A DNA stretch of 59,407 nt, filler included, from Fonticula-like sp. SCN 57-25 (lineage: Eukaryota), in the NCBI GenBank assembly GCA_001724245.1. It is 5 parts of 5 records of this genome, joined end to end, with 100 filler letters (N's around TTAATTAATTAA, not from the genome) between each part and the next. Parts side by side here need not be neighbours in the genome. Positions count along the whole stretch, not along the records: positions 11,041 to 21,976 come from MEDX01000211.1; 4 more parts are not named here. One strand, given 5' to 3'. The notes below the pieces were generated by a model. It was given only the letters and a program-made list of their open reading frames with translations, searched no databases and was not told the origin of the DNA. Below, one piece after another: positions 1 to 59,407 of this stretch. Within the stretch, counting starts at the first letter, position 1, and each line of letters starts with the position of its first letter. The translations under genes were made by a program, and so were the position numbers.

Positions 1-31
1 GACCGCCGAGCGGGGATCTGGTCACAGGGCC

Positions 32-3000
32 ATGTCGTTGTCCCAGTCGCGGGGGCCCGCGTACGAGGACGACGAGATCAAGGTGCGCTTTCACGGACTG
101 CGGAACTGCTCTTTGTTTCACTCTTGGCTCACGCTTTTAATAGAGGTATTTGGAGCAACTTTGTAATTTTTTGGCGGCAAGAGGCTACGTACGTCCCGCG
201 CTTGAGCTTGCGCCGCCGCAGCACGCACTACTGACGTATTTTGGTGTTTTTATATTCTACGTTTAGAATGACGATATTGAGGTGTCAAAGGTGGTATTCA
301 TTTTCTCAATGATGGAGGATGAGCTCGGCATCGAGATTCCACAGGCCGCTCGTGAGGCGGCGGAAGATCGGATTAGCGCAGAGTTGGTAGCCAATGCGGT
401 ACGCAGGCTTGCTTTGTCTATTTGTCTTGTTCATATCATACTTGTTTACAGAATCGGCGGTATACCAACTACCAGTTGGCCGAGAGCTTTCTCGAATGTT
501 TCAATTCCGTCGAAGGTCGGTCAATTCTCGACGATTCAATGACTTCCATCGACTCGTACGACGTTGTCAACGAATCTGTCAACGAATCAATTCATCAACA
601 GCACAACGTATGCCATTGCCGATAATTTGTTTTATTTGTTATCTTTACTAACGAAAGTTCCGCAGAATTCAATGTTTGGCGAGGAGGTTTTGCTGACTTC
701 TTCGCCCGAGCGCGGCGCCTCTGCGCCTCGTCCCCTCACTAGCATGGACCGGTCGGTTTCGTCTGATTTCTTTTCTTTGCCGGACATTGTGCCGACGCCG
801 TCTCGCCCTCGCCCCTCTGCAGCTGCAGCCGCGCGGCGTCTGTCGAGCAACCGCTACCAGCCCATCTCGCCGTCAGCCGCCTCGCCATCCTCGCTTGCCG
901 CGTCGCCGATGCGTAGTGAGGAGCTGTCGCAGCTTCAGCAGCAGCTGCACGAGGAGGAGGAAAGGCTGCGCGACGAACGCAGCAGGGTCGCCACGCTGGA
1001 GAGCGACGTATCCAAGCTCAGGGCTGATCTTCGGCGCGCAGAGGGCGACCTGAGGAAGAGCGCCGAGGACTACCGCTCGCTTCAGGAGCAGCTGGACAAC
1101 GCGACGCGCGAAGTGAACACGTACAAGTCGTTTTGGGAGTCCGCCAAGAAGGAGAATGCGCAGCAGAGCCGGAACTATCAGTTGCAGCTCGAGCAGTCGC
1201 GCGACGAGGCACAAGGCCACATGGCCGCCCTTGAACAGCTCCAGAAGCAGCAGGCCCTGCGTGATCAGCGCCACCAGGATGCTGTGAAGGAGCTGGAGGA
1301 CAAAATTGAGCGTCTGATGGAGGAGAAGCAGGTGGCAGAGCTCGATGCGGTCGAGGCGCGGACGCCATCGTCGGCGGCCGGGCGAAAGCGGTGGCCGCCG
1401 CCGGCGTCGCCCTCGAGGCTGCGGATTACCGACCTCGGCGAGATTGATGACGTTTCTCTTGAGGAGGGGGAACATGAGGAGCATGAGGAGGAGCAGGAAG
1501 GCGGTCAGCTGCCGCCGCTGGAGCGGCTCCAGGCCATGATCAATGAGGCGGCGCTGGCCGTTACACCCGAGGCCGCGATCGAAGGGGACCGCGCTGACTA
1601 TTCGCTGGGCGACTCGCACTTTGGGAAAAGTAGATACGAGTCAATCTTCAGAACCAGTTGCGCGCTTGGTTGAAGTTCCTGATTGATGAAGGCTAACTTT
1701 GGCGCTAGCCGGGACCTTGAATGTTTTAAACCTGAGCCGACTCGGTCACAGCCTCAATACGAGCATGGTGCGTGGGTACCTGTTTGCAGAGGCGCATCTA
1801 ATTTTTTGTTATGTAGACGTACCTTGCGAATCCCGTGAGAAGCCCGTTCTCGGTCTCGATGAACCGGTCTATCCGAGCTGCGCGGCCGATCTTTGATGAC
1901 CAGGATTCGTTGCCACTCGACACCAACGAGTCATTCGTACGCAGCTCCTCTTACAAATACCGTTTTTGTCTGCTTACGTCTCTTTTCCCGCTGCATCCAG
2001 GCAAACACGCTAGAGACCGCGACGGGCGATTCGCTGCACATTATGGACGCGCACTCGCTCGACTCTGACATGTCGCATGAGTACGGCGATGTCGAGCTGG
2101 CGCCTCTTCAAAGCGAGTTGGAGGCGGAGCTCTCGGCCGTGACGGAGGAGCGGGACCGACTCCAAAAGGCGCTGGCGGATGAAACGCAGCGGCTTGCCAC
2201 GGAGGCGGAAAGCAGGGCGCGCGAGCTCGCTGGGGCAAAGGACGCGGTTGAACAGACCAAGGACGAGCTCGAGCGGAGCAAGCAGGAGCTGGCGCAGGCC
2301 AGGGCCGAGCTCGACCAAATGAAGAGCAGGCTTGAGCAGGCCGCGAGCGAGTCCGCGCCCGCAGGCGACCTTGAGCAGGCGCGGCGCGAAGTCGAGCAGC
2401 TGAAGGGCCAGGTTGAGCAGCTCTCGGCGCAGGCCGAGGAGCTCACATCTCAGGTGTCGGCCCAGGAGGAGCAGCTGAAGCTCGCGCACGCCGAGAGGGA
2501 CGCACATGGAAAGAACATTGAGCAGCTCAAGGGTGAGATCGAGCAGCTCGCACTTGCAAAGGACGCAGAGCTCGCCCAGGCAGCGCTGGAGCACGGCGCT
2601 CAGCTTGAGAAGCTTGTGCTTGCAAAGGACGCCGAGCTCGCTCAAGCGGTCTCTGGGCATAGCGCCCAGCTTGAAGAGGCGCAGTCGCAAATCTCGCACT
2701 TTTCGCAAGAAGCGCAGCGTCTTGAGCGCGAATTGGATGACGCACGGGCCGAGACAGCGTCACTCAAGGACCAGCTTGCCGCCGAGGCAAAGTCCACGGC
2801 GGCGCTGCAGGGCGAGCTGCAGCAGCTGAAGGACGCCAGCTCGGCCGTTGACTCGGAGTCGCTGGTTGCGGCCCTGCAGTCCAAGCTGGATGAGGCGAAT
2901 GCCGCTGCTGCGCTGCTCCAGGAGCAGCTGCAGGAAAAGAGCGCTGCGGTTGCGGGTCTTGAGGCGGAGCGTGCGGCGCTTTTGCAGTCTGAAAAGGAGC

Positions 3001-4385
3001 GCTCCGAGTCGCTTGCTCAGCTTGAGAAGAGCGCTGCGGCCAAGGAAGCGGGCCTCTCGTCGACACAGGGCGAACTTGACGCGCGGGTCGCGTCGCTCAC
3101 GCAGCAGCTTGGCGACCTGCAGGCGTCGTACGACCGGGCGCTGGCCGAGCACCGCGTCGAGGTGGCCGAGCTCCAGGACCGCATGGTGAAGGGCGTGACG
3201 CGGACGGAGAACGCCGCGCGGATAGAGACGACGCGGCAGGTGGACGCCGCCCGCAAGGAGCACGCCAAGGTCGTTCGAAGCATGGAGCAGAAGCACGAGG
3301 AGGCGCGCGCCGCCGACAAGGACGCGCACACAAAGGAGATTTCCGCTGCGGCGGCCGCGCACAAGGCCGAGCTGCAAGCCGCAAATGAGGCCCACGAAAA
3401 GGCGCTCAAGGCGGCCAAGGCCGAGCACGACGAGGCTCGCAAGGCGGCAGAGGCGGCCCACGCGACGGCTCTTGCCACCCAGAAGGAGCGCTTGGCAGAG
3501 GTCGAAAAGGCTGCCGCAGTCGCAAAGCAGCAGTTCAAGAAGGAGCTCAAGGAGGAGCGCACGCGCAGCCAGGAGCTCGCGCGCGTCAAGGGAAGCATCG
3601 CGACCCGGTCGCAATCAGAGTCCGTCGTCGCAGACGCCGCGGGCAGCAAGTTGGGGGAGTCAGCAACGCTGCAGCACAACAGAGTCTTACACGACATGCT
3701 CCGGGATCTGCAGGCCGAGTTTCAAAAGTTTGCCAACGCGCTTGGAGGTTCGTTCTCTTTGCACTCTTTGTCTATTTTTAACACGAATTTCCTCTTCTCT
3801 AGTTGCGCCTCCGAAAGGAATTGGGTTTGATCCACTGGTACGCCCTTTACCGCTCCTTTTGATTTGTTTATTAATGCGTACATTGCCTGTAGGACACTGG
3901 GAAGCGGTTTGCGCACCTGAGGAGCGCGATCGAGCGCCGGCTGCAGCGCGTCTCGCCCGCTGTCCAGGAGGCCGTCCGCACGCCCTCCGAAGCGCTGCTG
4001 ACGCAAAAGTCGAGCGGGCCGGTGAGGCAGAGGTCGCGGGCTATTTTGCGAGCGATTCTCTATTTGCTTTTGCTTGTCGTCTACTCGTTTGCTATGCTCA
4101 GGACGGGTGTTTACTTGGCGGGCATGCACGAGCCGGTATTTGACGGCGTGCCAGTGGCGTTTTTGCCGACGTAGCGGGTCGATCTTTCTCGTGCTGTGTC
4201 TAGTTTGCCTCCTATTTCTTGTTCTATTTGCTGATGGTTTACTTGTGTTTCGTAATTTATTTGTATCCATAGATATATTAAATCCAGAAATGGGTCAGAA
4301 TCTAAAACAAACAATCAAAAGGTATCCAAAAATTGCAACAACAAATGAAGAGACTTTGACCCATCTATCGCGATCGCGCTGGTAG
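32..4385 (+). CDS. Spliced gene for a long coiled-coil protein with a probable C-terminal transmembrane tail (golgin/KASH-like tail-anchored); boundaries approximate
   Basis: ORFs 564-1673 and 1893-3830 are E/Q/K/A/L heptad-rich and separated by short GT..AG T-rich introns. A hydrophobic stretch IFLVLCLVCLLFLVLF lies in ORF 4074-4385. Putative ATG at 32. Confidence 0.55.
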
Positions 4386-4449
4386 CTATTAATATAATAA
4401 TTTAGCAGCAATCAATACGATTGTTGCGGACGGCGTTGGTGCTCAGCAC

Positions 4450-7400
4450 TTACGACCCGCAGATGTGCAGGTCGCCTGGAATCGGCGGATAAATAAACAC
4501 AAAGTGGTGGCACCGCTCCTGGTGCGCCTCGTATCCGCCGCGCGTGGTCTCGGTCGCGCCAAACGTGTCCCACGTGCAGAAGGTGCGCACGCTGTCGCCA
4601 CCCTGGACAACGACGTCGTTGACGGCCTGAATGTCGCTTTCGCCGACCTTGTAGTCGTTGACGCTCGCAAACGAAGGCTTGAGGAGCGCTCCGTCGCGCC
4701 ACAGTTCCGCGCGGGCGGTCGTGCCGCGGTCCCTCATGTACATGATGCTGCCAAACACGTTGAAGGACCAGCCTTCAGGGAGCGTCGCCGTCGCCTGCGC
4801 CGAGCACGCGCCACCAATGGTCAAGGTCCGGTTGGCCGGGATCGAGATGGACGCCTCGGGCACGCCCAGCCGAAGCAGAGACGCCTCGGTGGCGCGCAGC
4901 GAATCCGCCCACGTGATCAATACACCAGAAGAGTCAATAAGCGGGTACGAGCGGTCGTAGCGGATCTGCAGCACGGTCATGTACGCGGCAGACTCGCCAA
5001 AGCGCATGCCAACATCGGCGGGCATCGAAAACGAAGACGACTCGGACCTGCAATCGCGGGAAAAGGTGACGCAAATCGAGTAAAATTAGTACATAACGGC
5101 AGAGAAAATTATAACCGCACTTTTTCGACCACGTGTAGATCGGGTAGACGACCGTTGCCATCTCGGTGCAGTCCCAGTAGCCGCTAGGCAGCAGCTGCGA
5201 GTCCGTCACAGACACATTAAAGAGCGTCACCTCCAGTACGTGGTCGCCTGATCGCACAGCGTGAGCGTGCGGCAAGAAAAGGCTGTCAGGGTTACGCACC
5301 GACGATCGGCTCAAAGCGGACGGCGTCGCGCTGCTTGTCGGTCGGGAACATGAAGAGGCGGCAGATGTAGTCGCTGTCGATGGTGCCGGACGAGTAGGAC
5401 GAGAAGGCGAGCTCAGTCCCGCGCCCGTCGAGGCTGGCGACGGAGAGCGACGGCGAAGCCACCACCACAAAGAGCAGCACGGCAAATGCGATCGTGAGCC
5501 CCAGCGAAATCGTGGCCCAAACGAACAGGACGCCGACCGAGACCGAGTCCGAGTGATCCTGTCGAGGCAAAGTGCAGCGTAAGCATAAACAAGGCCAAAT
5601 ACAACTATTCAGCGTACCTCGGCAGGCGGCTCCTGGATGACTTCAATGTCAATCTTCTCCTGGGTGTCCGAGAGCATGTCGCCGACGGCCATCTGGAGCA
5701 GCTCTGCAGATGACGGCCCCGCGGGCTTCATGGTGCGCCGCTCGCGGAGGAGCATGATGACGATGACGACAAGGGCGACGCCGCACCACGCACCGAGCAG
5801 GATGTAGAGCACCTCGGAGGTCTGCAGCAGCTGCACGCCGAGGAAGAGCTGCACGACGGCGCCGAGGCTAACAAGGCGTCCGAAATTGCGGTGCATAAAG
5901 TCCATCGCGCCTCGGGCGCCCTCGGGCACATACATGCCAGCGACCGCAATGATCACCTGCAGTAGGCCGCCCGCGAGTACGGCAATGCCCAGCGCGGCGT
6001 GCGCGCTCACGACCAGCCTGCTGTCGAGCGCCACGAAAATAACGCCAAGGCCAGCGAACGACGTAACGAGGCCGGTCACCTGCAGCGCGATGTGGATCCA
6101 GAACCACGACGCGAGGAACTTTAAAAACTTGGCGACAAGGACGCCGCATGGGATGAAAAAGCCCCTATGGACGCACACACGAGCGTTAGCACATCGCGTT
6201 TACAAGCGGTTGGCGCGCGGGCGCACCAGGCAAAGAGCATGAGGGTGCCGTGCGTGGGTCTCAGGGGGGAAACGTGGCGATCCGCGAGAGTCGCCGTCCA
6301 TACGTTCATGTCCTCGAGCGCGTACACCGAGTGGCGGTTCTGGCGTCCGTCGACGGTGTCGCCGAGCGCCATCGCAACGTACAGCAGGCCCGACGACGGG
6401 ATGGCGACGTCGTACTCGTCGGTCGACGCGACGTCGCGCGTGAACCGAACAGTAAAGATGGTCGAGCCGTCCGCGGCGGTCGTCTGCGTCGCCGTGACGT
6501 TGCGCACGTTGCTCGTTCCGCCGATCTCGGTGTCGTTGGTGCAGCGCGAGTGGCCCGTGCAGACGCCGTCAAAGTACTCGAGCGCGCCGCTGGACATGTC
6601 GGCGACGAACACGTCGAGCCCGATCATCGACGGCTGCGTGTTGAGCCCAAAGGACATCCAACCGTCGGTGACGCCGACCAACTCGACGTACATCTCGGTG
6701 CGCGCCTCGTCAAAGTCCCACGACGCGCTGATCAGGCCCGACGGCGTAAAGTAGCGGTTGGGGTACTTGGCCTGAGACACCGTGGCCACGTCCGAAAAGG
6801 TGCACGACGACGAGGGCATCGCGAGGTTCAGCTGGAGCGCGCCGTACGACTCGTTCGGGTGCTGCAGGTAGCCGAGCGTGCTGTCCACCTTGCCAAAGCT
6901 CCACGCAAGCACCTGCAGGCCGTCGCGGATGTCGCGGTCCTCGGAGGCATTTCCGGCGGCCATCGGGCGATGGCCCTCAATCACAAGCAGAGACGAGACG
7001 TGCGACACGCTCGTCACAGTCCAGTCGTTCGAGGCGGTGTCGCGTGACTCGTCCAGCAGTGTCGTGCTCGCGGACGGCTTGTCGCAGATCCACAGATCGT
7101 CGGAGCAGATAGTGCAGTCGCTGTCGACGCACGTGCTGCCGGCGGGGCACGGAACGCCGCCCGAGCCGGGCGTGGGCGCAGACACAATCAGTGCATCGAG
7201 GCACGCTCCGTTCGAGGTCATCGCGCGCGTCAGGGACGTTCCGACACCAAGCGATACCCAGAGGGCCGGCTGCGGAGGGCACACGTGTCAGCAAGGTTGG
7301 CTCGGCGGAAGGAGAGTTCGAGGGAGGCGGTCGTACCGCATCCGTCGCAACGCCGATAGAAATACGAAAGTCGAAAGTACCGTTGCGGATGTTCCACTCG

Positions 7401-7513
7401 AGCGAGTAGTCATTCTGGCTGCTGAGCATGGCGCAGTTTGCGTACTCGGTCGCGGCGGTCGCCGGGGCCAGCAGCAAAAGCGCCATGAGCAAGCCTTGCA
7501 TAATCCGCCACAT
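4450..7513 (-). CDS. Spliced gene: signal peptide, 2x DOMON, cytochrome b561, TM, then a degenerate copper type II (DBH/PHM-like) monooxygenase module; 3' end may extend below 4450
   Basis: Signal peptide MWRIMQGLLMALLLLA. DOMON motif GWMSFGLN...MIGLDVFV...H. Four b561 histidines (HGTLM, WIH, HAALG, MHRNFG). DBH-like motifs YICRLF, MPADVGMRFG, LQIRYD...DSSGV, GDSVRTFCTW, GG...ERC. Exon phase at the 5618/5559 intron is consistent. Confidence 0.75.
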
Positions 7514-8480
7514 CGTGACTATCCTGGGTGATCCTCAATGTAATACAGTGTCTAAGAGGATATGGAGGGACTACGTCCTGGGATGAATGTTGCGCCCGAC
7601 GAGGCGAAAAAAAAGTGTCCGGACCGGAGCGGGAGATCTTGGCATAATAGTCCCCATGGCCCCCGGTGGTCACGTGACCATATCTAAAAAAGGTAAGTTT
7701 TACGGGACTATTTGTAGTGCGAAGCAGACAAGGAACTAATCCTTCCCGACTTGATCGATTGGAATGCAGCCGGTCGAGGCAGGTCGGCCGAGGCCCGCTT
7801 ACAAATTAGTTCAGAAACTAAAAATATCAACGATTGCTAAGCGATGTGGTCGTTGTTACATTCAGTATCCAAAGTTCAATCGTCGAGGCGGTAAATCGGA
7901 AAGCGAGCCGAATATGGAGAAGGGGGGCGACCACAGCGGCGACCGGTGGTTGCTGCGGGAGCATCTCGTGAGAACGTTCAAAAATCTGCGGCTGTGTTTG
8001 AATCTTGTATTGGCAAGCCCGGCTCATAGAACAATTTTAGTGGAAACAGTTTTGGTGAGATCAGTTTGGTGGGATCAGTTTGGCGGGAACAGTTTTGGTG
8101 GTAACATCGCTGGCTGCCATCCAAACGCTCATCGCAGGTTTCTCGAAGCGAGTCGCCTTTTCGAGTGGCACTCGCAGACAGTATGTCCATACTAGATATC
8201 CACACCCTGTTTAGGTATAATTGAGTTCAGATGTGCATATGCCTGTATCATATGGATACAGTTTGGTATTGAGGGTAGAATTTTACGGGTTTATTGTGCC
8301 ACGTCCACTGTGTCCACTGTGGCGGCGATCCAACAACACTGTCACAGCACTGTATGATTCATCCACGTGGGTGCTGAATTGCGCATGGTTGGCCTTGTGC
8401 TGGTGCTTCTTGCGCGTGCCTTGCTTGCTGGTCAGCATACACTGACCGCAGTGTTGTGAGGAAACAAGGCCGAGAGAGTC

Positions 8481-10940
8481 ATGAACTTTTCGGAAGGTTT
8501 GCATTCTTGCTTGCTTGATCCCATAGCTCTAATCTCACATGCCGCTTCCTTTTTCGATTAGTTCCGGAGCGCATCTCCTTCCCGGAGCAGGAGGAGAAGA
8601 CGCTCGAGTTCTGGAAGGAGATTGACGCCTTTCAGACGTCGTTGAAGCAGAGCGAAGGCCGCCCGCGGTACACGTTCTACGACGGCCCGCCGTTCGCGAC
8701 GGGTCTGCCGCACTACGGTCACCTGCTGGCGGGCACCATCAAGGACATTGTGACCCGCTACTGGCACGAGCAGGGGTTCTACGTCGAGAGGCGGTTCGGA
8801 TGGGATTGCCACGGCCTCCCGGTCGAGTTTGAGATCGACAAGAAGCTCGGCATTACGGTACGATATGCGGGATGCTGAGTGGGTGGGCGATGGTCTGCGC
8901 ATCGAGGGTAATGCGATGCGGAAGGCAGGGAAGGGCAGTGACTGGCAAGCCTCGCGAGGGGCGAATCGCGGCCACGCTGTGATGCCACTGCTGTTCTCAC
9001 GGTGTTTCCTTTGTTGTTGTGTTAACCTTGTATGCCGTTAACTGACGTCCTTTTCGTTGTTGCAGAGCAAGGAGGATGTCCTTGCGATGGGCATTGACAA
9101 GTACAATGCCGAGTGCCGCAGCATTGTTATGCGCTACTCCAAGGAGTGGGAGACGACCGTGACGCGCATTGGCCGCTGGATCGACTTTGAGAACGACTAC
9201 AAGACGCTCAACCCCTCATTCATGGAGAGCGTCTGGTGGGTGTTTGGCCAGCTGTTCAAGAAGGACCTCGTGTACCGCGGCTACAAGGTCATGCCGTACA
9301 GCATGGCCTGCCACACGCCCCTCTCCAACTTTGAGGCGAACCAGAACTACAAGGACGTCAGCGACCCCGCAGTCGTTGTCAGCTTCAAGCTTGTCGACGA
9401 CGAGGCCACCAGCATCCTCGCGTGGACCACCACCCCGTGGACGCTGCCCAGCAACATGGCGCTCTGCGTCAACGCTACCTTTGAGTACATCAAGGTCAAG
9501 GGTGCGTTGAAGGAAATGCAGTAAAGAGGGATTTTGGGGTTGCTTCAGGGGCTGTGCATTGCGTGCGCCTCATGATGCCTTTGTCGCCGGAAGGGGGGGA
9601 TGGTCTGGGGTTGATTCAGGGGTATTTCGTTTCCCGTGCATGTGCTCATTGTTCCTGCTTTCCAGACATTGCCAGCGGCAACTTTTACATTCTTATGGAG
9701 AAGCGCCTTTCGTCCGTGTACAAGGTCACTGAGCCCGGCAAGGAGTTTGAGGTCGTGGAGCGCTTCCCCGGCTCGTCCCTTGTCGGCAAGCGCTACGTGC
9801 CGCTCTTCAACTACTTTTACGAGCTCAAGAAGAACGAGGCGTTCCGCGTGCTCGCCGACAACTACGTCACGGACGACTCGGGTACGGGCATCGTTCACCA
9901 GGCGCCCGCCTTTGGTGAGGACGATTACCGGTACGTCGCGGTTGGAATTACGGGTAAAGTTAGGGAGAATCAGGAGAGCCGGTTTGCGGCGGGGCTCTTT
10001 GCTCGACATGCTTGCCCTTTTCTCGGCCTGTTTCGTAGCATTTTCCGTGTACTAACGTCCTTCCCGCAGTGTTTGCCTCCAGAACGGCGTCATTGCCAAG
10101 GGCGAGGTCCCGATCCTGCCGCTCGACGAAGTCGGCCGCTTCACTTCCGAGGTGACCGACTTTGCCGGCAAGAACGTCAAGGACGCCGACAAGGACATCA
10201 TCAAGCACCTCAAGGCTGCCGGCAGGCTCGTGAACAGCGGCACCATTGTCCACAGCTACCCGTTCTGCTGGCGTAGCGACACCCCGCTTATCTACAGGGC
10301 GATCCCCAGCTGGTTCGTCAAGGTCGAGTCCCTCGTCGACAAGCTCCTCGTCAACAACGCTCAGTCGCGCTGGTACGTGCATTTTATGGTGGAAATTGCG
10401 ACGGACCTTTGTGATCGTTTGTATTTTTCGTGCCCTTTTTCACCTATTTCTTGGTCTATTTCTGTTCTCTTTTTTTTCCACATATTCTTTATTGCGCCGC
10501 GTTTGATCCACGGTATCTGACACCGCGTAGGGTTCCCGAGTTTGTTCAGGAGAAGCGCTTTGCCAACTGGCTCAAGGACGCGCGCGATTGGTCCATCTCG
10601 CGCAACCGCTACTGGGGCACCCCGATCCCCCTGTGGGTGAGCGACGACGGCGAGGAGGTCATCGCCATTTCGTCCATGGAGGAGCTCAAGGAGCTCTCGG
10701 GCGTCACTATCACCGACATGCATCGCGAGTCGTACGTCGGCGGGAGATGAGGGTGAAACGGAAGAGGTTATTGTGGCGAGGACCGTCCTAGAGTCGTTTG
10801 CCAATGAATATTTCTTTTTTTGTTGTTGCTCTTTGCGACGTGTGCTTACTTTTTTTCCTTTTAGCATTGATCACATCACCATTCCGTCGCGCACCGGCCG
10901 CGGTGTCCTGCGCCGCGTCGAGGAGGTGTTTGACTGCTGG
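8481..10940 (+). CDS. ILS1: Cytoplasmic isoleucyl-tRNA synthetase, spliced, truncated at contig end
   Basis: [16 protein letters not shown] (HIGH motif), [36 protein letters not shown] and [15 protein letters not shown] across ORFs 8642-10940, with GT..AG introns. Confidence 0.95.
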
Positions 10941-11040
10941 NNNNNNNNNNNNNNNNNNNNNNNNNNNNNNNNNNNNNNNNNNNNTTAATTAATTAANNNN
11001 NNNNNNNNNNNNNNNNNNNNNNNNNNNNNNNNNNNNNNNN
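10941..11040. other. Artificial contig spacer N44-TTAATTAATTAA-N44
   Basis: Stop codons in all six frames between N runs; identical at four places. Confidence 0.97.
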
Positions 11041-11046
11041 CCCGCA

Positions 11047-12192
11047 ATGCGGGGGGAGGGGGGCGGCGCTAAACGCTTGTCCGAGATAGCTTTACGGTAC
11101 AAGATGCGGGACGCCGCACAGTGGCTCACTTCCGCACGAGGCGTGGAGCATTGCGGCCGGCGTCTGGCCAATCCGATGGACCGGTTTTCGGTATCCCTTC
11201 GGGTGCATGTCGGGACGGGGCGGCCGAGCTTCGGGGGCCTCGCGCGCTGTAACTCCATCTGGGAATGCCCGGTCTGCGCCCCGCGCGTCCAGGCCGGGCG
11301 CGCGGAGGAGCTGCGGGAGCTCAATGCCGCGCACGTGGCGGCCGGGGGCGCGCTCTACATGGCGACGCTCACCCTCCCACATAACGAGGGGGACGCGCTC
11401 CGGCCGCTCCGCGTGCACGTCGCGAAGGCCTGGAGCGCGATCAAGAGCGGCGCGCCCTGGCAGCGATGGAAAGCCCGACTCGGCCTGGTGGGCGATGTGC
11501 GCGCCCTCGAAGTGACTCACGGGCCGAACGGCTGGCACCCGCACTTGCACGCCGCGCTCTACACGCTCGCCGGCGTCGACGACGGGACGCTCGAACAATT
11601 CGAAGAATGGCTCTGGCTCCGCTGGTGCGCGGTGCTCCAGCGTCGGACACGCGCGGCCGGCCGGGTCTACCGGATGCCGTCGCGTGAGCATGGCGTGCGG
11701 GTCGAACCGCTACGCCAGGCCGATTACCTGGCGAAGATGGGGCTGGCGCACGAAACCTCGTCGTCCTGGACGAAAGAGGGGCGCGCCGGGCATCGGACGC
11801 CGATGCAGATCCTGCGCGATATCGCGTTAGGCGCGGGCGATCCCGAGCGCCGACAGGCCGATATCTCGCTCTGGCGACACTACGCGCGTGCCATGAAGGG
11901 GGCGCGCCAACTCATCTACTCGCGCGGGCTCCGGGCGCGCTATGCGTTAGGCGATCCCCTGGAGGATGCCGAGCTCCCGGACACGCAAGACGACCTCGAA
12001 GGGCTGTCGGACGCCGAGCATGAGACGGTTTACAGCTTCGACGCGCGCGAGTGGGATGATATCCTCGCCGGGGGCGTCGGCGTGCGGGTGCGCTTGCTCG
12101 CGGTCCCCCTGCGGGTCGAACGCGCCCTATGGCAAGATGCGGTGCTCAAGATCCTCGACGCGGCGCGCGGGCTCCCTGCCGTGCCGTTCTAG
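11047..12192 (+). CDS. rep: HUH rolling-circle replication initiator, pC194/pIJ101 (Rep_1) family
   Basis: Zn-ribbon CNSIWECPVC, motif I ATLTLPH, motif II EVTHGPNGWHPHLH, motif III DYLAK, and C-terminal RTPMQIL...W..Y....KG.RQL..SRGLR. Confidence 0.92.
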   Translation: MRGEGGGAKRLSEIALRYKMRDAAQWLTSARGVEHCGRRLANPMDRFSVSLRVHVGTGRPSFGGLARCNSIWECPVCAPRVQAGRAEELRELNAAHVAAGGALYMATLTLPHNEGDALRPLRVHVAKAWSAIKSGAPWQRWKARLGLVGDVRALEVTHGPNGWHPHLHAALYTLAGVDDGTLEQFEEWLWLRWCAVLQRRTRAAGRVYRMPSREHGVRVEPLRQADYLAKMGLAHETSSSWTKEGRAGHRTPMQILRDIALGAGDPERRQADISLWRHYARAMKGARQLIYSRGLRARYALGDPLEDAELPDTQDDLEGLSDAEHETVYSFDAREWDDILAGGVGVRVRLLAVPLRVERALWQDAVLKILDAARGLPAVPF

Positions 12193-12241
12193 CGGCGCGT
12201 GCGGCGCTGCGCTCTCTCACTCCCCTCACGATCCCCTCACG

Positions 12242-12910
12242 ATGCCTGACGAGACTGTACCCCCGATGCTCGAGCTCCCCGCCCTCGCCGGCGACGGGCC
12301 GAACGTCACGGACGCCCTGGCCGCGCTCGATCCCAATCCCGACCCGCTCCCCGAGGGCGACGCCGCGACGCCGGCGAGCGTCCCCGAGGGCGGGCCGCCC
12401 GCGCCCCCAGGGGATGCGCCGAAGCGCGGGCGCGGGCGTCCCCCGGCCGAGCTCTGGAGCGAGCGGAAAATCTCCCGCGCCTCGCGCGCCGAGCTCAAAG
12501 CGCGCGTCAAGGCGCTCCAGGAGCGCGCGCCAAGCGCGCCGGCGATCGAGGGACCGGCCGCGCCCGACCCCGCGGATGCGCCGCCCCCGCCCCCCCTCGA
12601 CCCGGCCGAGCTCGCGGCCCCCCTCGCGCTCACGTTCCGCACGTTAGGCGGATTGCTCGCCCTCGCGTACGGCGATGCCGTGCGGCTGACCGAGGACGAG
12701 GCCACGACGTTAGGCGCGGCCTGGGCGCCGCTCGCCGCGAAGTACGCCGGCCAGGGGGGCGCATGGATGGAGTGGGCGGTGCCGATCCTGACGACGGCCG
12801 GCGTCGCGCTGCCCAAGGTGCACGCCTACCGGGACGCGCAACGCTTGGCGGAAGCGGCCCCGGCGACGGCGGCCGAGCTCCCGCCCCCACTTCGGGGGCC
12901 GGATGCCTAA
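12242..12910 (+). CDS. Phage protein with Pro-rich N-terminus, AT-hook and C-terminal hydrophobic helices
   Basis: In-frame ATG at 12242 of ORF 11966-12910; KRGRGRP motif; hydrophobic LALTFRTLGGLLALAYG and WAVPILTTAGVAL; overlaps the ATPase start. Confidence 0.65.
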   Translation: MPDETVPPMLELPALAGDGPNVTDALAALDPNPDPLPEGDAATPASVPEGGPPAPPGDAPKRGRGRPPAELWSERKISRASRAELKARVKALQERAPSAPAIEGPAAPDPADAPPPPPLDPAELAAPLALTFRTLGGLLALAYGDAVRLTEDEATTLGAAWAPLAAKYAGQGGAWMEWAVPILTTAGVALPKVHAYRDAQRLAEAAPATAAELPPPLRGPDA

Positions 12911-13607
12911 CGGCGTCCCCCGCGACATCCCCTCGACGCGCGTGTTCGTGTCGGGGGCGACGGGCTCCGGCAAGTCGCATTTCATCCGCGCGCGCATCAT
13001 GCCCCGGGTGCCGCGCGCGGTCTATGTCGATTTCGTCGGCGAGTGGGAGCGGCGGCGCGCCGAGCTCCGGGGGCGCGTCGCCCTCGCCTATAGTGTGCAC
13101 GATGCGCGCACGCGCCTCGCCGAGCTCGCCGGCGTGCGAGAGTGGTCGCTCATCGTCCAGATCGACCCGAGCGAATTCGCCGAAATGGCGCGTCTCCTGG
13201 TGCCGCCGCGCTTCACGGATGCGACGCCGGTCTATGCGCGCGCGGTCGGGGGCGTCGCGCTGGTCTGTGACGAGCTCGACCTGCTCGCCCCGCATAACGC
13301 GCCCCCCGACGTGCTCGCGCTCTGGCGGCGCGGCCGGCATGTCGGGCTGTCGATCTACGCCGCGACGCAGATGCCGTCAGCGGTGCACCCGACCGTGCGG
13401 GGCATGTCGCGCTACCTCGTGCTGTGCCAGATGCACGAAGTGAACGCCATCAACTACTTTCGCGCGACGGTGCCGCCGAACGTCCTCGATCGCCTAACGG
13501 GGCTCCCGCCGCATGAAGCGATCGTGTTTGACGCGCACAGCCGGCGCGCGTGGCACCTGAATAAGCGCGCGCGTGTTCTATGGGATTCCGCGCGAGACGC
13601 CGAATAA
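12903..13607 (+). CDS. FtsK/HerA-superfamily genome packaging ATPase (A32/P9-like)
   Basis: Walker A GATGSGKS, Walker B LVCDELD, arginine-finger/sensor RRGRHVGLSIYAATQ; 234 aa stand-alone ATPase next to the capsid gene. Confidence 0.88.
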   Translation: MPNGVPRDIPSTRVFVSGATGSGKSHFIRARIMPRVPRAVYVDFVGEWERRRAELRGRVALAYSVHDARTRLAELAGVREWSLIVQIDPSEFAEMARLLVPPRFTDATPVYARAVGGVALVCDELDLLAPHNAPPDVLALWRRGRHVGLSIYAATQMPSAVHPTVRGMSRYLVLCQMHEVNAINYFRATVPPNVLDRLTGLPPHEAIVFDAHSRRAWHLNKRARVLWDSARDAE

Positions 13608-13721
13608 TGGGGAGTTACGGCACGCCTACTTGACGGCGCGCCCCGCGACGTGTTAGGCATGACCCCGAGTGCTCGCCGCTCGGGGTTTCCCGTTTCCTCT
13701 CTCGCTCTGGAGTCGTTAGGT

Positions 13722-13856
13722 ATGCAGGATCTTGCGCCGAAGTCGCCCGTTGACCTCAAGAACGTCGGGGCCGTCATCGGGTTCGCCCTGGCGGTGGCCG
13801 TGACGGTCGCTCTCCTCAACCGGGTCGGCTTCGCGAAGAAGCTGATCGCGGGCTAA
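13722..13856 (+). CDS. 44-aa single-pass membrane protein preceding the capsid gene
   Basis: GGAG at 13709-13712 before ATG 13722; TM VGAVIGFALAVAVTVALL. Confidence 0.65.
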   Translation: MQDLAPKSPVDLKNVGAVIGFALAVAVTVALLNRVGFAKKLIAG

Positions 13857-13872
13857 CCCGGAGCGCCCGCAC

Positions 13873-14880
13873 ATGCTGCGACAGGCCATCGCGCCCCTGG
13901 CGAACATCGCCGCGATCACGGGGCAGAAAGCAGTCACCGACATGCGCAACGGGATGCGCACGCTCGGGGTGATGATCCGAATCGTGTGCGACGTGACTAT
14001 CTCGGTCGCGGCCGTCACGGCGATTCGCAACGGCGGCTCGGTCCTCGCCCTCGTCGATGCGGTGGGGATCACGGAAAACGGCGTCGACAAGGTGCTGTTC
14101 AATGGACGCATGGCGGGGTTTGTCGGGCGCGTCAACTCGGTGGTAGATACGCCGAGCCGCACGCGCCTAACGTCGACGGCGCAGGGCGTGACGACGCTGG
14201 ACGAGACGATCTTCCTCCCCTTCGGGTCGGCGTGGCAAATCAACGCCGGCGACTCCGCGTTCGTGGAGCGCGACCCGCGCGCCTCGCTCCAGGTGTTCGT
14301 GAACTGGAATCCGGCCATCGGGAAGCTGGTGACGGTCGGCGGCGCAACCGTGGCGTTCGGAAACCCGACGATCACGGTGGAACAGGTCTACGACGACGAG
14401 CGCCAGCAGAAGCGGCCGCTGTTCCTCCCGTACTACCGCGAACAGTCCTTCATCGTCGCGGGCGCCGGCCAGCAACCGCCGATGTACCTCAAAACGTCGC
14501 GGTGGATTCGCGGGCTCGCGATCCAGCAGGACTCGGACGTGGGCGAGGTGTCGGACATCATCACCAACGTCATCTTGCGCGGCGACAACCGCGACATCAT
14601 CGCGCCCCCGGGGGCGTCGGTGGCGCGCCTCGCGCGGCTCGGCGAGGCGTTCAACAACGCCAAGGGCAGCAACGATGCGGGGTACCTGTGGCTCCCCTTC
14701 ACGCATGGGGGCCGGCTCAGCAACTCGATCTCCCCCGTGAACGACTCGAACATGCGCCTGGAGTTCACCGCCCAACCAACGGGAGCGGCGGGCGCAACCT
14801 CGTCCATCATCCGCGTCGGGCTCCTGGAGCTCGAACGGGTCGGCGGGCTCACGGCGGACGCGCTCGCGTTCAACGCCTAA
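13873..14880 (+). CDS. Putative double-jelly-roll major capsid protein
   Basis: 335 aa, beta-strand rich, no TM, two roughly equal halves. IFLPF in the first half and GYLWLPFTHGGRLSNSI...NMRLEF in the second resemble prokaryotic DJR capsid proteins. GGAG RBS; follows the A32-like ATPase. Confidence 0.72.
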   Translation: MLRQAIAPLANIAAITGQKAVTDMRNGMRTLGVMIRIVCDVTISVAAVTAIRNGGSVLALVDAVGITENGVDKVLFNGRMAGFVGRVNSVVDTPSRTRLTSTAQGVTTLDETIFLPFGSAWQINAGDSAFVERDPRASLQVFVNWNPAIGKLVTVGGATVAFGNPTITVEQVYDDERQQKRPLFLPYYREQSFIVAGAGQQPPMYLKTSRWIRGLAIQQDSDVGEVSDIITNVILRGDNRDIIAPPGASVARLARLGEAFNNAKGSNDAGYLWLPFTHGGRLSNSISPVNDSNMRLEFTAQPTGAAGATSSIIRVGLLELERVGGLTADALAFNA

Positions 14881-14895
14881 CGCCTAACGGCGTAC

Positions 14896-15004
14896 GCCCC
14901 GCGTCTCGGGGCTCTGCCGCCTCACGGTGGCGCTCGAATACCCCAACAAGGGGGGGAAGCTCTGCCGGCGCGGTGGGGGCCGGCATCTTCCCACCCCTAC
15001 GGGG
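14896..15004 (+). other. Intergenic cluster of five consecutive hairpins after the capsid gene
   Basis: GCCCCG/CGGGGC; GCCGCC/GGTGGC; CCCC/GGGG; GGGAAG..TGCCGGC/GCCGGCA..CTTCCC; CCCC/GGGG. Confidence 0.5.
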
Positions 15005-15029
15005 CCTCTCCTCTCTCCCTCGCTGACTC

Positions 15030-15473
15030 ATGGCCGCCGCCGCCATCATCGCCGCAAGCTCGCAGATCATTTCCGGGGTGCAATCGCTGTCGGGTGGCAA
15101 CAACAAGGACCCCGAACGGCTCGCCGCGAATAGCGACGCCTATGCCCGGGCGCAGGGGGGCGACGCGAACGCGCTCGCGTTCTTGAAGCAACGCACCGGG
15201 GAGTATGGCATCGCCAACGTCCCCGGATATGGGCAGATCGGCGGATGGGCGACCGCGACCGCCAAGGCGGACGCCAAGGCCAAGTACAACGCGCTCACGA
15301 CGGCCGCCAGCGTCAACACGGCGATCGCCTCGGCCGGGGAACAGGTGCGCGACGTGGCGCTCTCCGCTGGCTATGACGTGCACCCGACCGTTGGCGGGAT
15401 GAAGACCGAGCATCTTGTCATGCTCGCCGGCGTCGCGGTGGTGGTGTTCCTCTACTTCCGCAAGGGGCGTTAG
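15030..15473 (+). CDS. Virion membrane protein candidate with C-terminal TM
   Basis: Ala/Gly-rich 147 aa ending LVMLAGVAVVVFLYFRKGR. Confidence 0.7.
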   Translation: MAAAAIIAASSQIISGVQSLSGGNNKDPERLAANSDAYARAQGGDANALAFLKQRTGEYGIANVPGYGQIGGWATATAKADAKAKYNALTTAASVNTAIASAGEQVRDVALSAGYDVHPTVGGMKTEHLVMLAGVAVVVFLYFRKGR

Positions 15474-15476
15474 GCA

Positions 15477-16211
15477 ATGGGCGTGCTATACGACATCGCA
15501 ACCGATCCCCTCGCAATCCTGTGGGGATGGGCGACGTACATCGAGAACGAGCTCTTGCCGAGGAACCGGGCCAAGCTGAACGCCTGGGTCACGGAAGCGC
15601 GCGCGGCCGGGCTGTATGAAGGGACGATCATCGCCGCAGTCCTCGGTCCTTGGAACGCTTGGGATGCCGCCAACGCCGACCTGGCCGCGATCGCGATCCC
15701 GAACGAAATGAAGCGCATTCAGGCGGGCGGCGCGCCGGGCAACCTCGATGCGTTCAAGTGGACGTTTCCCCCCGCGCTTCCTGACATTTCTACGCTCCTG
15801 GCGAAGCAAGGCGGGGCGCTCGCCGGGTCGGCGCAATACACGGCGGCGCTGTCGCCGCAAGCGGCGCCCGCGCCGCCCGCGATCCCGGCCGCCGTCCTCG
15901 CGGACCCGACGCCATCGCTGCAATCCGTCATCAACAACATGTCCCCCGAGCTCCGCCCGGGTGCCACGCCGCAAGGCGCGCCGCTCGATCCCCTGGGGAG
16001 CGCCGGCGTCCTCGGCGATGCGCCCCAATCGGGGAGCCTCGGGGCCAGCGGCAATTCAGGGGCGCCCTCGCTGAGCTCCCCTGCGGGGCCGGCGGATCCC
16101 CTGGACGCCGGCGCCTCGGTCGGGGCGTCCCTCGCGACGCTGGACGGCTGGCCGCCGTGGCTGTGGCTGGCGGTGCTCGTCGGCGCGGCCCTCGTCTTCG
16201 GCCGGCGTTAG
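15477..16211 (+). CDS. Virion membrane protein candidate with Pro/Ala/Ser-rich linker and C-terminal TM
   Basis: 244 aa ending WPPWLWLAVLVGAALVFGRR. Confidence 0.7.
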   Translation: MGVLYDIATDPLAILWGWATYIENELLPRNRAKLNAWVTEARAAGLYEGTIIAAVLGPWNAWDAANADLAAIAIPNEMKRIQAGGAPGNLDAFKWTFPPALPDISTLLAKQGGALAGSAQYTAALSPQAAPAPPAIPAAVLADPTPSLQSVINNMSPELRPGATPQGAPLDPLGSAGVLGDAPQSGSLGASGNSGAPSLSSPAGPADPLDAGASVGASLATLDGWPPWLWLAVLVGAALVFGRR

Positions 16212-16214
16212 GCG

Positions 16215-16463
16215 ATGCCCTGCGGCTGTCGTGCTGCGACCGGCGCGCCGGCCAGCCCCCCGCCCTCAGTGGTGGGGGCGCCGGCGAGCGCCGGCTATCC
16301 CCTCCCCTCTCCCGCTGCCCCTAGCGTCGCGCCTATGCCCTCGGTGCAAACCCTCCCCGGCGTGACCATTACGGCCGACGCGCCGACGTCCCGAACGCTG
16401 CCCCCGTGGCTCTGGCTCGCGCTGGCCGCGCTCGCCGGGTATCTCGCGGCGAGGGGGCGCTAA
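16215..16463 (+). CDS. Small Pro-rich membrane protein
   Basis: 82 aa ending LPPWLWLALAALAGYLAARGR; TAATG overlap with the next gene. Confidence 0.65.
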   Translation: MPCGCRAATGAPASPPPSVVGAPASAGYPLPSPAAPSVAPMPSVQTLPGVTITADAPTSRTLPPWLWLALAALAGYLAARGR

Positions 16464-16705
16464 TGGTACCGCGCGAGGGCGTCCCGCCCAATCTGCTGCG
16501 CTATCTCGTCGTAGCGACGGCGGTGTGCTATGTCGGGTTGCGCGTGATCGAGGCGCTACGCCTGGCGCGCGCGACGCCGGCCGAGGACCCGACGCCGGCC
16601 GAGGACCCCACGCCGGTGGAGGACCCCACGCCGGCCGAGGACCCCACGCCGGCCGAGGACCCCACGCCGGCCGAGGACCCCACGCCGGCCGAGGATGACG
16701 CATGA
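16463..16705 (+). CDS. 80-aa membrane protein with acidic TPAEDP repeat tail
   Basis: ATG 16463 in a TAATG overlap; TM YLVVATAVCYVGL; ATGA overlap with the next gene. Confidence 0.65.
   Translation: MVPREGVPPNLLRYLVVATAVCYVGLRVIEALRLARATPAEDPTPAEDPTPVEDPTPAEDPTPAEDPTPAEDPTPAEDDA
16574..16696 (+). repeat. 18-bp coding tandem repeat, about 7 copies (ACGCCGGCCGAGGACCCC)
   Basis: Read directly; encodes (TPAEDP)n with one TPVEDP variant. Confidence 0.95.
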
Positions 16706-17259
16706 TCCGCTACACGAATCTCACGGCGAGCTCGTTGCCGGCACCTAACGACGTCTGGCGCGTCACGGTGCGGCGCTCGGGGGAGCTCGCCCGCGTGGGC
16801 CTCGAAATCCTGACGCTCTCGCTCTGGGATACGTCGGTCGCGCGCATCGCCGAGGATTGGGCCGTGCGCGTGCACTCGGCGGGCGTCGGCGTGCTGCGCG
16901 CGGAACCCGTCATCGACGAGAAAGGCGGGCTGTTCGTCGTCGATATGCAGTTTGACAGCAGTATTCCCCTGGTCCCCGCCTCGCGGATCGTCGCAACATG
17001 GGAAGACTGGATCCCCAATACCGAGGTGATCGCGGTCGAGCGGGTCAAAGCGACCGAGCGCGACGGCGCGGGCGCCCAGGCGGGCCAGGCGCGCGCGTTA
17101 GGCGCGGGCGCTGACATCATCGCCGCGGATTCGATCGTGCCCAAGATCGCCGACGCGGGCACCGGACTCGTGAAGGGCATCGGCACCGGCGCGCTGCTGC
17201 TCGGCATCGCCGCGCTGGTCTTCGCCGGCTTGCTCCTCGAGAAACGGCTCAAGTCATGA
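16702..17259 (+). CDS. Phage protein with C-terminal TM
   Basis: 185 aa ending GALLLGIAALVFAGLLLEKR; coupled overlaps on both sides. Confidence 0.65.
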   Translation: MIRYTNLTASSLPAPNDVWRVTVRRSGELARVGLEILTLSLWDTSVARIAEDWAVRVHSAGVGVLRAEPVIDEKGGLFVVDMQFDSSIPLVPASRIVATWEDWIPNTEVIAVERVKATERDGAGAQAGQARALGAGADIIAADSIVPKIADAGTGLVKGIGTGALLLGIAALVFAGLLLEKRLKS

Positions 17260-17447
17260 CGTGGCCGCCGCTGTTGAAGGTGATGGCGCCCCTCGCGCTC
17301 CGCGACGTCGCGCGACAGGTCGAGACGGTCGGCGCGGATGCAATGGCCGGGCAGATCGTCGCGGCCGTGGATGCGATCGTGACGCCCGGCGAGCGCCGCG
17401 CGTTAGGCGCGCTCGCGTCTGCCCTCGCCGCGCGGTGGTCGCCATGA
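17256..17447 (+). CDS. Hypothetical 63-aa phage protein
   Basis: ATGA overlaps at both ends fill the gap exactly. Confidence 0.55.
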   Translation: MTWPPLLKVMAPLALRDVARQVETVGADAMAGQIVAAVDAIVTPGERRALGALASALAARWSP

Positions 17448-17950
17448 AGCTCACGGAACATTTCACCGCCGAGGAAATCGGGTGGGCGCAGATCCCCGCG
17501 GATCTACGCCCGAACGCGCTCGCGACGCTCGCGCTCCTGGAGACGTTCCGGCGCGTCGTGGGCTCGCGCGTGCAGGTGACATCGCTCTGGCGGAGTGGCG
17601 ATCGCAACGCCGCGGTCGGGGGCGTCCCCGCCTCGCAACACCTGGACGCGACGGCGGCCGACGTGCAGACGCTGGATGTCCCCTACGACGAGGCGTGGCG
17701 TCGGGCGCGGGAGTCGGTCGAGCTCCGCCAGGCGATCGGGCAACTGATCGGCTATGCGAGAGAGACGCATTTTCATATTGCGCTTCCCGTGCGCGGCAAG
17801 CGTGGGGAAGTGCTCTGGCAGTCGGGCGGGGAATATGCCGTGGTGTCGCCCTCGTTAGGTGCGCCGGACCTGCTGCGCTTCATCCCGGCCGATCGCCGCG
17901 CGCTGGTGGCCGCGCTCGCGGTGGCGGGCATCGTCATTCTGGGGGACTAA
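17444..17950 (+). CDS. Peptidase M15 (M15_3-type) peptidoglycan hydrolase with C-terminal membrane anchor
   Basis: MKLTEHFTAEE; VTSLWRS...NAAVGG..SQHLDATAAD (SxH-x6-D); HFH; ends ALVAALAVAGIVIL; ATG 17444. Confidence 0.85.
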   Translation: MKLTEHFTAEEIGWAQIPADLRPNALATLALLETFRRVVGSRVQVTSLWRSGDRNAAVGGVPASQHLDATAADVQTLDVPYDEAWRRARESVELRQAIGQLIGYARETHFHIALPVRGKRGEVLWQSGGEYAVVSPSLGAPDLLRFIPADRRALVAALAVAGIVILGD

Positions 17951-18261
17951 TGGGGCCGAGTTATCGCATTCTGACGTTTGACCTCACCCTCGCGCGTGAT
18001 CGCGTGCTGGTGTCGCAGGTGGCGCCGGGCGCGCGTTATACCGCCGTGAAGGTGCTCGAATGCCCCTCCGGCGCGGGCGTGGAGCTCGCCTTTGGGGCGA
18101 GCGCCGAGAATGTGCCGGCGGTCCTCAATCGGGAGTTCTCCTGGCTGGATGCGTGCGGGCACCCGTTCGGGGCCGATGAAGGGCTGTTACTCACGCACCC
18201 GGCGGGCGCGGGCACGCTGAAACTGCTGGTCGCGTTCGAGAACGCGGTCAGCGTCACCTAA
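17950..18261 (+). CDS. 103-aa beta-rich soluble protein, candidate single-jelly-roll penton
   Basis: ATG 17950 in a TAATG overlap; alternating hydrophobic strands; sits before the spike candidate. Function inferred from size and context. Confidence 0.45.
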   Translation: MGPSYRILTFDLTLARDRVLVSQVAPGARYTAVKVLECPSGAGVELAFGASAENVPAVLNREFSWLDACGHPFGADEGLLLTHPAGAGTLKLLVAFENAVSVT

Positions 18262-18276
18262 CGCCTAACGCTCGCC

Positions 18277-19053
18277 ATGCGCATTCTCGACCCCTCGCGC
18301 GGAAGTCTGCTCGACACGCTGCTGTTCGAAGCGACGACCGACCTCAACGGCACGCAAGCGCCGACGAACATTGCGGGCGTCTACTCGCTCCTCGCCGGGC
18401 GCGGCGCGCTGACGGGCGGACCGGCCGCCAACTTCTGGGGCGCGGTCGGGGCGCCAGCCGTGGTGTACGACGCGGCGCGCGGGCGCCGACTCATCGAAAT
18501 CGTCTCCAATGCCGGCTCGCGCCAGGTGATTCACGGCGGGTGGGGCGCATCCTTCGGCGTCGATTTCGCGGCGGTCGGCGATCCCCAGTGGGCGCTGCTG
18601 CGGCCCATGCGGCGCTATACCTGGCTCCTCCCGGTGGCGGCGCCCGTGCGCGGGGGCGTGATCGTCAATTGCGGGACGGGCGCGACGAACGGGCTCCTAG
18701 ACACGTTAGGCACCGACCCATTCTTCGGGTGGTCATCAGATCCCGCGATCAACGGCGGGCGCTGGACGGTGCGCTACCGCCGTACGGCGGGCGGGGGCAG
18801 TACGACGGCCGACGATTCGGGGGTGGCGCTCGATGCCACCTGGCATATCCTCGGCGTGCGCTATACCGAGGGCGCGCGCCCCACGCTCGAAGCACTGATG
18901 GACGGCCGCACCGTGGCGAAACTCGTGGGCCGGGCCGCGCTACCGGACACGATCGCCAACAATGCGTACCGCCTCGGCCTCGGGATGCCACCCGGCGCGG
19001 GGACGACGGTACGCTGCGACGATGCGGTGTACCGCATAGAAACGGTGGAGTAA
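18277..19053 (+). CDS. Candidate spike/receptor-binding protein (ConA/LamG-like C-terminal half)
   Basis: 258 aa, Gly/Trp and beta rich; DATWHILGVRY...ALMDG resembles the lectin-fold WHhv...lyvDG motif. Confidence 0.5.
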   Translation: MRILDPSRGSLLDTLLFEATTDLNGTQAPTNIAGVYSLLAGRGALTGGPAANFWGAVGAPAVVYDAARGRRLIEIVSNAGSRQVIHGGWGASFGVDFAAVGDPQWALLRPMRRYTWLLPVAAPVRGGVIVNCGTGATNGLLDTLGTDPFFGWSSDPAINGGRWTVRYRRTAGGGSTTADDSGVALDATWHILGVRYTEGARPTLEALMDGRTVAKLVGRAALPDTIANNAYRLGLGMPPGAGTTVRCDDAVYRIETVE

Positions 19054-19253
19054 TGCGATTCCTGAACGGCTTCAAGACGGCGTTAGGCGGGTTGGGGCTC
19101 CTGGTGACGGCGCTTAACGACTCGCTGCACGTGCTGCCGGATACCTGGCGGCCCTACGTCGTGGGCGCCTCGGCGGTGCTGACCGCGTTAGGCGTGATCC
19201 ACAAGGCCGAGAAGCGGCAAGAGGGCAAGGCGACGCCGGCTGCGGGGCGCTGA
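19053..19253 (+). CDS. Holin-like 66-aa protein with two TM segments
   Basis: MRFLNGFKTALGGLGLLVTAL...YVVGASAVLTALGVI followed by a charged tail. Confidence 0.55.
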   Translation: MRFLNGFKTALGGLGLLVTALNDSLHVLPDTWRPYVVGASAVLTALGVIHKAEKRQEGKATPAAGR

Positions 19254-19417
19254 TGTGGGCGCGGGTCGCGGACACGCTGGTCGGGCTCATGCTCGGCGGG
19301 CTGATGGCGACGGCGGGCTCGTATTGGATGCTCGGCCGGTCCGTCGTTAGGCTCGAAGTGGAGGTCGTGGCGCTCCGCCGCGACCTGGACCGACTCCTGG
19401 GGAGGGACGACGCATGA
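19253..19417 (+). CDS. 54-aa TM plus coiled-coil protein (not in the ORF track), possible lysis accessory
   Basis: TGATG and ATGA overlaps; MWARVADTLVGLMLGGLMATAGSYWMLGRSVVRLEVEVVALRRDLDRLLGRDDA. Confidence 0.6.
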   Translation: MWARVADTLVGLMLGGLMATAGSYWMLGRSVVRLEVEVVALRRDLDRLLGRDDA

Positions 19418-19830
19418 AAAGCTCGGGATGGCTCGCGCTGGCGGTGCTCGCCGGCTGGTGGTGGCTCTCGCGCCGCGCGGCGCCGCTGACGCAAGCACCG
19501 GCGACGACGCCGGCCGCCTCGGGGGGCGCGTCCGGGGGCGCGTCCGGGGGCGCGTCGCCCGTCCTCGCGGTGGCGCCGGACGCGGTGGTCTACGTCGCGA
19601 CCCCCGAGGGGGGATACCTCGCGACGGGGGACGACGTGGCGCGGCGCGCCCAATCGGCCGGCGAGCTCGGGGACCCGACCGCCTGGCGCCCGCCCGAAGG
19701 CCACTTGCCACCCGACCCGCAACGCGTGTGGTCGGAGCTCGTGCGCGCCGAGGACGCGGGGGCGGTGCCTGATCCCTGGCGGGACGCGCTGGTGCTCGAC
19801 TACGCCGCCGGGCGGCTGGCGCAGTTATAG
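19414..19830 (+). CDS. Protein with N-terminal TM and GGAS linker
   Basis: MKSSGWLALAVLAGWWWL; (SGGA)3 linker. Confidence 0.6.
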   Translation: MKSSGWLALAVLAGWWWLSRRAAPLTQAPATTPAASGGASGGASGGASPVLAVAPDAVVYVATPEGGYLATGDDVARRAQSAGELGDPTAWRPPEGHLPPDPQRVWSELVRAEDAGAVPDPWRDALVLDYAAGRLAQL

Positions 19831-19859
19831 GGCGAGACACCCGATAACAACCCGAAAGG

Positions 19860-19888
19860 TTGCGGCATCGGGGGCGACTCGTCATACT
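19860..19888 (+). promoter_or_regulatory. Putative sigma70-type promoter
   Basis: TTGCGG-N17-CATACT upstream of GAGAGG RBS and ATG 19930. Confidence 0.4.
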
Positions 19889-19929
19889 CTCGCACGCGGT
19901 ACCCCCACCTGAGACGAGAGGATATCAAG

Positions 19930-20106
19930 ATGCTGCTGCATACCGTGACGTACTCATGCGGGACTCCCCAGGAGCGCACGACCACGATTCGCAGGGCGCG
20001 CCGCCTGACGTACGACGGGTGCGCCCGCATTATTGCGGCGAGTCTGGGCGTGCCGCCGCGCGCGGTCGCGGTGATCCGGGTGGACGTCGCCACTGACACC
20101 CGCTGA
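19930..20106 (+). CDS. 58-aa hypothetical protein (not in the ORF track)
   Basis: GAGAGG RBS then MLLHTVTYSCGTPQERTTTIRRARRLTYDGCARII... Confidence 0.5.
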   Translation: MLLHTVTYSCGTPQERTTTIRRARRLTYDGCARIIAASLGVPPRAVAVIRVDVATDTR

Positions 20107-20119
20107 GCGAGGCCACCCT

Positions 20120-20398
20120 ATGCGCGCGCTCTTTATTCAGTCGCAGCACGGCCCCCACCGCTGCTCCCTCCGCTACGACGACGAGGCGGGCCGGCGCGTC
20201 GAGCGGGACTTTTTCGCGCCCCCAGGCGGCGGGTACGTGCGCGAGGACTGGAGCAATCCCCGCCAGGTCTGCGACCGGCTCGGCTCGGCCGGCGCGACGC
20301 TGGTGTGGGACCCGGCGAGCGGTCCCCTGGTCGAGCTGATCCGGCGCGAGTGGCGGGCGATGCGGCGCGCCGAACGGACTCGGCGGGAGCGTTGGTAG
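20120..20398 (+). CDS. 92-aa hypothetical phage protein
   Basis: GAGG before ATG; protein-like composition. Confidence 0.55.
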   Translation: MRALFIQSQHGPHRCSLRYDDEAGRRVERDFFAPPGGGYVREDWSNPRQVCDRLGSAGATLVWDPASGPLVELIRREWRAMRRAERTRRERW

Positions 20399-20613
20399 GT
20401 GTCAAACAAAATGCCACCCCCTAACGAGAGAGCGGCGGTAAGTGCCGAAATGGCAACGAGATAACACCTATTATGCGCAATTGCTTCGGACTCACTAGGC
20501 GGGAGTTTCCCCCCGCCTAGCAAGCGGAGACGACGGGTTGGCGCCCGTCCCTCCATCACTCCCCGCCGACCGGGACGGAACCCCGTTAGGCGGTACAATC
20601 GAGAGAACAGGCC

Positions 20614-21090
20614 ATGTCACGACATGCCCCCCTCCGCCCGCGCGACTGTAACGCGCTAGGCGGCGCTGTAGAATACCGTCACACTGTCGCCGAGGGCAAC
20701 ACTCGCCCTCGCCCCGTCGGGGCCGCTAGCGGTCGATTAGGGCCGTCCCGCTACGCGCTGGCGCCGGCCGCCGCTCCCACATTCGCCGGCTGGCTCGCCG
20801 GGCTCCCCTGGTACGCCTGGGCGGCGATGGTCGGCGCGCTCTGCGTCGGCGCGCTGGCCGGTGGGCTGTACGCCTGGCACGACGCTGAGCGGTCCCTCTA
20901 CCTCGGCCAGTCGCCGGCGCGCGCCTCGATCCGCGCGAGGATTGCGCGGCTCCGCTCGCACTTCGCCCGGATGCGGGCCGATGATCCCCGGCGCGCTCCC
21001 GACGTCTGGGGCGAGCTCCGGGGGCTGGAATCCGACCTCCTCGACCTCGCGCCCCCCTCCGCCCGGGTGGCGGACGAGAGGGCGCTGTGA
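20614..21090 (+). CDS. Hypothetical membrane protein
   Basis: TM WYAWAAMVGALCVGALAGGLYAW; overlaps the next start. Confidence 0.5.
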   Translation: MSRHAPLRPRDCNALGGAVEYRHTVAEGNTRPRPVGAASGRLGPSRYALAPAAAPTFAGWLAGLPWYAWAAMVGALCVGALAGGLYAWHDAERSLYLGQSPARASIRARIARLRSHFARMRADDPRRAPDVWGELRGLESDLLDLAPPSARVADERAL

Positions 21091-21647
21091 TGGGCGTCCC
21101 CTCCCCTACGGGCGCCCTGGCCGTCGTCTCCGGCGATGCGCGTCCCCTCCGCTATCAGACGGCCGGCACGCTGCGCCAGGCGCTCCGCTGGACGCGCGAG
21201 GACCTGCAATCCGGGACGGCGCGCGTCGCAATCAAGGGCGACGACCTGACGCCACTCCTGGCCGCGCTCGCCGACGTCGGCCGGCGCTTCGCCGACGCGG
21301 CGACGGTCGAGCTCTCCCGCTACGAGGTGGGTTTCTCGCGGGAGCATATCGGCTTGGTGGCCGAGCTCGAGGCGCGCGCCCCCCCGCATTGCGCCGGTGG
21401 CCGCCTGGCGCGGGGGGGCCGAGTGACGCGCGCCCAACTAGCCCACGTGATGCGGTCGCGCGCCGAGGCGATCGCCGGCGAACCGTGCACCCTCGGGTGC
21501 GTGACGCCGGATCTCTGGACGTTTCGTTCTGCGAGCGGGTGCACGGTGCACGTGTGGCGCGAGGGCGACGCGGTCCTCCTCCCGCCCTGGCTCCGCCGCC
21601 CCGCGCCTCACGCGCCCCGCGCCCGCACGACGCCGGGGGCATCATGA
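21087..21647 (+). CDS. Hypothetical phage protein
   Basis: Coupled overlaps (GTGATG, ATGA); 186 aa. Confidence 0.5.
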   Translation: MMGVPSPTGALAVVSGDARPLRYQTAGTLRQALRWTREDLQSGTARVAIKGDDLTPLLAALADVGRRFADAATVELSRYEVGFSREHIGLVAELEARAPPHCAGGRLARGGRVTRAQLAHVMRSRAEAIAGEPCTLGCVTPDLWTFRSASGCTVHVWREGDAVLLPPWLRRPAPHAPRARTTPGAS

Positions 21648-21922
21648 CCCGGCGGGACACTGATACGGCCCCCGTTGCTCCTAATCCGGGCGCGGGGGCA
21701 TCGGCGCGGTGGGATGCGGCCTCGGCCCTCGCGCGGGAATATCGCTCGCTAGAGGGCGCGCTAGGGGCGGCGCTGCGCGTCTCGCGCGTCTCCGGGCTGC
21801 TGATTGCCGTGGCGCGCGTCGTCCCAGAGCGCCCGGCGTGGGTGCTCCGGGAGCTCGACCCGATCACCGGGGAGCTCCCGCCCGGGTGCGTGGCCGAGGT
21901 CCGGTATCGCGACGAGTCGTGA
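21644..21922 (+). CDS. 92-aa hypothetical phage protein
   Basis: ATG 21644 in an ATGA overlap; C-terminal part of ORF 20861-21922. Confidence 0.5.
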   Translation: MTRRDTDTAPVAPNPGAGASARWDAASALAREYRSLEGALGAALRVSRVSGLLIAVARVVPERPAWVLRELDPITGELPPGCVAEVRYRDES

Positions 21923-21976
21923 TCACCGCCCCCTCTCGGAAAGCTAAGAGTTATCCGACCCCCCCCCCGCAATGCG

Positions 21977-22076
21977 NNNNNNNNNNNNNNNNNNNNNNNN
22001 NNNNNNNNNNNNNNNNNNNNTTAATTAATTAANNNNNNNNNNNNNNNNNNNNNNNNNNNNNNNNNNNNNNNNNNNN
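21977..22076. other. Artificial contig spacer
   Basis: N44-TTAATTAATTAA-N44. Confidence 0.97.
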
Positions 22077-23350
22077 TTTCGCGCCGCCGTCGTCGATGAA
22101 CCCGCTGAGCGACCCGAGCTCGTCGTCGTCCAGCTCGCTTCCCTCATCCTCGTCGTCGTCGCCGCCGCCGTTTTCGTCGCCGTCGCCGCCGTCCGTCGCC
22201 GCGCTCTCAAAAAGCGATTTTGCGAGCGCCGCCGCCGACGAGCCCGTCGCGTCGATAGCGCTCGCGCGCTTCTCGGCCGGGTGCGGCATGCTGGCCGGCA
22301 CGATGTCGCGCAGGATGCTGCACACGGCGTTCTCGCTGACGAGCGCGATGGCGTTGCGGATGGGGTCCCACGCGAGGTCGGTGACGGCGCCGTCCGTGTT
22401 GATGGTGACGACGGCGCTGCGGTCGTCGACGCGCCACACGACGAGGATGCCGTCGGCGTCGGCGCTCGCGAGGTAGCGGCCGTTGGGCGAGAAGGAGACG
22501 AGCGAGACGGGCGCGCTGTGCTGGCCGCCGCCGAGCGTGTAGGAAATTTGCCACGTGTCGCGCTCGTAGACGGGGACGTCGGGGGAGCCGGAGACGGCAA
22601 AGTGGCGGCCAGAGGGGTGCCAGTCGACGCGGCAGAGCAGCGAGGAGGAGGGCGGCGGGAAGGCGTTGGCGATCGTCTTCTCGCAGGCCTGGCGATCGGT
22701 TTCGTAGGTCCAGACGCGGACGCTGCCGTCGGAGGAGGAGGAGAGGAGAAAGGTGCCGCGGGGGTCAAAGGAGAGACTGCGGATGTCGCGCGTGTGGCCG
22801 GGGAAGACGCACAGCTGGCGGGCGTCGAGCGTGTTCACAAGCTTGATCGACACATCGCTGGAGAAAAGCGTTAAAAAATGAATAGAAAGTAAAAAAAACG
22901 CACTCGCCGCCGTAGGCAACCATCGTGCCGGAGCGCTCATAGGCGACGCAGCGGATGGGCAGCGTGCCATGCGCGAGGAAAGAGTCAAACTCGCCGCTGG
23001 GGTAGCTGATGGCCGCGACGTAGCTGTCCGACGATCCGACGGCAAGCTGGTTGCCCTGAAAAAGCAAAAAAAGCCATGTTTTAGCAAAGAATATGCAATA
23101 AAAAGGGCGTACGTGGCACGCGAGGGAAAGAACTTGCGCCTGCGCGACGTACGAAAGCGTGCGCGGCTCTTCCTTGAGATTCGCCGCATTGAAAAAGCGG
23201 ATCTCGCCTTCGCTTCCGGCCGTGATCAAATGCCTACATATCGTTAGAGATATAAATAAATACTAATTGCACGTACTGCCCGTCGGGCGAGTAGCACAGC
23301 GTAGTGTGGCCCTCATTGTGCACCGAGCGGCTCTCCTTCGAGACGCCCAT
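22077..23350 (-). CDS. WDHD1: WD40 replisome factor CTF4/AND-1, 5' part, spliced, truncated
   Basis: N-terminus MGVSKESRSVHNEGHTTLCYSPDG..ITAGSEGEIRFF, then TLPIRCVAY...DVSIKLVN, WD repeats and an acidic linker ending GFIDDG. Confidence 0.8.
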
Positions 23351-25228
23351 CCTCGATTGCAATGTCAAAGCGCGCGCTTTTTTGATTTCCCGCCAATACA
23401 AATTCGAGGCGCGAAATGGAATCGACCAATCACATCGGGATTATTCCGCTGCGGGCCAATAGAAAGTGGCGGACATTGAGAAGGCGTGCCGCGTCTTTAT
23501 GAGCGCCGACGCTTAAGCAAAGCGCAGCGCTATTTACAGTACTAATAGGGCAACGCTACTGCTTTATGAAATGTATTGAATAGCAAAGTTGATTTTGAAC
23601 TTGATCCACGAGCGCATCTTCAGATGCCATCGGCGCCAGCGCCCGAAAAGTATTTCGTCAAAGTACCTAATGTATGGTCAAGTAACAAATACTATGCTAC
23701 AATGAAGTAGCCTGGGGCCGAAAAGTGTATTATATGTTCAAATTGCACCAGTGTCTATGCTGCAAAGACCTAGAGAATAGTTTTCTGACACGTGATTGTT
23801 TCATTTATTGGTCTATTTTCATGCTTTGGGCGCGTAGCGGCACTGTACGCGTCAAAATAAACACATATTCGTAGTCAAAGTGCCTAAATATGCGCGCACT
23901 ATCCTTGAAAGTTTTGCATCGCCGCGTTTTTCGGAACAATTATAGCCAATGAAGCACTTTGCCAAGTCCTACCCATATTGGAATGAGTAAGGGAAATGGA
24001 TAGAAGCTATATCAAAAATGGACAAGTCGGGCAAGTCAAAGGGGAATGAAAAGAAAAGCGCCCTAATAGGGAGAAAAGACAATAACAATGTTCCTTGAGG
24101 GTTAGAGCGCCGAAAAAACCGAAAAATGTGAAGGTTTTTCAAGTATAAAAAATGGCGGGAACGGAAAATGAGCGGGAAAGGGACAAGTTCAGGGAATAAG
24201 CGTCTTTCTCACTTTATTAACTATGAAACCAAGCAAATACCTGTATTATTTGATACGTATTGTGGTAATTTCTCGCCACATTCTTATTTTTGTTCTCGCC
24301 TGCAGCGTTATTTTAGTTTCTTTTTGTCCTTATTCAACCTCCTTTTGCAAAATAACCATTCAGTTTATTGAAAATGCTGTCGCGCATCTTTCACCACGGC
24401 AAGAGGACCGCATTTCCATTCACTTTAGTACTCTTTTACATAATGACCGCTCGTCCAGTGCGCCATTGTGGATTCGACTCGAATTCAAGCCACGTCAAAC
24501 CTTGTTTTGCTACTTTCACCGCACTTTCATGGCATTTTCATTATGTTTTCTTTTGACTTTTTTATGAGAAGAAATCTCCGGAACCGGTTCGACGCATAAT
24601 GCATGAAAGTACGCATGACGCGGGCGATAATACGGGCCGTTGGGCAAATCCGCGATTGGATTTCGCCAAAATCAAGGTCATTCCAAATCGGGACCACTGA
24701 AATTGTGGGTCACCATGATCATAGGCAATGTGCACGATGACGCGATTCTGCACTATGAGACGACCTGAAACGCCCCCTTTTGCTTAACAATTGCGCCATA
24801 TATAGGACGGTCAGCGCGTTTCCTAGCTGCGCTTCCGTTTTGGTTCCGAAGCGAGGAGTCGCCGCGAGTCAGTGTGACGTTCCGTGCGTACATGCTTGTG
24901 GCAGCCCTGTATCGATTGGATTCGTCTCTTACAGGGGATTCTGTGAGACGATTTGTGTCGCTATCAATTCCACAGGACGTGTCTGAGGGTCGGCGGGCGC
25001 TAAGGGGCTCGCTGCTTGTGCGCAGATCTACCCCCTTTCCTCGCGTAGTTTGGGCGGCTTGTTATCCCCCGGGCCTCTCTCAGCCCCCCTTTTTTAGTCA
25101 TATTTACTGCCTATAGCGACGAGCGGCCTCTTTCTCTTTAAGCCCCGCTTGCTTCGCAGCCGCTTGACCGGCTTTGTTGTTATTTGTTTGGCCGGCCTTG
25201 AAGGTGGCGGAATCGACTATTTATACTG

Positions 25229-26395
25229 ATGGCGCACCAACTAGCGGTGGAAGGACTTCGGCTTGAAGCGCGCGGCGTGCAGCGCGCGGCCTCGCTGAGC
25301 AACCGCCGGGGCGTGCCGTTCCCGACGCTCAAGGTGATGACGGCGCGGCCGAGCGGCGAAGGGTCGCATGCGGCCGCGGCTGCCGCGACGCCGACGGTCG
25401 GAGTGGCGTCGGAAGGCGGGCCTGGCCGCGCGGCAAACACGCGCCAGGAGGACAATGGGCAGATCCTGCCGGGTAGCCCGACGCTCCCGGCCGAGATCCA
25501 GCCGTTCCTCTACCTCGGCGGCGAGCAGCATGCCAACGATCTGCAGATGCTCGACGACAGCGGGATAACCGCCATCCTCAACGTCGCCGCAGAGTGCGAG
25601 CGGAAGCGCTTCGAGGACAGGTTTTTATATCTCCAACTGCCCATTTCTGACAGCTTTGACGAGGACATTATGCGTTACTTTACCCAGGCATTTGAATTCA
25701 TCGGTGCGCAGGATGGCTTTAGACTCTTTTTGCTGACTTTTTTTCCTGCTTTTTCAGACCAGGCGCGGGACTCTAAAGGGCGCGTTTTGGTGCACTGCTC
25801 CGCCGGCAAGTCGCGCTCCCCCACGATCGTGATGGCGTACCTGATCTCGCGGAGCCGGTGGCCGCTCTGCGACGCCTACAAGTTTGTCTCTGACAAGCGC
25901 AAGATCTGCCCGAACCTCGGCTTTGTCTGGTTCCTCGCCGAGTTTCAAAAGAGCACAATTGGCGGCAACCCCGAGGAAACGCTCCAGGAACTCTGCCGCG
26001 CGTCGGTGCCCCTCGAGTTCAACGTGCTGCTTTTCTTTGCCGACGACAAGCTCAAGCCCGCCGAGCAGGTCGGCGCGCAGGTCGTCCGCCTCGGCCACAA
26101 GTTTGACGTTGTCAACTCGCTAGACCGCGCGCTCGAGCGCATCACGCACGGGCGCTACGACGTCGTGCTCATCGACTGGGACGTGGGCGCGGCCGAGGCG
26201 GCGCGGCGGATACGGGAGCTCGAGGAAAAGGGCAACGTGCGCGCCAACGCGTCGCTCATCGCCGTCGTGCCGGCGGGGGCGGAGGCGCCGTCGCAGCCGC
26301 CGTTCGCGGGGCACCTCGAGCTGCCCGTCGACGACGCGGCGCTCGAGGCGGCGCTCGGGAGGCCCGTCTTTACAAAGCGGAGGAACTCGTTCTGA
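25229..26395 (+). CDS. Dual-specificity (MAPK-type) phosphatase with C-terminal receiver-like domain; one in-frame intron near 25704-25758
   Basis: EIQPFLYLG, VLVHCSAGKSRS, AYL, ICPNLGF; tail RYDVVLIDW...EAARRIRE. Confidence 0.85.
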   Translation: MAHQLAVEGLRLEARGVQRAASLSNRRGVPFPTLKVMTARPSGEGSHAAAAAATPTVGVASEGGPGRAANTRQEDNGQILPGSPTLPAEIQPFLYLGGEQHANDLQMLDDSGITAILNVAAECERKRFEDRFLYLQLPISDSFDEDIMRYFTQAFEFIGAQDGFRLFLLTFFPAFSDQARDSKGRVLVHCSAGKSRSPTIVMAYLISRSRWPLCDAYKFVSDKRKICPNLGFVWFLAEFQKSTIGGNPEETLQELCRASVPLEFNVLLFFADDKLKPAEQVGAQVVRLGHKFDVVNSLDRALERITHGRYDVVLIDWDVGAAEAARRIRELEEKGNVRANASLIAVVPAGAEAPSQPPFAGHLELPVDDAALEAALGRPVFTKRRNSF

Positions 26396-26713
26396 GGCAC
26401 CGCGGGGGCGGTTTTTGTACATCGGTTTTTTTCTTGACTTTTTACTTTTGCTTTGGCGCGGCGGTGCTCGTGGTGGGCGCGCGTGCTCGTGGTCTTGTTC
26501 CGTATCTGTGTTGCTTTTGTACCGTAGAGTATCATATTAATGCAGCATGCTTGAGCCTGCGTGGAAACGCGGCTTTTTCGAAAAATACTTGATGAAAAAT
26601 TGGTTTATTGTCGCCACGTACAGTTCATTTATGTACAGCCGCATGATCACGGCCCAATATTGTATGTATTCGCGCCACTTTTGCCTCCAAAATCTGCCTG
26701 TTTCTAGAACAGT

Positions 26714-27929
26714 TCATGTGCGCCTGAGCACCGGCAGCTCCATGTGGTCGCGCGCCGTGATGACCTCCCCCTCAAAGTGTCTCCTTGCGAGGTTGGCAAT
26801 CGCCTCCATAACAGCCTCGTGCTTTGGATTGTCCGGGTCGTCGACGTACCGCTGCGAAAAGTGGTTTAAAGCAAGCGCCTTTGCGCGCACCGCCGCGGCA
26901 AAGCGCCCCGCCATCTGCGGCGTCGAATGCCCTCTCGAGATGGCCATTGCCTCGACCTGCTCGTCGGTCGTTTCTGCCGGCTTGTCGTCGGCCGGCGCCA
27001 CATTCGCGTTTGTGCTTTCGTGGACGAGCACGTCGCAGTCGGCGGCGGCGTCGCGCAGCGACCACGGGTCGGACGTGTCGCCGAGGATGACGAGCTTGCG
27101 GCCGGGACGCGCGGGGCCAATGCAGTCCTCGGGCCGGATGCGCGTGCCGTCGGGGAGCACGAGCTCCTTGCCTGCTTTGAGCTGGCCGAGAAGACTCAGC
27201 GGCTGGCGAACGCCCTGCGCCTCGAGCGCGGCTTTTTGCGCCTGCAAAAGTGGCACGACGCGCGAGGGGTCGAGGGAGCCGGGCATGTCGGGCTCGACAA
27301 GGACAAAGCCGATGCACGGCACGCGGTGCTCGAGCGGGCCAGCGCGCACGGAAAAGGTGTTGGGGGAGCCGTCGGTGCTGTCGGGGACAGTCCAGAGCCC
27401 GTCGGCGTCGGGGAGAACGTCGCGGCCGGGCATCTCGGTCGACCATAAGGGTGTTGCTGTCGATGCATGCTGCGCGCAGGATGCGGCATCGCGGTGAAGC
27501 TCGTGAACAACATAGTGGTAGGAGAGGTGCGCCTCGCTAAAGCGCAGCGTCGCGCGGATAAACTCGCGCGTGCCGGGCGGGCCGACGACCATCAGCGGCG
27601 AGGGAATCGTCTCGCCGTCAAAGGCGCCGGCGCGCGTGCATAAAAGTCCGGGGAGGCCGTACGCGTGATCGCCGTGAGAGTGTGTCAGAAAGATGCGCGA
27701 AACGCGCGCGAGGCGGAGGCCGTCGTGCAGCATGATCTGCCGCTGTGCGCGTCACAAGCATACGTCAGCAGGGCGGGTGACGACACCACGCGGAGGATCG
27801 TACCTGCGTCCCCTCCCCGCAATCAAAGATCCAAACGTCGCCGTCGCAGCGCACCGCGAGCGAAGACACATTGCGCGTCCGCGAGGGCTGCGCGCTCGAC
27901 GTACCAAGAAAGATGATGTCGCACGCCAT
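26714..27929 (-). CDS. Short-form tRNase Z (ELAC1/RNase BN-like), one intron
   Basis: [29 protein letters not shown], exosite, GDT, HEST, GHST, NHFSQRY. Confidence 0.9.
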
Positions 27930-27987
27930 GGCGCAGCGCAGCGTCGGCTGGCGATGGGCGTGGAGACGGGTCGTTGCGCAATATGAG

Positions 27988-28889
27988 ATGTCAGCGTTTA
28001 TGTCATCGTCAACAAGGGAGGATGCGTCGACCGCGCCGGCGGCGTACGGGCTGCTGGCGGTCGACTTTGACGGCACCGTCACCCTCGACGACACGACAGC
28101 GGCGCTTGGACGAGCTACGGGCAGGCTTTTAGGGTATCAGGCTGCCGCCGATCGCTTCATGGCGCTGTCGGATGCCGCTAAGGTGAGCCAGCGCGCCATC
28201 ATCGAGGCGTTTGCGCGATCCAACGAGGAGCCGCCAAAGAGGGACGCACTGCTGGACGTTGCGCGGCGGTACGTTGACGAGCTGCGCGCCGCCGAGCTCG
28301 GCGGAAGGGAGTGGCTGCGCCTGCACGACTGCACGAGCGGCATGAGCGAGCACCACATCGTCGCAATCGCGCGGGAAACACGGTTCCACGACGACTGGGT
28401 GCTCCCGACGCTCAAGCGCGCAGCCGACGCGGGCATCGCCGTGCACGTCATTTCGCTCAACTTTTCGCACGACCTTCTTGCCTCGATGCTGCGCGACGTT
28501 GTCCCGCCATCCAACAGTGCGGACATAGTCGATCAGTTTCATTCTAAATTTCAATAGTTCACTGTAGCACGCTGGACGGCCTTTTGCACGGCGGCTCTGG
28601 CGCCATGACGACCGGCGCCGACAAGGCCGACGTGTTTGAGCGGCTGCGCGCCGAGTCAGCGGGCCGTTCCATCTACGTTGGCGACTCGACGCACGATCTG
28701 CCGTGCCTCCTGAGCGCCGACACTGGCATCCTGCTCGGCGAGCACTCTAGCGTGCACGACGTGTGCATCGCGCTGGGCGTGCCCGTGGTGCCCGCCGGCC
28801 TGCTCGGCTCATTCACTGCGGGCGAGACGCCATTCCTCATCGCGGCGCGCTCGTGGCACGAAATCCACGACCACCTTTTTCATACATAG
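27988..28889 (+). CDS. HAD-superfamily phosphatase (Cto1/TH2-HAD-like), one intron
   Basis: DFDGTVT motif [23 protein letters not shown]. Confidence 0.8.
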
Positions 28890-29050
28890 CAGTTCGGCGA
28901 CGCATGGTAATGCGGTCAATAGACACGGCGTTCAATGAAAGGCGCCTCTTTTTTTTCTCTTTCTGTTGCTTGTAAATTTGTTTTGTTTCCTATTTGGTGT
29001 ACATTCGTAACATGCAGTAATAAAAATATGTGGTCTAGTCGAGGTCGAGG

Positions 29051-30077
29051 TCAATGGGCTCGGTCTGCGACTGCCCCGCCGAGGCGCCCGCCGAGTCGTC
29101 GACGCGCTTCCTGCATACTGGGCAAGTGCCGTGCTGCGGTCATGACATAATAAGTACAAAAAAAGTGGAAAGCAAGGCGTACCTCTTTGAGCCACTTTAC
29201 GACGCAGTCCTCGTGAAAGATGTGCTTGCACGGCAGGTCGACGAGCGTGCCCGCCTGCAGCGTGAGATCTTCCTTGCACACGGCGCAGTCAAGCTTGGCG
29301 TCAACGTCGGCCTGCGTCGGCTCGCGGCGCGGAAGCTTGTCGAGGCTCGCCGCCGATGCCGGCGGGGGCGCGTTCTGCATCGCCTGATCAAGCGACCGTG
29401 ATACAATATTGTCAAACTCGCGCTGCGAAAACACATAGTCGCCCATATTGCCGAAAGGAACAAGCTGCGCGGCGCCAAGAAGTTCATGAAGGAAATTGAG
29501 GCCGCCAGCGCCGCCAGCGCCGCCGCCGTTGCGACGGCCGCCGCGCCGCCCGCCCGGCTGCGCGGCCTGCGCCTCCATCATCGTCCGCATGATGATGTCT
29601 AGGAAATCACTGCGGCATGGCGTCAGATGCCGTACATGTGCGAGAAAGCGACAAAATATGCATAAAAGAGCTCTAATCGCACGAAAACACACACAAAAGA
29701 GCCAAAGATCTGATGACGTACTTGCCGCCGCCAGGGAACGGGAACGGTCCGCCGCCGAGGGGATTTGCACCGCGGCGAGGCTGATCGTCGTCCTCCTCGT
29801 CCTCTTCATCCTCCTCGTCCTCGTACTCGCCGTCGTCCTCGCCCATGAATTCCACATCGTCCTCGTCGTGTATCCTGTCCTCCTCGGGCAACTCCTCCAC
29901 AAATTCGTTGCCGCACTCGTTGCACTTGAGCGTCGGCTCGAGCGTCACCTCGACCTCACCATCGCACGTGTGGCAGTAGTAGCGCGTCGGCTCGGCTTCA
30001 GCGGCTGGGTTGTGTGAGCGTCAAGGAAATTCGCGAAGCGAGAGCGTACGATCGCTGTGGTCGCCCGCGTCAGACAT
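29051..30077 (-). CDS. RNF115/RNF126-like RING-H2 E3 ligase, spliced
   Basis: N-terminal zinc ribbon YYCHTC...CNECGNEFVEE; GDYVFSQ; CAVCKE...LPCKHIFHEDCVVKWL. Confidence 0.85.
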
Positions 30078-30435
30078 GGCCCACGCACTTGCACCAACAC
30101 AAGCGAATCGGTGGCGCGAAATGTGAACCATCAGCTTGATCGGGATCGAACGACATTTCGATCGCGATCAATCATTGTTTGTGGGTTGTTGGCAGACTTT
30201 TTGAGACGAGCGGCAGACATTCACATGTTGTTCAACTATAAATGAAGGCTGCAAAATGAAAACATACCACATAAAGAGGCATACTACATATATCAGATAC
30301 TGTACTCTCATAATATTATCTTTGTTGTCAAAATGTATTTCATTGACCATTCGAGTTCAAAATGATTCAGTACCGGCAAATAATGCAAAAATGCTTCTAT
30401 TGACTATAACAAAAACAACGCCAAAAAGGTCTTTT

Positions 30436-31531
30436 TCACATGAGCGCCAACCTCGCCCTCCTCCTCCTGCGGTCTCTAAACAGCGCCACGAGCGACGTCA
30501 CAAACAAAAACGTGACGATGAACGGCGACGCCCACTCGAGCGCCCGCCTCGCGCGCTCCACAACACCCGCCACGCGGCCCACCTTTGCACGTGGCCTTTC
30601 TATAATCGCATGCGATTTCTGCGACTCTGCACTTGCCGCCACGGCAGGCCCAACTTCCGCCGGCGCGCTGTCGACGTCGGGAGCGTGGATGTCCACCGTG
30701 CCGACCGTCTCTGGCGGCACCGCCGGGGCGCGCTTGAGCGTCTTATTGACGAGCGCAATGGTCGTCGGCAGCACCTGCTTGGCTACAAAGCGGATGAACA
30801 TGTCGGGCACCCACGCGCCGGGATCGGCCTCGCCGCATGCCACGACGCGGCAGCTCGCGCCGTCAAAGCCCTTGACGGGCGCGCTCGACGCGAGCAGCGG
30901 GCTGTCAAAGGCGTAGATGCGGTACCCGCCAAACGTCGGGTGAAGCCGCTTGGGGTGGTGCTTTGAGTGGAGATCGGGCGCGGCATCGTGATCGCACCAC
31001 GAGCCGTAGTGCTCCCACACGCCCTGGGCGGGATCCTCGCGCGTCCGGGCGATGGCGACGCAGCTGCGCGCCTTGATCGGGCCATAGTGATGCGACGACC
31101 CGTAGATCACCTTGGTCGACTCGTCAATCTGCTCGAGGCACCGGGCAGTTTCAACAACTGGTTGCGTGGCATGAGTGGGTGATGGCAAAGGAGAATTAAG
31201 CGCACCAAGAGGCATGGCCGTCCAGTAGCGCTCATTCGAAAAGTACTTGAACGTGATCGCGGGATCGCGCATAAAGACAATGTCGACCGCGTAGCGGTGC
31301 CGGTACTTCTTGTCTGCGCATCATAAGGGCGTTTAGCTCACGGCTGCAAAGGTTGCACGGAAAGGACGTACGGCGAGCAAGCGTTATGGTGTCGTCCGAG
31401 AACATGATTTCCCACTCCTTTTCATCGCGGGACAAAACACCAGCAATAGAGCTTGTCAGGCAGTCATACGACGCAGCGAGCCGCCCTTCGTAGTCCCGCG
31501 GAGGCAAGTCATCGATCCGCACCCCCGCCAT
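30436..31531 (-). CDS. START/SRPBCC lipid-transfer domain protein with C-terminal TM
   Basis: EWEIMFSDDTITL, IKARSC, ADPGAWVPDMFI and a hydrophobic tail. Confidence 0.6.
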
Positions 31532-31877
31532 GACGCCGATGTTGCGCGCGCCTCCACAACAATACTGGTCACGTGAGTGTACCGTGACGCTGACTGTGCA
31601 TTGTGATCGTTCAGCAGCCAATCACGTTGCAGTATCCCGCCGATCCTTTGATTCTGTGCACGAGGACGAAAAGAAGACTAAAAGTTGCCTCGTTGAAGCA
31701 GTGTCTATTTGGCCGGCACAAAGCACAATATTATGTTGCTAGTTCGCATAACTTTAGTTTGTCACTCTTTACTGTATTACGATATTCTATAAATATGTCG
31801 ACTTGCGGTACACATATTAAAGGTTTGCGCATCAAAGATCATCCAATAACGTTGGAATTCAAAAAACCACTGCGCGT

Positions 31878-32999
31878 CTATTCCTTGGGCTGCTGGAGGA
31901 GCGACGCTTCCGACGCCGCGTGGAAGAGCACGCCACCAAGAGGCGCCTCCATTGCGCTTCCCGGCCCCTTGTACCCGTCGAGCGCGAGCATGTACATTCT
32001 ATACTTTTGCACCTCCCCAATCATAAAGTTTGACTTTTTCTCCCAATTCTGCGCCTCGCTCTTGCCCAAGTTGGTCCCCTTGCTCTCATTGTGAGCGGCA
32101 ATATTGACCTCCATCTCTGCGACCTTGCGCGCAAACGCCTCGCGCTGCTGCGGCACCTCGAGCGTCGACAGGTGCGACGGCATCGTCGGCTGGATAAAGT
32201 TGCCAAAGCCGCTGCTCTGCGGCATCGCGAGCGGCGCCGACGAGTAGCGCGCGGCGGCGTACGCGACCGCCATGATCCACTGCTGGAGAAGGTCGCGCGC
32301 GGGCGTCTCGCAGTAGAAAACGCCGCCGGTGGGCAGCTGCACGCTCAGTACGAATTCGTGCTGGTGGTAGCCCTGGACGACGCTCGGGAAGGCGTGCAGA
32401 AGCGACACCTGCTCAAGAAGCGCGTTTGGCTGAAACAGAAACGAGAAAATGTAAGAAAATGCTTGCAAAAAATACGGTGTTATGTGTAAAGCGCACCTTG
32501 AATTCGCTGCCGGCGCGGAAAAAGCACATTTCGTGGTCGACGATGCGGCAATCGACCTGCTTCCACTGGCGGTTGGACGCGCGCTGCGTCGCGCTGTCCA
32601 TGACGTTCTTGCGGTGGAGCGCGCCTTCGATCAGGACGGTGCCGGGCAGCGTCGTCTCGGGCGTACTGGTGAGCGCGGGGGACGACTGCGCGAGGGTCAG
32701 CAAACGAAAAGGCGAAGGGGAAAAACGGACCACTTTCGGCGACGCCGGCTCCACAACGGCAATTTCCTTTCGCTTGATCGACTGGTACAGTTCCTTTTGG
32801 AGCTCGTCAGCGGGCGGCGGTCAAACCAAAGCGAAGCGCGTACCTTGAGGATGCTCTCCGACACCTTTTCGTTCTCGTTGAGCGCAGACTGCGTGTTGAT
32901 AATAAAGTCCTTTTGCGACATTTTGTTCGTCACCATGTTGCTGTACAGGTCCGTGTTCAAGATGAGCACCGAGCTGACCAGCGTGTGCACGACATCTGG
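31878..32999 (-). CDS. Sec7-PH ARF-GEF (EFA6/Syt1-like), 3' part, spliced
   Basis: HTLVSSVLILNTDLY...KMSQKDFIIN; PH with EGALHRKN...RQWK; YAAARYSSAPL. Confidence 0.75.
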
Positions 33000-33099
33000 N
33001 NNNNNNNNNNNNNNNNNNNNNNNNNNNNNNNNNNNNNNNNNNNTTAATTAATTAANNNNNNNNNNNNNNNNNNNNNNNNNNNNNNNNNNNNNNNNNNNN
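33000..33099. other. Artificial contig spacer
   Basis: N44-TTAATTAATTAA-N44. Confidence 0.97.
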
Positions 33100-33451
33100 G
33101 AAAAGGCGCTCGAGAGGGCGCTCTCGAGCACGCGCATGCACTCTTTGTGGTCATAGTGAAGAGCTGAAACGCACATGGCTCAGTACGTTGCCAATGTTAA
33201 CGTAAAGAAAAGTGACGCACTGCTGAGCTCGCTGCGGATCTGCCGAGCGCGGTAAATGTCGACGTCGGCGCGCGGGAAACCGTTCGCGTCGATGAGCGAG
33301 TCCTTCAATCCGACGCCCATCTGCAACCCTGCAGTCAGCAACAACACACATAAACATAAATACAACGTGCCTGCTCATGCTCCAGCGACAGCTCCCGAAT
33401 GCGGAGCTCGATGTTCTCCTTCTTGGCCGACAGCTCGCGCACCTTGTCCAT
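33100..33451 (-). CDS. PSMD9: Proteasome assembly chaperone Nas2/p27, 5' part, spliced
   Basis: MDKVRELSAKKENIELRI..MGVGLKDSLIDANGFPRADVDIYRAR. Confidence 0.85.
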
Positions 33452-33511
33452 CTTTGATGAATCGCAGACGATGACACACTGCAAACTGCAAACTGCACCG
33501 CCACGCTTGCG

Positions 33512-36500
33512 ATGCCGCCAGCCACCGCGCCGCCCACGGTGGCGCAGCTACATCAGTGGCTTTCCGGCGGCAATCTAGACGAGATCAAGAAGGGTGCGCG
33601 CGCATTTCACCGCGAATATATTGTTCTGACGCGATTATGCAGCGTTGTCTCTCGGGACGGCGTCTCTTCGTCTGCTGTGCGCATCAACACGCGGGATCGA
33701 TGTTCCCGCCGGGCTGCAGTCTGTTCAGCTTGACCCTGACCTCGTGAGTCAATGGGCGACGCGCTCACCCGAAGCGCAGGAGCTTTTTTTCCTATGGACT
33801 ACTCGTCCACGGGTGCGTTTCTCACCATTCCTCTGAAAATGCGGCCGTCTTACCTTTTGTGTCGCAGGGAGCCACGTCGGCCATCGACGCCGAGGTGATT
33901 CAGATGATCGCGCTCCTCGTTGAGCTCTCGAACACAAACTCGACGCGCGCGTTTGGCGTGACGCTGTGCCGCAAGGTGATTCGCCAGCATCTGCGCCACG
34001 TGTACCATGCGCTGAGCGATGACAATCCTGCGCATCGCGAGGCGGCGCTCCACCTGCTCACGGCCATCCTCCTCACCAGCAGCGCCGTCGCTCGCGAACT
34101 CTGCCAGTCGTTCAACTATGCGCACGACGCGCTTGTAAAGATGTGCGGAAACACGAGCAAAACAAAAATGCCGAGCCCGCTTCACCCGTCCCTCGTGGGC
34201 GTGCGCGGCTTTATGGTTGGCTTCATTCTCGCGCACATCGTGAGCGGCGACTTTGGGATAAAGCGCGACGTCCTCAGCCTCGTCTCAATAACAAACGCCA
34301 TTTTCCGCGGGGTATCAAACGACTCTCCGGCGGTACGCGTAGATATATGTACAATATTGTGCTGACACTTTCTTTCAGATGCAACTTTTTATCCTCGACA
34401 CGTTTGACGAGCACGTCGTCGCCGACATGGCGCTCACCCGCCAGCTAAAGTACACTACTTTTAACGCGACCGCCGTCGAGCACATGCGCGGTCTGTTTGC
34501 GCGCGAAGAGTCGCCAATTGACAGCGACCGCATTGTGGCCGACGAGACGACCGCCTTTTTCATTGGGCTGTGCGCGACGCCCGGCCGCGGTGTGTGCGCC
34601 CCAGAGCAGGCCGCGCCAAAGCCCATGCAGCGACTGCTCGGCGTGTTCATGCCGTCGGATGATCTGCGCCAGCAGCGCGTCGTCATTGCCATCCTGCGCG
34701 CCATCCCGACACTCGTTCCATTGTACGATATCTTTTCAACATTTTTTGGGCTAACATGCTTTTTTTTGCAGTTTTTGGAGCCAGTACGGCTTGTCGGCCG
34801 ACCCGCGCCCGTCCCTCAAATGGTTCTCTGCTTGCTCTCTGATGATGAAGATTGTCGGTATGGACCCGCCGCAGCTCGGCCCCGCCGCTGCCGCCTCTGG
34901 CCCGCTGGCGTCGCCCTCTGGATCGTGGCTCGCCTCCTTTGTCATCCCGCCGTGGTTTGCCAAGACGTCGGCCAACCTCGCGCTCCAGCACAGCAACCGC
35001 CTCGTAAAGTACTTTGCGCTGAACGCCCTCTACATTTGCTTTATGAAGCTGGCCGCCGTGCTCGCCGAGCTCGACAAGCTGTCAGACTCATCGGCTGCCG
35101 ACACTGCTGTGGCAGAGTCGCGCGTCGCCGACGACGAGGACGCACAAGCCGCCGCTGCCGTATCTGTTGACACGGTCGACGGCCGCGCCGTGCGCAATGA
35201 GCTGCTGAGCGCCATCAGGAAGCGCCTCCCCGACCTTCAGATCCTGCTCGCGCTTCTGCCTGCCCTGCGCCCTACCGCCGCACAGCCCGAAGATGACGCG
35301 GCGCCGAACGCGTCGCTTGCGTACCAGCGCCTTCTTTCGATCCTGGCGTCGTACCAGCGCTTTGCGCCCGACCTTTTCATTGAGAGCCGCTACGACTTTG
35401 GAAAGCTTCTTCCCGAAACTGCCGCCGCGCTGGAGCAGTTCAGCCCCGCTGTCCAGTACCAGCTCTGCCGCGTGCTGCAGGCGGCGCCCGTCTCGTCGTG
35501 GGTCAAGGGCGGGAATGGCGAGGCGCTGCGCGGTCTCGTTCAGCTCTACTGCCACACGCCGCACGACGCCGTGCGCGTCGCTCTCGAGCGCCTTCTCGTC
35601 GGCGTGCTGCTTGGCACGCAGCTCTTTGAGCACCACCCGACCGAGGCGCTTCTGTGGGTCCACGCGCTCCGTCGCGCCGACAGCAGCGCAGTGAACGCCT
35701 TTTTCGAGCGGTGCGTCGCAGAGGGCAACGCGACCGTCTACCGCTACCTCGACCAGGCCGCTGAGCTCATGCAAAAGCTGCGCGACGAGACGGACCCGGC
35801 GGACGCGTGGCGCTCATTCGTGCTTGGCCGTGCGTGGGCTGTGTTCAGTCCGTTTGCGCTGTGTGCATGGGAGATGCTGCAAAAGCAGACAGGTGATGAG
35901 GTGCAGCAGTACGTCGCGGGCGTCGTGGCGAGCATGCGCACCACCCTTGAGCCGTCAAAGTGGCTCTTTGAGCCGCTGCTCACCGACAAGGCGCACGCGG
36001 CATTGTGGAAGATTATTTTCTGCGGCAAGGACCTCTCGATTGGCGGCGGGTTTAATGCCGCCGTCGAACAGCAGTGCATCGAGAGCGACGCCAAGGCTGG
36101 TCGCGACATTATTCTCCGCGCGTCTCGCCTGTCGGCCCTTGAGGCGGAGCACGCTCTTTTCCAGGCGGCTCGCCTCCTCGCGAACGACCGCAAGCGCGAC
36201 AGCGCCTTTATCGGTCGGCTGTGGCAGGCATTGCTTGCGCGCCTTCGCCGCACCGCGACGCGGCAGCGCTTCCAGACCGTCGCCGCGGCCGTTTTCCTGC
36301 ACCCGCACTTTGCCGACACTGACGCCCTCGTCGAGCAGGGCGGCGAGCTCGTGTTTGCCATGACAGAGCTTGCGCTCGCTGGACTTTTGCCGACGTCGCT
36401 CGCGGACGCGCTGCGCGTGGCGGTCGCAAAGCGCGCGACGGCCCCCGACGCGTCGTCGCAGTCGCTCGGCCTCGCCGCCGTGTGGACTTCCCTTTTGACG

Positions 36501-39500
36501 CAGTCGGAGCGTGCCTCGCTCGTGAACGCGCTGCTTTCGCGCCTTATCAGCGCGACGACCGGCGGCGACGGCGCCACGCAGCAAGTACTCGCGTGCCTTT
36601 TGCACCTGCTCAGCAGCGAAGAGGGTGCCGACATTGCGCTCTCGGCGTCTCAGCTGTCGACGTCGACTGTCTCGCGCCTCCTGACCTACTTTGAAGAGTC
36701 GCCGCACGAGGCGGTGACGCGCGCCGTCAGCGCTCTGTACGCATGGCGCCCGCGTGTCGTCGTGTCGGCATCAAGCGGCCGGCCAGAGGACAGTGTGGCG
36801 GCCGCTGCGCCGCAGCTCGTCGCGGGATGCCTCGCGCACCCGTCGAGCGAGCGTCTTGTTTTGCTCGGCGCCTTTTTGCTGGCCGGCGGCGACGCTGCGC
36901 GCGGTGCGCTCGTCGACTGCAAGTCGTCGGCGATGTCGGGCGTGCCCGCCGCGGACCAGCTCGCGCTGCTGGCTGTCGCCGCGTGGTCGGCGAGCGGCGG
37001 AGGAAGGCCACAGGGTGCTGCTGATGTGGCCGCGCTCAAGCAGTGCGCGTCGCTGAAGGAACTCGTCAACGCGGCATTCCGCTCTGCTTCGCGCCAGTGG
37101 TGCACTGACGTGGCCGACGCGGCTGCGGTGGACAAGTCGCTCGCAAAGCGTGTTCGCGCTGCCGTTGCTGCTCACAATGCAGAGGCACTCGCGCTCCCGC
37201 CGTGGGGCGCCGTGCTCCTTTCGCCCGCGTGGCGCCACACAGACGACGAAGGCGACGTTTTGGACGCCGACACCCTATTGAAAAACTCTGCGCCGTCGTC
37301 GTTTACCGCGATGGACGCGCTTGAGACGACCGCCACACCTACCGCGTGGCTCGCATTCCTTTTGACCGCCGGGGCGGCGCTGGTGCCGCAGGGCGACGAC
37401 TATACCGAGCTTGACGCTCTTTTGCGTCTGCAGGCGCGCGCACTTGCGTGGGACGGCGTTCATGATGTTCTTGCCGATGAAGCGACGCAGCAGCTTTGCA
37501 CTCTTGCTCGCACGGCAATGCGCTCTCTTGACGGCGGTCGCGCTCCTTCTTCGTCGCTCTGCGATTGGTGCGCCGCCGTCGGCCGCCTCTTTTCAGTACT
37601 TCGCGGCCGCGGCCGTGTCCGTACATCGCTCGCCGCGTGGCTTCTCGAGCAGCCCGTCGCGCGCTTCTACCTGGCCGCCTCTTGCCCTCTTCGCGAGCCG
37701 CTCGCCATCCTTCTCTCTGCCCTAGTCGCCTCTGAAGGCCACGAAAAGTGGGCGACGCCATTCCACGCGGCGGCCGTCCTGCGCGCGTACCACGGCACGA
37801 CCGACGCCGCCGACCGCCACTTGCTCAAGGCGCTCATCTACTGGGACACGCGGCCGCGCGAGTCGTCGCTGCCAAAGGGCGGCTTTTCCATGCTCCACGT
37901 CGGCATCCAGACCGACGATGACGCGTCAACTGAAACCCCTGCGGCTTTGTATGAACCGTCACTGCGTGATGCTGTCCCCGAAGCACCGTCGACCGACCTT
38001 GACCTTGCGCGCTCTGCTCTGCTCCAGTCTGTCCGCCCCCTTCGCATGACGCGCGCCATTCTCGCGTTTGACCCGAGCGGCGAATCTCCCGAGCACTCTC
38101 GCGCCGCCTACGACGCCGACTTTTTCATCCCATTGACGATGCAGGTGCTGCTCGGCGCGCGCCCCGGCGTGTCGCACGACTCGAACCTGCGCCGCTTTGT
38201 CGAGTGCAACTGGGCTGGCATGCTCGTTGTGTCGCTCTCGTCGGTGCAGCCGCGCGTGCGCAAGGGCGCGTGCGCCGCCCTCGCCGCGCTGCGCTACGCT
38301 CTTCTCTACTCGCGCGTGCGCGAAGCGTCTCAGCTTATTGTGCTTCTCGATGCTGTCAAGAACGCGCTCGAGCTTGACGCTGAGACGAAAACCGTCCCCG
38401 CCATCCCCTTTGTGGTCGCCTACTTTGTCGCGCAGGCGCTTCCCGTCATGCTCAAGCCCGACCACCCAATGTACCCGCTCATCAACCGCTTCCTGCTGCA
38501 GCGCCCCGTGCTCGACCTCGACGACATTCCCATGTTTTACAGCCTCTTTTACGACAGCGGCGACCAGTTCCGCACGTCGCGCCTGTGGGTCACGCGCACA
38601 CTGCTGCACGGCCTCAAGGACGCGCGCGACTGGCGACTCTACCGCAGACGCCACGTGGTGGATGTGCTCACGACGCTGCACGATTCAGGGAACGCCGACG
38701 CGCCGATGCGCCGCCTCGTGCTCGCGTGCGTCGAGCGCGCACTGGAATTGCCGGCAGCGGGCGCCGATCTCGTCCGCCGCGCGGGAATGCTCGCATGGCT
38801 CACAAACTTGTGCGCTTTGCCATCGAACTCGACTGGAAAAGACGCGTCGGCGGCGTCGAGCAAGGCATCTCTTGCGTCGCTCATTGTCATCGCGCGCGCA
38901 ATGCGAACCGCCGCGCGCTTCCTCGCTGGCCAATCAGCGCCCGCCATTGCTTCTCTCTGCGCCGCCGCCGTCGCCGCGCTCGTCCGCGTCATTGACGGCG
39001 TCGGCGGCGTCGCGCACGCGCACCGCCCGCTCGCCGCGCTCCTCTTTGCCGAGGCGGCGCAGTCGGTCGAGTTTATCGCGCGGCGGTTTTTGTGGCGAAA
39101 GCCGGTCGACGAAGCACAACTTGCATGCATTATGGACAAGTGGGCTGCTGTCGGGCGTTGGCGACTTCCAGAGACGTTCACTTGGGATGAAGATGCGCTG
39201 CTGGCAAGGCCGACAGCGGCCGCGGCGGCGCGCGAACTTTTACTTTGCGCCAACTCTGCCGTGCTCGCCATTGCGATGAGCTCGCCGGCGCTGCTCAGCG
39301 AGCGTTCACTTTCATTCGCTGCTTCGCTCGTGCTCGGCGGCGCACACACAGCTATGGCGGGCGACTTTGGCGAGTGGGTCGTGTCGGGCGCGTGCGCGCC
39401 GACGGCGACAGTCAAGCCAACCGCGGCGCTGCTCGCGACGCTCTTTGGCGCAGTCACGCAGGCAGTGCTCGCGCCGGGCGATGCGCAGCCGCGCGCTGTA

Positions 39501-39752
39501 TTTAGATTGCTCTGTGGCGCGCTCGTGATTGGTCAGCGTGCTGGATTGCGTGTGGAAAATGCGCCATTTGAGGCGCCGCTCGCGCTTATTTCGAAATCTA
39601 CAAAGGGAAGCGAAATCAAGGGAGTGATGGCGGCGGAAATGATGACGTGTGTTGTGCGCGCGCTGTGCTTCAAGCCAGTGCTGCAGCGCGCAATGAAGGA
39701 AAAGGCGGCGACGCCGAGCAAGCGCAGAAAGACAATCAACGGCGACGCTTAA
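33512..39752 (+). CDS. URB1: Nucleolar pre-ribosome-associated protein Npa1/URB1, spliced
   Basis: KRLPDLQILL, ESRYDFGKLL, YDADFFIPL, LKPDHPMYPLINRFLLQRPVLDLDDIPMFYSLF, RRRHV; roughly 1900 aa. Confidence 0.88.
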
Positions 39753-40183
39753 AAAGCAGTTTTGCTCACATGTACTTTTACAATAAACGTCTCAATTTGA
39801 ACTATTTGCAAAAACTGTTTTTTTAAGTGGACAAAGTGCAATTTCCTTCCATTTATGTTCATGTTTGGAATGGAATACGTGCACAATGGACATGCAATCT
39901 CAAACTAGTTTGCAATAATTCTGTTGTCTCTCTTTGCCCTATGGTCATGCGTCTCAATAATGATGATGTAAAAGGTAATACTTTTTTAACTTTGATACCA
40001 AGAAGAATACACGCACACAGCTGAAAATAAGCGACGCACAGAAAACACACCAAGTCGGAAGCGATTAACACAAACGAGGCTAATAACGTTTCGCATCGTT
40101 TCACCAATACAAAAGGGCGCCGCGGGCACTTTTTCCCGCACGCACACACACACAGTCAGTCACACTTACATCCCCACTTTTCC

Positions 40184-40950
40184 TCAAATCTTGTCGAGCT
40201 TTGGCGACACAATGACCGGGTTCGCCTTTGCCAGCTCGTCCCGCCCTTTCGACTTGTAGTCAAACGTGCAGTTGTGCTGGTCAGAGTAGCGGTGGTTGTT
40301 GCAAAAGAACTGGTCGCAGCGGCACTTTACGCTCGTGAGGCCGAGCTTCTTATTGCACATGGCGCAGCGGAGTGAGCTGGACTTGTCGGGCGAGGTGCCT
40401 AACGAGGTGCCGGCGGTGGTGGCAGAGGAGGGCGAGGCGCCAGAGGGGGACGCGGCAAGGTCGGCGGCGGTGGAAGACGACCCAGGGGAGCGAATCGCAA
40501 TAGGCTCAGAGGCTAAGAGGGAAGAATGTCAGAAAAAGTGCACAAAAATGGACGCAAATCATATCAAAAGTGGATACAAATCATGTCAAAATGGATATAA
40601 ACCATATCAAAATGTAAATAAATCATATCAAATGTACATCAACAGAGACCAGTATCAATGTACACACATATCAAAAACTACCTTTTAAGCATGTTTTCAA
40701 GCAATATAATCACCCAAGTAACACATAAACATTTACATATCATATGCCCACCCATATATTTCTTCTCTTTCGTACCCTTTGGCGGCGACAGTAAGCTCGT
40801 TGTCGCCGGCACCGGCGCCTGCGCCACCGACGCCACATTATTCTTCTTGGCGCACACCGAGCAGTACCCCGTCACGGCATCGCCGTAGAACGAGCAGCCG
40901 GGCCCGCGGCAGAACGGGCGCTGGGCGCCGCTATCCTGAGGCTGACTCAT
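40184..40950 (-). CDS. A20/AN1 zinc-finger protein (ZFAND5/6-like), spliced
   Basis: C..GCSFYG..TGYCSVC (A20); CAMCNKKLGL..KCRC..FC..HRYSDQHNCTFDYK and KANPVIVSPKLDKI read on the minus strand. Confidence 0.85.
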
Positions 40951-41935
40951 GATGATGATGACTCAAAATTGAAGAGGGCAAAAAAAGGCACTGGGAATCG
41001 ACGCGCCAAGCAAAAGTCGACGGAAAAAGTGGGAAAGGACGGCGGCTCGCGAGCGCGGCGTCCGAAAAAAGAGGGGAAAACTGAAAGGAAAGGGCGGCCG
41101 GAAAGGTCGACCGAGCGAGATCCCCCGACCTGCTTGCCTTAACTACAGCGGATGCGCAGCGATGACCGTGAACCTCGTCGGTGCACGCTCCTCGGCAAAC
41201 ACAATTGGTGCGAAAAAGGAGAGAAACAGCAAAAAGCCGCGGTTCAGGCTCCAATCGAGCGGATGACTAGCGTTGAACCAAAAGTGCGTGATGCGTGCGT
41301 CACTGTTTCCCAAAGGCAAGGGAACACAAACACGCGGGCGAAAAAACGACGATTGAGCGCTTTTCCCTTTCAAATAAATGAAAAAACGCAGAAACGCGCG
41401 CGAGGAGAAACCACGGAGCCGCGACGCGAGAAAAGGGCGCTCGACAGGAAGTATCAGACGTGCAGGCAACGAAAATCGCCGCCGCACGCAAAAGGAGCAA
41501 GATCGATTCTTTCTGCGAATGAAAAGTGGCCGGCTAGAGACGCCTTTTCTGGGCCCTAGCACTTGTCTCCTGAACACTCCTGGCGCTCACCAAAAGTGCG
41601 GAAAAGGATCCTTTGTCAGCACGACGCGTGCGTGCAGCTCACAAAAGGAAAACGGGTTTCCTCCTTGAACGACGAAAAAATTCAAAAAAGAAAACACTGG
41701 CCACGTGGTTAAGCATGTGACCACGTGGGGAAGAGTTGTGCAACGTCGATGGATGCTTATCAGGGGCAGAGTCTGGCGTGCAATCTAGATTGCATTGATG
41801 TTCTGTGGAACGGCGGCTGGGAGACGCGCAGATTGCCAGGGCCGCATTGATTGAGTGTCGCGTAGCTGGACAGTTTGTCTAGAACAAGAGTTTGGTGCAT
41901 TGGGCGGTTTTCGGCGCTGTCTTTTATATTGCGAA

Positions 41936-43966
41936 ATGTCGCTATTAAACGATCCCTTGTACACTATCCAGCGCCTGCGGCTCGCCAGTCTTCAGCTGTA
42001 CGTTTTCTCTTTCCGCCATGGCTCCGGATTGCGGCATCTCGTGCTAATTCTGCCTCGTTTCCGCACAGGGACGGGCCGCTTGCGGAGCGCTTTATTGTCG
42101 TCCATCCTGGCGGCGCGGACGAGGCGTCGTCCTTTGTGGATCCGCATTTCGAGTACGTGACGTCGACACATGACGCCATCGGCGAATCGGGGCTCGTCAA
42201 GCGGAGCAACAGCCTGACAAAAGGAAAGCGGAACGCGCGCGCGCAGGCCAAGCCAAAGGAGGAGAAGAAGGACGAGTTTGTGCACCCGCACCCGTCGGTA
42301 TCACCCGAGGATCTTTTCAATCGGTCAGACATTACGTACGTACTGGAAGATGCTACAGTGGGCCATCGCGGACCTTTGGTCTGTTTCTTGTGGGCAATAT
42401 TGGTTATTTTTAGTCATTTGTGTCCCTTTTTGCCGTCTTTTATACCAAATTTTGCCTCATTATGGTATTTTTCGCGTTTCTTTTGCTCACACTCGCCATC
42501 TTGTAGCTTGCCCCCGACGCCGCCATCGTTCCTCTCGACGCTGATCAAGGCCAAGTCCGGCCTCAAAAACCCCTTTTCGTCCTTTTCCAGCTTTTGCGGC
42601 AAGGGCGAAAACAAGCCCATCATGCTCAAGATCTGGCTCCCCTTTTCCGACTCGCATCGCGGCACGCCGATGACGATGGTCGTAAAGTCGGACGCCAGCG
42701 TCGAGGACGTGATCGGGTACGCGCTCTACGAGTACATCGACCAGGGATGCGCGCCGCGGCCGCTCGACAACATTGCTGCGTACTCGCTGCGCATCGTCGA
42801 GGACGACGGAAATATCGACGGCGACTTTCCTGGTACGCGGGGATGATGGCGGGATCTTGGCGCTGACAATGATCTGTAGCACTCGAGCGGGCACGCAAAA
42901 TCGAAAAGTTTTCATTTGACCAATTTGCACTTTGCGAAGCGGACCGCGCCAAATGTACGCAATTGTTGTTTTTTGCCCCCCTTTTGCCCTTTTTCGTGCT
43001 CTTTTTGTTGCTATTTTGTTGCTATTTTGTCCTAACTCGCCACTTTTCCGCTCAGTCCAAGCAGATGAGAATGCCAAAAAGCTGCTCGCCGAAAAAGACA
43101 CACGCAGCCAAGCCAAGAAAACTGTCGTTTTCCTTCGCGTTCACCTCTACAGCACACTCGAGATCAAGCAAACGTCCACGATCGAGGCGCCCGCCGAGAT
43201 CCGCTTGCTAGGTACACCAAAAATCGCATGCGATTTTCAGCCGCTGATCTTGCTTGGCTCATCTCGGCAGATCTGCTCAAGCAACTGTGCAGCAAGCACA
43301 AGCTACCTGCCGACGAGTACACGCTTCGCCTTCCCGACACCAAAACAGATCTCCCGCTCAACAAAACTGTCGGCGAGATCAACACATCAGCCATCTGCCT
43401 CATGAAAAAAGATCGCCACAGCGGTGCGTCGCCACTTTAAATTTTATTTTTTTGTGCTTACGTGTCACTTTTTCGGTGCACAGCGGGCGACATTTTCGTC
43501 CGCCCCGTCGGCGAGCGCCTCAACAGCGTCGACGAAGCCGCGACAAACATGTTTTCCGACTTTGGCAACACCAAGCTGTACAATGTTATTCGGCGGCCGA
43601 TCTTTGGCGCCAAGCAAGATCGCATTTTTTCCATCGATGGTGACATTATTCATAATATGCCAGCAGCAAGTCGTGGTAAATTTGATGACAGAACGGTACG
43701 TTTTTCTTGTTTTTCTTGTCTGAAATTGGTTGAAAATGGTCTGAAAATGGTCTAAAAATGGTCTAAAAATGGTCTGAAAATGGTCTGAAAATTGGTCGAA
43801 AATTGGTCTAAATTGACTGAAATTCACCCAAAATTGACCTAAATTTGACCTAATTTGGTCTAAATTCACCCAAATTTGACCCAAATTTGACCCAAAATAC
43901 CCGCTGACTCTCTTTTTCCTAGTCATCGTACCACGTTGGCAACATTTTGCTATGCGAAGTTCGCCC
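41936..43966 (+). CDS. SIN1: TORC2 subunit Sin1/Avo1, spliced, truncated
   Basis: MSLLNDP start; CRIM region VEDVIGYALYEY...YSLRIVEDDGNIDGDFP; PH region QDRIFSIDGDIIH. Confidence 0.85.
43720..43898. repeat. Degenerate 10-11 bp intronic minisatellite
   Basis: (CTGAAAATGGT)n grading into (AAATTTGACCC)n. Confidence 0.8.
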
Positions 43967-44066
43967 NNNNNNNNNNNNNNNNNNNNNNNNNNNNNNNNNN
44001 NNNNNNNNNNTTAATTAATTAANNNNNNNNNNNNNNNNNNNNNNNNNNNNNNNNNNNNNNNNNNNN
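43967..44066. other. Artificial contig spacer
   Basis: N44-TTAATTAATTAA-N44. Confidence 0.97.
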
Positions 44067-45682
44067 TTGTAGCTTTCGTGGACATGTGTTGTTCTACGTG
44101 TTCTTCCTATTCTTCGTGTTCCTCTACTGCATTGAGAATAAACCTCTACAACCTCAACAACATCTAAACTCCTCCATCATCACAGTTTTCATTGTTTTAT
44201 AGTAGGTGTTTAATGTGTTTTCTGGGTTTCTTTGAATAGTCGCCTTTTCGATTAAGCGGAGCTAGAAACGTCCTCTTCTTTCTTCGTCCCTTTGCTTCTC
44301 ACGGGAAGAGGTCATATTTTTTCGATAATGTCGTGGACGACACGTTGAGACCTATTATTTTCTTCCGGAAAACAGTTCGAGAGCAAGCAAGCTTTTCATT
44401 TCAAACCGTCTGTTGTTATGTCACAAGGGTGAGCGGGGCCGAACGCTGCTTTTGCGCGGCTGGCTGAGACTGGTGGGCACAGCACTAAACTTCGCTTCTG
44501 CGAACTAAGCGCTCGCTTGAGTCTCTTCGTTCACCGCCCTTCTTTTCGGATGAGCAAATACAACGCTATTGCACCATTACTTTAGGTGCGTCACACAAGC
44601 ATCTGTACCGATGAGTGTGCTTTCATTTCAAACGTGGCGTCCGATATTCCTGCCGGGAACCTCGCCTGGAACCTCACCATCAACCACGCCACGCAAACTC
44701 CTCTTTATGTGAAAGTATTCGACTGTCTTGGAAGCTCTCGAGCGCACCCGAAACCATCGATCTGATCATGAACCACTCCTACACATCATGCGCAGCTCTT
44801 TCTCGTATGTCATTCGACCCGTCTCGTCGCGAGCTCTCGAACGCACCCTTAACTATTGCTCTACGACACGTATTCGCGGAGATATGAGCACACCCAACAC
44901 GGAATCATTCTGGTACTTTACCGCCGACCGATTCCTTCACGGTCAACCATCAGCCCAGGCAACGACCCCTCGATCGAGCCGGTACCATCGCTGACCCGCA
45001 CACGCGCACACACGTGCTGCTCGTTCGGGACGTTTACACGAAGGACACAATAGCGCGCAGACTCGCGCAACAGTTATCAGGCAGGACGAGCACACGCCGG
45101 CAGGACGAGCACACGCCTCGCAGCTTATCCTCCTTCTGGTCGAGCCTCTAGTACATAAATAGCGCGGAATCTGCCTCGCCGCGCTGTTCTTTTGTTTACT
45201 TCTCTCTTTCTTGAACAATAAAAAGGTCGGATACACTGTCACAGTACACTGCCATAAGTGTAGCGTTTCGTGTAGTGTACCTCTCACATTGCACTTCTCG
45301 GTCTATTTTTCTGACCTTCGTATTGAGATTAATAGAAAGCCAACACTCAATAATGAGCTCTTTATGCTACCCGCGTCGATCCACATATTTGTTTGCTTTT
45401 CACGTTTCATTCAGTGCATATCTCCACTTTCCGCAGGCAGACATTCCTTTCTCACGTACGTATTGAGAATATCACGTGTCCGCTTTTTGCTACCGGCATC
45501 GCTCTGCATATGCGCATGCAGCTGCTATAAGAAGTACGTATCTATAACAGTATATTAAAACTACTCGGTACACCATATTGGGCACACTAAAAGACACCAC
45601 CAACCAAGCACACCATCTATTCACTCCAAGCAGAACGAACCAGTAAAGTTATCAAGTTCAACAACGAAACACATGACGCCGG

Positions 45683-46919
45683 TTATTCAGCACTCCAGGC
45701 GACGAGAACCTTCCTTTGCTTTCCGGAAAAGTCACCGTAAGGCAAGCGGCCATGGGACACCGCCTTGTTGTCAATGTAGACAACATCGCCAATCTGCCAA
45801 GGGTTGTTGATCGTGTGCTTCCAAATGACGTCCCTGACAATGCGCATGTCGCTGTCACTGATGATTGACTCGTCACCAAAGACAGTGTTCATAGGGAAAT
45901 CCTTCTCCTTGCGAACGAGGCGCGAGACCATCAAGAGAACGAACGCAACCATAGCCCACAAGTAGAACGTCCAGCGCTTAGTGTAGCTAGCAAGTGTCAT
46001 GTACTCCTGGTAGGCCGTAGAGGGATGGAACACCTGCGCATGATTCGACCAAATCTCTTGCTTGGTAAGCGGGTGCACGCGCATGGCGGGGACCGCGTTG
46101 GAAATGCGAATTCCATCGTTCGCCTTCCACTCCAAGGTGAAGTCATCGTCAGCGCAGCTGGCCTCAACGACCGCCTTGTCAGTCGTCTGGAAAATTTCCG
46201 GCCACGGCTTCAGCTCAGTGGGGTCCAAGCGAAGGGCGCCAGGCGCTAAAGCGGTGTATTGGTTAGTTTTGGAAGTACCAAGCAACAGTGTCTGGCGGCG
46301 CACGGGAGTAGTTGCGGTAGTATTTCACGCCAACCTTGCGGAACTTGGCTCGGAGATCCTCGGGCAGATCCTGCCACACAAGGCCAAAGTGGCAGAGCGA
46401 GGTGGCTCCGCCCCACTGCGTGTCTTGGCCGCACCAAAACAGAAGCCGGCTAGGCTGGTTAGGAACAAAGCTCAATTCCAAGTGCTGTGGGATCGGGAAA
46501 AAGCTGGGCAACTCAGAAGCAGTGAAGACGTAGGTAGTGATCATGTTGCGCGGAGAAGTGCCGTGGTACACGTTGTTCAGCTTGGGGCACAGAGTAAGGG
46601 CCGCGTCCTCAAAGTCCTGCGGACTCGAAACGTCGAATCCACGGAAGCAAAGGACACCGCGCGCAAGGAGCACCTTTTCAATGGTGTCCGCATGACGGCG
46701 GCAAAAGTCCTCAAGGAATGCCTTGGAACGCTTCTCGGGAGGCGAGTTTGGCAAGGGGCGCACAATCAGAGGAAGGAAACTGTTTGGGTACTCTGGCAGA
46801 GTCCCGACGTCAACTTCCTTGCGCAATTTGGCGTAAGCAGACTCGGGAACGTCCTTGAAGTCAAACTTTACAGCGGCCTCGCCACCGGCAGGCGCGGGCG
46901 GTGATGCGACAGGAGCCAT
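45683..46919 (-). CDS. TauD/clavaminate-synthase-like Fe(II)/2OG dioxygenase, one intron (about 46246-46303)
   Basis: GVLCFRGF, IPQHLE (HxE), GGATSL, WQIGDVVYIDN..VSHGRLPY. Confidence 0.85.
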
Positions 46920-47218
46920 GCTTGCGGAAGTGAGCGTGGTGGGTTAGTGCGGGGCTGGTATCCGACGGCAGCGATTTTTTCACAGCACCAATGATCTGAT
47001 TGGTCGATCCCACATGCCGATGAGCACCAAGTGGCACAGATAGTGCATTGCAAGTGCATTGCCAGTGCATGGCAGGTGCGTAGCCCGCGACTGCCCGGTA
47101 TATTGGCTGGTGCATTGTGCAACACTCGTGCAACGCTCTGCGAAAGCAAAAGGTCGCAAACGCGCACGACTATGGATAGCAAGATGATAGGTACATTGAT
47201 TACATTTTCAAAAAAGCA

Positions 47219-49289
47219 TTACTTTTCCAGCTTTTGTCCAAGGGGGCGGTCGGGGCCCTTGCGCTGAATATGCTCGATTTCGTCATCAATAAGGCGCTGC
47301 CGCTCTTCTGGCAGTGCGTCCATCACCAAGTAGCGATTGTCGCTTTTCAGCGCCTCGTGAATAGCGGCGTTGTCGATGGCTGTCGCCTTCGTCTCAACGG
47401 ATGCAGCATAGTAAACGTACTTGTTCTCCTTGAGCAATTCTTTGAACGCTGCAATGGCTCGGATACGCTGCATTCGGCAAATCAGCAAAGGGAACAAAAA
47501 AGAATCAATGTAGTATCGCACCTTCTCCTGGATATACTCCTCAAATACGCGAGGCGCATCTGCATCTCTGTTCGCACCAAGCTGAACAAAGCGCGGATCA
47601 TCGCGTACATTGGGCAGAATGTCCTCCCACCGCAGATTAATGTATGGCCCCATGTACTCATCCAACATTCGCGCAAACGCATTCTTGCGCTTCTCAAAGA
47701 GGTCAGAAAGATGGCGGCGGAAAACATTCTCTCTCCCCTCATCGGACAGTCCACAGTCCTTCCAGCGAGCGTCGCGGGACAACTCGTCAATGACATCCGC
47801 CAGCCGAGTCTCGTGCGACTTTACGTATTGAACAAAAAGCGACGTCAAAAGACGCACACCCTCCTCATGAACAAGTGCCGAGCGCTCCGACTCGGCCTCT
47901 CTCATCCGAGAGTGCTGCTGCCGACGTACCGCGTCCTCGCGATCGCGCAGTGACTGTTCTTCCCGCTCGCGACGGCGCCGCTCTTCGCGCTCAGGGTCCA
48001 GCGTCCGCAAATACTCGTAGAACAGATCCTCTCGATGCGATGAGGAGCGAATAACAAGGTAGCGAGGGTCGTTTTCGAAAAGTGACTTGCTCTCGCGCCA
48101 CGATGAATCATACGTAAGCTGAGTGCGTTTCTCCTTCAGCATTGCCAGGAAAACATTCTCCCGCTCCGCAGTGGGCATAGTATCGGCAGATTCTGCAATA
48201 AAGTCAGCAGAGAACAAGCATACTGGTTGAAACGCACCTCTAGCAGCAAGAGTTGCAATATACTCCTTGAACATGGATTCGCGTTCACGAGGACTGCTGA
48301 TTGCCAGATACCGAGAGTCCCGTTCGCACAGGCGGATAAGATCGGTAAAGCGAGATTTAGAGGTGAGCGCATTACCAAGTGATTCCATCATTGTCATAAA
48401 GTCGTTTCGCGGAGCCTTGGCACTCTTGACGATCCTGTCTTTGTCAGCTGCCAAACGCTGCTTGCAGTACTGATCAAAGGCCGTTTTCTTCTCCTTTAGC
48501 GTAGCAAGACCTTGAGAAGTGCATTAGAACACAAAACACAATTTTTTTCGTAGAACATACTGTCAAAGCGGTCCTCGCGGGACATGAGCGGAAATTCCTT
48601 TTCCCACGTGGAGAACGGCGACACATTCAAGTCATGCAGCATAACCTTAAAGAGAGTGTACTTGTCTTTACCGTAGATCCCATCGTACACCTCGTGTCTG
48701 TACAAGTCAGAAAACAATAGTCAAACAGTTTGCACGCGCGTACTGGTCCTCCTCGATGAGCTTTTTATCCTCTTCAATTCGCCTGCGCTTCGCCTCCCTT
48801 TCTTGTTCCTCACGTTCCTGTTCCTGTACCTTTTCCTCCTCCTCCATCTGGTCCAGTAGAGCCACAATGTCTTTAATATCCTCCGGCACAGTCCAGTGCG
48901 AGCGCTTCGTGGGAATATGGAAAAAGTACCTCCGTCCTTTGTTCGTGTGCACCATCTTGTAGTCGGTTCCCTCGATGGGCGTCCTGAGAGTCAATCGGCC
49001 GTGAGCAGCTGTACACCAACAAAAACAGAACGCACTGAGATACTGGTTTTTCCTTCTCCTCGACAGTCTCTGCTACCACAGCAGGTGCAGGAGTAAACAC
49101 AGTTGCCGGAGCCGCTGGTTGAGGGAGGATGGCCGGCACTGCGACACCACCTGGCGGAAGCGTCCAAGATGTCTCACCGGTCTGCATGTTGACGTAGTAC
49201 ATGCGACCGTCAGGAGAAGTAACCTGCGTCCATAGCGGCATGCCAAGCGCTGGCGCCGCAAACGGGGCTCCACCTGGCGGGCGAAACAT
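47219..49289 (-). CDS. WW/FF-repeat protein (TCERG1/CA150-like), spliced
   Basis: Two WW domains (WTQVTSPDGRMYYVN..TGETSW; GRRYFFH..TKRSHWTVP); VSPFSTWEKE; several FF repeats with DPRY/DARW. Confidence 0.8.
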
Positions 49290-49660
49290 TACGCGCCTGA
49301 TCCACACTTGACGAACAGTCGAACGAGTCGAACAGTGCCGGAACAGTGAACGGCCAAACGCTGACTGTACATGTCGATGAGTGGAGTCTGCATCAAGACA
49401 GACGTTCAAGACAGACGTTACTCGAGCCCAGACTAACGACGACTGTCACACATGGTTTTACGGTATCTGTGCATGGACTGCTAACGCTAAAACCTTTTTT
49501 AAAGCTTGGCATGTCACCAACACACCGTCATATCATCAATTACACCTAATGTTCTCTGCAACAAAAGCAGCCATCCACAAAGAGCACAGTAAATCGGAAA
49601 TCTTCTAAGGCTATATTGCAACGTTACACGTGTAAAGTGCCAAGTTACCGCTTAAGATCT

Positions 49661-51097
49661 TCAAGGGAAGCAGTCATAGATGCCGCGGATGAAGTCACCG
49701 CTCTCATGGGCGCCGGTGAAGACGAACTTGGGCATGGAGAGACGGACGACCATGAGGTCCTTGGTCTTCATCGTGTGGACGCTCTGGCCACGGAAGCCAG
49801 ACATGCGGCACGTACCCGCCTCGGGCGAGTTGCCGACCCACCACTGGGCACCGTAGCCGCCGTACGCGTCGGACGGGGTGCACGAATACTCGACCCAGCC
49901 CTCGGGGAGGATGCGGTTGCCGTCGACCCACTCACCATAGCGCATGTTGAGAAGGCCAAAGCGGGCCCAATCGAGAGCAGAGGCGTGCATGTTGGAGCCA
50001 CCAAGGTGGTAGCCGTCGAGGTGAGGCTCGATGACAGCGGTGTTCATGCCAATCTTGGAGAAGAGGGCAGCGCGAGGGAACTCAAAGTCCGTGAGGCCGT
50101 TGTTGGCACGGACCTGGTGGACGGTGCGGGCGAGGATGGTCGAAGTGCCGGTGGAGTACTCAAAGACCGAGTTGATGGGGTCGCGGAGCGAGCGGCCAGC
50201 CGCGTAGCCGGCGCAGTCGCCGTTCTGCATGTAGAGACCCTGCGGGATGTTCAGGCCCTCAAGCCAGTTGAGGCCGCTAGCCATGTTGAGCATGTTTCCG
50301 ACGGTGATGTTGTGGCGCGGGTCCGACTCATCCTCCCACTCGGGAACGGGGATGCGCTCATCGACGGCAAGGCGGCCCTCGCCGGTCATGATGCCGACAA
50401 GGGCAGCATTGACGCTCTTGGTCATCGACCAGCCGAGGAAACGGTTCTGGCGGCCCATGCCAGGCTTGTACTGCTCAAGGACAATCTTGCCCTTGTACAC
50501 AACAATGATGGCACGCGTGTTGGTGCGCTCGTTGGCAAAGTCGGCATCCACAACAGCCTGGAGCGTCTCCATATCGACGCCCTCGGGGGCAGTGGGGTCG
50601 ACCCAGTTGCCGAGCGGCCACTCCTCGGTCTCGTTGAGCGGGGGAAGGGGCGACATATCACCAAGGTACTGGGCGCGCAGCTCCTCCTCGGTGATCACGG
50701 GGAACACGATGGTGCATCCAACACCCTCACGGTAAATCGACTTGAGCTCATTCTCGCCACTGTTGAGCATGCGGGTGGTCACCGACTTCTCGTCATAGTC
50801 AATCTCGATCTCCGAGACGATGCCGGCAATATCAACGTCATACTCAAGAACCTCCTCCTCGCTCATGTTGTCAAGGAAAAGGCCCGAGCACATCATGGAG
50901 GCGGCGAAGCCGGTCGGGACGTACAAAATGTCATAGTAGTCCTCCTCCTTGCCCTCGGCCACCTTGGTCCACTCACGGTAGTCGCGGAGCTCCTTGCGGC
51001 GGTTACGAGACGGGTCGGGGCGAATGATCTTGCGTTCGGCGACAGCGCCGACGGCCAGCACGGCCAAGATCAGCGCGGCCAGAAGAGTCCTGTTCAT
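49661..51097 (-). CDS. Secreted beta-lactamase/AmpC-like serine hydrolase, intronless
   Basis: Signal peptide; WSMTKS (SxxK), LNMASGL, FEYSTG, DWARFG, SGFRGQ. Confidence 0.85.
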   Translation of the reverse strand: MNRTLLAALILAVLAVGAVAERKIIRPDPSRNRRKELRDYREWTKVAEGKEEDYYDILYVPTGFAASMMCSGLFLDNMSEEEVLEYDVDIAGIVSEIEIDYDEKSVTTRMLNSGENELKSIYREGVGCTIVFPVITEEELRAQYLGDMSPLPPLNETEEWPLGNWVDPTAPEGVDMETLQAVVDADFANERTNTRAIIVVYKGKIVLEQYKPGMGRQNRFLGWSMTKSVNAALVGIMTGEGRLAVDERIPVPEWEDESDPRHNITVGNMLNMASGLNWLEGLNIPQGLYMQNGDCAGYAAGRSLRDPINSVFEYSTGTSTILARTVHQVRANNGLTDFEFPRAALFSKIGMNTAVIEPHLDGYHLGGSNMHASALDWARFGLLNMRYGEWVDGNRILPEGWVEYSCTPSDAYGGYGAQWWVGNSPEAGTCRMSGFRGQSVHTMKTKDLMVVRLSMPKFVFTGAHESGDFIRGIYDCFP

Positions 51098-51378
51098 GGC
51101 TTACCCCGCTTGCTGGGTTCCAAGAGAAGAGACTGTGTACCGAAACAAAACTCCACGGGACCCCATGACCAAATTTGTGGCGCTATCAATCCACGTGGCC
51201 AGATCACCGGGTTTGTTGCAGGGCAGGGTATGGTTCCCGCCAAATCGTGCAACCATGGCTAAACCCTGGTATTCAATGCAAACACGAAATCTATTGGTAC
51301 AGGAACACTATGCAACACGTACAGGCAACTACACAGCGTAGTGTACACCGGCAAGAGAGCTTGGGAAGCTTTGACGCC

Positions 51379-52224
51379 TCATTCGAGGACGTTCTTTAAT
51401 GCTTCTTCATCGGCCTCCTGCTGCGTTGCAGGCTTATTTGCATTCTTTCTTCGCTCGAGGTAGGCGCGAAAGTGCTTATCTGTTCCAAACAGCCAGTCAA
51501 GGGTGCGCGTGGTGCCAAAGTTACTGTTGAAAGCCATATGATGATAGTCGTGAAAATCGGGCGCCAGAAAGCCGCGCAGGAAAGGAAGCTGATAGCCACT
51601 ATGGTGAGCCGTAGTGATAAACATGCCAAAGGCTGTCCAAATCATATTAGTCAGCGCATGAGTGTGCAATAGAGATGGGCCAAGCACGCCCGGTAGAATG
51701 TCGGCGACAACGAATTCGACCGGGTGCGCGTATTCCGAAGCGAGTGACGTCGGCGCGCGGAATTCGTGGTGCATTTTGTGAACAGTCTTGTAAACGCGAG
51801 GATGGTGCAACGCGCGGTGTGAAAAGTAAAATCCTATTTCTTGCAGCGCGAGACAGACGCACAGCTGCCATATCATTTGCCGTGCAGTCGGCACGGGGCG
51901 CCTGAGCTGCTTCAGGGCGTACGACTCACCGAGGCGCCGGGACGCGAGGTACAGTGGCAGCACAGCAAATAAAAGCTGGTTAAGAGCAACCCGCTTGATG
52001 CACTTGACAGCGTCAGAGAGTGAGAGACAGTCGGACGGCTGGATCTTGTAGCGATACAGCCAGGCAGGCTTCTTGGATTTGTCCACGGCGAGGATCAGCA
52101 AGCCAACGCCCCAATACACCAACGCATGCGCAGCAAAAGCACTCCAAAACACAAGAAACTTTGGCGAAGTTTTCCGTTCAAGAAGTTTCCATATGAGGAC
52201 AATGGCGCGATCTGCTGCCTGCAT
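51379..52224 (-). CDS. Sterol desaturase/fatty-acid hydroxylase family protein (FAXDC2/ERG25-like)
   Basis: His boxes HRALH, HKMHH, HHSGY, FHDYHH; YAHPVE. Confidence 0.88.
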   Translation of the reverse strand: MQAADRAIVLIWKLLERKTSPKFLVFWSAFAAHALVYWGVGLLILAVDKSKKPAWLYRYKIQPSDCLSLSDAVKCIKRVALNQLLFAVLPLYLASRRLGESYALKQLRRPVPTARQMIWQLCVCLALQEIGFYFSHRALHHPRVYKTVHKMHHEFRAPTSLASEYAHPVEFVVADILPGVLGPSLLHTHALTNMIWTAFGMFITTAHHSGYQLPFLRGFLAPDFHDYHHMAFNSNFGTTRTLDWLFGTDKHFRAYLERRKNANKPATQQEADEEALKNVLE

Positions 52225-52872
52225 GATGCCCAGGGCCGGTCGGCTCGGGGTCGGCTGACACGGCTGATAGCTGATTTGACGAACTGTGATTGGTCACAAT
52301 CCACAGCGACCTCAAGGAGACGACGAAGTCCAAATGAGACTGCTTCGGAGGCTAAAAGATGTCACATACAGCTTGCAGAATGAACTGTGAGTGAAGCCCA
52401 TAAACAGACGTGATATGGAAGACGGCATGCACGTCTTTCTTTTACTCTTTGTGGGCCACTTTTGCGCGAGTTCGGTGAATGTTCGAGCCTACTACGCTCG
52501 CCGCTGCCGAGTTTGGTCGTCAAGGGTAGGAAGAGCATGTTAAAGTATTGAACATCGTCCCGGGGAAACTCGAATCGATAAATATGCATTCCCTTTCATT
52601 TTACGGGAAGTAGTCCCAATCGGTGAAACCGTCGGACGGGGAAATGAGGCAAAAGGTCGAGGCAAGTGAGTGTTGCTCAAAAGCAAATAGAAAGTATCTC
52701 ATAAATATTAATTTTATACATACACAGAATACATAGAACCTACGCTAAATAACAATAAACGCGGCCATCAACGATTGAGTACGGGCAGGGGGTCGCGCCG
52801 GTTGGAGCGTCTCATCAAGCGTGGCAAATAGAATCACAATTTCTCACACATGTCGATAGCATCAAAAAAGTG

Positions 52873-53124
52873 TCAGGCCATGTCTGGCCTCAATGGCTCA
52901 GCTGCCTGCGCCGCGCGATTTGCGTGTTCCACCCATTCTGTCTAAAACGCGAGGGTAAGAGCCGATCCCAGGAAACTGACGCTGCGCACCCACACAGTGG
53001 ACACAGAAAGCACAGTTTTCTGGTACTCTAAAAGCAGGAGCATATTTCGCTTGTACCGCTCGGTCTCGCTCTCCAGCAGGCGCAGGTTCTCCTCAAGTTG
53101 AAGCTGCAACGCCTGACTGCTCAT
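52873..53124 (-). CDS. Small coiled-coil protein, weakly like DASH subunit Dad1, one intron
   Basis: MSSQALQLQLEENLRLLESETERYKRNM...SVSTVW|TEWVEH after a GTGCGC..TAG intron. Confidence 0.3.
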
Positions 53125-53318
53125 TGTGGTTGTCAAGTGAGAGGTTCGATTCTGGTTCGATTTGCGCGCGCAATCAGTGCCAAACGAATGTCATCCTGAT
53201 CAGATCCTGATTTATCCTGATTACTGGATCGGTCGACGGGCGTTGCTTTTTTTGTCCACACAACCGACCAACGCTTCGACGCAGGAGTGAGCAAGCGAAG
53301 CAGGGCTGTATACCGAAA

Positions 53319-54851
53319 ATGGGCCGCAAGAAGATTGTAATCGAGAGAATTGTGGCTGATCGGAACCGGCAGGTATGCTTCTCGTTAAAGTTGTCTGTGG
53401 GTTTACTTTATGGCTGCTGTAAAAGGAGATCTCTTTCTTCTTGTCAACCGCCCCTTGTTTCTTTCGATTGACATGCTTTTTCTCGGTAGGTTACGTTTTC
53501 CAAGCGGAAATGGGGGTTGATGAAGAAGGCATATGAGTTGAGCACACTTTGCCACTGCGAAATTGGCCTCATCATTTTTTCTCACAACGACAAGCTCTTC
53601 CAATATGCTTCGACGGACATGGACAAGATCCTTCTTAAATACACCGAGTACAGCGAGCCCCACGAGAGCAAGAACAATGAGGAGATTAAGCGTCGCGTTG
53701 AGCGTCCCGCCGCTCGGCGCGGTTCCGGGCGCCGTGTGGATGACCCTCGTGACCGCTTCGGCATCGACAAAGCCGGGAGCGATGAGGAGGACGACGGTGA
53801 GAGTGGCGCGGACGATGATGGTGGCGACTCTGCCGGCGAAGAGGCCGGCTCCCATAGCAACGATAGTCGCAGCATGTCGCCCACTTCCAGTGCCTCTACG
53901 AGCGCGCAAGCGGGCGCCGACCATGGCGGCAACGCCCCGGCCGGAGAGAGCAAGGTGCCGGTTGAGGGCCTAACGCGGCGCCCAATCCCGAAGCGTCCTC
54001 GCCCGCAGGCGCCGTCGCGCAATGCGCCGACTAGCGTGGTTGGAAATAGCGCACTTGTTTCCCGCACATCGGCGAAAGGCCAAGGGGCAAGCGCCGGAAT
54101 GGATGGAATGGTCTATGGGGCGCAGCGCCTGGACCTGCCGCTGCCTCCGCGGCCGGGGCAGCCGGCAATCCCTATGTCCCACCACCACCAGCAGCAGCAC
54201 TCGCCGGGCGGACCCGGCAGTTTGCCACCCATGACTGTTTCGCCGCCGCCTATATCTTCGTCCACTTCTGTAATTGGAGGGCCGCACGCAGTGCTCGCGC
54301 AGCACCGCGGAATGGGCACGTTTAGCGGTGGGTTGTCTTCGCCATTCATGCACATGCAATCTCCGCCTGGTGCGCCTGGAGGGCGAGCACCAGGGTTTTA
54401 CGGTGAGGATTCGTCGCCCCTGCATGCTGCTCCGTACTATGGCACGGGCCAAGGCGGGCCTGGGATGCACCCGCCTCCCAACGCCTACCGGTATGCGTCG
54501 CCTTCGCAGATGTACATGATGTCGCCCCTGTCCCACCAGATGTCGCAGGTGCAGCACGACCCGAGGTCTCATTTCTTGCCTCCCCACCTGGCGCCCCCTA
54601 CGCAGCAGCATGCGCATCTGCCGCAGCCGCCGCAGCCGCCTATCGCGCCGCAGATGCATCAACAGAATACGCAGCACCATCAGCAGCAGCCGATGCCTTT
54701 ACATCAGCTGACTCACCAGCAGCAGCAGCTCGAACAAGATGCCAAGATCCATCAGGCGCAAGGGTCCCAGCAACAGCCACATCAGCCGCAGCCGCAGCCG
54801 CAGCCGCTACCGGCGGCTCAACCGCTTCTCAAAGCAAAGCAGGAAAAATAG
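53319..54851 (+). CDS. MEF2: MEF2-type MADS-box transcription factor, one intron
   Basis: [73 protein letters not shown]-rich tail. Confidence 0.93.
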
Positions 54852-55263
54852 TACGTCGGCCGCTCAAAAGGTAGCCCGGCAGGCGCCACGAGTGCTCCTA
54901 TGATATTTTTTTTAAAAATGTTTGCCATTTTTTGATGCTGTTGTTTTGCATTGGTACGCGTGTCCTTGCCAAGAGACTCTATATTCATTTTATTCTTTGN
55001 TTTTATTCTTTGCGGGCCTGTTATGGCTTCGAACTGATATTTCTCATTCCTGTATGATAATTTGTATATCACAGTACCATATCATATTTTTCCTTTTTTA
55101 ATGTAGTACTCGAACATGATGGCAGTATTCATACCGGTATCAAATCCGCACCGGACGGTCATGCTGGGGTATTGCTATACGCATCCGATACGCAGTTTCG
55201 AAACGCGCAAAAAAGTCGGCCCCAGAATCTGCCAATCTTGTCCTTGACACCTCATCACACAGG

Positions 55264-56217
55264 ATGCTGCAGACATGGGTCAGGTTGCAGCGGGGAGTGC
55301 AGCCCTTTAGGTCTGTCGCTTTTTCCGCACGGACATTGGCTTTCCAGATACGACCCGCTGCTAGAGGGCAAGAGTACAGGTATTTTGAGAAGGGCAAAGG
55401 GGCTTTGCCGTGGTACAAGCAAACCCGTTCCAAGGTGGCGATTGGCATCCTGACGCTAGGCGGCGGCTACTATGTCTCACACCTGGAGACGGTGCCTGTC
55501 TCAGGGCGTGTGCGCTTTATGGCCATGTCGGAGGAGGCTGAGCTCAAAATTGGTGAAGATCACTATCGGGAACTGATGGCCCAGTATAGAGGAAAAATGC
55601 TTCCGCAATATCATCGCGACGTTCAGCGGGTGCGGAACGTGGGGCTACGACTTGTTCATAGCGCCAAGTTGGATGTGTTGCCATGGGAATTTCACGTGGT
55701 ACAGGACCCTTCGCCGAACGCATTTGTTATACCTGGAGGCAAGGTTTTTGTGCACACGGGCATGCTTCAAATTATGCAAGATGATGACGGAATTGCCGCC
55801 GTTCTGGGTCATGAAATCGCGCATCAGCTGGCTCGTCACGTCGCCGAGGGACTGTCCTACGGAGTGCTTTTCTCGCTCATTCGACTTGCCACTATGATGG
55901 TGTTGGACCTTGGTAGTCTGAATGACTTGTTTTTCAAAATGATCCTCTCGCTCCCGCACAGTCGTCGGCACGAGAACGAGGCCGATTACATAGGGCTGCT
56001 GCTCATGGCGGAGGCATGCTTTGATCCCCGCGCGGCCGAAAAGGTGTGGCAGCGCATGGCAGCTGCTGGACAGAGCGGGGGAATTGAGTTCCTTTCCACC
56101 CACCCATCAACCAAGAATCGCATCACAAATATGCAGGCATGGATCCCTGAGGCCCAAAAGCGGCGCGAGCAGAACTGCGACGTGCACCTGGAGGCATTCC
56201 AGCGCTGGATTCAATGA
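55264..56217 (+). CDS. OMA1: Mitochondrial M48 metallopeptidase
   Basis: HLETVPVSGRVRF, NAFVIPGGKVFV, HEIAH (HExxH), EADYIG, EFLSTHPS. Confidence 0.9.
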   Translation: MLQTWVRLQRGVQPFRSVAFSARTLAFQIRPAARGQEYRYFEKGKGALPWYKQTRSKVAIGILTLGGGYYVSHLETVPVSGRVRFMAMSEEAELKIGEDHYRELMAQYRGKMLPQYHRDVQRVRNVGLRLVHSAKLDVLPWEFHVVQDPSPNAFVIPGGKVFVHTGMLQIMQDDDGIAAVLGHEIAHQLARHVAEGLSYGVLFSLIRLATMMVLDLGSLNDLFFKMILSLPHSRRHENEADYIGLLLMAEACFDPRAAEKVWQRMAAAGQSGGIEFLSTHPSTKNRITNMQAWIPEAQKRREQNCDVHLEAFQRWIQ

Positions 56218-56388
56218 ATTGGTTCATTTTTGTGATATTGACAGCTATTATTCTATTTAACTCGAGTGATTCTGGGATATTGGACGATCGAAATATAGTA
56301 TTCATCCTCTCTGACGTTTGGGCGAGCAATATCTAAACTGTTTCAAATCTATTCAACCTAGACCTAGACGTCGCCAACGCAGTCAAAC

Positions 56389-57836
56389 TCAAGGGAAAGA
56401 CACGGGCGACTCGATGGCGGCGCGCGCAAAGTAGAGAAGGCCTGCAGTAACCTCTTCGCCAGATGGGATAATTTCGTCCGGCGGCAGCTGGAAGCCAGGG
56501 ACGACGGTAGTGGGGCGCAGCTCAATGGTGAAACCGTACGGACGGCGGCCCATCTGCGCGCTGGCAACGTCGCCGTGGAACCAATCAGAGGCGACGCCCG
56601 ACGACTCGTACAGTCCAGTGTACCAGTTGTCCGAGGTGAACTTCTTACCATGCACGGAAAGGATGGCTTCGCGGATGCCGTCGCCAACGGCAGCAAGCTG
56701 CTCTTCATGCGGCGGGTCCTCCCGCGTCCAAGCATACGGCCGCAGAATCAGCTGGCCATAGCTGTGGATGTCAACGGCACCTAAAAAAGCTGCGTCAGTA
56801 AAGACAGAACAAGCTGAGCATCGCGGCGAACCGATAATGTTGCTGTTCTCAAGGAAATACTTTGTGAGCGCTTGCACTTCGGGCTCGGAAGCCGCAGAAG
56901 GCCCGCGGTAAGTATCGCTGCTGGGCGTCGCCGAGGAGCCGCCCTCGCCCCAATGCTCTGTTCAAATCGGCGCCGTGAGTATGTGCCAAGGGATCGCATC
57001 GCTTTGACGAACCGTCATAGTTGCGGTTGAGGTCCACACCAAACGAGTTGCCGTTGTCGCGACGGTTCTTGCGCCACAGGCGATCATTAGTCCACGTGTA
57101 CGAAAAGCCGTCGGGGTTCACAAACGGACTGCCGGACGACAGAGGTAAGCGACATATGTATGTACTGAATCCCTCCTACGCACATGATAATAAACTCGAT
57201 CTCATTGAGCAATCCCACCACCTCGTCGTCACCGGCGTCGTAGCGAGTCAGGAGCTCGTTGAAGACAAACTGAAGGGTGGCGGACGTGATCCATTCGCGA
57301 GCGTGGATGTTGGCCTGCAGCCAGATCTGCTTGCGCGACTCGGTCGCGTTGCCGGTAACGCGCACAGCAAACAAGTCGCGGCCTTCATGCGTCACACCAA
57401 TAGAGGGCACAAACGTAACAAGGTCCGAATACTCGGCAGCCTTGTCAGCGTACCAGTCGAACGCCTCCTCCAACGTGTGGTACTCTACGAACCACTCAGA
57501 GTCGTTGCGGGTCGAGGCAAACTGACGCTTCGACAAGAGCTCAGACTCCGCATCAAGCGCGCGCTGAATGTTGCGATAAACACAAGCAAAGCTCGTAGTT
57601 GAAGGCAGCATAGCGCGGAAGGACTCTGCGGCCGCATCCTCAATGAGAATAGTGTACGACGAACCGTCGCCGGTCCAAATGTCAAGATCAAGCTTCTGCA
57701 CAAGTCGCGAAGTAAATGGGTTGCGCTCGACGCGGTAAAGCGAATGTGCGCTACGATCAGGACCAGTCGAACGGGTTCCTGTCGCTACTGCGACGGCAGC
57801 CAGAGCAAGCACAACAAGGAGAACCCCGCGCCCCAT
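56389..57836 (-). CDS. Secreted M14 zinc carboxypeptidase, spliced
   Basis: Signal peptide; IHAREWI, NPDG, RLWRKNR, GVDLNRN, DIHSYGQ, FTIELR. Confidence 0.9.
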
Positions 57837-58412
57837 CCTTGCCGAACAAAACACACGAGCCCGCGAAAACTTGTCCATTCAAAGAGCCAATCACAACACT
57901 TTTGACCTTTGCCATAACGAATCACAACCGACCATGCAATACATACGGTACGCAGTATTGGTATCCATAACATACCAATATCTTAGCATACCTGGTATAA
58001 TATAGTTTGCAGCCGTCGTCTCTCTTGTAAACCGTGCTTTTCTGCGGGCTTATATTTATAAACATGCGGTGGCATAATTTTTTATTTACATTTTAGCATA
58101 CATTAGCACGGTGGGTTTTTGTAAAGAAAACAGAAAACAGTATCACGAATACTGTACCAAAATATGACGCTCAAACATAGAATACAGTATCAGCAATACA
58201 ATTAAGCTGGTCGCGAATGCAACACGAGCGGCCATAATTCATAAAGACCTAAAACAAAAATTGAAGTACTCCGAAAGCAACAAAATAGGTAGCACACAAA
58301 CGGCCATCAAGAGCTAGGCTAAGGAATACGTATATAAATCACTGACGTCTCTTATCCTTCTTCTGGTCTGGCGGCGACCCCATAGACGGAGATAAAGGAG
58401 GGAGCGGTGATT

Positions 58413-59360
58413 CTAGGATACTTCGGGACAACGGCAACGGCTGTCGTATCTGGCAATTGCGTCAAAAATGCATTCCAAAAAGTATGCAGCATACCATGTG
58501 GAGCATGGGGGGTGGCTCAAACACTCGCGTAAGGCCGGGATGAGACGGAGCAAAGAGTGCGCGAGATTGCGACGGCCTACTAAACGCGGATTCTCTCGAC
58601 TAAAGAGAAAAGGATTAGCGATGTCGCAAACGTATGAGTACTCTATGCCCCCCCACCCCTCAACAGAAAAACGTACCACTTGAACGGTTCCCGACGGCGG
58701 CTGAGCAGCGGCGAGAGACGCAAGTGCACTGAGTGACTCCGTTGGCTGCGTCGCCTCTGCGCGGATGGCAGCAACGATCTCGGCCTCTGCAGTGGTAGCA
58801 GCAGCAGCAGCGGCCGCGTTCGCCCGCACATGTTCCCGCACGCGCTGTCGAATAATGTCCCTTGTTGAGCCACTTTTCGCAGGTACTCCTCTCTGTGGTA
58901 AGGTGCGACTCCCGACAGCCTTCTTCCGCAACGACGATGACGACTGCTCGCGCTGGGAGTCGTCATGTTCCAAGTGCGGGACAGCAGGGGCAGAGTAGGC
59001 ACTGACATTATCAGGTTGCGTTAGAGGAGCTTGATAAGCAAAAGCGAGAGACTGCTGCCTTGCCGGGCCGCTTGTCTCGAGACCGCGGAACTGTGGTGGA
59101 AGGATCGGCAGACGAATTGGTGACAAAGAGGACGCCTGGGCGAATCGGTTGGAAATGACAGACTCATCCTTGGGTTCCTCCGCAATGGGCGAGATCGACG
59201 AAACCTGCCAGGCGCCGGAAGGGTGCTGAACTCTCCCGGCCGCCCTGCTGTCGGGGTCAATTTCAGGCGCCTGCGCGGACGCCCGCGCGTCAGCGATGTC
59301 CTCCCCTTCTGGCGACCCACTGGCAAGACGCCTAGTAGTTGTTGACTTTCGCCTTCTCAT
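58413..59360 (-). CDS. Low-complexity hypothetical protein fragment, probably spliced and extending beyond the window
   Basis: 315-aa S/A/P-rich ORF only; no recognisable domain. Confidence 0.3.
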   Translation of the reverse strand: MRRRKSTTTRRLASGSPEGEDIADARASAQAPEIDPDSRAAGRVQHPSGAWQVSSISPIAEEPKDESVISNRFAQASSLSPIRLPILPPQFRGLETSGPARQQSLAFAYQAPLTQPDNVSAYSAPAVPHLEHDDSQREQSSSSLRKKAVGSRTLPQRGVPAKSGSTRDIIRQRVREHVRANAAAAAAATTAEAEIVAAIRAEATQPTESLSALASLAAAQPPSGTVQVVRFSVEGWGGIEYSYVCDIANPFLFSRENPRLVGRRNLAHSLLRLIPALRECLSHPPCSTWYAAYFLECIFDAIARYDSRCRCPEVS

Positions 59361-59407
59361 GTCCTGGTTGCGACGCGACAGGTGAGCTCGCGAGTCTAGG
59401 TGAGGAT

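Follow-up and report, generated by a model that had tools for sequence, protein, structure and literature searches.

A heptamer iterated through a small circular phage genome is a probable signature of its Gemmatimonadaceae host lineage

A circular tailless phage genome and its genes

The window analysed here is the whole stretch of 59,407 nt, a composite in which the piece from 11041 to 21976 is flanked by N/TTAATTAATTAA spacers. This piece is the complete circular genome of a tailless, PRD1/PM2-like double jelly-roll phage with rolling-circle replication. In contigs from three other runs position 21966 continues directly into 11041, and the genome is spanned in circular permutation by contigs of 10,904 and 10,789 nt, which indicates circularity; the ends of the piece have CCCGCAATGCG in common. 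Close variants were found in bioreactor and activated-sludge metagenomes, and the sequence itself probably derives from a bioreactor metagenome run. The features are listed below, where "word" denotes the heptamer CGTTAGG or its complement CCTAACG, and L-numbers denote related loci.

11041..21976, no strand: complete circular phage genome, 10,936 nt, ~71% GC, with all 24 word copies (contig evidence)
11047..12192, +: rolling-circle replication initiator, Rep_1 family (Pfam PF01446, phrog_11698, tblastn)
12242..12910, +: gene without assigned function, start uncertain, TAA stop inside a word copy (homologues in L003, L004, L008, L009)
12903..13607, +: P-loop packaging ATPase, FtsK/Zot-like (phrog_2666, Pfam, homologues)
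13873..14880, +: major capsid protein (MCP), double jelly-roll (AlphaFold model, PDB structure matches)
15030..15473, +: 147-aa protein with hydrophobic C-terminus (homologues only in word-rich L018 and L019)
17261..17950, +: endolysin, Peptidase_M15_3 (Pfam E 5.3e-12; phrog_894 endolysin E 6.6e-12)
17953..18261, +: conserved ~100-aa protein, TAA stop inside a word copy (homologues in relatives)
18277..19053, +: 258-aa beta-rich protein (homologues only in L018 and L019, 35-39% identity)

Matches to a capsid protein, a packaging ATPase, Rep and an M15 lysin bear out the proposal of the first-pass annotation that this contig is a phage. Rep matches PF01446 (E 1.2e-8; 35.2 bits, cut-off 33.2) and phrog_11698 (E 3.7e-64), and by tblastn shares 27-34% identity with Rep of Propionibacterium phage B5 and Pseudomonas phage PMBT54. 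The ATPase, which has homologues in nine of ten related loci, matches phrog_2666 "terminase large subunit" (E 4.7e-19); its AAA_16 and Zot matches are weak. The AlphaFold model of the MCP (pLDDT 89.4, pTM 0.87) finds its best PDB matches in PRD1 P3 (E 3.5e-15, TM 0.67), the STIV MCP and PM2 P2, and each of the 83 MCP homologues lies on a contig of at most 15.3 kb. Within ORF 17482-18261, the C-terminal part matches ~100-aa proteins of L018, L014 and L008. The 258-aa protein has no Pfam or PHROG match and probably serves a structural or host-recognition role. Scanning 20 phage ORFs against Pfam and PHROG gave no match to DNA-binding or methylase families and none to an integrase family. With respect to a phage-encoded reader of the word, the two genes exclusive to word-rich phages look structural.

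Copies of the word and their chance expectation

The window holds 26 exact matches to the word, of which 24 (15 CGTTAGG on the + strand and 9 CCTAACG on the - strand) fall inside the phage and two, at 40398 and 53969, in the 48,272 nt of the other four pieces. Nineteen of the 24 phage copies extend to the 8-mer CGTTAGGC and 15 to CGTTAGGCG. The individual copies are as follows.

11825..11831, +: 8-mer, in Rep, GCG-TTA-GGC (Ala-Leu-Gly)
11945..11951, +: 8-mer, in Rep, GCG-TTA-GGC
12642..12648, +: 8-mer, ACG-TTA-GGC (Thr-Leu-Gly)
12708..12714, +: 8-mer, ACG-TTA-GGC
12906..12912, -: 8-mer; TAA stop of upstream gene and ATPase codons 2-3 (Pro-Asn)
13493..13499, -: 8-mer, in ATPase, CGC-CTA-ACG (Arg-Leu-Thr)
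13714..13720, +: 8th base T, non-coding, 1 nt upstream of ATG at 13722
14166..14172, -: 8-mer, in MCP, CGC-CTA-ACG
14876..14882, -: 8-mer; provides the MCP TAA stop
14883..14889, -: 8-mer, non-coding, tandem with copy 14876 (7-nt period)
15468..15474, +: 8-mer; CGT-TAG is a stop, next gene begins 3 nt on
16206..16212, +: 8-mer; CGT-TAG is a stop, next gene begins 3 nt on
16744..16750, -: 8th base T, CCT-AAC-GAC (Pro-Asn-Asp)
17096..17102, +: 8-mer, GCG-TTA-GGC
17401..17407, +: 8-mer, in lysin, CGC-GTT-AGG (Arg-Val-Arg)
17853..17859, +: 8th base T, in lysin, TCG-TTA-GGT
18257..18263, -: 8th base T; TAA stop of gene 17953-18261
18264..18270, -: 8-mer, non-coding, tandem with copy 18257, upstream of ATG 18277
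18704..18710, +: 8-mer, ACG-TTA-GGC
19081..19087, +: 8-mer, between called genes
19186..19192, +: 8-mer, between called genes
19345..19351, +: 8-mer, TAG at 19348-19350, immediately before ORF 19351-19830
20420..20426, -: 8th base G, in 216-nt intergenic gap; pairs with 20584 in predicted single-strand fold
20584..20590, +: 8-mer, in the same 216-nt gap as 20420

Markov models of the piece, each simulated 1000 times, predict 0.8 copies at order 1 (maximum 4), 1.0 at order 2 (maximum 5) and, at order 3, where tetramers from the word itself contaminate the model, 5.7 (maximum 15), against 24 observed. These results agree with the first-pass annotation, in which every listed coordinate of the 24 copies is exact, as are the 19 extensions and the "only two" copies in ~48 kb of other contigs, and which expected about one copy by chance. 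No 8-mer of the piece ranks above CGTTAGGC, and no 9-mer above CGCCTAACG. Synonymous codons were also shuffled 500 times within the 15 called phage genes, which gave a mean of 11.4 heptamers, inclusive of 9 non-coding or frozen copies beyond reach of the shuffle, and a maximum of 15 versus 24 observed; the 8-mer gave a mean of 8.0 and a maximum of 11 versus 19. Because the shuffle stays below the observed counts, the enrichment does not vanish under a codon-preserving null, the outcome that had been named as counting against it. Thirteen of the 24 copies are in frame within genes, and all the frames named earlier are seen (TTA-GGC Leu-Gly, CCT-AAC Pro-Asn, CTA-ACG Leu-Thr, GTT-AGG Val-Arg, and stops). 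The codon shuffle and the multiple reading frames support a DNA-level signal rather than a peptide motif, as was suggested. Among the 16 GTTRRRY variants, only GTTAGGC (20) and GTTAGGT (4) are enriched in the phage, with 0-2 of each of the others. In word-carrying phages the copies are spaced randomly rather than evenly (coefficient of variation ~1).

The word in Gemmatimonadaceae and in other phages

CGTTAGG is the core of YGTTAGGC(G), the word that is hyper-abundant throughout the genomes of some Gemmatimonadaceae; our literature search found no publication on it. The Gemmatimonadaceae MAG G001 contains the most, with 7,821 copies of CGTTAGGC versus 424 of the reversed-word control. Across 81 genomes of this family the 8-mer exceeds 2,000 copies in 8 and 400 in 24, and stays below 150 in 47; it exceeds 400 in one of 130 further genomes of the phylum. 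Two megaplasmid samples of Gemmatirosa kalamazoonensis carry 36 and 20 copies per 50 kb versus 0 for the control. The first-pass annotation had suggested that some Gemmatimonadota are rich in the word and had listed a host-genome signature among its options, and both ideas are upheld by these counts. One host sample holds 90 + and 107 - copies, with both strands mixed in each of 20 windows, and saturation is as high in the antisense Pro-Asn frame as in the sense Leu-Gly one; the word is non-polar and orientation-neutral in the host. Vsr was detected in 17 of the 81 genomes, for the most part word-poor ones, and in none of the 8 richest; RecC was detected in 6 of the 81 and likewise in none of the 8 richest. 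ComEC occurs in 76 of 81 genomes, including 8 of the 8 richest, which is compatible with uptake. Gemmatimonadota are not known to be naturally competent.

The phage carries the word much as the hosts do. In one host sample it is followed by C in 193 of 197 copies and then by G in 110 of 197; for the phage each count is 19 of 24. Among one-letter neighbours, enrichment is confined to TGTTAGGC, in hosts and phages, and CGTTAGGT, which amounts to 21-24% of the CGTTAGGC count in phages and to 10-25% of it in several rich hosts. The frame order Leu-Gly > Pro-Asn > Leu-Thr, Val-Arg is common to hosts (115, 47, 16 and 14 of 253 copies) and phage (8, 2, 2 and 1). Densities are 2.2 copies/kb in the phage, 1.9 in L018 and 5.0 in L019, and 0.40-1.72 in host samples. 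[SPTA]-Leu-Gly sites are written as the word in 7 of 11 cases in the phage and 16 of 17 in L019, and in 68/293, 27/92, 17/27 and 9/19 in hosts. The pressure for the word in phages is at least as great as in hosts.

Within the phage family, the genome in the window has 24 copies and its distant relatives L018 and L019 have 22 and 57; eight other long loci (10.9-15.7 kb) have 0-2. The tree places L018 and L019 as a sister pair within a group of word-poor members, with the window's phage as outgroup. The L019 capsid gene holds three words that are absent from the same codons in 9 relatives; one of these words needed a change from Leu-Leu-Arg to Ile-Leu-Thr, and copy positions in the capsid genes of the two sisters are not conserved. 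On these comparisons the word is neither inherited nor a trait of the phage lineage, and point substitutions have written the host word into phage genes and the junctions between them. It is also carried by three tailed (pro)phages of unrelated kinds, spanning 46, 49 and 30 kb (29 versus 8 for the control, 18 versus 0, and 15 versus 3); they were detected via a tandem word pair, so two copies in each reflect ascertainment. Their density is 0.37-0.63 copies/kb, and the small phages are 3-8 times denser. None of 54 candidate stretches from 185,579 species genomes was an integrated relative of the phage, and therefore the phage cannot simply have ridden in a chromosome.

What the word may mean, and known systems

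Since the phage carries the word on both strands, in host codon frames and at a density at least that of the host, we consider it a probable signature of the host lineage (probability about 0.9). The host, as inferred from the word, would be a word-rich member of the Gemmatimonadaceae. The word is read or written by something host-encoded and indifferent to orientation, and is not the phage's own signal. As to function, our tentative preference, at rather less than even odds, is that the word works like an uptake sequence, as a host "self-DNA" tag which the phage mimics. A putative host factor would bind the word as duplex DNA, a small phage would benefit from many copies, and free or concatemeric phage DNA could then be taken up or recombined as host DNA is, from which the rolling-circle Rep might rescue a circle. 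Counting against this reading are the random spacing in phages, the failure of ComEC to discriminate rich from poor genomes, the want of known competence in the phylum, the lack of an integrated relative among the 54 candidate stretches and the richness of phage DNA relative to host DNA; as to the host assignment, the other four pieces contain only 2 copies in 48 kb.

Other readings have to be weighed. A host nuclease or defence system might spare or halt on word-bearing DNA, as RecBCD does at Chi but without direction. Selection would then favour a copy every few hundred bases in a 10.9-kb phage, which is too small to accommodate anti-defence genes. Chi protects rolling-circle plasmids, and the Rep_1 mode makes linear intermediates; the density of L019 far above the host maximum, its nearly complete Leu-Gly sites, the non-synonymous gain of words and the excess of small over tailed phages all fit such protection. 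However, the host word lacks polarity, unlike Chi, RecC was not found in the 8 richest genomes and the reader is hypothetical; we rate this account as unlikely. Somewhat less likely still is a neutral drive, in which biased host repair or recombination converts near-cognates in any DNA replicating in the cell and a phage copied wholly by host enzymes merely equilibrates. In its favour, word, flanks and frames are shared by the host chromosome and megaplasmids, by proviruses and by phages of lytic type, and no candidate reader appears in the ORFs scanned; the enriched neighbours are C-to-T variants at the word's two ends. Yet Vsr was not found in the 8 richest genomes, the word is asymmetric, no G. 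kalamazoonensis methylation motif matches it (m6A only, PMC3974934), and L019 is denser than every host sampled.

We regard a link to integrons as improbable. Here the copies would be IntI binding or crossover sites, or sites for an attC-handling factor, and the phage would use them to recombine, to integrate or to exchange modules. The 7-bp integron core GTTRRRY, which IntI cleaves between bases 1 and 2 (PMC8876359), accommodates the word, and two phage gene junctions read CGT-TAG-GCN-ATG, resembling the stop-in-core coupling described for cassettes (PMC8876359). Hairpins of ~108 nt adjoining intI in Gemmatimonadaceae end in G[T/C]CTAACG ... [C/T]GTTAG[A/G]C, so that the same extended 8-mer forms the ends of the integron attC sites of these bacteria. 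IntI scores above cut-off in 47 of 81 genomes versus 0 of 14 controls, in word-poor genomes of the phylum CGTTAGGC recurs on one strand every 0.5-1 kb, as in a cassette array, base pairing between copies 20420 and 20584 is predicted when the largest intergenic gap is folded (z -3.8 and -5.1), and the word adjoins three strain-level mosaic breakpoints. However, IntI does not track richness (5/8 richest, 9/16 intermediate, 5/10 low-intermediate, 28/47 poor), attC sites use GTTAGAC as often while the phage enriches only GTTAGGC and GTTAGGT, more than half of the copies are in frame inside genes, the inverted order 45-200 nt apart that attC needs holds only for 20420/20584, and the 20 scanned ORFs gave no match to an integrase family. 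A site recognised by a phage protein, for packaging or condensation as the first-pass annotation had offered, or for replication or transcription, would suit one small, dense genome and the two genes exclusive to the three word-rich phages. That reading is highly improbable and close to refuted: the eight relatives lack the word, hosts hold thousands of copies and unrelated tailed phages share it, the two exclusive proteins (C-terminally hydrophobic and beta-rich) have no DNA-binding signature, and copy positions in the sisters' capsid genes are not conserved.

Taken together, a phage of sludge and soil Gemmatimonadaceae carries its hosts' signature word, also the core of their integron recombination sites, about as densely as they do, or more so, which suggests that the reader of this unexplained word is of consequence to viruses as well. 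The analogies drawn earlier fare differently. HIP1 is not supported, since the Gemmatimonadaceae word is not palindromic, Vsr was not found in the 8 richest genomes, and none of the three motifs published for G. kalamazoonensis, a set limited to m6A, corresponds to it (PMC3974934). Neither is Chi, which acts directionally through RecBCD, whereas the word is non-polar and RecC was not found in the 8 richest genomes. Statistically, an uptake sequence remains the nearest parallel on the host side, but the likeness stops at the phage: according to PMC2397512, horizontally acquired DNA in a documented system contains very few DUS, whereas here phage DNA is as rich as host DNA or richer, which pure uptake with homologous-recombination drive does not predict.

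CGTTAGG in the phage genome

An exact-match search of the window recovered the 24 copies of CGTTAGG/CCTAACG (hereafter the word) that the first-pass annotation had counted in the phage genome, at the same coordinates, with 15 on the plus strand and nine on the minus strand. The phage genome is the piece at 11041-21976, which comprises 10,936 nt at ~71% GC and holds all 24 listed copies; the only two copies noticed elsewhere were confirmed as exact matches at 40398 and 53969, which brings the window total to 26. Within the phage genome, 19 copies extend to CGTTAGGC and 15 to CGTTAGGCG, where the conserved flank ends, and k-mer ranking placed CGTTAGGC at the top of the 8-mers and CGCCTAACG at the top of the 9-mers. 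The five pieces of the window are joined by N/TTAATTAATTAA spacers, and one single N occurs at 55000.

Simulations restricted to the phage genome yielded 0.8 copies under an order-1 Markov model and 1.0 under an order-2 model (maxima of 4 and 5, respectively, in 1000 runs), which agrees with the initial estimate that about one copy is expected by chance. An order-3 model, which is inflated by the word's own tetramers, expected 5.7 copies with a maximum of 15. When synonymous codons were shuffled 500 times within the 15 called genes, which cover 81% of the phage genome, the shuffled sequences contained 11.4 copies on average and 15 at most, compared with 24 observed; this average includes 9 copies that are non-coding or frozen and thus beyond the reach of the shuffle. 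Because the excess survives this codon-preserving null, we conclude that the enrichment is real and lies at the DNA level, as the first-pass annotation had claimed. Non-coding DNA makes up 19% of the phage genome yet contains 9 of the 24 copies, and five genes, which end at 12910, 14880, 15473, 16211 and 18261, take their stop codon from the word. The stops of the 15 called genes are TAA (7), TAG (5) and TGA (3), which is unusual at 71% GC, and at least four of them come from the word. Spacing of the word in the phages is random. Even spacing and a word-free 2.2-kb arc in the phage genome were both considered, and neither was significant (coefficient of variation 0.97; P = 0.15). Among strain variants of the phage, none of 40 listed differences (957 in total) falls inside a word, with 0.6 expected.

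Identity and relatives of the phage

The phage genome encodes the following features, along with several small proteins that are also on its plus strand.

Phage genome, plus strand: Rep_1 rolling-circle initiator (phrog_11698, E 3.7e-64; Pfam score 35.2 bits, cut-off 33.2)
Phage genome, plus strand: P-loop ATPase of the FtsK/HerA packaging type, adjoining the capsid gene (phrog_2666, E 4.7e-19; weak matches to Zot and AAA_16)
Phage genome, plus strand: 335-aa double jelly-roll major capsid protein (predicted structure)
Phage genome, plus strand: M15 endolysin (family-profile matches)

The 335-aa protein has 83 metagenomic homologues, every one of which lies on a contig of at most 15.3 kb. A structural model built with 34 of these homologues (pLDDT 89.4) found its best PDB matches in PRD1 P3 (E 3.5e-15, TM 0.67), the STIV MCP and PM2 P2, at ~10-12% identity to the solved chains, and this predicted fold identifies the protein as a double jelly-roll capsid protein. 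Near-identical DNA was found, among the matches listed, in 20 runs of 12 studies, which are mostly bioreactor, activated-sludge and wastewater metagenomes; the run that matches best, a bioreactor metagenome, probably gave rise to the sequence. Contigs from three other runs link 21966 to 11041, and the entire sequence is spanned, in circularly permuted form, by contigs of 10,904 and 10,789 nt. Taken together, these results show that the piece is a PM2/PRD1-like phage genome, circular and complete. The phage shares with the Corticoviridae (PM2) and small PRD1-like phages a circular genome of ~10-11 kb, a rolling-circle Rep, a double jelly-roll capsid and an FtsK-type ATPase. Unlike them, it belongs to an uncultured family, represented by the 83 metagenomic capsid proteins, and has no sequence-level relative in the phage collection, either by DNA or by capsid protein. 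Its Rep shows 27-34% identity to those of the filamentous Propionibacterium phage B5 and Pseudomonas phage PMBT54. Integrated relatives were found in none of 54 candidate stretches from 185,579 species genomes, and none in IMG/VR.

When the two ends are joined (21957-21976 with 11041-11060), they form a hairpin, CCCCCCGC-AAT-GCGGGGGG, directly upstream of the Rep gene, which from its sequence could be a double-strand origin or nick site; the assembly probably broke at these ends because of this hairpin. At 16602-16682, an 18-nt unit containing AGGACCCCA occurs five times in tandem (0.34 expected in the window), and contigs from two other metagenome runs (X2 and X4) lack 54 nt there, so that strains differ by three units.

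Relatives were retrieved as 22 metagenome loci using the capsid profile. Among the eleven genomes or loci of at least 10.9 kb, the word occurs 24 times in our phage, 22 times in the distant relative L018 and 57 times in the distant relative L019, while the other eight contain 0-2 copies. The copies divide between plus and minus strands as 15/9, 10/12 and 29/28, respectively. L018 and L019 are sisters, with capsids that are 74% identical, and are nested among word-poor members (52-63% identical), to all of which our phage is an outgroup at ~34% capsid identity. The three words within the capsid gene of L019 have no counterpart at the corresponding codons of nine relatives; two arose through synonymous or near-synonymous change, and one needed a change from Leu-Leu-Arg to Ile-Leu-Thr. 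This absence, together with the nesting of L018 and L019, indicates that the words arose in situ and recently, and did so independently in at least two branches. The word is not a trait of the phage lineage.

A reader of the word encoded by the phage was considered and rejected, as a scan of 20 phage ORFs returned no DNA-binding or methylase family and no candidate. The only genes common solely to our phage, L018 and L019 encode one protein whose C-terminus is hydrophobic and one that is beta-rich, for which a common host is a likelier explanation than a common DNA reader. We also rejected the possibility that other relatives use their own dialects of the word, based on CCGTTAC, which occurs 14-16 times in L004, L006 and L008, and GGGTTAG, which occurs 11 times in L017. 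Enrichment of CCCGTTAC was found in none of 81 Gemmatimonadaceae genomes. In L004, L006 and L008, CCGTTAC takes the form CCCGTTACC or ACCGTTACA, mostly arranged as pairs in tandem (period 8 nt) near contig ends, with a few internal copies. Because these tandem pairs cluster near contig ends, CCGTTAC is a different thing from the word and, judging from its arrangement, looks like iterons or operators.

The word in Gemmatimonadaceae and its saturation in phages

The first-pass annotation had proposed that the word could be a host-genome signature and had suggested that some Gemmatimonadota are rich in it. The genome G001, which is a Gemmatimonadaceae MAG according to the title of its locus L034, contains 7,821 copies of CGTTAGGC compared with 424 of the reversed control. 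Across 81 Gemmatimonadaceae genomes, the word exceeds 2,000 copies in 8 and 400 copies in 24 and remains below 150 in 47, whereas only one of 130 further genomes from the phylum exceeds 400. (Tallies of 81 genomes include the unpublished G012, G038 and G039; those of 151 genomes include the likewise unpublished G137 and G172. None of the conclusions depends on any single one of these.) Two megaplasmids of Gemmatirosa kalamazoonensis KBS708 carry 36 and 20 copies per 50 kb, with 0 for the control. These results bear out the host-signature proposal, and the suggestion about Gemmatimonadota holds for part of the family Gemmatimonadaceae. A literature search returned no relevant paper on the word, and the combination of Gemmatimonadetes and uptake sequences returned nothing on it.

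The word has similar surroundings in hosts and phages. In the host, the eighth base is C in 193 of 197 copies and the ninth is G in 110 of 197, and in the phage genome each of these bases is present in 19 of 24. The only enriched one-letter neighbors of the word are TGTTAGGC and CGTTAGGT. At position 8, the phages have T at 21-24% of the frequency of C, a ratio that ranges from below 1% to ~25% and higher in the hosts; a strict C at position 8 was considered as a difference between phage and host, but variation among hosts accounts for it. Host and phage also share the same order of frame preference, with Leu-Gly favored over Pro-Asn, followed by Leu-Thr and Val-Arg. The word is furthermore dispersed through three IMG/VR tailed (pro)phages that are unrelated to our phage, which were identified via tape-measure, minor-tail and terminase matches: word and control counts are 29 and 8 (46 kb), 18 and 0 (49 kb), and 15 and 3 (30 kb), of which 2 copies each reflect ascertainment because these elements were found through a tandem pair. 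Among the 116 IMG/VR loci returned, 10 contain at least 6 copies and 51 contain the ascertained pair alone.

Word enrichment across many phyla was rejected. A 16-mer scan had returned at least 120 loci, and among the matches listed were loci with 5-17 copies per 8 kb from Bacteroidota, Planctomycetota, Verrucomicrobiota, Thermomicrobiales and other groups. Later whole-genome counts were negative, with no genome-wide excess in the four genomes from the scan that were counted (G002-G005). These loci are local arrays, probably of integron cassettes or tandem heptamers. In G003 (a Thermomicrobiales MAG) and G005 (a Bacteroidota MAG), two to four tandem CGTTAGG heptamers face an inverted array ~100 nt away, in the order GTTAGGC and then GCCTAAC, on many contigs; together they make up a structured repeat element that differs from the genome-wide word.

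We compared the strength of the pressure on phages and hosts, which is summarized below.

Density of the word and share of word-compatible tripeptides written as the word
Phages, copies/kb: our phage 2.2; L018 1.9; L019 5.0
Hosts, copies/kb: G078 0.49 (400 kb); G. kalamazoonensis plasmids 0.72 and 0.40; G001 1.39 (71 kb); G013 1.72 (127 kb)
[SPTA]-Leu-Gly: L019 16/17; our phage 7/11; L018 2/2; hosts 68/293, 27/92, 17/27 and 9/19
Pro-Asn-x: L019 12/13; L018 8/9; our phage 2/7; hosts 42/100, 16/32, 7/9 and 20/23

These densities and shares indicate that the phages equal or exceed the richest sampled hosts in saturation, with L019 clearly above them. L019 also contains 17 word-compatible Leu-Gly and 13 Pro-Asn tripeptides, compared with 1-8 and 2-4 in word-poor relatives. 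Saturation is equally high in the antisense Pro-Asn and the sense Leu-Gly frames, so orientation relative to genes is irrelevant. On a 1.94-Mb host contig, 90 copies are on the plus strand and 107 on the minus strand, mixed within 20 windows of 20 kb. A replichore polarity of the type seen with Chi or KOPS was rejected, as apparent all-plus runs were an artefact of listing order and 400 kb showed mixed strands. We infer that the reader of the word is host-encoded and orientation-blind. Taken together, these results show that the word is a signature of word-rich Gemmatimonadaceae that the phage has adopted at host-like or higher saturation. They also assign, from sequence alone, an uncultured family of small membrane-type phages to the rarely cultivated Gemmatimonadaceae.

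Candidate functions of the word and comparison with known systems

We favor, at a probability of roughly 35-40%, a proposal in which the word would be an uptake-type self tag of the host that the phage mimics. The analogy with uptake sequences, which had been among the first suggestions, stands insofar as the host statistics resemble such a system and fails insofar as word density in the phage matches or exceeds that of its hosts. ComEC is present in 76 of the 81 Gemmatimonadaceae genomes and in all 8 of the richest, which does not discriminate between them. Because a non-integrated phage is saturated at or above the level of the hosts, the force behind the word acts on, or is exploited by, DNA that was never in a chromosome, and the classical picture of uptake drive does not predict such a phage. 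The same tag might instead serve for protection, which we consider unlikely, or the word might have spread by neutral drive, which seems less likely still. A signal specific to the phage is extremely improbable, and its own packaging or condensation site, as once suggested, is unsupported, given the 0-2 copies in eight relatives and the presence of the word in unrelated tailed (pro)phages.

A function linked to integron integrases also has to be weighed. The integron core site is given as GTTRRRY, with IntI crossover between bases 1 and 2, in a published account (PMC8876359), and GTTAGGC fits it directly. Beside intI in two Gemmatimonadaceae genomes, we found hairpins of ~108 nt (-43 to -53 kcal/mol) that end in G[T/C]CTAACG ... 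[C/T]GTTAG[A/G]C, the same extended 8-mer as the word. Of five attC sites that were aligned, four come from one homogeneous array. That the attC sites of the hosts terminate in this very 8-mer gives a concrete new lead to the reader of the word, and the occurrence of a TAG stop inside the core at gene junctions is a further likeness. Word-poor genomes of the phylum contain same-strand series of CGTTAGGC at intervals of 0.5-1 kb, as expected of cassette arrays, and such arrays explain why the 16-mer scan returned multi-copy loci from many phyla that lack genome-wide enrichment. The integron integrase TIGR02249 exceeds its curated cut-off in 47 of 81 Gemmatimonadaceae and in 0 of 14 control genomes, and chromosomal integrons are of very high prevalence in this family; G013 and G078 contain broken integrase copies. 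However, word richness does not track intI, whose carriers number 5 of 8 among the richest genomes, 9 of 16 among the intermediate, 5 of 10 among the low-intermediate and 28 of 47 among the poor, and only GTTAGGC (20) and GTTAGGT (4) among the 16 GTTRRRY variants are amplified in the phage genome. Unlike attC sites, the phage copies are mostly solitary and stand in frame within ordinary genes by point substitution. In a search for attC-type hairpins (R''-L''...L'-R') of ~60-140 nt, only the pair at 20420 and 20584 (171 nt) has the right order and distance, with a branched fold, and the remaining 22 copies are solitary or tandem. No integrase family was found among 20 scanned phage ORFs. An integrase-linked function is thus very unlikely in our view.

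Three weak hints favor such a link nonetheless. The pair at 20420 and 20584 lies in the largest intergenic gap (20399-20613) and forms the closing stem of the predicted fold (z -3.8 on the plus strand and -5.1 on the minus strand), inside which is a near-perfect hairpin of 15-16 bp, CTAGGCGGG...CCCGCCTAG. At 3849-4660 of L019, three consecutive units of 165-190 nt are each bracketed by 9-10 perfectly complementary bases that include the word, with strong predicted folds of -66 to -100 kcal/mol (z -3.6 to -6.2 relative to mononucleotide-shuffled sequences). These units have a period of ~310 nt, start with GCCTAACG, end with CGTTAGGC and overlap small ORFs. Finally, three strain-level breakpoints adjoin a word: at 15476, where 120 nt are swapped for 101 other letters in three runs; at 14161, which ends a block that has diverged between strains (14087-14161); and at 20420, which is a contig end. 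These could reflect recombination at words or words that simply serve as conserved anchors.

A broader reading, which we regard as quite improbable, is that the word is an attC R-box core that escaped genome-wide, such that cassette-recognizing machinery would have driven the 8-mer through the chromosomes, megaplasmids and phages of some lineages and rolling-circle phages would exploit it. This machinery would be either a receptor that takes up DNA selectively by sequence or a factor that is associated with an integrase and works on single-stranded DNA. Small rolling-circle phages would saturate themselves with the word and thereby be imported, rescued or recombined by it, and pairs of the word would flank small genes or intergenic regions in the manner of proto-attC stems. 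Natural transformation has been reported, in one account (PMC12614218), to feed integron recombination, and a shared specificity of uptake and attC is therefore conceivable. If true, the escape of an attC core would link integrons with natural transformation and phage entry and offer a route to the unsolved origin of gene cassettes. Because G. kalamazoonensis is cultured and word-rich, with a published genome and methylome, the question of the word is directly testable.

Among known systems, Chi (RecBCD/AddAB) and KOPS (FtsK) resemble the word as over-represented 8-mers, and it would be reasonable for a small rolling-circle replicon to accumulate the word so as to protect its linear intermediates. 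Unlike them, the word lacks strand polarity in the host and has about equal orientations in L018 and L019, and RecC (PF04257), which is present in 6 of 81 Gemmatimonadaceae genomes, is found in 0 of the 8 richest. HIP1 of cyanobacteria and the words of very-short-patch repair are likewise hyper-abundant and written through coding DNA. However, a word of that type would be expected to be a palindromic methylated site accompanied by a Vsr-type endonuclease, whereas the word is asymmetric, Vsr was found in 17 of 81 genomes and 0 of the 8 richest, and the G. kalamazoonensis methylome reports m6A only at RGATCY, ATGCAC and CCAGN7TCA (PMC3974934). Because of these strand, Vsr, RecC and methylome results, readings of the word as a Chi/KOPS-like, HIP1/VSP-like or methylation motif are unsupported, and the corresponding first-pass analogies to Chi and HIP1 were not upheld.

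Like the uptake sequences of Neisseriaceae (DUS) and Pasteurellaceae (USS), the word is short and asymmetric, occurs at ~0.4-1.7 copies/kb in the hosts on both strands without replichore polarity, is written into genes against codon preference and is limited to part of one family. In contrast to these systems, inverted terminator pairs are not the norm here, with one inverted pair in the phage genome. Horizontally acquired DNA in Neisseria is described as carrying very few DUS in one report (PMC2397512). Foreign DNA is thus word-poor in that system, whereas here the non-integrated phages contain 1.9-5.0 copies/kb compared with 0.40-1.72 in the hosts.
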